Of a stretch of DNA of 64,000 nucleotides, positions 1-64,000 are shown in pieces. The first letter of the stretch is position 1, and the number at the start of each line of letters is the position of its first letter. The position numbers were made by a program, and so were the translations under genes. This stretch comes from Octopus bimaculoides (taxonomy: Eukaryota), in NCBI RefSeq assembly GCF_001194135.2, contig NC_068983.1, positions 53,032,280-53,096,279 of the forward strand. The letters are read 5' to 3'. The notes under the pieces are model-generated. The model did not search any database, was not told where the DNA came from, and saw nothing but the letters and a program-made list of their open reading frames with translations.

Positions 1-11238: not shown

Positions 11239-13668
11239 GTAATTTTGTTTTTATTTATTTGTTATTTTTACATTTTCTTATTGCATTGGGAATACATTAA
11301 GCATGATGTGGTGCCCCCATCAACTGCTCATCTTGCAGTAACTTCAGCTGGCTCTGGGCAGAGTTGACGCTGGCAGAATTTTAACTCAGTATATAGCAGG
11401 GTTAACTAAAAATTTTTATTCACTAACAAGTAAGTTTAAATATTTTTTGTGTTAAGAAGCTAAAAAAAAGTTTTCTTGGAAATGTTACATTCTACAAACT
11501 GGATGTAAACATCCGTATTTGCTATTAGTGCATTTATGGACCATGTAGCAAACAGAGTCATAGAAAGGAGTTGCAATTTAAGTCACTAAGTAAAAACATC
11601 CATTTAGTTTAAAGAAAGTTGTCATTTGTCTTCCAAAGAAAATATTTGATCAGTTATTATTCTGTTACTTCTTATAATGAGTATTTAAGTTCTTGTTTAT
11701 ATTATAGCTACAATTACAATCTTTGAAAGTACAGATGTTAAGTAATTTTGTCCACTGGACATGGTATTGATAATTACAGCAATATTTTATTGGTATAATT
11801 TCATTCCTACATGATGTGAGCAACTTAGAAATTTAATTAATTTTTTCTGTTCTAGAATTTACATTTTTATTCTTTTAACCTCAGAAATCTATTCAATCTT
11901 ACTGATCCACAGATTGCAATGAAATAAGATTTTTGAATGTTCAGTCAAAGATTGCATTGCAAAACACTGGGCATTGAATTCATTTGTTCTACTTTTCTAG
12001 TAGTGGCGTATATTAATTTCCCACCATTAGAGCTTGATTTAAATTAAGCTATTAATAAGAAAAGACCATTTTATTGAACACCAGAATAGGAAACAATTGA
12101 GTCTTTTGTCACCACTGACTTTGCAAGTGAGAGATGCCAAGAGGCTCTATTAATTAGCTCTCCGATATGTATGCATTTGAGTGCATGGGTATACCCAAAT
12201 GTGTAAAAGTTTAGGTACTATTTTATTTGAAATGTATTTGTTAGCTTATGTTAATGAAAGATTATCTGTACAAAATATTTGTAAGGGGCTCTTGACTATA
12301 CTTTGAGAATCCATTTTAATTGCTAAGGTGTTATTTTTTACTCCACTTTTATGAATAATGAAATATTGGAAATATAATTTAAATATATAGAAAATATTAT
12401 TATGGGTATTTAATGAAAAACTGTCAGTGAAAAATGAACACAAAAAATTCCTTTCAAATTTCTTCCAATCATTATTTATTGAGACTTATTTCCAATTTTT
12501 TTTAATGTTCTTATAACCATATAGCAACTTCAAAATTCTGCCAACATCCATTCGATAACATTTTATATTTATATTAAATTGTGTGTTATATTAATTCAAT
12601 AATTTCCAATAGAATTCAATAACAGTTTAAATAAAACTGAAAATGCACAGTTAAATACATATGCATATAACTTAGGAAATTTCAGACAAAATTTGAAAAT
12701 CTGTATCTGCAAACTGCTTTGTGTATATGGATGTGTCAAATCATTAATGTATAATATACTTTGCACTGGGTGCATATGAGTGCGTTCATCGATTTTACAC
12801 TTGCATATACACAAATAGAAACAGAACATGTTAAAGTGATATTGAGATATAGAATGTTGATCTATCATAGGAGTCAGCAAGTATAGCATTGACATGATGT
12901 AAATGATAAAACATGCATTAACATCATTGAAAAGGAACATTTTTTTAACGTCTTACAATCTCAAATGTGCATAATTTTAATAGTCTCAGTTAAAATGCTA
13001 AGTGAAACGGTTAGCAAGTAGTAAAAAAAAAAAAAGAAGCAGCACAAACAAACTATTGTACTTATAGAAAAAAAGAAAGAGATGTGCCTTCATTTTTCCT
13101 TTTTATAATTTCAGACAGAATTTAGTCATATGAGAGTTAGTATAATATAGGTTGCAAGCAAATCAACAAAAGAATTAGACCATATTTGATAATATACAAT
13201 ATAATTGAATCTAATTTAATCATATAATTAATTCTAAGATCTAAATTGATTAAAAATATTGCTTATAGGTAATAATTTTCTTTGTATATTATTGGAAAAG
13301 ACAATTACTGGCAAAGGGATACTTGTATCATTATATATGTCATCATCATTGACCATATGTCCACCCATGTTCGCCATTCACTTCTTTTCATTCTTCTCAT
13401 CTCTACCTATCCACTATCCTTTCATAGTCCTGTGAATTTACTTACCCACCCATAGCACTTTTATTATATTCACCTTTCTGCAAACTTGAGAGTACACTCT
13501 GGCTCATTTTCACTACCCTCTTTCTTTTCCAACTGGGACAACTATATATCTCCCCCAAAAAGCTAAAGACATGTTCTCCTGCTATCATATTTTAGCCTCT
13601 CATCACCTGGTATAAAGTCATCTCCCTCAACACTACTTCTTCCTTCACTCAAGGGGGTTTTGTCATGT

Positions 13669-13886
13669 GAGTTACTTGCTGACCTTATCTGTGCTGGTGC
13701 TCAATACACTCTGTAAAGTGGTTGGTGTTAGGAAGGGCATCTAGCTATAGAAACCATATCAAAAGCAGACATTGGAGCTTAGTACAGTCCTCTGGTTCCC
13801 CAGCTCTTGTTGAACCCTCCAACCCATGCCGACATGAAAAACAGATGCTAAATGATGATAATTATGATGATGATGATGATGATGAT
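13669..13886 (+). mobile_element. Family C element with (GAT)n tail
   Basis: GTGGTTGGTGTTAGGAAGGGCATCTAGCTATAGAAACC...CCAACCCATGCC...TAAATGATGAT. Confidence 0.85.
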
Positions 13887-13887
13887 A

Positions 13888-14095
13888 CTATCATCATCAT
13901 CATTCATGATCAATGATTTAACATCCACTTTTCCATGCTTGTATGAGTCAGATGAAATTCTTTGAGGCAGATTTTCTTAGGCCAGGTGACCAGCCCTCAC
14001 CTGTTTTCAAGCAAAATAATATTTCCTTATAGCTAGACATATTTGTTTGTCTGTTTTGTTTTTTTTACAGAAAATTGTCAACAAGTAACTCTGCT
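13888..14095 (-). mobile_element. RTE-tail-type repeat (C-related), tail-to-tail with the previous element
   Basis: (ATC)n then TTTAACATCCACTTTTCCATGCTTG...CAGCCCTCACCTGTTTTCAAGC; related + copies at 14985-15118, 53735-53868, 56560-56750. Confidence 0.7.
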
Positions 14096-14147
14096 TTTAT
14101 GATGGTGATACTTGTAGACAACCATTACCTACTGTTAAGACAAGAAT

Positions 14148-14150
<3 letters not shown>

Positions 14151-14192
<42 letters not shown>

Positions 14193-14350
14193 CACACACA
14201 CTCACATGGGCTTCTTTCTGTTTTTGTCTACCAAATTTACTCATAACACTTTTGTTGGCATGGGCCCATAATAGAAACCATTTGCCCAAGGTGCATGCAG
14301 TGGGACTGAACCAAAGACTATTTGATTGGAAATTTTTTTAACCACACAAT
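14151..14350 (-). mobile_element. SINE module A with (CA)n tail
   Basis: Reverse complement of the module A signature (TTGCCCAAGGTGC...GCAGTGGGACTGAACC). Confidence 0.8.
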
Positions 14351-14656
14351 ACATACATACATACATATACATAACTCGTTCTTGCAAACCAGGATTGTTT
14401 ATTCTTTGTTTACTTACTAATTAACTGACTCTAATGGATTTCTTCCTCTGAAGTTTGAAGAACTATATGTTCTTCCCCATTAGAGTCTAACGAGTCGCCC
14501 ATAGGGTTAAGCCCTTTAGGGATGTGAAATCATTGGTCACTCTATGACCAGACATAGATTTAACTACTTATAAATACACTACTGCTCTACACTTTAGAGT
14601 GTGCTTCTTTTTCGGACATATGATACACTGACGATATGTGTGTGTGTGTGTGTGCG

Positions 14657-14810
14657 TGTGCAGCCATGTCTGTGTAGTTGAGCTTCCCACTCAGCCCTGT
14701 GGTTTTGGTTTCATTCCACAGTACAGAACCATGGGCAAGTTTCTTCTACTATAGTCTTATAACTGGCCAAAGACTTCTGAGTGTGTTTGGCAGATTGAAT
14801 CTAAAATATG
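14657..14810 (+). mobile_element. Diverged SINE module A
   Basis: ATGGGCAAGTTTCTTCTACTATAG...GAGTGTGTTTGGCAGA followed by (TG)n. Confidence 0.7.
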
Positions 14811-15191
14811 TGTGTGTGATGGTGGGGTGGGGTGAGTGTATGTGCATGCATGTATTCGCTTGTATGAGTGCATGCCTGTACTTGCATGTGTGTGTGTGTG
14901 TTTGTTTATATGAGATACCAACAATGGCATGATTTCTCTTATCAACAAATTCTTCGCTGGTTTTGGACCCTCAAAGTGAAGCAGAATAAGAAATCTCTTG
15001 CTTGAAGGATCAGTAAGGGTTAGTGCCAAGAAAGCCATGCAGCTGTAATAAAATGCATTAATAATATATTCATCAGATGCATGCTAGCATGGAAATATGG
15101 ATGTAAAAACAGATGATATGCATATATATACATATATATATATATATATGTATGTATATATATAAATTATTTATGTATACGCGTATATGTT

Positions 15192-15243
<52 letters not shown>

Positions 15244-15628
15244 AATGTATATGTATGTATATAAATAGTTTGTCTACCTGTCTGTTTGTCTCCCTTTTTC
15301 TCTCCTCTCTGTCTCTACATACATACATACACACATATATTACATCACAACTAAGCTTACCAAATCTTGCATCACATGTTGTAATTCTATTATATAATAA
15401 GTATGACAAGAAAATATGAATTTTAAATCTGTTTAAAGTTACAAGACAGTCGTCTGCATTGGATTAATTCTGTACTTGGCTTATTGGTTGAGTTTTCAGT
15501 ATTATCTATACTACTGTGATTTAATATTTCTGTGTTACTTTATTTATTACAAGACTCATATCCCGACATAGCAGTTTCCATTTTAAATTCCATGCATTTT
15601 CTTCTATTTCTTTGTTGCTCTGTGTGTC

Positions 15629-15672
<44 letters not shown>

Positions 15673-15745
15673 CGTGTATGTGCTCACAGATCTTTTCATT
15701 GTTCTTTTGTTCTGATAACTAATGGTCCACTTGTTTCACCTTTAG

Positions 15746-15801
15746 AATTATTCCACTACAATGGGAAGATAAATGTGAACATTTGATTTCAACTATCTCT
15801 G
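15746..15801 (+). CDS. Candidate 56-nt exon (IIPLQWEDKCEHLISTIS)
   Basis: CTTGTTTCACCTTTAG acceptor, CTG|GTAGAT donor; only the phase-2 frame is open. Confidence 0.28.
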
Positions 15802-17272
15802 GTAGATCTTACATCAATTATACTTCTGGACATATGTGTTCCTCTTGAATACTGTTCTAATTTGATATCATCTTTGATGTTTTTGAAATTTCACAGTCTA
15901 CATTGTGATAATATATTACAATGCTATTCATATTCATATATTTCATGAATTGTACAAATTAGATTTTTTATTTCATTCCAATGATTTTGGTTGTCAAAAA
16001 TTATTCCTGAAGTCATTAAACCGTCTCTGTTTCTATATTCAAGAAAGGCAAGTTCTAATGTTTTAGACAAGTTTTAAAAAATGTCATGCATTGATGGTGA
16101 AGTGTATCTTGACAAACAGGCACAGGACCAGAAAGAATGGGAATGCCAATACTTTAAACTTATCTATCCTATACCAGCGTTACTGAAAAATTTGCAGTAA
16201 AATATTGACAAAGCTAGATTCTATTAAGTTATATAATTACACTTTATTTTACCTTTAATACTTTTTAACTAACTTGGAATATCATAGTATGGATGTTTTT
16301 ATAAAGAAGACTTAGCTGCTAATGGATGTCTATGCATAACTCTCATCTCATATTGTGAAATCTAGACATAAAGATTTACAAAGTGAAGAGTTATATGTAT
16401 GTTTTGATGTGAAGTCTTCAAATTTCCATTTTAGGAAATGACTAATCAATTTCTATTGTATGTGGATGAAAAAAATTATATCAATAACATTTATTAAATA
16501 TTTGTATGAACTTTTTGAATGGCGTTTCCAGACAAATTTTTCTCTTTATATGGCATAATTCTCATCAATCAATAACATACATTCTTTATTGACATTCATA
16601 TTGTATTTCCTCTGCTATTTTAAGAAGTATATGTATATATTACTTAAAAATCATTTCTACTAATTCTGGCATTTAGTTATTTAATGTTACACAATATTGG
16701 GCTTAGTGAATGAAACCTAATTTATAAGTTTATTTTTTCATTGAGTAATTTCATTTCTTTTTGTTCTGCAATTATTCAATTTGTTTTCTTTCTTTTTTTC
16801 TTTTTTTTTTCTGTCTTTCCTTGGCTAAATACCCCATATTATATTTCTTAATTCTCTTAATTATATTTGAAATAGCATTACAATTGAAAGAACAAAATCT
16901 ATATCAGTTTTGAAACTAATGAAAATAATTCAATATATTAATATAGTCTTTATTGTATAATTTTAGATATGTTTACTTATAAAAATTAGATTTTATTTCA
17001 AGGAAAATCAGAAAGTTTATGTGAAATACATAAAAATTTATTTGAATGATTCTGGCAAATTATTATTTAAAAGGAGGATAATGGCAAATATTTTTAGTCA
17101 AGATCTGAATGTTTTAAACCATTAGTTCTACTTAAATGAGTTGTTTATTAACTATTATAGCATCTATTTAGACTTTTCATATAAATTTTAGCTATCATTA
17201 TTATAACTAATGTACTTACTATTAAGTAGATAATTATGAAAGTATGTAATTATTATTATTACTGTTAGATTA

Positions 17273-17633
17273 GGATGGTGGAGGTGAGTTGACAGAATGA
17301 TTAGAGCATTAGAAAAAATGCTTTACTATATTTGTTCCAACTCTTTATGTTCTGAGTTCAAATCACACCAAAGTCAGTTTTGCCTTTCAGTTCTCTAAGG
17401 TTGATAAAATAAAAGACAAGTTAGGTGTTGTGGTCACTAGAATTGACTAACCCTTCCTCTCAAAACTGCTGACCTTGTGCTAAAATTCATAACTGTTAAA
17501 GAGACAATCTGGCAGAATTATTAGAGTATCAGAAAAATGCTTTACAGCTTTTGTTCCAACTCTTTACATTCTGAATTCAAATGCTGTCAAGGTCAATTTT
17601 GCCTTTTATCCTTTCAGGATTGATAAAATAAAG
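17273..17633 (+). mobile_element. Two tandem copies of tRNA-type SINE family D
   Basis: GGCAGAAT..TTAG (A-box-like), TTCTGAGTTCAAAT (B-box-like), TTTGCCTTT..TCCTTT...GATAAAATAA at about 17273-17493 and 17499-17633. Confidence 0.8.
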
Positions 17634-18211
17634 TATATATTGTGTGTTATTAGATATTATAATTTTTGTTAGTGCAATTTTAGTTTTTAACACAAGGTAT
17701 TCTTCCCACTGATAACCATTCAATTGTGAAGCAGTGAGCTATTGTATTGGCCCTGGTTGAGCATTCCAATGATCAAAGACATTGCAAGCCATTTTATTAT
17801 TTTTGTAGTCAGAGTAAATCTAGAGCCATGGTCATTATTTTCTAAAATGTAGGATTTAATTTGACAAATCCTGTTGTTTCAGAAAAGTTGGCACATGTTG
17901 GTTTGTGATGCAATAAGTTTTATGTCAAGCAGGCGAACTAAAGAAGCAGTACTGTGCTTTCTTCAGCACCATAATTCTGGTAATACTGAACTCATGACAA
18001 TATGGCTTCTAGTTTAATACTTAACATCATTGTCAATAATATAAATATCATTGTACTCAAAAAGTCACTATTTCTTTATTTTTGTTGTTATTCTCTTGTC
18101 AGTGTTACTTTATTTGCTTATTTACTTCCTTGCTCAATTATTGTTATTATCATTATTATTAACAATTATCATTGTTGTCACTGCTGCTGCCATCATCATT
18201 GTCAGTGAGAC

Positions 18212-18415
18212 TGATGGCAGTAGGTTGGTAAGTTCCTTACAAGATCCGACAAAATGCCTTGCAGTATTTGCTCCAGATCTTTACACTCTGAGTTCAAATC
18301 TCGCTGAGAGCAGTTTTACAGTTCATCCTTCCAGAGTCAGTTAAATAAACTTTTAGTTAAGTATTGGGGGTGACTTACCCACTTTGCTCAATTTCTAGCC
18401 TTGTGATCATACCAG
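18212..18415 (+). mobile_element. SINE family D, diverged
   Basis: CTCTGAGTTCAAATCTCGCTGAG...TTCATCCTT...GCCTTGTG. Confidence 0.7.
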
Positions 18416-18979
18416 CATAGACCATTTTCTTTATATATCACCTGAACCTTTAGATCCATAGACAGTTTCTTAATTCGCTTTTACTCAGGCCTTCGTGAAA
18501 ACTGACACTGTATATCTAATAGATTACAGTAATTGTTTACTAAACAGTCCTTGTCTTTCACAGTCATTGCTTGTGTGTTACTTCCATACCCAATTAAATT
18601 TCTTACACAGATCTGTTATAGTCTGCTTTTTACACAAAAGCAGAGAACCTTAGTCTGTATCAAACATAATGCCCTTCTAAACATATTTCGTCCTGCTTTT
18701 GTTTTTGTTATTTATTGATACTCTCACTAACTACAATGCCTTTATAGCAAGCATTTTAGAACTACAACCTAGTCACATGAATAGTAAATTCTCTCTATTT
18801 CAATACTCTTCTAATAGCCACTAGTGTACTACTGTTGCAATGTTGCCTGCATTGAATAAGGTGTTATGAGCAATTCCATTTCCAAAATGACTCTAAACTT
18901 TTGGGCCTTTTGTCAAAAACTGGTGCTGTAGTCTTTGCTGTATTTAAGTCTTTTCTTAAATAAACTTTGTTTATTACTC

Positions 18980-19750
18980 TGTGACAGCTTATATTACATA
19001 AAGAAGTGGTGTATTAAAATCTTCAGTGAAAACCAGTCTGGAGAATTCCAGACCAATGACCTTAAGGTCTATGATCAAGAGGAACATCTACATGCTAAAT
19101 TCTTTATCAACTTCACTTTGACTCTTGATCTTGCTTATATGGTCACTCTTTGTTGAATGAAGTGTTGTCATGAGCCACTCACTTACATTAAGACTTCTCA
19201 GGGACCCTCACTCTCCCCTGTACCACAAACTATCATTTTTCCATATCAATAAATACAGCATAGAGCTGTTCTTTGTTGAAAATTCTCTCGTAGTTATTTG
19301 TTTTACCAACAATGATATATCCATAACTCTACTTGCAAGTTATTCAACTTCACTCTGTCTTGCACTAACTTTGATACAAACCTTTCTCACACTTTCATAA
19401 CTTGTGGATCCTGTAATTTCCTCTCTTTATTGAGTTACTTTTAGCTTCATAACAGTTGTCAATGTTTCAGCTATATCATTTTTAAAGTTACCACTTCTCT
19501 GCATTATTTGATAACCTAAGCAAGTAATATATGATATATCTGCCTAGTCTGATTTATTCAACATCTTATTAACTATCACTAAAAGAACTCTAGTTTTTCT
19601 TGTTTTGATATCCGTAATCATTTTACTATGTTCACATTATTATTTACAACTGGTCTATTTGTTGATTCCATAGGGTTAAACTTTATTTATTCTATTCTTA
19701 TTTTTCTTTCAGCATGTTCTCATAATAACTTTCAACATAGACACAAGGTT
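18980..19750 (-). mobile_element. Decayed RTE-clade LINE, RT N-terminal region
   Basis: Minus strand gives LYAVFIDMEK (about 19236-19265; F.D..KAFD motif), VSEWLM downstream, and YYENMLK and GNYRG-like motifs upstream; many stops and frameshifts. Confidence 0.7.
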
Positions 19751-19964
19751 AGATGTGTGTGAGTTCTCTTTTGTTTTTTATTGTAGAAGGAGCAGTTGAT
19801 TTTATTGACCACTATAATAAGGACAAATGGCAAAGTTAACCTTGGTTGGACTTGAACTCAGAACATAAAGCATTCAACTCCTGCCAATGTCAACTCTTTG
19901 CATTCTTCCAAAATAGATAAACTAAAGTACCAGTGAAATAGTGGGGTCACTATAATCTTATAAT

Positions 19965-20248
19965 CTTTTCTACTCTAGGCACTAGGCCTGAAATATTTTT
20001 GGGAGGGGGCTATTCAATTAGATTGGCCCTAGTATGTAACTGGTACTTAATTTATCGACCTCGTAAGGATGAAAGGCAAAGTCGACTTCAGTGGAATTTG
20101 AACTCAGAATGTAAAAATTCAGCCATGGACAACTTTGCCTTTTATCCTTTTGAGGTCGATTAAATAAGTACCAGTTATGCACTGGGGTTGATGTAATCAA
20201 CTTAATCCCTTCCCAAAAATTTGAGGCCTTGTGCTGCCAGTAGAAAAG
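19965..20248. mobile_element. Head-to-head fusion of two 5'-truncated SINE D copies (19965-20112 minus, 20113-20248 plus) within a 16-bp direct repeat
   Basis: Both halves carry the 3' tail AGTAGAAAAG facing outwards; ACTATAATCTTATAAT at 19949-19964 and 20249-20264. Confidence 0.88.
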
Positions 20249-20624
20249 ACTATAATCTTATAATGATGATGTTAATGTTTTATTGGTACTTAGAACATGT
20301 GCAAATATAACATTACATTGTGCACTCATTTCTGGATGCCATTCTGCATTGTATTAACACACTATCTTGTGATTCCCTGGATAAAACATTGGAGAACTTC
20401 AACATTTTACTGTACTGGAAAGAAATGTTATCAGATATATCTTGTATGAAGAAAATAATACTCCAGTTACAAACTATGTTAATTAGTGGATGTAGAGTGC
20501 ACTAGTGATAAATTTGAATTTTTATTTATTTAAGCGGAAAAAAATAGATGTTTTGCTATTTTGACAGTACTGTAAAAAAATTAAAACTGAATGACAAATA
20601 TTCTATGTGTGTGTGTGTATGTAT

Positions 20625-20663
<39 letters not shown>

Positions 20664-22192
20664 TATAGGCAATTAGAAAGGAAATAAAATCCTAATGTGG
20701 AAATTTATACAATATTATGAAATTTATTACATATTTACTACTGTAAGCTCTTTCATTATTTGTAAATTTTACACTACATCATGTCAATAAAGTTCTTGTT
20801 ATTAAGTGGTTTATATTGTTTTGATTATTGTTCGTTTTGTGTGTGATCTAGGTTTTCTTTTATTAGTTGTAGTAGTAATAACAACCTCCAGCACCCACCT
20901 ACTCTCATTATATGCACATACATACCTACAAAGCCAACATAATTTCATTTTGAATTGGTAAGATTTTATTATTTTAATACAAAACATTTTTATTTGCCGT
21001 ATGAAGTGACATTATAACATTAAATTTTTAAAATATGTGGCAAAATCTCTAACAAGAATCGCTAACTGATTGCAAAAGTTTGATGCACTGAAATTTAATA
21101 TATAAAAACCTAAAGAAAATAACGTAGAAAGTAAAGAAGTAAAATCTAACAAACTACAAAAAAAAAAAAAAATTAATAAATAAATAAAATTCATATAGAA
21201 AAAGATGGACACTTTATACTGATATCTTTTCAGAAAAGTTGAATACAATTCTGTAACAGTACGAATGTCTTAAACAGTTATTTAAGCAGTAGTTTTGTCA
21301 AGAATGAGATTTCTTTATGTGAAGATAATTTTCTTTAAACATTTACATTAGTTACAATTTGTTCATATTTATTACTGTTTAATGTATTATTAATGTATTT
21401 ACACAATTCTTGCAGAAGTAATTTTATAATCTACTGAAAACTCTTGACTTATAGTATATGTAGTATCATAAAGACAATTTAAAGAATTTCTTTATTTCCT
21501 ATATGAATTATTAAATATGTTTTGCTACAAGATTTAATAGATCTAACTTGCAGCCTATCTCTGTACATGATGTTAACTACTGGTTATTTGGGCTATTGAA
21601 ATTTATGGTTTTAGATTTTATAATGTACTTTTTAATGCAAAAGCATTTGTTGGTTTTGAAATAGGGTTAGAAAAAACTCTTATGCATAATTTTAATGTCA
21701 TTTTATAATAATTGGAAATTATTAGTTAGTAGTCAGAATCAAAGAAGAGGGAAAATGGCTTAAGTAGTGCCGAAATAATATTTGAAAGTTTGCAACTTCA
21801 TGGGGAATATTTAAAATACATGACCAACAATACAACTTAATTGTGATATTTTAAGATATATTAGAAACAGATTTACTTTCTGTATTACCCACTAACAGCT
21901 GAAATATAATAATTTTAATACTTCTCATAGCCATCAGAACTTCATGCAATTTAAAATTGTTCTCAGACATTTGAGATCTATCAATAGAAAGCAATTAAGA
22001 ATTTAAAAATAAGGAATTGAATTCTGACCTGCAAACTTATATTTATTCTTTCATGAGTTAACAATTAAAATAACTTAATCCACAACATTTTTACATTTTC
22101 ATCTGCGTTAGGATTGTTTGAACATATTATATATTCCATTAAGTAAAATTTCAGTTCTTTAGAAATAGAAACATACTCACTGTTATTCATTA

Positions 22193-22193
22193 T

Positions 22194-22254
<61 letters not shown>

Positions 22255-22368
22255 NNNNNNNNNNNNNNNNNNNNNNNNNNNNNNNNNNNNNNNNNNNNNN
22301 NNNNNNNNNNNNNNNNNNNNNNNNNNNNNNNNNNNNNNNNNNNNNNNNNNNNNNNNNNNNNNNNNNNN

Positions 22369-22427
<59 letters not shown>

Positions 22428-22465
22428 CACACATATACATACGTACATACATATATGTATATACA
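22193..22465. repeat. (CA)n(TA)n microsatellites around a 114-N gap
   Basis: Directly visible; similar blocks either side of gap 22255-22368. Confidence 0.95.
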
Positions 22466-22974
22466 CATAATTTCCACTCCTGTTTCAGAGCAAATATGTT
22501 TTTAATTTCAAAGCATTAACATTTATATTATTTACAAAAGAAATTATGCTATTACAAGAAATTGTTGTTGCTGATAAAGTGGTAGGAATATTGGTTAATG
22601 GATATAGGGACAGCAATGAGAGTAGTTCTTTGACTGAACCATTTTTTAAAAAAATGTCAAACATTTAATGCATGCATTTTAGTGCAATTAATTGTTGTCC
22701 GTTAAAGTGAAGCTTTCATATTTGCTTGTCTGTAATATTATTCTGCTTCTGTCATGTATGCAATACTTTAACCATGAAATGAGATGGAAGGCATAAAATT
22801 TACATTATTTGTAAGACAATGACTAATAAACTATGGAAGGAAATTAAAGACATAATCTATTAGAAGTACATTCATATTATTTATGCTATTAATATGACAA
22901 CTGACTAATAGATGAATATTTTAAATTAAGTATGGCATATGTATATTATGTTTTTCATTTAATCTTTTACTGGG

Positions 22975-23080
22975 TATTGGTTTGTGGCCATGCTGGGGCA
23001 CTACCTTTATGGGATTAGTCAAACACATGCAACCCAGTACTTATTTTTAACTTTGGTATTTTATTAATGTGTATTTGTTA
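22975..23080 (-). mobile_element. Diverged SINE module B fragment
   Basis: GTGGCCATGCTGGGGCAC...TAGTCAAAC...CCCAGTACTTATT is the reverse of the module B end. Confidence 0.55.
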
Positions 23081-23374
23081 CATTATATAAAATCACCAGT
23101 TTTAAATGTAAATTGTAAACACACACACACACACCTGTACATGGGATACTATATTTCATATGCTGGGACTAGAAGTTCAATATAATGATATGAAGTGATA
23201 TTTGATATGAAAATAAGGATGTTATACCTAAGTGACCTAATTAGCAATGGAAGTGGATATTCCAAAAGCATAGTACCAAGAGTAACAAGGGTGAAATAAT
23301 TTAGTTAGCTTCTACCTCTGCTAGCAACAAAACTATTCTCTCTTCTCTCTCAGACTAAAGGACTAATTATATGA

Positions 23375-23690
23375 TGTGTCATACTTTGTACACAAGTAAA
23401 TTACAATGTTGCATGATAGGTAGATGTACACCTTGAATGTGGAAGATGTATGGGAGCTTTCAAAGAATGGAGTGAACATGCCCTGCTGATGTATAATGTT
23501 AGCGTGCATGAATGATAGAAACACAAAGGAAATGAGAGAGTAATTTCAGAAATCTGATGTAGTGTGCAAGAAAGTAGATGGCACTGGTATAGGCATATGA
23601 TGCATATGGATGTTATTAGTTGTATAATAAAGTTCCATGGGTTCAACATAGATGAAATTTATGGAAGGAGGAGACTTATATATACTATTA
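23375..23690 (+). mobile_element. Decayed RTE-clade LINE, ORF C-terminus
   Basis: TMLHDR*MYTLNVEDV...YNVSVH and VQESRWHWYRHMMHMD resemble RTE motifs MLHGSETW and RLRWYGHVMRMD. Confidence 0.75.
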
Positions 23691-24496
23691 AGTTGCCATC
23701 TATCGTGTACTTCTTCCTTACCATCACATCTGATACTCATCCAGTTTTATATTAAGCATACTATAATGTATTACAAGAAATAACATTGGGTCTGAACAAA
23801 TTTAATCTCTATTTTTGTTTCCCATCAACAACCTTTATCACTCTGCCTCTCTCCAATCTTAATGCCTATGTAACAAGAGTTGACATCAGACCTGGCTATA
23901 TTCAGTAGCCCCTACTTCCATCCCACTTTACTATTGTCATGTTCCCTCCCCTTTGTCACTCTGTTGACATCAGCCACCCTTACTCATTGCTCAACTCTAT
24001 TACTAGCCACCATTCACTCTCTCTTTTATAACTTTTTGTTGACATGAATCACTCTTCCTAAATTTCATGGCTCCCTGCCCCTCAACACTGTTTGCCCCAC
24101 CACTTCCACTTCCAGCATCACTTCACTTTATTTTTCTCACTCCTATTTCACTATTTCTCCTATCATGCTCAACCTTTTTGCTCTGTCCATCTTTCTGTAC
24201 ATCCGTCTACCTGTGTGTCTGTTGGTCTGTCTCTTTGAATGACACTTCTGTTTGCCTTCCCAGCCACATTTACCTTGAATGATGGGGAACCACATAAAAG
24301 GCAACCTCCCTGGTGCTAATACCATGATAAATTGCATCCAGTGCACTAAAATAGTTGGTGAATGAGCAAATCCAATGTAGAGTAGAGAATACTCTTTAGT
24401 CTTTCTGAAGATGTAGCCTTTATTGTACTGCTGCCATGATAGAATGGAATCAGTATACTTCTAAAGGGGTTGTTATCAGGACAGGTGTCTCACTGA

Positions 24497-24650
24497 AGAA
24501 ACCATGTTAAAACTGGAACATATGAGCAAGATGTTGTCCTCCAGTCATTCTAGGAGAGCAGTAAGTCAAGATAAACATTGACTTACTGCTCTTCTAGACA
24601 GACTGGAGAACCACATCTTGTTCATATGCTCCAATTTTAACATAGTTTCT
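24497..24650. repeat. Imperfect inverted repeat, 73-bp arms, 8-nt loop
   Basis: 24497-24569 versus 24578-24650: 9 mismatches by manual alignment; loop GATAAACA. Confidence 0.95.
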
Positions 24651-26573
24651 ATGATAAGTCAAGATAAGAATTGATTCAGACTGTAACAACTCACTTAGCC
24701 TGTGCAAGTGTAAAATGTGGACATAAAATCATGATGATAATATGTAAAAATAAACCTCGAAATTAGATTTATATTCATGTATGCATTGTATACAGTTGCT
24801 GGCAGATACTTAAACATTTTTAGCATATTATCCTGGATTCTGGAGTTCTAATATTTTGTTTTTTAATTTTTAGTTCAAAACTAGGTATTTGTTAAAATTT
24901 ATTACTTTGTAGCTCACCAGAGAGTTACAAAGCATGAATAGAAAATATGATAATAATTTCAACATTGTTAAGAAAGTATATTAGCTAGCACAATGCCAAA
25001 AGGCTCATAATTTAGTGTGTTTAAAGAAAGAAAAAAGATGTTGAATTTTATGAAATATAAGTAAAGATATGCTTAAGAACTGCATTAATATTCTTAAAAA
25101 AAAAGAAAATGAATGTTTTATCATGTTGGAAAATATTCTCTTATTCAGATGTTATAAAAATATGTTTTTATATTCAGAACTGGATATTTGTTAGAAATTT
25201 AACATACAATATTTTCTACTTAAACAAAATTGTTTCTGACATAGGACAGCCACAATATTGCATCTGTATATATATGTTCTATGATTTATAGCTTTATTTT
25301 GATAAATGGAAATCTACTGAAGAGATGTTATCAATCATAACATAAAAAGAAACCATTTTTGTTTGTAATTTTATGCGAAAGTATGTATGGTCGATTGTGG
25401 AATGTTGCCTGAGATAAATATTTTTGGAAATAGCTTCTGATCATCATACAGACTTGAAAGTGAATGAAAAAATAACTGAATACTATAGAGAAATTTAGTT
25501 AATACAGGCTTTTATAAATAAGCTGATATCAGTTTTGTCGTTTAGTCAGTTTTCTATCTACTGTCCTAATGTTTGAAATAGTAGAAATATTTAGGGTGGG
25601 AAAATTTATAGAAATTTGTTGATTCGAAGTGCCATCACTTGATTTCAGTGAATGATTATGTCAGTAGTATTTAATGTATAATTTTTTTGTTTTTGCTTTC
25701 ATCTTTTTATATGCTAAAATTAAATTAAAATCTTTCAAAGGAGGCATTCCTTTCTCTGCTCTACCATGAAATAGTGAGATATAATCTGTATGATCAGGAA
25801 AATTGTTTATTAATAATTTACACCTCACTACTGCTGTTATTTTAATTTAAAAGTATTTATGCAATATTAATTCTTGTTGATATATTTTTTATTCTTCAAC
25901 CTTGCATTTTACTACTTTAAAGAATTTAAGTTTTCATTTAACATGACATCATAATCAAAGACTACCTTTCTCTACTGCGTAAGATTTGTTTTTTGTTCTT
26001 TTGTAATTTCTATAGTTCTGTGCAGGCAGACTTCTTCAATGAAAATAATTTTGGTTTAAATTTTACTTAGAGCACTAATACAGCAATTTTCTGTTAATTT
26101 TCCAAAACTTATTTGTAATTATACATAGTAATGCTAATTATATTGGAATTAATGATACTTCGTTTATTTATCTCTTTTTAATTAAATTGAAAAGGCACTC
26201 ATTTTAATTTATATTTTCAAAAACAGTGAAGAATAATTAATTTATCATATTTCAGTTTCAAAGAATATTAGCATTACATATGGTGGTATTTTTGAAAATG
26301 TCATTGCGCATATTTTGCAATTTGGGTTTATTATTTTGCTTCTCACCTAAATATCCTTCTTATCCATAACCACCTTACTGTGAAACAGTAGTTAGACCTG
26401 CTTTTAAAATAGGTATTTTGAAACAAGAGTCAGAATATGCACAATAATCACTCAGATTTGAATTCCAAGCCATATTATTTGTAGTTCCATACTTACAAAC
26501 TCTGTGACTTCCAGTAATATGCTCTTTAGCAAGTTTAACAACCAGACAGTTAAGTTAGCAACAACTAACTAAC

Positions 26574-26604
<31 letters not shown>

Positions 26605-27472
26605 ATACAGACATTGTGTTACATTGTATTTTGCCAAGCACTAATTTATACTTGTTTCAATTAAGCCAATGAAGAAACACCTATGTCTTTGCATAATCTG
26701 CTCATTTAAAATAACAGCCAAATAACCCTTATATCCCATCCGCATGATTTAAAAAAAGAGGACACATTAGATAATATAGTCCTAGACACCCTCTTCAAAT
26801 TGAATGGTCACAGCTGGAATGTCTGATTAGAATTATCCTGGGGCTAAACAACAACAAAATCTTGTTTTACCCTGTCTCACCAAAACTAAAAATGAAAAGA
26901 ACCTAACCAAGGAATGTTACAAAGTCAAAAGAAAAGAGAAACCTAACATTAATTATTATCAGACAAAATTTTTAAAATTTTTCGTTATTTATTTAGTATT
27001 CATTTCCTAATTAGAAGTAATATCAATTTTATTATGTTTATTTAATACTTAACATTAATTGGAAAATATCTAAAATAACATTTCCACTTTAACGTACCCT
27101 TACTACCAAGATATTAAAGTAAGGAAGATAGAGTGAATGAAATCAATTCTTATTTTTATTAAGGATATGTGAAACTTTTTTTTTAATTCTTTTTCTTTTT
27201 CTTTTATTTAGAATACTGAAATGTGTATACCTAAAATTTTAAAAAGTGGTATATTTTGTTTATATAGTTTTGATTTTTTTTTTTTCTTCAAGTATCACTT
27301 TACAATCAATAACACTACAAGAGTATTTGAGTAGTTCTATAGAAAAACATGCTTGAAAACTCTGTAAATAATTTTTTGATCCTATATCTTGAATTTCTTT
27401 TAACCTTTTCTATTCCATTATATTTTGAATCCTATAACTATTTATAGAATTTTTCTTTGCCTCATAAGCAGC

Positions 27473-27567
27473 TTCAAATTTACACATTCTCTTCTCTCTT
27501 TTCTTTATTTTCCTTTCTCCTTTCAAATTTACACATTCTCTTCTCTCTTTTCTTTATTTTCCTTTCT
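27473..27567. repeat. Near-perfect tandem duplication, period 49 bp
   Basis: TTCAAATTTACACATTCTCTTCTCTCTTTTCTTTATTTTCCTTTCT at 27473 and 27522. Confidence 0.95.
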
Positions 27568-28327
27568 GCTCCATTGGTTCTTTCTTCTCAATTTACTTTG
27601 ATCTCTTTTTCTCTTCTTCATAGTTGCTAGTTCCTATTTTAGTTATAAGAAGTGTAATGCAATATTATGCCAAACATGTTAAATGTAAAATGATGTGTAT
27701 TTTATGTGATAAAATAATTTAATAATGCAGTCTTTTTATATATCTTCTTACATTTCATCATATGATGTTATCAATAATTTACTTTTAAAATATATATTTT
27801 TTTGTTTTCAGTCTTTATTTTATAAACAGTATTTAAAAATAAATTTAGATTTTCAGTTGTTTGTAACATGCAAAATTCTCCGATTTGCCAATTGCTACCA
27901 AAATAGCTTCTATCATTATTATTATTTTTTTTATTATTAAAAACTAGTTCTCTTGTGGTTTGGTAGTGTCTGAGGATTTTGTAGCTATTAAACCTAAGTA
28001 TTATTTAGATAAATAGTTTTTCCAAGGGCTTGTTTCAATGTATTTCATAATACCTCTGTAGTCTGTTTCTTAAAAGATGAATTCTTAGGTTATTCTTTTA
28101 TTATTATATTCTTATCTAGCTTGTTTTGTCTGGAAATGTGCTAATGACATGATGATGGTGTAGTTATCAGAATGCAGCTGTAAAAGTTCATGAGTCAAAC
28201 ATGCAGTTAAACTGCAACCTTAGCAATATATTATAAGATGGGCAATATAAACATCATGTTGAAAAGAAAATGACCTGGAGTACAGGTGAAAAACTTCAAC
28301 TACTTTCAAGATTTCCCATCTGTATAG

Positions 28328-28434
28328 TATCAGCATGCTCTGGAAATCCCTCAGTGTAATTTTTGCATTGAAATGATGTCTGAGATCCTAAAAGACCTAA
28401 TGTTATTTGTAGCTACAGAGTTCATCTTCATACA
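28328..28434 (+). CDS. Candidate exon (YQHALEIPQCNFCIEMMSEILKDLMLFVATEFIFI)
   Basis: TTTCCCATCTGTATAG acceptor, CA|GTGAGG donor, 35 open codons; no homology recognised. Confidence 0.25.
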
Positions 28435-28888
28435 GTGAGGTAAGGGTTAGTTTTTAACAGAAAAGTAATGAAGTGACAACAACATACCATACACTATGCA
28501 TTACAATGTCACTTTATAAAATTATAATGATGACAACAGTAGGAAAGTTGTAAATAGTACAGAAATAATATTAAAATTATGAATCAATCATTGGAATATG
28601 GTTGTCCTATGTCCAATTAAATACAAAAATACAATTATATTGGTAATTGCTAACATCACAACTAATTTGGAAAGGAGTGGTGGGGTAGTTGGTTTTGTGT
28701 GGTTTTTGCTGCTGTTGTTGTTTAGCCTCAGGTCTCTGGATTGAACAGAGCTATGGTGAAAGGCATTCCAGTAATGACCATTCCAACTTTTAACGTATCT
28801 ACAACTTCATTTCCAGATGAAAGGAATTAATTTGAAGGAATTCTGTTATTATTTCTTGCAGGTCAGATAACCCTATTAAGGTTTTATG

Positions 28889-28989
28889 TTAGCAAGTATT
28901 AGTTTACTGATTATATTAGCAAGTATTAGTTTACTGATTATATTAGCAAGTATTAGTTTACTGAATATATTAGCAGGTATTAGTTGACT
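28889..28989. repeat. Minisatellite, 27-bp unit x about 3.7
   Basis: TTAGCAAGTATTAGTTTACTGATTATA at 28889, 28916, 28943 and (partial) 28970. Confidence 0.97.
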
Positions 28990-30790
28990 AGTAGCTCAAG
29001 GGTCCTGTATTATTGACCTATGAAATCCTACTTTCATACTGTGATAAAAGAGAAAATACCATCAGTAGATTATCTCTTTGGACAACTATTCAGAATTCAT
29101 TAAGAAGAAGTAAATGAAAATGCAAAGATAATGGCCAGTTAAAGATGAATACATAATGGTGTATAAGCAAGTACTTTAGACAACTCAAGTAGATGCAGTT
29201 CAGGTCATGAAACAGGTCACAGTGGTATGATAAAAGTCTCTGATACTCATGAATAGCTGTATATAATTAATAAAGAAGCGAATAATTTATTAATTGACCG
29301 TGTGTTTAATAATGGATAACCTGGCAAACAAACAAAGAAAAAAGAAACAGTATCTGTTTGACACATGGTTTCATATAAAATCTCTTGCCAAAAACATAGA
29401 GCATTAAAACCATTTCTTTGTGAACAAAAGTCAATAAACTTTATACTGTTGTGTGAATAATATTTAAGGAAGTCTAGTTTCTTAATTCTAGACATGATAT
29501 GTGTAAATAAGTCATTAGTTAGACGCTTGTTGCACATGTTCTTAAGAGAAAATACAACACTACCTTGTAAAATTCTTATCAATTTGGAATCTCTTAGGTT
29601 TCTGCCTATGCTAGAGGAATTGAAGCCAGCAATCTAAAGAATTAATCTAGCAATATCATATTAATGGTCTCTGGAACAAATTAATGGAGTCAGTTTCATT
29701 ATTTGAAGTCAAAATTGAAAATATTACGTTCATGTAAGAGAGTATGAATGAGTTGGTTGTTTATCAGAAGGTTGGTAGCTTTTATGCTTTTACCAGCACA
29801 GAACTATGCTTGTGGTCAAGACACGTTTATTTGGAAAGGAACTGGAGAAGGATGAGATTCATGTGTAGTGTTTGTCTCATTTTCTTTGCATCATTAACCT
29901 GTGAAATACTGATAACATACCTTGATACATAATGTTGTAACTTATATATCCATAGACAATTACTCCTATTTGAACTAATGAATTTGTAAATATTGTTTAT
30001 ATTTCAAAATGTATGTTAAAATGTTTTAAGTGAAGAGTATGATACAAGTTGACATTGTTCCTGGTTCTTTTGCTGAGGTAGCCAAAGGCTAATTGTTGGC
30101 TAAAAACTAGAAATAAGTTTTGACTCAGATATCTGTCAATTGACAGATGAGTAAAGAGTTAAAAGATGCTTCTTTATTCAAAAACCCTTATTTTCAGCTC
30201 ATGAAATTTTTACCAGATTTCACTATAAATACCAACTTAAATATTGTTGATAGTTTAACAAATTATTTTAAAGATATTTCACCTTTCACTTAAAATCAAG
30301 CATATTTAGTTATTGATTGGGAACAGGAGAAAACTTGAAGCAAAGTTATGAATGTTATTACCATGTAACTCTGACTAGAAATTTGACCAAAGTGCAATAA
30401 AACTGATGTATAAATTATAAGAGCTGTTACTAGAATATTAATGAAGTTAATTAGAATGAAAAGTACTTTATATTCTCTTTGAAATATACTATTTTATTCC
30501 TACACATGTAATTCTATTTAGCTTATCACATTTACTTACCACAGTTTACACTTTTATTAACTTTTATAATTTAATGTTATTTACAATTACATAAAATATT
30601 GATACTTTCTAATCTTCATATGATAACCCACACTTTAAAAAAAAGAAGTGATTTTGCTAAACAATTTATTTTCCTATCTTTTACAAATGAATTTTGCTGA
30701 ATAATTAATTTCAAATGTCAACAAATTAACTATTTTTGAATTCTTTTTTTCTTGTTTCATTCTTACTATTATTGCTTATTATACTAAAAT

Positions 30791-31010
30791 AAGGTGGTGA
30801 AGTGACAGAATCATTAACATGGCAGGTAAAATGCTTGGTGGCATTTCGTCTGTCTTTATGCTCTGAGTTCAAATACTGCTGAGGTTCACTTTGCTTTCAT
30901 CCTTTTGAGGTCAATAAAATATAGATACCAGTTGAGCACTGGGATTGATGTAGCTCATTATCCCATTGCCCCAAAATTTCAGGCCTTGTGCCTATTGCAG
31001 GAAAGATTAT
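30791..31010 (+). mobile_element. SINE family D, near full length
   Basis: Complete head-to-tail signature ending GGCCTTGTGCCTATTGCAGGAAAGATTAT. Confidence 0.88.
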
Positions 31011-33041
31011 TTATAAACTAAAATTATACTCAGGAATATATTTTTAGTTTATGGAGTTATTTGCTCATTATACCTTTAAAATGATCTCCTATATATCATA
31101 ATTTGTTTTTTCAATTATTGTATTGCTCATTTCTTAATACATTTCTTAGAGACTAAATTATCAAACAACTAGATATAAGCATATGTTACTTTTAGTTCTA
31201 CTTTTACCTTTAGGCAAGCAAAATATTGTGTGACTAGCCTATGTCAGGGTTTTTACATGAATTTGAATAATTTTAGAAAATATATTCAATAATTGCAAAC
31301 ATGGAGCTTATATTAAAATGTGTTGTAATACACAAGTCACAGTTGTTTTACTGATAGAGATAAATATTTATTTCCCTTATATATTTGTTCAATAAGTGAT
31401 ATCAGTTTCTTTACTCTTGTTAATCAGTTTTAAATATCAATAGATCAATTTAATTGCTTTGAGGAGTTATGGAATTGATGCTGTTGTATTCAGGCATGTT
31501 TTAAGTGTATTAGTAAAGACAGAAAATAGGGAAATGCTTATGGCTTGAGATTGAATTTAGGTCACAGACTTAGGTCATTAGATACTTTATTACCAGTATT
31601 ATAGTGACTGTTGATGTGTTGTTCTGTTACATCAATATTTGATTTATTTTATAGATTGACTACTTTCTTTGTAAAAAAAAAAAAAAAAGAGAAATTCTGT
31701 TAGTTTGGATTATGTTCATTACTCGTTTTCTTTGTAAATTTTAACTAATTTCATTTTATATTCCCTCAGATATACCCTCAAATATTCTAGTTGATACCAA
31801 GTTTGTAAAGATTGCTCTGACAATTTAAAAATATATGTATTTATATTTTCTTTATATTTTATACATTACTCTCTTGTTAAATCTGACCTGGGATTTCATG
31901 ATCTCAAGATTTTCAATTCAGAACTTGGTGTCCTCATTATCAACAGCAAATGAGAAATAAAAGCCACTGCTGTAGTACGATAGATATACTAAATAATTTA
32001 AGAGTCTACTTTGGGAAAGATAACAAAATGCCAATTAGCTAGATATTTGGAGAAATATATTATGTGCATATCATTCAGAAATTTGCAATATCTATATTGT
32101 ATGGAAATAAGATATTGCTGTTGGTGATTTAGTTTAATATTTGCAATTTAACTATTTTCACTTCATTTCATTTGTCATTGCAGTTCATTGGTTTCACCAG
32201 TTGATAATTGGATAGCTTTCAGTCTATTGTATTCGTACAATACCAATTATCCAACTGAAATTTTTTATTAGAATTTATTAATAGTTAACAAAGGAATGTG
32301 TTTCTCAAGTATTAATTCACTTTCTCAAAAGAGCAATATGTAGTGTCTGCAAGAGAGAAGTATACACATAAAAACTTCATATAGCATTTGATGTAAATAA
32401 ATTACAAACTATCAATAGCTAATAATATAGCTAATGGAACTTTTAATAAAATATTTCCCTGAATTAGCACAAGAAATTAATTAGAATGACTGAAATTTGT
32501 AATTAAAACAAGGTTGTAGCTTATCGCTTCTTTATGGTACTGCTACTCTGGCAATTATTTGTATCTAATTGATGATTTCTTTTTGGAGGCTTTCTATTCT
32601 GTTAGTATACAGTGTTTGAATGCTGCATTTCTGCAGGCTTGTAGTCTACAAATATGTATATATATATATACATGTATATATATGTGTATGGAAACTTTGT
32701 AAAAGGATTTAGTTAAGGCAAATCTCCTGGGTACATCTACAAAAATTTATAGCTGCACGATAGTAAGAATTTAAGCATATCTATGCTTAATTCAGATGTA
32801 AAAGTAACAATTTTCCTGTAATTCAATGATTTGTAGATGTTTGGCTCCATTCCAGCCATGGGCTATTGCATTATTTCTTTGGACTTATTTTTGCTTATAT
32901 AAATCTATCAGTTAATACTCATTTCCATATGAAGAATATAAATATGCAAGACAACAGAGCACTAAATAAGGTATTTTTTTATTGTTGCTATTGGTTCCAA
33001 TTTCAGTATATGCAAATAAACTTTTCCCTTCATCTCTGTAG

Positions 33042-33171
33042 GAATAGTGCAAAGAGTGCCAGTATCACTAATATATAAGTCCATCTGTTTATTACCACAT
33101 AATCTAGCTGTTAGAACAGAAAAATATTTTACGATAATGCCTGTGGCTTTAAAATCTGAATGTATGGTTAG
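33042..33171 (+). CDS. Candidate exon (IVQRVPVSLIYKSICLLPHNLAVRTEKYFTIMPVALKSECMV)
   Basis: CTTTTCCCTTCATCTCTGTAG acceptor; single open frame of 42 codons; donor TAG|GTAGAT or an upstream GTATGG. Confidence 0.28.
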
Positions 33172-33280
33172 GTAGATTGATAGGTATTTTATTTGTTTTC
33201 CAATCGTCTATTGTTGCAGTGTTATTGTTGATAGTAATCCATTCTCAATGCAAATTTCATATATTTGAATATTATACATA

Positions 33281-33522
33281 TTCTTTTATTCTTTTACTTG
33301 TTTCAGTCATTTGACTGCATCCATACTGGAACACCGCCTTTAGTTGAGCAAATCGACCCCAGGACTTATTCTTTGTAAGCCTAGTACTTATTCTACTGGT
33401 CTCTTATACCAAACTGCTAAGTTATGGGGACGTAAACACACCAGTATCGGTTGTCAAGCGATGTTGTGGGGACAAACATAGACACACAGACACACACACA
33501 TATATACATACATACATATATG

Positions 33523-33566
<44 letters not shown>

Positions 33567-33684
33567 ACAGGCTTCTTCCAGTTTCCATCAACCAAATCCA
33601 CTCACAAGGTGCCATGCAGTGGGACTGAACCGCAACCATGTGGTTGGTAAGCAAGCTACTTACCACACAACCACTCCTGCACCT
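33281..33684 (-). mobile_element. SINE composite: module A (internally deleted) + (TA)n/(CA)n + complete module B
   Basis: Reverse complement of both signatures; module A lacks about 40 bp between two CAAGG microhomologies relative to 6278 and 56795. Confidence 0.92.
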
Positions 33685-34914
33685 ATAATTCACTGACGTT
33701 CAACAAAAAATCTTGAGGTGGATAAATACTTGCTTTCAAACTGTAATATTTGAAATAAGCAAATCAAGAGAAATTATTCTTAGCCTTAACTGTTTTACAG
33801 AAAATCTTCCACCTTTCATCTTAGAATTGAAGTATAGTTCTTATTTACAGTAGCAGTGTGCCTATTATATTTACCATCCTTACATCAGTTATGACATGTA
33901 ATAACTTTTATGAGTCATTTACTACTCATTTTTTAATGTTTTAGGATTTTTATTGCACCTTGTATCTAACTCATCCTATATTTGTAAAGTAGAAATATGG
34001 ATCATCCCATTTTTGTTTTGTTTGTTTATTGGACAACCTGCAATGGAATAATCAAGTTTTAGCAAAGATTCTATCGAAGCACTTATGAAGTCAGTTATGA
34101 AGCCATAAATTATATTGAGATGTTTCAGATAACTTTTATCCAAAATACTGATTTTTTAAAAAATTAGGATTTTGTGTTTTATACAGTTTAGGGTATATTT
34201 ACTAAAATGAGACTAATTTGATTTCTTGATTAAGCCTTTTTTTTAAATTCCCTTTTTTATATTGTATTTACATTTTAATCATACTGCCATTGAGATACAG
34301 TAATTAGTTACCAGAAAGGATATATCTTATCTTGTAGTTGTACGCAGGCATTAGGTAAATGAAAAACACTTGATCCAAATATAGAACCTAATGAATATGT
34401 GTATATTTTTTTTATACATATATGTGTTTTTGTATGTGTATATATGTATGTGAATAGGTGTGGTTGTGTGTATTTCTTTAATTAATTTTGTGTCTGAGAT
34501 TGATAAATAACATAAATGCCTATAAATTTAATATGTGTTAAAGATTAATTTATAAGGAAACCACACACACATCAGTTGCCCCAGAAGACAGTATTTAAAC
34601 CATAATGTACACAATTTATTTTGTCACATCCTGTTCAATATTCAGCTGAATTGTACTCCTAATTTTCCCCTCCAGTTGCTACCTATCCTTAAAATTCCTC
34701 ATCAGAATTTCAGTACAAAATCTATTCATGATGATGTATAGTAAAATCAGTGTCCATAATGAATATTCATAATAAAATACGACTTTTGCATGGAAGAAAA
34801 ACATCTCTTTATCATTAGAAATAATATTGCTTATGAACTCCAACAATTGTACTGTTGCTCCCTTCTAGTTATACTTCTCTCGAGTTATAAACACTATACA
34901 CACGTAAATGCATG

Positions 34915-35080
34915 TGCACACACACACACACACATGACAGGCTTTTTTCAGGTTCTGTCTATCAAATCCACTCACTAGGGTTTAGTCAGCCCCAGACTAT
35001 AGTAGAAGGTGCCATGCAGTGGGACTGAAACCAGAACCATATGGGTGGGAAACAAGCTTCTTACCTCACAGCTAAACCTG
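34915..35080 (-). mobile_element. SINE module A with (CA)n tail
   Basis: CAAATCCACTCAC...GGTGCCATGCAGTGGGACTGAAACC. Confidence 0.85.
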
Positions 35081-35229
35081 TGACTTATCAGGGTTAACAT
35101 CTCCAGAACTGCTTAGCTTGAATGGCATCAATTTATTTTAATGTCTTCAGTATTTCCACATCTGTCACTAAACTTGCTTAATTTTTTAATCTTTATTCCT
35201 AATTGTATCTTAATTTTTTTTTTTACCAT

Positions 35230-35720
35230 TTATTTTGCGTTCTTTAATAAGCCATCTTCTCTAATGATTCTTTTGATCTATTTGCATTTTTGTTGAGGGC
35301 AAATACAACTATTTAATTGAGGACACACTTCTCCTCAGCAGTATCTTGCTTTATCCTGACACATAATCTTGCAATTCTTTAAAGTTCCTTGCTCTTCTAT
35401 TGCCATAAGAGTATTATTAAACCTATTGATAGATTATATTCAACTTAGGTTATGGTGATAAAAAACTTTCTGCTTTTCTATCAACAATTATTCTTGCTAT
35501 CTCTTTTAATACACACTACCATAAATAATACTCATTTCTTATTATTCACTCTACTTTACTATTCTGCCTCTAACTTTCCACATGCTTCAGTAAAGCTTCT
35601 CTTGTACCCTAATAACTTAGCTTTGCATTAGGTTTTCTGTCTTTCTCTGTCTATGTAAGCATTTGATAGCATCAAGTCAAAATTTATTCTCACAAAGGTA
35701 AATTTCAAAGTTCACATCAC
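35230..35720 (-). mobile_element. Highly decayed RTE-like LINE (EN-RT linker)
   Basis: Purine-rich minus strand with DTAEEKCVLN*IVVFALN resembling the RTE DV.GEKCV.N motif. Confidence 0.4.
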
Positions 35721-36574
35721 GCTTTCAAAATTAACTTCACCTTAAGGTCACTTCTTTGACCCTGGAATTGTAAACTACTGTATCTTGAGAAACTCTTTGT
35801 GTTCTAATACAATTTTATTACAAAAATCCTATGTACAATTACATTTATCAACAGGATTCTTTAATCCACTTAGAACTCTTCAGACATTGTTAATATTATT
35901 GGGTTAATGTTCTATTTTCCAATTAACATATATCTTTCATTAACTTATTGTTAAACAATATATGAAATTAGTGTTAGCTTTAAGAAACAGTTATTTTTAT
36001 GGCACTCCTGTGTGTACACATGTGCATGCATTCACACAAGCAAACTTCTCTCTCAGGGTATTAGATCCATATTTCCTACCTTTGGGAATTTTGAGCATAA
36101 AACTGTTTTTGTTTATGTATAAACAGCTATAATTAATAAGAAAAACTTCAAATAAAAAGTACAAACAAGTGAGGTAAATATAAACCTTGTTAAGCTTAGT
36201 CTTATTATAAATCGTTTCAAATCTTATAAAAAAAATAGTATTGAATAATGTACCAAAGTCGTCTGTTAAACATATTTTTGGTAACGAATTGATGGTAAAA
36301 AATATTGACTCCACTGAACAGCAATCAATATATTCTCTGACCACTATAACTACTGTAATCAATAAGTCTGAAGTTGTATTTGCTTTTATTCTGAAATAAT
36401 TTTCAATTAGAAAGTCTTTTTTTACTTTCTAATTTTCTCTTTGAAGTAACTCCAATCCCACTTTATGTGTTGTACTGAGAAAACATTGCTGTAATCTATG
36501 TGAAGAAGTACAGCTGGAATTACATACAACATCTTAATTCGTATCAGATTTAGTTTCAATAGAATCATTAGAGC

Positions 36575-36690
36575 AGCAGACAAAAATGTCTTGCTGTATT
36601 TATTCTTGTTCTTTGCATTTTAGGTTCAAATCCTGTGAAGTCAGCTTTGTCTTTCATCTTTCCAAGGTTAATAAAATGAGGTACTAATCA
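36575..36690 (+). mobile_element. Diverged SINE D fragment
   Basis: AGGTTCAAATCCTGTGAAGTCAGCTTTGTCTTTCATCTTTCC. Confidence 0.6.
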
Positions 36691-36739
36691 TGTACTTTAT
36701 AATATGTTAGATATTTTAATTTTCTTTATTTACTTTTTG

Positions 36740-37065
36740 GATCTGGTGGGAGGGGCAGTGCCAGTGGCTCTGCAGGCCTTCCAGATCCAGTGAGATAGAG
36801 GATGTTAACATTTGTCTCAAACGACTGGAAGTTAACACCTATGGGAAAGATAAGTTTCAAAAGAGAAGAATAGGTGTGACATAGTATAAGGTTTTGGAGG
36901 TTGAAAACAACAAGGATGAGTAAAGGAGGAGAGTTGTGAGGGTCACCTGAGTAGAGGTGGTACAAGCTCAGCCAGTTTGGAGAGAGAAGCAGAGGCTGTT
37001 ATAATAGAGAGAGGAAACAGCACATTTATGGGCCTGAGGTTGAAGCATGTCTGCAAGTGACTATA
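36740..37065 (-). mobile_element. CR1/Jockey-like LINE 3' end relic
   Basis: Minus translation HKCAVSSLYYNSLC / KLAELVPP / LIFPIGVNFQSFETNVNIL resembles post-RT motifs (ELA.LVP; FP...NLQ.FK..VN). Confidence 0.6.
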
Positions 37066-37125
37066 TGTTAATCAATTAAATGGCCTTCTCCTAGATGAAG
37101 TCTTGGATATCTGTGGGAGCAGCAG

Positions 37126-37127
<2 letters not shown>

Positions 37128-37174
<47 letters not shown>

Positions 37175-37442
37175 CATTCAAGCATGGGTCGATGCCAGTG
37201 CCGCCTGACTGGCTTCTCGTGCCAGTGGTACATAAAAAGCACCATCTCCTGTACCGGTGGCATGTAAAAAGCACCCACTACACTCTCGGAGTGGTTGGTG
37301 TTAGGAAGGGCACCATCCAGCTGTAGAAACCTTGCCAAATCAGATTGGAGCCTGGCGCAGCCTACTGGCTTGCCAGTCCACCAGTCAAACTGTCCAACCC
37401 ATGTCAGCATGGAAAACAGACGTTAAACGATGATGATGGTAA
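37128..37442 (+). mobile_element. (TA)n followed by a well-preserved family C element with (GAT)n tail
   Basis: GGTGGCATGTAAAAAGCACCCACTACACTCTCGGAGTGGTTGGTGTTAGGAAGGGC...CAGACGTTAAACGATGATGAT; retains CpGs. Confidence 0.92.
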
Positions 37443-37835
37443 TGATGGTGATGAACACAATAAAATATTTCTGCTAAGTATAATTAATAGTTGAGAAAAT
37501 GAATGATTTTTAGAAGTAAAATATTCCTGTATAAAGTATTCATTAGGTAACATCATTCAAAGGTAGTGATTTTATTTTTGTTTTCCCCTAACCACATGTC
37601 ACCTTTTGTCAGCTTTGCTTTAGCTATTCACCAATACTATTAAACAAAAGAAATGGTTAGTAATGGATCTACATTGTTTCTAGTGTTTGTTATTGTCACC
37701 TTTTTATTTCTTTGATGCATGTGCTGCAGCACAAATATATAATGGAAGGTCTGTCTAACAATTCCGCTTGTATTGTAGCTGAGCCTTTAGTTTGAAAGTA
37801 CATCAGATAATGATATAACTTTTGCCTTTTTTCAG

Positions 37836-37886
37836 TTGAGAGGATTTCTCCTAAGATGTCCTAAAGTGTTTGTTTTACTTCATGTC
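37836..37886 (+). CDS. Candidate 51-nt exon (LRGFLLRCPKVFVLLHV)
   Basis: TTTTGCCTTTTTTCAG acceptor, GTC|GTGAGT donor, phase 0 to 0, only open frame. Confidence 0.33.
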
Positions 37887-38492
37887 GTGAGTTCTGCCCT
37901 TTAAGAAGCAGTGATATATAATTTTTCTCTTTGCTCTTTCTCAGATTAGTTCCTGTTGTAAAGGATTGTTGTTTGTTTTACAAACTTCACTCAACTACAT
38001 TATATTTTTCTCAGAAATTATGATTGGTCTAAGAATTCTGTTTCTTCAGTTTTTGTTATGGTAAAGTTCACTTTATCACAATGGATTACACTGTTGTTTG
38101 ACTCCACATCAAAGTCACTACTGTTTATGACACTGCTATCTCTACTTCCATGTTTGGAATATTTTCTTTTTTTATCTATTGGAAGTTCATTAAACTGTTC
38201 CTTTTCTCTTTTAGTTTTTACATTGTATGTTTTGGTTTTGTACTTTTTCATTGGCTGATGCAATGTTCAGTCATGTGACATTTTGGAGGTGAAGATGTAA
38301 CATGTGTGACTAAATAAATCTCTTTGTTTTGTTGTTGTTTAACTACTTGTATTCAGAGAAAGCTATCCTTTGGTAATTATTGTCCATTTTTTAAAAGTAC
38401 TCTACAGAAAATATTTAATAATGCTCGAATAAGAATTGTCTAGAAAAAAGAAAATGAAAACACCTTCACACTAAAAGAGTCAAATTTAATAA

Positions 38493-38575
38493 TGATGGTG
38501 GTAGTGGTTGTGGTGGCTGTGGTGATGGTGGCAGCAATGGTGGTAGTAATGGTGGTAGTAATGGTGGTGGTGTAG
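38493..38575. repeat. Degenerate (GGT)n trinucleotide repeat
   Basis: Directly visible. Confidence 0.9.
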
Positions 38576-38826
38576 TTCCTGACATAGATAACAGTCACAA
38601 ATTTAAGGAAAAACTAAGTTGAAAGTTAAATCAACTTTTGCAGGATTCGGACACCTAACAGTTTATATATATTAATCAAATAGACACTATGGCTTTAGTT
38701 TTTGGTGCACAAAATTCTGTTGCTCTCAATCTATTTTACCTTTCTGGTTCAATTGCTGTAAATTGTCCTTGAGTTTGCTAATAAATGTATGAACATAATA
38801 TCTTCTGATAATAAATTCCCTTTTAG

Positions 38827-38901
38827 AATAAGAGAAATTCAAGTAACTGTTATCCTATGACTGAACTAACTGCCTATGTAACAACTTCAATGCAGTTTGA
38901 G
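38827..38901 (+). CDS. Candidate 75-nt exon (NKRNSSNCYPMTELTAYVTTSMQFE)
   Basis: AATTCCCTTTTAG acceptor, GAG|GTAAAG donor, phase 0 to 0, compatible with 37836-37886. Confidence 0.33.
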
Positions 38902-39301
38902 GTAAAGACATCTTTTCATACAAGAGCAAAAATGCTCTTTTGGAATTATATTTGATATTATTCATCATAAGCAAAGCAAAGGGATGGATATCTACCTGAA
39001 ACTAATCCATCTCACTATCCCTTTGTGAATCAAGACTAAAAGATGACAGAAAATAGATAGCTATTTTGCTTTTAAGACATCATTTTGCTCCTGTTACAAT
39101 CAAGACTCATAGTGGTTATGACTCTTGCTAAGATATCAAATAAAAAAGATGAATTGTGTTGGCAGAAAGCCTGTTGCAAAAACAGGCATCGCATAGTACA
39201 TTTATTTCGCCAGAGACACACCACTGATATTAAGAAAAATAATTTAAATGATTATCAAATTTTTTATTAATATAGATTTTTCTGTAATCTTTTTACTTGT
39301 G

Positions 39302-39343
<42 letters not shown>

Positions 39344-40299
39344 TTTAAAAAATCATAAATACTTATCTTCATGCTTTCATCAGATTTATATGCATTTCTG
39401 TGGCACCTCAGCTACATCTCCATGTTCCAAAGATATGTGCAGCATTATCTTTTGAAGATGTAGAATGTAGAATTGTTTTTTATACCACATCTGTTTTGCT
39501 TTATTATAAGACTCTAATAGTTTCTTGTATCAGTTTTGTGTTTTGTCTGTTGTGTAGATTGTGTGTGTGTGTGTGTTTCATATGTGCTGTGTGATTGTTT
39601 TGTGTTTTTATATTGGACAGTGATTGCGTAGGTTATGTGGGATGTGCTTTATAAGATGGTTGTTGTGTAAGTAAGAGTATGTATGGTGATGCTACTGAGT
39701 ATTTGTTGTATGTGGAGAGTGTACTATTTGAGATGTGCAATTTCATGTATCTTGCACAGAATGCAAGTTACATTTTGAACTGTATGTCTATACATAGTTT
39801 TCATTTTGTGTTGTGTTTTTTTTTTATCATACATGGTGTTAGTCCAAATCCTTCTTAAATTTCAAGATTCTTGTAAATTTACAATTTCTCAACTTTTTTT
39901 TTCCTGAATTTATGAATATTTTGTTGGTTTTTTTTTTTCTTGCTGATATTATTGTTTTATAATTATTTTGAAATTGGGTATGATTATTTCTAGAAAAATC
40001 CTTTCTTATAGATACAATGCTAATTGTAGTAGCTTCTATTTGCCTTGTAATGATATGGTTATTTTTTAAATTTTATTTTAATATGATAGAGAACACCTCT
40101 TAGAAAGATGGCAGGACGCTTTGATGTAGCCCTCAAATGGCCATCAAAATACATGAAGCTACAATCTTTTAACTGCTTTAATATGAAATGGCTTTAGACT
40201 GTACTATCATCCCTTTAACAGAAACATGATAAAAGCTGTTAAGAGTTCTGAAATTCTTGGATGAAATAACATATCACTAGAAATTTACTAATCTGGAGA

Positions 40300-41415
40300 T
40301 GCCATTCTATAGCAGAAGTTAATGGAACTTTTTGCTTCTTCTGGAATCAAGGCAAACTTCCATAGAAAAGTTGCTCTGATTGCTCACATCTACAAGCATA
40401 AGGGAATTAGATAGTGCTACCAATAACAATCATGGAATGTTCTTTTGTTGAGAATATCCTGCTGAACTGTTTCATCAAACAAATTGAGACATGTCTGCTC
40501 CCTGAAAATCAGTGTGGTTTCTGTGACAGACATAGCACCTTAAACATGGTTTTTGCTGCAAGACAACTTCAGGTCATAATCAAAACATTTGTGGAACTAA
40601 CCAAGGCATTTGACAGTGTGAGCTGTGAAGGTGTTTGAGCTGAATGGGTGGATGTACAGACAAATTTACCAACATTGTCAGGGAATTAGACAACTGCATA
40701 ATGGCTCATGTTTCCTACGATGATAATGTATCAGTAAACTTTCTTGCCAGCATTGTTGTAAAAATGGGAATGCCTGCTGGTGCTAACAGTGTTAAGTATG
40801 ATGCTCTTAGCAATTGTCACTCCTACATTCAAAGATTATCCTTCAGGAATTTGCATCCATTACATAATATATGGCAGATTTCATAATCATTCACACTTGA
40901 AAGAAATCATTAAAGTTCAGACTACATTCAAAGCACAATTATAATTTTGCAGATACTTTGTTCATTGAATTCTTGTAATGCCAATGATATACAAACAAAG
41001 ACAAGAAAGATTCTTTGTAGCCTGCAGCAAATTTTAATTGAATTCAACCCTCACCTGGTCTTGAGTGCATTGAACCAAAAATTATGGTCAAAGATACATG
41101 TCAGCAGTTCACAGAGAAGTTCAATTACTTTGATAGCCTTCCAGACAGGTCCATGTTGATAAGATCAGATCTAGGATGGCCAAGCATGGTCAGCTTTTGG
41201 AAGACAATGCTTCATTATCTGGGAACACAGTAGTATCAGCATTGCCAACATGCTGGATATTTACAAGGCAGTAGTGTGCATGACACTTCTCCATGCCTAC
41301 CAAATATGGACTGTCTGCAGCAGACATACCATATACTGATACTTCCTCATCACAAGTCTCTGAAGTCAGTTCAACATTAAATGATAGGGCAAGGTTCAAG
41401 ACACAGAAGTGATCC
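40300..41415 (+). mobile_element. Decayed RTE (RTE-1/BovB-like) LINE, RT region
   Basis: LLPENQCGF...MVFAARQLQ, TFVELTKAFDSVS, GCTDKFTNIVR, and downstream SAFGR / IYKAVV..TLL..IWTV motifs; internal deletions and stops. Confidence 0.88.
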
Positions 41416-44094
41416 AATGGGTGGAATTCTTATCAATACATATTCTGTTGCAAATAAAAAGAAAAATTCACTGGACTGGTTATATCAACCACACTCTCAT
41501 TACCTTCCTCACTTTTCTTGTCCTTTTCTTTACCATTTGCATTGTTCCTTTTTTCTATCTTTGCTACAGCTATACCTTCTCCCATTAAAGGAGTTTATTG
41601 TTATTTTTAGTGATGGTGTTTTCATTACTGACTAAATGAGGTCAGTGACCATTGTTGGTAAAAATACAAGGGAAGAATCTGAGTAGCAAATCATTCATTT
41701 TGACTGGTAAAACTTTTAGACAGGCAGCAGCTGTAGAGTTAGCACTAACACTGCTATCATGACTCCCTCTCATTGCTCATTTCTCTTAAGACATCAAACT
41801 TATTGACATTTTCTATAAAATTATTTGTCCTCTAGCTACACACAGTGGGAAAAATAGCTATGATCCCCTTAATTAGTTCGTTTGAAGAGACTCTGAATGT
41901 TTTTAAAACTATTTTCCTAATAACATATTAATTACAATTATAAAAAATAAAACTTTCATTGGAAAAAAATTATAGAAATCATTGCAAACTTACGGAGCAT
42001 CTGTGTTCATACTTAAAGTAGTTTGGATACAATAATAAGTGATAATGATTTTTCATGCAGGATTAAAAATAAAACTGTTGAAAAGCAGAAAATCCTCTTA
42101 CAAGGAAGCCAATGACCATATATATCTGAAGAGAAGTTGGATGATGTTAGGTTATCTATCTACTGAAACAAAGTCAGGCATGATCATTGTACACTTATGT
42201 TAAACAACCATTATTATAACATGGATCCAGCACTCAGCTCAGTCCATCACATGTGTTTGGTAATGGGAGTAATCCATGATCTTTATAGTATGTTCAGATT
42301 GGTCTGAGGTGACTATCTTACCACACACACATGCACAATCACACACACACATGTATATATTTTTATTGACCAGCCAATCAAAATCTGTAACCTATGGAGG
42401 TCATAATTGGGACAGGATGAAATGTAGTTCTCCTTCTCCATCTTTACTGGTCATCAGCCAATGGAGCCCAATCAATTTGCTTTACTGAAACTAGGAAGAA
42501 GACAACTGTGCATTAAAAGCACTAAGTATTAAATTTGGGGTTTGTAATTTGATTAAATTTGAAAGTTCTGTAAGAATATTCAAATTATAATATTTAATAT
42601 TTTATAAATCTTTGAAATAAAAAAATTAAAATACCTAAACATTATCCAATTATATTTCTAAAATTTTATTTGTTTTTAGGAATTTAATTGTTTTCTAAAT
42701 GATGCAGCTTTTATGACCACCAAAACTATTTACAAAATGTAAAACTTTAGTTCACATGAATGCTTGTTTCCAATACTTTTATTTTAATGTTTGAGTCCTA
42801 GTTTCCTTAATCTTATACACATTTTCTATTGGAGAAGTGAATATAACTCAATTTTTTTAACAATTGAATTTTAAGTTAAGCATGAAATATGTTGCTATTT
42901 TATAATTGTATCAACTGTGATGGATTTCATGGAAAAATATTGTTGTTTATTTACTTAAACACGTGTGCGAACATTTCCATATGAAGCATGAATTTCATTT
43001 GTGTTCAGTGTAAGAGCCTGAACATGTATACAGCATTATATTTCTATGTGATTTAATAATTTCAAATAGCATTTTGAAAAATTCTTTTAAAATTACTTTT
43101 TACTAACCTCTACTTTCTTTAACTCATAACTTCAAAAATTTGGAGTTGCAATTTTACTTCTTAGAACATATGCTTACTTGCTTCAGAGGTTTTCTTAATG
43201 AGTAGAAAATTCCCCCATGTTTCGGGTTTGCCATTCATCTTACCAACATTTTAGATTGAACTTAATCTAACCATTATTTTCTTGCTGTAGCTTAAAGATT
43301 TGCTCATTTTTTTTATATTTTACATATTTGTGTGAGTATACCTTGTGATACTCTTTTATATTTTGTTTGAAGAACAAGGGCATATTTTTATTTTGTTAGT
43401 TTAAAAACAAGTTTTGATATTGAGATAAGATTGGTGTTATGGTTCAATTCAAATTTGATGTTTTATCTATTAGAAAGCAAGATTTTATTTGGTAGATTGA
43501 ATGCAAAGTGTATTTAGTATTGTTGGATCAGCCCTAACATGTGAAACATACTCAATCATAAAGTTTATTTCCCTTTTCTCTAAGATTTGTAGCAGTTGAG
43601 GCAAAATAATTTCTAGCTCTGGAGAGAAAACTTAATCTTTGTAAAGATTTTCATAATGTGCAGTCAATGTCATTGACTTAGCTGCATATCCATAGATATG
43701 CAGTATTTTAAGCTGGTTTTCTTTTCACATTGGATCTATTTTAAGTTTTATTAATGCTCATAACATATTCTAGTTTCAAATTTTGCAAAAATTAAGCTTC
43801 TCTAATTAAGATGCATTAACATGTTGAAATATCAATTGTAATGCCATATATTTATCTCATGCTTTAGCTATTAGTTTTATATATTTCGGTATAATTGTTT
43901 CAGGCTACTTGATTAAAAATTAAATGCTGTTCCTTAATTCATGCTGTAATGGTTTAAAATGGGTTTCCTGCAGTATTAACATTTTTAGTCTTTCCTCTAT
44001 TTTTTAAGGTGAGAATGGACACACACCTATGAAAGATATAATGACAAGATCAATGGTTCTTCTAATTTCTGATTTTTATCTATAAATGATTTAA

Positions 44095-44460
44095 GGAGAG
44101 CTGTGTTTGGGAAAAATCATTGTGCATATTGTTCCATGTAGTGGTGAGAATGACTAGATAAAGTGTTTGCAAAGAATTGGTTAATTCATAGGTTTATAAA
44201 TTTGAAGGCTTTCTATTATTGAGAGGAAAGGTATGTGATAAACTTAGCTACTAAAGAAGAGCAGAGGATGAATGAAGAGTTTGAGATCTAGAGCTATGAA
44301 AATTTATATTTGATGTTGAAGAGTGGATTAGAATTATTCTCTGGCAAATGTGGCAGCTTTTGAATTTAGGAGGCAAATGACAGATTTGTTATGATTGCCA
44401 AAAAGGATCTGATACAATTTCACAGGTTAATGGAAACAAGATTTGGAAGAGAGCAGATAT
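44095..44460 (-). mobile_element. Possible very old CR1/Jockey-like LINE 3' relic
   Basis: Weak SF.P...W..IFP-like remnants on the minus strand; composition shift. Confidence 0.25.
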
Positions 44461-46660
44461 TATAGATAATGTTAGGGAAATTTGCATACTTTTAGCTATA
44501 TATTTGATTGTCATCATGCATATAGCAAATCTATAAATAAAGACAACTTTGAAATCCATGGATTATATTTGCTGTCAAAAATGTTTTACCCAGAGTGCCT
44601 CTGTACATATGAAATAACATCCTAGACAGATGTCTTCGATATTTTTGACTGTTTAATATGTATTGAAAAAGAAATACATTTGTTGATGTGCTTTTCTAGA
44701 TTAAAAAACTAAAACATTTATCTGGCAACTGATTTTGAAAATATAAGTCAAAGGATTTAGTTAAATTTTGTAATAAAGTTTGATTTGTCTGAGAGGAAAA
44801 TATTATGTTTTACTTGATCAGATTGATTGCTGTTAGAAGAAAGGATATGAGGATATGAAGTAAACTAGTACAGATACTACAAGGGACATGAAATCAATAA
44901 GATGATTGACTAAAGTGGTCAAGCATCTGTGGTCAAGTATTTCTTAGTACTTGATAGAATCTATGACAAAGAGAAGTTGTGTATTAGTTTTAGAATTGTT
45001 TAAAAGAAAACTGAACATGTTTCATTCTTTATTTTGGTATGAAATAAGGAATAAAAATTTCACATTATAACAGTATGACAATTTTATTGAAGAGAAAGTG
45101 ATTGCAGAGAAGGGTTGATGCTATGATTTTCTTTTAACAGCTTAAGTGTTGTATTTATTGTAAGAGAAGTCCTTCTGTTTTATGGTAAAATCTGTTCAGT
45201 TCAAGCATTAAATTCTCAATATAGTTTGAAAACAAAACTTCAAAAGAAACAGACAAAACACATGCAAATGTTTTGCTTACCAAAACTGTTTTATTTTGGA
45301 AAACTTTCCCCAGCTCATATCACATTTTAGGAAAAATGTGTTGATAACCCTTTCTTGTACATTTATTTTTTATATATAGTGGTTAGATGTCTTGCAATAA
45401 GCACTGAACTCTAGGACACTGGATTATTTTGTTTCTAATGCAAAGTTATCTGAATCTAAATATTTATCTTTTTTCATATCCTCTAAATAATGCTCAAATC
45501 ACTTATATTCTATTTGTCATATATCATTGGGATGTTCTCCACACTTACTACTTATTGCATATAAGAATCTCATAGAAGTAATTTATAGGTTATTATGTGT
45601 TATCTTGATTTAGTTCTTCTCAAAGTATAGAGGTTATAGACATTGCTTATTGTGAATTTAATAGCAAAATAGTAGTAATTTGAAAACTCTGCTGATAATT
45701 ACATTAATTATAGCACCAACTGTGAAAACATGCAGAATTTTACCAATGGTAAATAATTCAATAGAAAATTTACAGTAAAATTACATGTCCTTAAATCTAC
45801 TGTTTATTAAAATAACTTTAAATTGGTTGTTTCTGATTTCCTTTCCACAATGGCATAAAATTATTGCATTATTTGCTAAATTAGGATTCAAATTTTAATA
45901 AAAAGCATTTGTCAGTATATATATATTTTAAAATTCATCATGCTTGAAACTTGTTATGAGTTACATAAAATCAATAGCATGGATGGCATTTAACATTTGC
46001 TATTGAGGGAAGTTATATTTATTTAATTTAAATACATGTTTGTAAATCACTATTTCTTGAGAATTTATCTAATTGAAGTTAATATATTTGTTGCTTGAAC
46101 ACTGATTAATATTTTACAGATTTTGTTTAGAGATCTGAAGTAATTTAGTTACTCAACACTCTTTTGGAAATAATTGTTACTCTGTTATTATTCTAAGTCT
46201 ATAAAATATTGCTTAATTCTAATTGGTACATAGGTAGAATTTTATAGGAAAAGGATGTAATCAAATGACTTGGCTCTAGTATATTACTAATGTTTGCTTT
46301 AGGTATTGCATATAGATAGATGATTACATCTAGTCTTCCAAACTCTTCTATTATTTGTTTCAAATGTTTTATCAATCACTTTAGGCTATCATTTCTAAGC
46401 TTTGCAAGTGGTGCAACCACACATTGGAACAATAATCAAAGCAACTAAAAATGAGTGTTATCCAGAGACTCTTATTTTGGAAATAGCTACTGGCTACATC
46501 TTGCTTGATGCTTGCTGATTTTAAGTATGAGTCTTCAAATGCTTATTGTATTTAGGTTGAATGTCATTTCAGTAGTATACTAACTGCATTTCTTCTGCAT
46601 TTAGTTTTATGATTTATTAATAACAATAGTCTTCAATACTAATAGGATATTCAATGCTCC

Positions 46661-46868
46661 AAGCTGGCATAATCGTTTGTACGCCAGGCAAAATGCTTAG
46701 TGGCATCTCGTCTGTCTTCATTTTCTGAGTTCAAATTCTGAGGTCAATGTTGCCTTTCATCCTTTCAGGGTCATTGAAATAAGTAACAACTGAGAACTGG
46801 GGTTAATGTAATTGACTAAGCTTCCCTCTTTGAAATTGCTGGCCTTCTGCCAAAATTTGAAACCAATA
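46661..46868 (+). mobile_element. SINE family D
   Basis: GCTGGCATAATCGTT...TTCTGAGTTCAAATTC...GCTGGCCTTCTGCCAAAATTTGAAACC. Confidence 0.88.
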
Positions 46869-48040
46869 TTAATAGGACACTTAAATTCTATGCTGTCAGT
46901 ATCATAGCTGGTACTGTAGTCGGCAGATATATTATGTGAGGTTTATTGTTTCAGCTGTTTGATCAATAGAACGATCTTATCATTGTAATAGGGATTAAGC
47001 AGTTGTGTAGACTCAGTGCAACAGTGTGCATGATTAAGTTAGCCTTTTCTCATACTGAGAATATGATAAGAAGCACTTGACCAATTAGATTGGAAACCTC
47101 TAGATTTCAAAGTAAAAAACTTGATTATTTGACCATGCCTGCACCTATTGTCAAAGGCAAGAATCACAACATCAGTAGCTATTGCTAATAAGAGAAAACT
47201 TTTGGTGTACGTGACTGGTTATAGTACACCAGTAGCTTCCTGCTGCAAGAATTTGAAGAAAAGGAGGTTGAATATTAATTCTTCTCTGCTAAGATCCAGT
47301 CCTACCGAAGAAGCTACAACATTCTGAAAACGATATGCCGTTGGAAATATACTAGAAGAGGTTAACATTTTGCACAAATGACTGCTTGAATGTGTGTGAA
47401 AGGGATATAAGCATCAGTGGAGTGATAGAAAAAGGCTTGAAATTCATCTCTTATAAATACTAAACTAGTATTGCCCAAGCTGGAACAGAAGTGTACAATG
47501 TAGTAATATAAAACTGAATTGCTACAAAATGCTTTTGTTTTCAGTATTCTGAAGGCTGTAGATTTGAAACTGTAGTTTTAATATATATAGTTAAAAAAAA
47601 TTCTATGTAAAGCAAAATGTAAACTGAATTATTCAGCAAAATCATTTCATATTCTGTCTGTATTTTAATACACTTCTTTTATTAAAATTGTTTACATCTA
47701 TCTTTTTTCATATATTGCTGTTATAGGAAAATTTTAATACATTTTTGTATTTTTTTAATATGATATTGTTTTACTTCGATTTTGCTTTTTACATAATATT
47801 CCTCTATTTAAAACATGTTCAAAATTAGAGTGATATGTAAATTGTCTTTGTTTAAAGTATTTTTTGTTCACTGTACTATGTTTGTCTATGTGAAGCTTTG
47901 TCTGAAATATATTGTCAGACATTTAAAACTTTTTGCTATTGTAAAAATCATATTTACAGTGAAAGGAGACTGATATATTTTAAAATTAATGGTGTAATTC
48001 ATTTAAGTTATTTATAAACTCAGACAATACTGGTACCTAC

Positions 48041-48045
<5 letters not shown>

Positions 48046-48099
<54 letters not shown>
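48046..48099. repeat. (TG)n microsatellite
   Basis: Directly visible. Confidence 0.97.
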
Positions 48100-48102
<3 letters not shown>

Positions 48103-49670
48103 ATCAAGAAATATTTCTTTTTATTCCAAAGAAGCTTGTAAACTGATGCCTAGAACTTGATTCTATAGACAGTACATATCTGTATAAATATATGTATACT
48201 TACTCAAAATAATTTATATTATTGTAAATCAATGTGGAAATTACTGCGAACTATCCTGTTGTTTAAAGATTTTTTCCTACATGTGGACATAGTAAAGATA
48301 TGTACTTTTTTTATAGACTTTATGAACGCAGACATTGATTTCCATTTTATCAGTTACAAGTTTCAGCTATTTGAACAGCTAGCAAACTTGGGAATACCAT
48401 TATTTATCAGAAGAGAATGTAATCTATTTTGATTATATTTTTCTCTCATCCTCTCTTTGGTAATTTTTATTTCTCTCTGTAAACTAGGTTCATTCTTCAA
48501 CTAGTTATGTTTAGTTAATTAAATTCTTGCTAAAAGGAAAAGTGATTATTGCTCAATACATTTTAGTATTACAGTTTTTAACAAAGTTTTGCCTGTTTAT
48601 TTGAATTGTGTTGATATTTCAATATGAGATTGACAAATTCTACACATAAAATAGAATTTTAAGATTATTTGTTGCACCCATTATTTTGTACAAAATATTT
48701 CTTATAATGCTTTGCAGGGGAAGAAGTCATGATATAAATCTATTTCTAGTAATTTAATGACAAGGATTTGAGAATAATTTAGAAATAATTGAATTAAAAA
48801 TATCCATTAATGATTAAAACTGTTATGAAGCAGTGTTTATAGAATGTATTAACTGAATAGTAGTTGCATGTATTGTTGTTCATGTTTTTAAAGTGTAAAA
48901 CTTTGGAAACTGTTCTTGTTGTTTAGTTTCAAGTCTCCCTTGATTGAACAAAACTTCTGATCAAAGGCCATGATACTAGGAATACATTGTTTGATGTATC
49001 CTTTCTATTTTAATGGTAGGGTGTGATTTGAGGTGATTTTAATGTTATTTCTAGCAAATTGATAAATTGCATATCTTCATTGGATTATATGAGTGAAAAT
49101 TTCATGTTTTGATAAAGGGTGTTAAGCTTGAAAAACTGGGGGTATATTTGAGATACAAACTAGATTTAGGGAAATCGACCAGATCCCCAAATTTCTTACT
49201 ATTAGTACCAACCTTAAGTTATTTTTTATTTGATTTTTCTTGATGGTTTAGTCAGAAGAGACTTGTGAGGAAAAGGGAGAAACAAACTATGTTACATAGT
49301 AGCAGCATTAGGAAACAGTATACCAAGAAACCAAGCTCTCTTCAGCTAGGAGATCTGGTCTGAAAGCTTGCATTGGAATGGAGTCCACTAAATTTGTGTA
49401 AGGGACAGATGCTAGTATTATATTATACTAATCAACAAATTAAGTCTACCACTCAATACAAGTACACATAAAAATAAGCAATATGATATGCTTTTCAGTA
49501 TTTTTGTTGTTTGTAATAATAGTTATTATTTGTTATGCAATATGTAGTCATATATTAAAATAATGAGAGTTTTGCTAATGTTTTATATTGGAAACAATGT
49601 GTAAGTTTCAACTATTATCCATTGAAAATAGTTTTTGTCCTCAAGGATAGCTGAAATAGGAGACATGAGT

Positions 49671-49674
<4 letters not shown>

Positions 49675-49717
<43 letters not shown>
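49675..49717. repeat. (GA)n microsatellite
   Basis: Directly visible. Confidence 0.97.
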
Positions 49718-49718
<1 letters not shown>

Positions 49719-49894
49719 AAAAGAAAGAGGTTCAATTTAACATGGATGCACTTTCAAACTTTGAGATTTGACTCCTTCTTCAATTTGTAAAAGTGTTTAT
49801 ATTTAGATATAAAAATAAAGCTCTGATAATCATTATCAGAGCTCCATTGGCATAAATGTTTTGTTATTTTTATATAAAGTTTATTATGTTGTAT

Positions 49895-49895
49895 G

Positions 49896-49969
<74 letters not shown>
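49895..49969. repeat. Compound (TA)n(CA)n microsatellite
   Basis: Directly visible. Confidence 0.97.
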
Positions 49970-49972
<3 letters not shown>

Positions 49973-51156
49973 TGTGCATTCTACTTTGGGTTTACTAGTG
50001 ATTTTATCAAACTCAGTTGTATTTCTTCACTATTCAAAACATTTTCATCTGGTGGTTGACAAAATGCAAGACAAATTTGAGAAAACAGTTTTCTGTAATT
50101 TATAATTTGTTGTTTGTCATCATTACAATGTAATTCATTTTAAAATTTATTTTTATCATCATCATTTTCCTGCAATATTGCTGTTTTGTATTTGTTTCTG
50201 TATAGCAGTTCATGTTCTTGTAATTGAATTATATCATTCAATATGATTTCAATTGACTATAATAAAGCAACCCTATAGAATACTGTTAGTAGTTTCAATG
50301 GTACATTCTTATACCGTTCTAAAAATATATTGGCTATGAGGCATGACTAATCAAATTATCATATCACTAGATATCGGCAAAAATGCTTTCATTGACAACA
50401 CAACTGTTATGGAAAGGAAAGTGCAAGATGTTGGTGATTTTTCTTTCATTTTTCTTTTTTTTTTTTATTGCTTACTTGGAAATTATTAGCTTTATCAATT
50501 TTTTAACTAATTGACTACAGGTAATATTTTATGTAAGTGACAAGAAAGTTTTTGTTTTTCTAAGATAATCATGTACTCTTCTATTATTAGCTAAAATTTG
50601 AGTTAGTTTGTCTAACAGTTTTTATGATATTACTTAGGCAAGCAGAAGCAGTAACAGCAATATTTTCACTGGGTTAACATTCATGTCTATAGAAAATTAC
50701 TTTTTATGTAGCTAATTCATAATGCATTACAAAATTGCAATCATTATATATTAATATTATACAAAATTTAACTTATTAATTTAATAAGCATTTTAAATTA
50801 GTTTAATCTATAATGTCTGTTCCCAACAGATATTTTTGCCCATACATGCATGTAAAATTCATAGCTTGAAGTTTCATAAATAGTAATATAACCAATATAA
50901 GACTCTACATAAGTATTGAATTGTTTATTCAATTTACATTTGATGTGTGTATCTGTGTGTATACATATTCACACACACACAGGTATGTATGTATAAACAC
51001 ATACACAGAAAAAATCTCAGTAAAATGTTTTCTTTCCTGAGATATCAGTAAAAGTTGACACTTATGGATATTTATCTTTTCAAGTTTTCCATTTCAGAAA
51101 ACATTCTTCTTGTTTAGTAAGGAAGTAATTTTGGCATTTTATCTTGATAATGCTAT

Positions 51157-51382
51157 TTAACCTGTTCATTACTGTATTTATTTTGAGATGCCCTGCGTTT
51201 CTTTCTATTACTTTAAATATAGCAAAGAATTTAGTAAAATGACTTAGTCATCATTCAGCTAGTGTTAGAAACAAATTGTGACTAAGGTTTGGTGGAAAAT
51301 TTTAATTCAAAATTTATGAAAACAAGACATTTGTACTCAGAGCCAGAGCTGGTTTCAACTGAGTTGGTAACGAAAGGGTTAA
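51157..51382. mobile_element. Non-autonomous piggyBac-type MITE with TTAA target duplication
   Basis: TTAA|CCTGTTCATTAC ... GTAACGAAAGGG|TTAA: 13/16 terminal identity including the TTAA; CCC-type terminus at the right end. Confidence 0.7.
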
Positions 51383-51696
51383 TGTTTTGTAGATGTGCAG
51401 AAGCTGCAAAGTAATCTAGGAGAAATTCTTATATTTTCAAAATATCAATTTGTCTTTATGAGAACTGTAATTTTTGCATCTTAGTGAAACACAAGTAGTA
51501 TAGTTGAAAGTTCTCAAATAAAATATTAATAGTGCAGGTGATTCTATGAAATGAAGAAAAGAAATAATATTAATATGATCCACTGTAGGTGTAACAAGAA
51601 TCTGTTTGCTAAGCTGTGTCTTCTTATTTCTTCAAGAATCAAATTTATAAAAATGTAAATATAACATACCAAATATTATTTAATCTATTTTTGCAG

Positions 51697-51758
51697 AATT
51701 GGACAAATCTTTAGTATTCTCTAATTGTGTTGATTTTGTCTACTTCAGAATATTACTG
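51697..51758 (+). CDS. Candidate exon (LDKSLVFSNCVDFVYFRILL)
   Basis: TAATCTATTTTTGCAG acceptor, CTG|GTATTT donor, single open frame. Confidence 0.18.
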
Positions 51759-51907
51759 GTATTTATGCATGAAATAACAAGTGATAAATGTTACTCTAAA
51801 CTACCATAGCAGGATAAAGTTCTGTAAAGAATTTAGTTTGTAACTTCACTTTTTCTACTAGATTGTTGGTTTTTAATTCAAATATTGATAAATTTTTACT
51901 TTGACAC

Positions 51908-52394
51908 GAAACACAAAGCCAAATCTTTTTACTTTGTTGGGGTAGTTGTGTTCTATTAAAACATTTTTTGTTGGTCTCTGATTTCTGAGTGTTCCATTTG
52001 AGAGGGATGAAACTACTGAAATGAATTATTTTTCAATATGCTTACTTTTACTGTTAGCTCCCTGGTTTTACCACTGAAATGAAAAGTATTTCCAGTACTT
52101 GTAAAAGTGTTTATCATAGCTTAAATTCTCCTTGCTATCATTCATTTATATTATCATTGAATGATAGCAAGGAGAATTTAAGCTATGATAAACACTTTTA
52201 CAAGTACTGGAAATACTTTTCATTTCAGTGGTAAAACCAGGGAGCTAACAGTAAAAGTAAGCATATTGAAAAATAATTCATTTCAGTAGTTTCATCCCTC
52301 TCAAATGGAACACTCAGAAATCAGAGACCAACAAAAAATGTTTTAATAGAACACAACTACCCCAACAAAGTAAAAAGATTTGGCTTTGTGTTTC
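51908..52394. repeat. Perfect inverted repeat, 237-bp arms, 13-nt loop
   Basis: 51908-52144 is the exact reverse complement of 52158-52394 (checked base by base); loop TTTATATTATCAT. Confidence 0.99.
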
Positions 52395-53477
52395 TTACAT
52401 TTCAAGTTATAGACCCACAAAGCATTTTTGCTAGAATGAAGGGTTTGCAGTCATGATCTTTACAGGCCCTTCAACTCAATGGGTGCTATTAATTTACTCC
52501 AAATAACCACTGCATGAAAAAAAAAAAAAATGATAAAATATATTTTGTTCCTTTTTGAATTCTTGAATACTCTTTTCAATACTGTTTCAACACTGTTAAT
52601 TGCTAAACTGAAAAAATTATAGGTTTGTTGATCTAAACCCTATATAAAAAAATAAAATTCAATTCTTGAAGGTCATTTTAAAATATGCATAATACAAGAA
52701 TTGACAACCAACTGGCAATTTGAGTAAGAACTGATTAAAAGTGTAGTATGAAACCTAGAAAAGTAATCTGGAGATGTTAAATAACTATGCCATGTTAAAT
52801 CCATTGAAGTATTTTGTATGCTAGAAGTTGCACATAGAAAGAATTTAGGTTTCTTCTGTAGATGTTTTGTAAGTTTCTCTCCCTAGTTCCTGTTTCAGAA
52901 CTTCTTTTCTCTTCTGCACCTTGATATACAGGATATACAAATTTCAAATTAAGGGTTTGGATATAGTAAGATTTGAATTTTACATCTGAAATTTTAAAAA
53001 AAGCACAAATACCTTCATAGCTAACTATGAGAGCTTATTTCAAAATTGCTTTGAATTTAGTTCTTTACAACGTAGGATAATATATTGAGAAAGTTTCATA
53101 TATATTCTTTGGATTACAAAATAATTTAAAATTTAAATAAAATTTCCTTACTGTTAATAGTAATTTAATGTTAAAAACAAAACAAAAAAATAATAATAAT
53201 AATATATGTATTAAGTTTCTGAAAGTTTACAGTCTGATATTTTTACCCATATTCAGTTTTGTAGCCACTGATTGATTATTTTCTACATTAATACCTAATA
53301 TAATATATATTGTTATTGAAAATATACCATTATGAATTATTTATTTCCTAATTAATGAATTCATATCTTAGAAGTCTTTGTGATGTTATTTTTTTACTTT
53401 TGAAAATTGTATGTATTCACTCTTCTTCTCACAATAGCATTCTATATCAGGTGAGAAAAAATAGCTGTTTATAAGTA

Positions 53478-53690
53478 CAAGTAGAGCTGTGTCGTTTAGA
53501 AGTTTACTTTCCAACTACTTGGTTTTGGTTTCAGTCCCATGGCATGGTATGTTGGATAAGTGCGTTCTATTGCTCCATGCCAACCAAAAACACTGTGAGT
53601 GGATTTGGCAAACAGAAATTGAAAGAAACTGATTGTGTTTGTGTGTGTGTGTGTGTGTGCACATGTGTGCGTGTGTGTGTTATCTTGATA
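53478..53690 (+). mobile_element. Diverged SINE module A with (TG)n tail
   Basis: GGTTTCAGTCCCATGGCATGG...GTGAGTGGATTTGGC...GAAAGAAAC. Confidence 0.78.
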
Positions 53691-54204
53691 TCACATAATA
53701 GTTGTAAAGAAGCTTTATTTTGAATCTTCTATGGAGGAATATTACATCGCTTGGAAACAGGTGAGAGATGGCCATAGGAGGGAAATCTGGCATAAGAAAA
53801 TCTACCTGAAAAAATTCAATTTGTTCCATTTAAACATGGAAAAGTGGGCATTAAAATTATAATGATGATATATTGTATGTGTGTGTGTGTGTCCAGATCT
53901 GTTAAATTTACACTTGACTACAGATTTTGTATGTGTTGTTTGTGTCTTGTAATATAATGGCTCAGTAAATAGAGATTCATAAAATAAGTATCTGGTTGAA
54001 ATAAGTATTGGTGTTCACATGATTGATTAAATGTTTGAATTGCTTTAATCCTGTGAATGAAAATGAGAAAAATGTAGTTATTGACAGTAAATGAAACGAT
54101 ATTGTCATAAACAAGTGAAATTATCAATACAGTTGTAATTAGCATTTTTGTCAGTGTTTAAATCTATTGCAATATTCTCTGATTCTTCATACATAATATA
54201 GAAA

Positions 54205-54361
54205 TACATCATCATCATCATTTAACGTCCACTTTCCTTGCTAGCTTGGGTTAGATGATTTGACTGGGGACTGGCGAACCAGATGGCTGCACCAGGCTCC
54301 AATTTGATCTTGCAGAGTTTCTACAGCTGGATGCCCTTCCTAATGCCAACCACTCCAAGAG
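54205..54361 (-). mobile_element. Family C element 3' half
   Basis: (ATC)n TTTAACGTCCACTTTCC...TTTCTACAGCTGGATGCCCTTCCTAATGCCAACCACTCC, truncated by (TA)n. Confidence 0.92.
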
Positions 54362-54384
54362 TATATATATATATATATATATAT

Positions 54385-54485
54385 ATCTTATAGTAAAAAT
54401 GGATACATAAGGGTGGAAAATCACAGGAATAATGGTATTATTCCTGTGATTTTCCACCCTTATGTATCCATTTTTACTATAAGAT
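54385..54485. repeat. Perfect inverted repeat, 49-bp arms, 3-nt loop
   Basis: 54385-54433 is the exact reverse complement of 54437-54485; loop GGT. Confidence 0.99.
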
Positions 54486-55166
54486 GAATTCTAGCTCATG
54501 CTGAGCACTTCAACNNNNNNNNNNNNNNNNNNNNNNNNNNNNNNNNNNNNNNNNNNNNNNNNNNNNNNNNNNNNNNNNNNNNNNNNNNNNNNNNNNNNNN
54601 NNNNNNNNNNNNNNNNNNNNNNNNNNNNNNNNNNNNNNNNNNNNNNNNNNNNNNNNNNNNNNNNNNNNNNNNNNNNNNNNNNNNNNNNNNNNNNNNNNNN
54701 NNNNNNNNNNNNNNNNNNNNNNNNNNNNNNNNNNNNNNNNNNNNNNNNNNNNNNATATATATATATATATATATATATAATCTTTGAGCATTTTCATGAC
54801 ATTCAGCTTGAACTATCTTCTAGGTTTCTTGGCTGTAACAATTCTACATAAAGCAACATTCTAGGATAAGAAAAATATTGTCATTTCAAAGTAGGTGTCA
54901 GAATAGGTATTGTAGTGCTGTTTTGATATATATATGCTTGTTGGAAGTTCTGATAAACATATGGTCTTGAAATATTCACTTCTTGCCCTACTTGTGAATA
55001 GTTTTCACTACGATCACAGGCATATACATGTATGCATACATTTGGCAACTATGTAAATACTCACCAAATGTATGTATGCATGTGTGTGTCTGTATATCCC
55101 TGCATATGGGATTTGTATGGTTTTACTTTTATATATGTACATATACATAAATTTGTATGTCTTTAA

Positions 55167-55204
<38 letters not shown>

Positions 55205-55481
55205 TCTCGAGGTTAAATTTTTGAAAAGTGTTACAAGTTCCATTTATAGTTTGCAGTTATGATTTTTCAATTGGCTCTGTCTCTTTTGCTTTTGTGAAGT
55301 GCAGCTTATCAGGATTGGTGCAGAGGTAGTCCTCTACGTAGCTAAGTGCACTAATAATCACTGATCTAGATGTAATAAGTCAGCCTGTGTGCAGATTTCT
55401 CATTATTTCAGAATGGATGTTAACATCTCATAGACTACTGATTTCTACTACTGTGCACACTTTGTTCTTTCTTTGTCCCAG

Positions 55482-55562
55482 ATCATTATGTCTGGTCTCT
55501 TGTGCCTACATTTTACAGAGGTTTTGACAGAAATATTCCATCAGTATTGTTTCCATATAAGG
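55482..55562 (+). CDS. Candidate 81-nt exon (HYVWSLVPTFYRGFDRNIPSVLFPYK or IIMSGLLCLHFTEVLTEIFHQYCFHIR)
   Basis: TTTGTTCTTTCTTTGTCCCAG acceptor, AGG|GTAAGT donor, frame-preserving length, two open frames; best splice signals in the window. Confidence 0.4.
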
Positions 55563-55954
55563 GTAAGTATGCCTTCTATATGACTGTAACTTCTTATTTT
55601 CTGATATTTGTGTGTGTGTGTGTGTGTGCATATGCATATATGTGTGTATCTTTGGGCAGGTTTTGATCTTTGGGCTTGTGTATGTTTGTGTATGATAGCC
55701 ATTCAGTTTACTGACAGTTGCTCATTAAAACACTACACTACAATCACTAGCTATCTTTGTATTTTTATCTCTGTTAGAAAACAGCAAAAGAAAGCAAATA
55801 CTTAGAAAAGTGTCTGCATAACTTTGTTGCTTCGTTGGCATAATTATTTGCATACTTTCACTGCTCTGGCCTATCGAACAATGTGTCTTTCACTTACTAC
55901 TGTTGCATTTACTGTCTTACCACTTCTCTTTTCACAATGTTTCTCCTAACTAAT

Positions 55955-56170
55955 GCAGCAAGCTGGCAGAAGCATTAGCATGCTGGGTGAAATGCCTAGC
56001 GGTATTTCATCTGAATCTATGATCTGAGTTCAAATTCCACTAAGGTCGACTATGCTTTTCATCCTTTCGAGGTCGATAAATTAAGTACCAGTTGCATGAT
56101 GGGGTCGATCTAATCGACTGGCCCCCTCCCCCCAAATTTTGGGCCTTGTGCCTAAAGTAGAGAGGAATAT
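55955..56170 (+). mobile_element. SINE family D, full length and relatively young
   Basis: Complete signature with CpGs retained (GGTCGAC, GGTCGATAAATTAAGTACCAGTT, GGGGTCGATCTAATCGACTGGCCCC). Confidence 0.93.
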
Positions 56171-56794
56171 TTATCCTAACTCATGCTCTCTTTGAGTTAT
56201 TACTCTTTAGAATTACCTTCTTACTCATGTTCTGCAAACTTTGATCCACAGTTGTTTAAGATAAATATCAACAACAAATACCATTAATCTAAGAAAATTT
56301 GCAAAGGTGTTGTGCATTCTCTGCTAACCAACTTATCTACCACTTATGTTTCTGTCTGTCTGTCCATACATGCATGGCTACATGATTAAAAACTTTGTTT
56401 AGCAGTCACATGGTTTGTGATTTGGTCCTACTGTGTGGTACTTTCGATAAATGTGTTATACAATAAGCCCAAGGTGACAAATACTAAGTGAGTGACTCTG
56501 GCAGACAACTGGATGTGTGCGTATACGTGTGTGTGCAAGTGTGCAAGACTTCCACACTTACTGCTTGAAGAAACAATGATAATATTAACATTTCTTATGG
56601 ACTAGTCGCTGTTTGATTTTGAAGATCTCTGGAATAGAAATTACTTCACTTGTAAAACAAGTAAGGATTGGTAATGAGAAGAACAGCATGCTCAAAATAA
56701 CTCCCTGTCTTGTCCAAATGTGAAAAAAACAAGATGCCATATTAAAAAATGAATGAATGAATACACATTTAAAATATATTCACATGTATGACTA

Positions 56795-56939
56795 TCTGGT
56801 AAGTAGCTTGCTTCCCAACCACATGGTTCCAGGATTAGTCCCACTGCATGACACCTTGGGCAAGTGTCTTCTACTTTAGCCTCAAGCCAACCAAAGCCTT
56901 ATGAGTGGATTTGGTAGACAGAATCTGAGAGAAGCCTAT

Positions 56940-56976
<37 letters not shown>

Positions 56977-57228
56977 GTGTATGTATACATTTATATCTGT
57001 GTGTCTTTTGTCTTCGTATCTATGCTTGTTCCACTACCATTGCTTGACAACCGATGCTGGTGTGCTTGCATCCCCATAACTTAGTGGAAGAGACCAATAG
57101 AATAAATACTAGGCTTACAAAGAATAAGTCCCGGGGTCGATTTCTTTGACTAAAAAGCCCTTTAAGGTGGAGCTCCAGCATGGCCACAGTCAAATGACTG
57201 AAACAAACAAAAGAATGAAAGAAAGAAT
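56795..57228 (+). mobile_element. SINE composite: module A + (TG)n(TA)n + module B
   Basis: Both signatures collinear with 33281-33684. Confidence 0.92.
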
Positions 57229-57780
57229 GCTCACACAAAACACACACACATTTGTACTGGTTTCATTTGTTAGACATATAGTCCTGCTTAGACACTATCA
57301 TCAGGTTCTAATTGATCTTATTGATTGCAATACCTTTTCAATCTGGTACTTGTTTTATCACCCCCTACTTATTGAATGGCTAAGATTTACTTATCCCGTG
57401 TGTGTGTATGTGTGTAGTGCATTGTATATTATAAGATAATTGATAAATATTCTTTACCATTATTTGATGTTTTATGCTATATAGAACATTCTGCTTAGCA
57501 GATGGATATGATTCAAGTGAAACTATTCTGTCAGATCACAGATTTTCTTAAGTCTTCTTTATTTATGGCAACATGTCACTTTCTATTTGGTTATGTATGT
57601 AGTAAACTGTTAGTAGCACATACATATGGCTGCTACCAAACTTTCACCTTTATTGATACTAATATTTACTGTATTATAATATATCTAGTCACTCTACATA
57701 ATGTATTAAGTACTCTCAATTTTGTTCATGATGTCATTTAAAAGTCATTACTACACACACATATACAAGTGGCTGAAATA

Positions 57781-58112
57781 AGGCTCCTCTAAGGGATATC
57801 TGGGGTAACATTACTTCACAGGGTGCATAGCTGGAGAACAAGGTGTCTTACTGAGGGATCATGGCTCTAGTACACTGGACATGTGACTAGAATGCTACAA
57901 TGGGTTCTTCAAGCTGAGCCAAGTAGCAGAAGACCTAGGGTTATTCCAAGAATAATATTGTTGGGTAATATCCATAGCTTCAGCTGGTTATGCTTGAGAA
58001 TCCAGCCAGAAAATGTAATGACGGTTGCTTCTGATTGCACATTATGGAAGAGATACCTGAAGACTATATCTAGACCCTCCTAGGAATAGTGGGTAAAGAA
58101 GATGGATGGATG
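57781..58112 (+). mobile_element. RTE-clade LINE 3' end, Rex3/Expander-like, with (GGAT)n tail
   Basis: YTGHVTRM..VLQAEPSSRRPR...SWLCLRIQPE..VASDCTLW and terminal GAAGATGGATGGATGG. Confidence 0.75.
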
Positions 58113-58897
58113 GAAATTAGAATAAATATTTCTCGTGTTTGAATCTTAAGTTTCTCATCTTAACAATAGTGTTCATCAGCTGTTAAAAGGCAATATTTAG
58201 AATTTTGATTTGTTATATACATGCTGTATTTATCATAAAAGGTAGTAATCAGAGAATGAAAATGAAACAAAATGATTTGGAATGCATATGCTGTAACTTG
58301 AAATAGTCCTATTGTGTGTGTAAACTTCACACAGAATGCTTTACAAATACTGAATTCAAGATTTGAAATCATTTTTAATTCCTATAGGAGCATTTTATAA
58401 ATAGATATTTCTCAAAATACATCAAGATGTAATTTCTACTTCACATAAATATGTCTTGATGCATTTTGAAAAACATCATAATTTTTTTTCTTTCCTTTCT
58501 TTCTTTCTCTTTCCAGTTTTTCCTTTCTCTCTTTGAATGTCCAATTGGGAGATAGAGTACTCAATGCATGTTGCAAAGTTTATTTATTCATTTTGTTGTT
58601 ACTCCAGTTTCTCCTTTCTTTGTGCATTTCTTCATTTCATCTTTATATGTATAATTATATCAGCTACATAATGTGATGTCTGGTTTTGCATTTGGGATTC
58701 AAAGTAAGGCATAGTAAACATTATTCCTCATTTTCATAAAAAGTTAATTCAAATTATTTATTTATGATCACAGTTCTGTTGGGTAAAATTCTATGATATT
58801 TTATTATGACTATGTTGCTGCATATAAATGAGCATTTCTTATTCACAACTATTTTATGGGCTAGAATTTAGATTTGAAAAGCTACCTGTGTGCATGC

Positions 58898-58957
58898 ATG
58901 CACACACACACACACATACACACACGCACACACACACACACGCACACACGCACACAC

Positions 58958-59007
<50 letters not shown>
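58898..59007. repeat. Long interrupted (CA)n/(CG) microsatellite
   Basis: Directly visible. Confidence 0.97.
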
Positions 59008-59008
<1 letters not shown>

Positions 59009-60684
59009 TATATATATAATTCAATGTTCTTCTGATTATAATATCTCAGATAATTTATTCATATGTTTTAGCTAAATGTTTCCAGGAATATAGTGGCCAT
59101 CTATTACCTTCTAAACATTTTAATGTTTTTCACTCTTGTAAATGTGCAGTATTATATATTTGCCACTATTGAAGATTTGCAAAATTTGGCATTTTTTGCT
59201 GAGCCTTCTTCTTATTTTGTCCAGACATTCTGATACCAATTCATAAATTTAGTGCTGAGAGTAAAGTTAGTTATTTTGCTATATTTTTTGATTTTGAATT
59301 ACTGTGTTATATATATATGTATAGCCTTTTATAAGATCATTTAAATCACAACTGTTAATTCAATTTCTAAATCAAATCCAAATCAAGTAATTGCCTTTAT
59401 ATGATAAATTATTGCAACAGATTCTCTTAATTACCCTGGAAATTATTTATATTTATATATTCTATTTTGTTCATCTATTTTTATTGATGTTTGAAATATA
59501 ATAATTTTAATCCCACTACGGAAAAGAATTCTAAAAACAAAATGTATCGATTTTCTCAAAGCTGCCTGCAGTTATATTATTTTTTTTGAAATAATATTAT
59601 TTTTTAGCAATTAAAAAATATTTTATGAAAACTTCATTCTTAAGCTCTTGACATTAGGTCCAATATTAGCATTAGCTTAATAGTAAAAAAAATGTTACAC
59701 ATTAATTTCCTCTTTTAAAGAATTCTACCCAAGAGAATCAGTGAACTTAATCTCTAATAGTGTTCATGGAATCTGCCCAAAGCTGATTGAAGAAAATATG
59801 CTCTGAAGGTTGACGTTTTTAATGGTGGTTTTGTTTCTGCATTTTTCTAAAGAAAAAAAACAAAGGAAATAAATAACAATACAGGATTGATTTTAATTTT
59901 TAAGACAATCTAAAACCCTGACAGTTTGTAATTTTTTTTTTTATATCTATATTATGCAGGTGTAACAGAATTATCAAATTATTTGCACTTTGTATGGAAG
60001 TATATTCTGTAAATTTTCTCCCAGTTACTGCTAGTAGAAGTGTGTTGATTCATAGAATATTATAAAATTAAAATTATTGAAGGTCGTTGAAAAATCTACA
60101 AAGGAGTTAAACTAAAACCTTCTTAGAGATTGCTAAAACTATAGGAGAATAAGTAGAATAATAGTGAAAAAAATCAATTGTATATGTGCTCACTATCATA
60201 ACTTATTTTAGAATCATTGGAAATATTGGCAAAATGAATCAAACAGAAATATCCTGTGTATAACAGTCATACGTTTTTCAAATAAATGGATTTGACATTT
60301 TGTTATAAGCTGCTCAGAAAACAAGAAACTAACTTGTGTACATTTGATTTTCTCTATTTCACTTGAAATGAGTAGTTAAGAAAATATATCTGTTGAACTT
60401 GCCATTTAACTTTATCATAAGTTAGACAGCACATACATAACAGACACACACACACACACAGTTACTTTTTTTCCATGTTCTTCCTATTGCTGTCCCTCAG
60501 CTGTTTCTGAGCAAGTTAATACTTCTCCATGCCTGTACATGTTTTCATAGATGATTGGAAATTAAGGGTACCATATGTATAACAAGGATACTTGTTCACA
60601 GCTATAACATGATATCAAGGCATGAAAGCAAAACATTCTCACCAGCACATACCAGTGCATATACACGTGCATGTGTGTGATGTA

Positions 60685-60798
60685 TTTCTTTCAGTTTCTA
60701 TCTATCAAGTTCATTCACAAGGGTTTGGGTGCCCTGGGCTGTTGTAGAAGATACTTGCTCTAAGGTGCTAAGAAGTGAGACTGAACCTGAAACCACAG
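60685..60798 (-). mobile_element. Diverged SINE module A
   Basis: TTTCTTTCAGTTTCTATCT...GTAGAAGATACTTGCTCTAAGGTGC...GAGACTGAACC. Confidence 0.75.
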
Positions 60799-63544
60799 TT
60801 TTGACTTCAGTCTCTCTCTGTCTCTCACACACACACACACACACATTTATATGCGTGTGTGAGTGTGTGTGTGTAACTAATTAAAATGACTGAATTGAAT
60901 AGGAGTTTAATGCTTGGCATGATTGATAATCAATTTCATTACACATAAATCAGGGAACTTTAGTTGCTGCGGTGAAAGAGAAAATTTATATGAAACATTG
61001 AAACATGAATTACATGCATGCATTGCTATTAGATTAGTCATCCTTCAAACTATTAGTCACATTTAATCTGATTACTAAATGTGATTTTTATGTGAAATAA
61101 AATTGTTTCTCCAAACTTTTCATGTTTTGTAACTATGTTTTCAGTTTTAACATACTATCATATAGTTTTGTACTCTGTGCAAATACTATTTTCATTTTGA
61201 AATCAATGATATTAAGTAACTATAACTTTAGAGATATGTAAACTATTACAGTCTTAAATGATTTACAAAACTGCAAGTTGAATTTGGATAATGTTTGTAA
61301 ATGGTGTATTACTTTTTAATACATCACTTTATGTTTTACCATTACACTGGAGAAACTTATAATTTGGTTTTGGTTTGCATCAGAATATGTCTTTGGCAGA
61401 ATTTGAGTCTATAACTGTGTTATCATAACATTGTTATCAAAATATTATTTTGTTATCAGAATATTGTGTAAGCAAATAGAAATGAAAGAAATACCAATTG
61501 GAGATTTTGATATATAGAACTTTCTTATAAAGATTTTTTAAATAAATCATCACCACCATTACCATCATCATCATCATCATCATCTTCAGCATGGTGTTGG
61601 GCAACTCTTTTTGAATACTGTGCCTTGCTATTTGTTATATTTTTTTGTCAACTCTTTTGTGAAGTTCAACATCTTGAAATCAACTTTTATCATTTCTGAA
61701 CCATGTCTTCCTTGATCTTCTCATGGTATTTTATAGGCACTTTACACCACAAATCAGTATAAAATATTTTGATACTTGTTTATTAAATTTTCTCATGACA
61801 AAACTTTTTAAGATTTATCTTTGATTGGTTTACAGATCTTTAGTTTATCAACTCTGAGAATTTCAGTTTTATTTCTCAAACTGAAAAGTCATTGCTTACA
61901 AAATTTCCTGCTAAAATCCAGTGGTCTTAAAACATATTTGGCATATTCTCAGATTCACAAACTTTATATTATTTGATCGTGATTTAACTTCTTCCTCTTT
62001 TGTTTTATCTATTAAATGAAACAGTTGGTGTTTGTGAAGCAAATCTCTAGTTAACTCTCTTAATCATATATAAAAAGCTTCAAAGAGATAATGAGTTAAT
62101 TCATAACATAATGCATATACCATAATTTTATCATACAAAAGTGGTTCGTAACCTTCCCAATTTTCAAGGATATTTTGTTTCTTCATTTTGTTATAGCATT
62201 AATATGATACCCCTTATTGACATACCAAACATGAATTTTAGGTTATGTATCAATGTAAACATGCAAACAGCATTTTCACATTATATGAATTCATAAGAAA
62301 GGAAATTAAATTACTGTCTACTTTCTTTCTAATACTTTAATCATTTCCAAAAGTTATTTTTACTTTGACTATCCTATTTTAATAAAAAATACTTGTTTGT
62401 GTATGTTATTGGTTTGTATTAGTCTGTTAGAGGAGGAAAAGCAGTCCACCTTTTATTAGTTCTTCTAGATTAATGAAACCAATGCAGTTGATGTTGCATG
62501 CAGGAAATATAGGTAGGAAGGGAATTAGAGGGCTGCACCTTTGACAAGAAATATGAAATAGTTGCTTTACATAGTTGTTTAAACAAATACATACTAGATG
62601 TTAAATGATGATGATAAAAGACGTACTTATATGTACTCACATATAGATGCACTCACGTGTGTACACACACATTTGCTTAACTACTGTTTTTGTCACACAT
62701 CCCCAGCCCTGCACACACACACACACATACACACACACTCACCAAGGTCTTTGTTTCGTATGACTTCCTTAATAATACATATTCTTTTACTGAAATTTTG
62801 AAGAAACATTTTTAAAATGTACGTTATGCTTATGTTGATGAATTTGAAGCAAAAATAATTTTGTTTTTTATTGACAAAGATAAAGGTCCATACATTTTAA
62901 CCATTCAATAACTTACTCATCATTGTTGCACAGCATAAAAAAAAGTCTTTGATAAAATCTTGATTGATCTTATTCGTCGTAAACATGAAATTGGAAATAT
63001 AAAATAATTTGAGTTTATATCTAGTCTACAACAAGATCTAAAAGACTTCTAGATGATAACCCAGGAACATGCCCCATTTCCTCTTATCTCATATCATTAG
63101 TTTGTGCAATGACCACAGGCAAGTTATTGAATGGTTTAACGATATAAATTTCTCTCCTTTCAGAGTCAAAAAAATTTTTTTTAAGTTCATTAACATATTG
63201 ATAATGTACAACTTTTGAAAACATATTTCCACAAAAGTTTAATTAAAAAATAGATATTATTCAGAGTAGGGGTCACTAAACTTTAGTGCAACATCTAACA
63301 CTAATATAGTTTGGTGGAGTTTTAGGCTAAGCACTACTCTGCAACTCCACTTTATTCATAGGTCTTTAAGGTTATAATTATTGGAGATTATGATTTATTG
63401 AATAAACAAATTTTCAAATAAACAAGTTTTCAAGATTATAATTTTTTCATTTTATTTTGTTCCTTCCCCTTCTCCAGAAAATTTTTATAACTTAAATAAA
63501 TTGTTTTATAATTCTAGTGTTAATTTTCTGAGTAAATGTGGAGC

Positions 63545-63845
63545 ATCTTGCATTTCATATGGCATTCCTCACTTATTTCAGTATCCTTCAAAAACACCCA
63601 CCTGAATTTGAGCTGCTATGTAGAGACCAATTCTGGCACATCTAACATTTTAAGTGTTATTACTTAGGTGTGACAAAATTGCATTCTACCTCCACCATTG
63701 TTTCTTTTCTGGTTAAACTTTATCATGAGGAGATCAATTGACTTTGTGAGTGTAGGCAATACCTAGAAGCATGAACTAACAACTTACAAACCTAGTCTTT
63801 GCTGGTGACATCACACTTATTGCAAAAGACATAGTAGACAAATCT
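63545..63845 (+). mobile_element. Decayed LINE RT fragment (RTE-like)
   Basis: V*QNCILPPPLF..LNFIMR (GVRQGCILSP.LF-like) and LTNLVFAGDITLIA (FADD-like). Confidence 0.65.
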
Positions 63846-64000
63846 TAATTAATTAAAAGTAATTAAATATAGAATGCAATAGAGAGTTAATCTGATTTTT
63901 GACAGTATACTGACACTTGCATACAGGTTTTGGTCTTATTGGGCCTCCTAAACAAAGCACAGTTTATTACTACAGATTTTAGAATGACAAGAGAATATAC

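What the first reader, a model, noticed from the sequence alone, without database searches (positions are those of the whole stretch)
51908..52394. Perfect 237-bp inverted duplication of unique DNA with a 13-nt loop
Seen: 237/237 complementary; the arms match no repeat family in this window; no TSD or TIR-like ends; unique sequence resumes on both sides. Established: long perfect palindromes extrude cruciforms and are unstable, and when transcribed they form dsRNA that is a substrate for ADAR (A-to-I editing is exceptionally extensive in coleoids) and for Dicer (hairpin endo-siRNAs). Inference: a very recent fold-back or template-switch duplication, or homogenisation by intra-arm gene conversion; possibly a newborn hpRNA locus inside an intron, 150 nt downstream of a candidate exon. 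An assembly or library fold-back artefact remains a real alternative.
Basis: partly seen in the sequence, partly recalled or inferred. Interest (0 to 1): 0.75.

Follow-up and report, generated by a model that had tools for sequence, protein, structure and literature searches.

The report
Perfect 487-bp palindrome in octopod DNA
A 237-base stretch of otherwise unique, non-coding octopus-like DNA sits next to an exact back-to-front copy of itself; it is most likely a recent copying accident during DNA repair or replication with no shown function, and an assembly error cannot be excluded.

Summary
Arms 51908-52144 and 52158-52394 are 237/237 complementary around a 13-nt asymmetric loop (TTTATATTATCAT). 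The arms have no other copy in the window, no target-site duplication, and complementarity stops abruptly at both outer ends. The window is octopod-like, AT-rich and non-coding as far as I could detect, and comes from a gapped short-read-type scaffold.

My best reading (about 0.55) is a real, evolutionarily recent fold-back (snap-back or template-switch) inverted duplication, probably neutral. Three points favour it:
- The turn is an asymmetric loop, not a zero-spacer graph turnaround.
- The far junction to unique DNA is complete, which one-sided fold-back chimeras do not give.
- The window also holds an older hairpin (73-nt arms, 88% identity) with a significant template-switch footprint.

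An assembly or library artefact remains a serious rival (about 0.3). I could reach neither reads nor the orthologous locus. A second perfect palindrome (49-nt arms) in the same window points to something systematic.

The hpRNA/ADAR/intron reading has no support. The "candidate exon" is one of 292 equally good segments, no coding signal exists, and the Rfam matches are generic hairpin hits.

Interest is low to moderate.

The parts
51908..52144 (.). Left arm of the palindrome (237 nt, 32% GC, complex non-repetitive sequence)
   Evidence: exact reverse complement of 52158-52394; no other copy in the window; no copy in 105 kb of other octopod loci.
52145..52157 (.). 13-nt asymmetric loop TTTATATTATCAT. 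It has a 3-bp inner mini-palindrome (ATA-T-TAT) and two mismatched positions (T52147/C52155 and T52145/T52157).
   Evidence: and a direct read. The loop is not self-complementary, so the turn is spelled by specific sequence rather than by a zero-spacer symmetry.
52158..52394 (.). Right arm, an exact inverted copy of the left arm. It joins directly to unique flank sequence (TTACATTTCAAG...).
   Evidence: no TSD and chance-level complementarity beyond the arm; the right flank is single-copy.

Best explanation
This is a real, evolutionarily recent inverted tandem duplication of 237 bp of ordinary non-coding octopod DNA, made by a fold-back (snap-back) event.

Proposed mechanism:
- At a double-strand break or stalled fork, a 3' end folded back on its own strand a few bases from the present loop.
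- It primed on a very short microhomology and copied about 237 nt of the adjacent sequence in reverse.
- It was then captured by the other end (end joining or a second template switch), giving flank-arm-loop-arm'-flank.

Zero differences in 237 paired sites put the arm divergence below about 1.3% (95% Poisson bound; my inference). The duplication is therefore young, or it is being homogenised.

It most likely has no function. Its expected behaviour is that of a long short-spacer palindrome:
- It is prone to hairpin or cruciform formation and breakage.
- It decays by point mutation or central deletion.
- It would form a perfect 237-bp dsRNA hairpin only if the locus happens to be transcribed.

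What is shown: the anatomy, its uniqueness, and the absence of transposon hallmarks. What is inferred: the mechanism, the age, neutrality, and that the structure exists in the animal's DNA.
For: The anatomy is exact and cannot be chance.

The architecture is that of a completed local inverted insertion.
- The inverted copy lies 13 nt from its template.
- Both outer junctions lead into single-copy DNA.
- The symmetry ends abruptly: 11/40 complementary beyond the arms, and the first base already differs.
- A one-sided fold-back chimera would instead run on into the reverse complement of the left flank.

The loop is asymmetric and 13 nt long. A de Bruijn-graph turnaround ("inverted loop") arises at self-overlapping k-mers and gives spacer-less palindromes (bioRxiv 10.1101/2022.01.20.477068).

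The palindrome does not sit at a contig edge. The nearest N runs are 2.1 kb downstream and 29.5 kb upstream. All three gaps in the window lie at TA/CA microsatellites.

The same window holds an older hairpin that cannot be an assembly product.
- It lies at 24497-24569 / 24578-24650, with 64/73 pairs and an 8-nt spacer.
- A 20-nt direct repeat (18/20 identical; 0 of 500 shuffles reach its score) spans its centre and recurs just outside its right arm.
- That is the footprint expected of snap-back priming followed by a return upstream, so the process has operated in vivo in this lineage.

Fold-back inverted insertions at breaks are documented. In yeast most are 5-34 bp (PMC11724301). Pol theta can extend stem-loops from two terminal base pairs (abstract of PMC11292364).
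Against: - I have no independent molecule-level evidence: no reads, no depth, and no orthologous locus. All protein-based routes to other assemblies failed.
- At 237 nt the copy is about 7-40 times longer than the typical fold-back insertions described in yeast (PMC11724301).
- The longest perfect short-spacer inverted repeat in the human genome has 140-bp arms (PMC13155455). A real example should therefore be rare.
- Yet this 64-kb window holds two perfect palindromes, this one and 54385-54485. About 82 kb of gap-free octopod sequence from other assemblies holds none. That pattern fits a systematic feature of this particular assembly at least as well as it fits biology.
- No junction microhomology or flanking direct repeat could be shown for this palindrome.
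- Perfect long palindromes are expected to be unstable in vivo and hard to sequence.
Confidence: 0.55

Rival explanations
1. This is an assembly or library artefact: the animal's DNA holds only one arm, or an inverted repeat with a different and longer spacer. In this reading the perfect palindrome was produced during gap closure or local reassembly of a short-read scaffold, using fold-back chimeric reads formed at end repair, or by an unknown long-read gap fill followed by polishing.
For: - The window is a gapped, short-read-type scaffold. It has N runs of 10, 114 and 240. The contig ends across the 10-N gap overlap by exactly 50 nt, and those across the 114-N gap by 61 nt with one mismatch. 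So this assembler leaves local errors.
- Arms of 237 nt exceed typical short reads, so the structure had to be inferred by walking.
- A second perfect palindrome (49-nt arms, 3-nt loop) ends 29 nt before the 240-N gap.
- Two perfect palindromes in 64 kb against none in about 82 kb of gap-free octopod contigs from other assemblies suggests something systematic.
- Perfect identity is what an artefact gives by construction.
- Fold-back chimeric reads at natural inverted repeats are a documented library artefact (PMC10908179).
Against: - Fold-back chimeras are one-sided and occur at low frequency (PMC10908179). They do not provide the arm'-to-right-flank junction.
- That junction shares no sequence with the reverse complement of the left flank. 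A graph or overlap join would need real reads carrying the outer end of the arm in inverted orientation next to the right flank.
- The 13-nt asymmetric loop is not what a graph turnaround gives.
- From my own knowledge, the loop does not look like a sequencing adapter.
- The palindrome is 2.1 kb from the nearest gap.
Confidence: 0.3
2. This is a mobile element with a hairpin architecture: a fold-back element or palindromic MITE, or a transposon with long terminal inverted repeats whose interior is only 13 nt. It would have been inserted here very recently.
For: - The whole unit is two inverted arms with sharp outer boundaries.
- The genome is rich in transposon remnants: a mariner-like ORF at 7187-7528, RT-like ORFs at about 40.4-41.4 kb, and many SINE-like copies.
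Against: - No target-site duplication of any length from 2 to 12 nt exists, even with shifted boundaries.
- There is no other copy in the window or in 105 kb of other octopod sequence.
- A 25-mer from the arm is absent from JGI metagenomes, GTDB genomes and IMG/VR.
- The arm ORFs hit no protein.
- The termini match no transposon terminus that I know (own knowledge, not a test).
Confidence: 0.07
3. This is a functional or newborn hairpin-RNA locus. The palindrome would be transcribed, and its 237-bp perfect dsRNA stem processed by Dicer into endo-siRNAs and/or hyper-edited by ADAR. This reading presupposes that the palindrome is real.
For: Only the structure supports it. If transcribed, the RNA folds into an uninterrupted 237-bp stem of -422 kcal/mol. 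That is longer and more perfect than any requirement of Dicer or ADAR (established knowledge).
Against: - There is no evidence of transcription, of a host gene or of an intron.
- The arms match no gene, so there is no candidate target, whereas Drosophila hpRNA arms derive from their targets (PMC10317233 and PMC10292708, abstracts).
- Rfam gives only sub-threshold, structure-driven matches.
- No paper in the library links hpRNAs to cephalopods.
Confidence: 0.05

Closest known systems
Fold-back (snap-back) templated inverted insertions at repaired DNA breaks (SD-MMEJ, Pol theta or Pol delta fold-back synthesis; replication template switching)
   Same: An inverted copy lies immediately beside its template, separated by a short loop. 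Both flanks continue as unique DNA, and there is no target-site duplication. This architecture is the one described in PMC11724301 and PMC5728401.
   Different: - The copy is 237 nt, against mostly 5-34 bp in the yeast amplicon study (PMC11724301).
- No priming or capture microhomology can be demonstrated here.
- The ancestral allele is unknown.
Human palindromic AT-rich repeats (PATRR11, PATRR22, PATRR17)
   Same: It is a several-hundred-bp, nearly or fully perfect palindrome with little or no spacer in non-coding DNA. It is expected to extrude hairpins or cruciforms and to be hard to clone, amplify and assemble (own knowledge; PATRRs are mentioned in PMC7680136).
   Different: - It is not AT-enriched relative to its surroundings: the arm is 68% AT against 69.5% for the window.
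- It has a 13-nt asymmetric loop.
- There is no evidence of polymorphism or of a role in translocations.
Drosophila hairpin RNA (hpRNA) loci
   Same: It is a long inverted repeat that would give an extended perfect dsRNA hairpin if transcribed.
   Different: hpRNA arms derive from, and target, a protein-coding gene, and they yield Dicer-2-dependent siRNAs. Here the arms match nothing, and expression is unknown.
Fold-back chimeric reads and palindromic misassemblies
   Same: The arms are perfectly identical and the loop is short. The setting is a short-read scaffold that has other local assembly defects.
   Different: - The far junction to unique DNA is complete.
- The loop is asymmetric.
- The position is 2.1 kb from any gap.
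- Known fold-back chimeras are one-sided and occur at low frequency (PMC10908179, PMC12870357).

Membership tests
Fold-back / template-switch inverted duplication | The inverted copy lies directly adjacent to its template, separated by a short spacer | tested here: met
   Arms of 237/237 are separated by 13 nt.
Fold-back / template-switch inverted duplication | Both outer junctions continue into unique flanking DNA, and there is no target-site duplication | tested here: met
   The flanks are single-copy. There is no TSD, and complementarity beyond the arms is 11/40.
Fold-back / template-switch inverted duplication | Microhomology at the switch points, or a short direct repeat left by the return switch | tested here: inconclusive
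   No significant repeat exists between the centre and the flanks for this palindrome (p about 0.7-1.0, best p about 0.03-0.09 uncorrected). Any priming microhomology would be hidden inside the arms. The older hairpin at 24497-24650 does show such a repeat (18/20, 0 of 500 shuffles).
Fold-back / template-switch inverted duplication | An ancestral or alternative allele with a single arm | not testable with these tools
   No orthologous locus or population data could be reached.
hpRNA locus | A long inverted repeat able to form an extended dsRNA stem | tested here: met
   The RNA fold is an uninterrupted 237-bp stem, -422.3 kcal/mol, z = -44.
hpRNA locus | The arms are homologous to a target gene | tested here: not met
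   The arm has no other match in the window or in the other octopod loci. Its ORFs hit none of 5.8 billion proteins.
hpRNA locus | Transcription across both arms and Dicer-dependent 21-22-nt small RNAs | not testable with these tools
   No expression data are available.
PATRR-type palindrome | A several-hundred-bp near-perfect palindrome with no spacer or a very short one | tested here: met
   The total is 487 bp, with perfect arms and a 13-nt loop.
PATRR-type palindrome | Marked AT-richness relative to the surroundings, especially at the centre | tested here: not met
   The arm is 32.1% GC against 30.5% for the window.
Palindromic MITE / fold-back transposon | A target-site duplication flanking the element | tested here: not met
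   No 2-12-nt direct repeat is present at exact or shifted boundaries.
Palindromic MITE / fold-back transposon | Multiple dispersed copies in the genome | tested here: inconclusive
   No copy exists in the 64-kb window or in 105 kb of other octopod loci. That is far too small a sample of a multi-gigabase genome.
Known RNA family (Rfam) | A score at or above the family's gathering threshold | tested here: not met
   There are 0 matches at gathering thresholds. In E-value mode there are 39 sub-threshold matches to unrelated families, mostly miRNA precursors, on both strands; 38 of them overlap the centre of the palindrome.
Fold-back assembly artefact | The palindrome abuts a contig end or gap, or continues as the reverse complement of its own flank | tested here: not met
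   The nearest N run is 2,121 nt away. The right flank is unrelated to the reverse complement of the left flank.
Fold-back assembly artefact | No spanning molecule exists, and arm depth is not doubled | not testable with these tools
   No reads are available.

The most novel reading that the evidence does not exclude
The palindrome is real and is one of many. In this reading, octopod genomes generate short-spacer fold-back inverted duplications at an unusually high rate. Three hairpin loci of different ages lie in this single 64-kb window: perfect 237-nt arms, perfect 49-nt arms, and 73-nt arms at 88% identity. Such a process would continually seed long perfect dsRNA-forming hairpins, which become ADAR hyper-editing and/or Dicer substrates when they land in transcribed DNA.
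Probability: 0.1. Interest if true: 0.6.

Novelty: new member of a known kind. Interest (0 to 1): 0.3.

Why it matters
If real, this is an unusually long perfect short-spacer palindrome for an animal genome. The longest perfect one reported for human has 140-bp arms (PMC13155455).

It would be a natural substrate for studying how a metazoan tolerates or resolves cruciform-prone DNA. With the two other hairpins in the window, it also hints that fold-back duplication may be a frequent mutation class in octopods. Because coleoids edit RNA heavily, such loci could be a source of new dsRNA substrates.

If it is an artefact, it flags a systematic error class in this assembly. That class would contaminate any genome-wide survey of inverted repeats, hairpin RNAs or editing sites.

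As it stands, it is a single neutral-looking structural variant with no demonstrated function.

Tried and rejected
**Routes to independent assemblies or reads. All failed.**
- Exact look-up of the 51-aa and 34-aa ORFs inside the palindrome: not on record.
- Homology search with 17 concatenated ORFs from 51285-53226: no hit.
- Homology search with most (54 of 60) ORFs from 41.9-62.5 kb: no hit.

**Search for a host gene. Nothing found.**
- Pfam on 84 non-repeat ORFs from the whole window plus the transposon ORFs: 0 families.
- GC islands in the window are largely SINE or other transposon copies.

**Arm 25-mer in public collections.** It is absent from JGI metagenomes, GTDB genomes and IMG/VR. 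This was expected for animal DNA and is uninformative beyond excluding contamination or a virus.

**Rfam.** There is nothing at gathering thresholds. E-value mode gives only structure-driven sub-threshold matches, so I rejected them as evidence for a miRNA or RNA family.

**Transposon reading.** Rejected for lack of a TSD and lack of copies.

**Microhomology and direct repeats at the junctions of this palindrome.** Nothing significant was found. An 11-mer TTTTTACTTTG occurs 5 nt before the arm and again 18 nt inside it (p about 0.09). An 8-bp stem forms between the end of the right arm and the right flank. I treat both as chance.

**Sampling other octopod assemblies for similar palindromes.** Five loci of about 20 kb each were fetched (O. 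bimaculoides, O. vulgaris, and ENA ERZ21867824), plus a 2.5-kb ENA locus. None held a comparable palindrome, but the sample is small and the species differ.

**Octopus genome paper for assembly details.** PMC4795812 is not held, and further literature searches on the assembly method were unproductive.

Full report
**1. The observation**

- My own script and the repeat finder give a left arm at 51908-52144 and a right arm at 52158-52394, 237/237 complementary.
- The loop is 13 nt, TTTATATTATCAT (52145-52157).
- The loop is nearly symmetric about T52151, with 4 of the 6 further positions pairing. That is why repeat finder reports 243-nt arms at 99% with 1 nt between them.
- As RNA the region folds into one uninterrupted stem of -422.3 kcal/mol, against -115 +/- 7 for dinucleotide shuffles, z = -44.
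- As DNA it folds at -282.9 kcal/mol, z = -44.6.
- The arm is complex sequence of ordinary composition: 32.1% GC against 30.5% for the window.
- It has no other copy in the window. The best other blastn hit at word size 7 is 16 nt.
- No direct repeat of 2-12 nt flanks the structure, even with shifted boundaries.
- Complementarity beyond the arms is 11/40, which is chance level, and the first flanking pair already mismatches.
- Both 300-nt flanks are single-copy.

**2. The setting**

The window is 30.5% GC and carries three N runs: 5691-5700 (10 N), 22255-22368 (114 N) and 54515-54754 (240 N).
- All three gaps lie at TA/CA microsatellites.
- The contig ends across the 10-N gap overlap by exactly 50 nt. 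Those across the 114-N gap overlap by 61 nt with one mismatch.
- This is the signature of a scaffolded short-read, de Bruijn-type assembly with imperfect gap closure (my inference).
- The palindrome lies inside a 32-kb gap-free stretch. It is 2,121 nt from the nearest N run.

The taxon guess is plausible.
- A mariner-like ORF (7187-7528) hits, among named proteins, only Octopus bimaculoides and O. vulgaris.
- It also hits unnamed contigs of ENA assembly ERZ21867824.
- The window's SINE-like repeats match an O. vulgaris chromosome locus at 75-90% identity.

I found no coding exon anywhere in the window.
- 84 non-repeat ORFs plus the transposon ORFs hit no Pfam family.
- Concatenated ORFs from 51285-53226, and from 41.9-62.5 kb, hit nothing among 5.8 billion proteins.
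- Rfam finds nothing at gathering thresholds.
It carries no weight.

**3. Two more hairpins in the same window**

A dedicated scan found two further short-spacer inverted repeats of complex sequence.

The first is at 54385-54433 / 54437-54485.
- It is 49/49 perfect with a 3-nt loop (GGT).
- Its left arm abuts a (TA)11 run that follows a SINE-like repeat copy.
- Its right arm ends 29 nt before the 240-N gap.

The second is at 24497-24569 / 24578-24650.
- It has 64/73 pairs (88%) and an 8-nt spacer.
- With 12% divergence between its arms it cannot be an assembly product.
- It carries a clear mechanistic footprint. The 20-mer TAAGTCAAGATAA-AC-ATTGA spans its centre, and recurs as TAAGTCAAGATAA-GA-ATTGA 5 nt beyond the right arm (18/20 identical; 0 of 500 shuffles reach its score).
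- That repeat contains a small inverted repeat (TCAA...TTGA) that could have primed snap-back synthesis. The duplication of the 20-mer is what a return switch upstream of the departure point would leave (my inference).
- Fold-back inverted duplication has therefore happened in vivo in this lineage.

Neither perfect palindrome shows such a repeat.

None of the three arms has a copy elsewhere in the window or in 105 kb of other octopod loci.

Those other loci hold no comparable hairpin. They comprise about 82 kb of gap-free contigs from O. vulgaris GCA_951406725.2 and ENA ERZ21867824, plus 11 kb of non-N O. bimaculoides sequence.

**4. Real or artefact?**

This is the central question, and I could not settle it. 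No reads are available, and every route to an orthologous locus failed.

The sequence itself leans towards real DNA, for four reasons.
- Fold-back chimeras made in vitro, by end repair at natural inverted repeats, are one-sided (PMC10908179). After the turn they run back into the reverse complement of their own flank.
- Here the right arm stops at exactly the mirror of the left boundary and joins unrelated unique sequence. For a graph or overlap assembler to make that join, reads must exist that carry the outer end of the arm in inverted orientation next to the right flank. So at least the outer part of the inverted repeat is real (my inference).
- A de Bruijn-graph turnaround ("inverted loop") arises at self-overlapping k-mers and gives palindromes without a spacer (bioRxiv 10.1101/2022.01.20.477068). 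The turn here is a 13-nt asymmetric loop, which must be spelled by reads.
- The structure is not at a contig edge.

Four points weigh against it.
- Arms of 237 nt exceed short-read length, so the structure was inferred by walking.
- Perfect identity is what an artefact gives by construction.
- The assembly demonstrably leaves local errors.
- Perfect long palindromes are rare in well-finished genomes. The longest perfect inverted repeat with a spacer of 8 nt or less in human has 140-bp arms (PMC13155455). Only 718 human palindromes exceed 200 bp in total, even allowing mismatches, and these are mostly AT-rich (PMC7680136).

Finding two perfect palindromes in one 64-kb window therefore implies a systematic source. 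That source is either lineage-specific biology or something specific to this assembly. I put real at about 0.6-0.65 in total (including the transposon and hpRNA sub-readings) and artefact at about 0.3.

**5. Mechanism**

The best-supported mechanism is fold-back (snap-back) synthesis.
- A 3' end at a break or stalled fork folds back on its own strand.
- It primes on a few base pairs and copies the adjacent 237 nt in reverse.
- It is then captured by the other end.
- Such local inverted insertions are documented at yeast breaks, though mostly 5-34 bp (PMC11724301). They are also documented in the SD-MMEJ and Pol theta literature (PMC5728401 and PMC11292364; abstracts).

The present case is much longer than these. 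Its priming microhomology cannot be seen because it would lie inside the arms.

The three hairpins give a rough age series (my inference, using a 95% Poisson bound of 3 expected differences divided by the arm length).
- This palindrome: zero differences in 237 sites bound the arm divergence below about 1.3%.
- The 49-nt palindrome: bounded below about 6%.
- The old hairpin: 12% divergence.

Together they would form a birth-and-decay series, if the two perfect ones are real.

**6. Function**

Nothing supports a function.
- The hpRNA/ADAR idea rests on structure alone.
- There is no evidence of transcription, of a host gene or of a target gene.
- Drosophila hpRNA arms derive from their targets (PMC10317233 and PMC10292708; abstracts), whereas these arms match nothing.
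- In E-value mode Rfam returns 39 sub-threshold matches on both strands, mostly to unrelated miRNA precursor families, many of them from plants. All but one overlap the centre of the palindrome. The other two hairpins behave the same way. This is the generic response of hairpin models to any perfect stem.
- No paper in the library connects hpRNAs with cephalopods.

**7. Comparison and novelty**

In kind, this is a fold-back inverted duplication and a long short-spacer palindrome.
- It resembles human PATRRs in size and symmetry, but it is not AT-enriched relative to its surroundings.
- It resembles hpRNA loci only in its potential RNA structure.
- It fails the transposon tests: no TSD and no other copies.
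- I file it as a new member of a known kind, of low-to-moderate interest.

The most novel reading that the evidence does not exclude is a high rate of fold-back duplication in octopods, seeding dsRNA-forming loci. It deserves a cheap genome-wide census before anything else.

Noticed in passing
window 54385-54485: A second perfect palindrome of complex sequence: arms 54385-54433 / 54437-54485 are 49/49 complementary with a 3-nt loop (GGT). The left arm abuts a (TA)11 run that follows a SINE-like repeat copy (54207-54366). The right arm ends 29 nt before the 240-N gap, and the sequence after the gap restarts with (AT)13. It has no other copy in the window or the other octopod loci, and no junction direct repeat.
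   Followed up: partly
window 24497-24674: An older hairpin inverted repeat: arms 24497-24569 / 24578-24650 with 64/73 pairs (88%) and an 8-nt spacer (GATAAACA). A 20-nt direct repeat spans its centre (24563-24582) and recurs just beyond the right arm (24655-24674), 18/20 identical with 0 of 500 shuffles reaching its score. This is the footprint expected of a snap-back or template-switch inverted duplication.
   Followed up: partly
window 5571-5750 and 22195-22430: The contig ends on either side of the 10-N gap are exact 50-nt direct duplicates. Those flanking the 114-N gap overlap by 61 nt with one mismatch. Both sit in TA/CA microsatellites. The gaps are therefore probably spurious (unmerged overlaps) and suggest a de Bruijn assembly with k near 51.
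   Followed up: partly
window 7187-7528 (+): A mariner/Tc1-like transposase C-terminal remnant (114-aa open frame). It is about 63% identical to unnamed ENA proteins, and the only named hits are from Octopus bimaculoides and O. vulgaris. Pfam did not recognise it at E <= 0.01. As DNA it is 85% identical to a copy in an O. vulgaris locus.
   Followed up: partly
window 40411-41430 (+) and 57871-58080 (+): By eye these are degraded LINE-like reverse-transcriptase fragments and a LINE ORF2 C-terminal tail (motifs such as ...FRPGRST..-like, and GHV.RM...RP.GRP...A.DR..W). They have several frameshifts, and Pfam found nothing at E <= 0.01.
   Followed up: no
window, e.g. 6273-6573, 33281-33669, 37276-37454, 46653-46873, 54207-54366, 55952-56174, 56773-57223: Several families of SINE-like repeats occur in multiple copies in both orientations, often followed by TA or CA microsatellites. 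They match repeats in an O. vulgaris locus at 75-90% identity.
   Followed up: no
L006 666-1097; L003 10584-10978: Other octopod assemblies hold young inverted repeats with longer spacers. ENA ERZ21867824 contig ctg120461l has 83-nt arms at 97.6% identity with a 267-nt spacer. O. vulgaris has 125-nt arms at 85.6% with a 148-nt spacer. These are probably transposon-related.
   Followed up: no
L001, L004-L006 (ENA ERZ21867824): An ENA analysis-type assembly with hifiasm-style contig names (ctg...l, up to 514 kb) carries octopod-type transposons and has dense prokaryote-style ORF calls of 29-200 aa. It looks like cephalopod host DNA deposited as, or within, a metagenome assembly.
   Followed up: no
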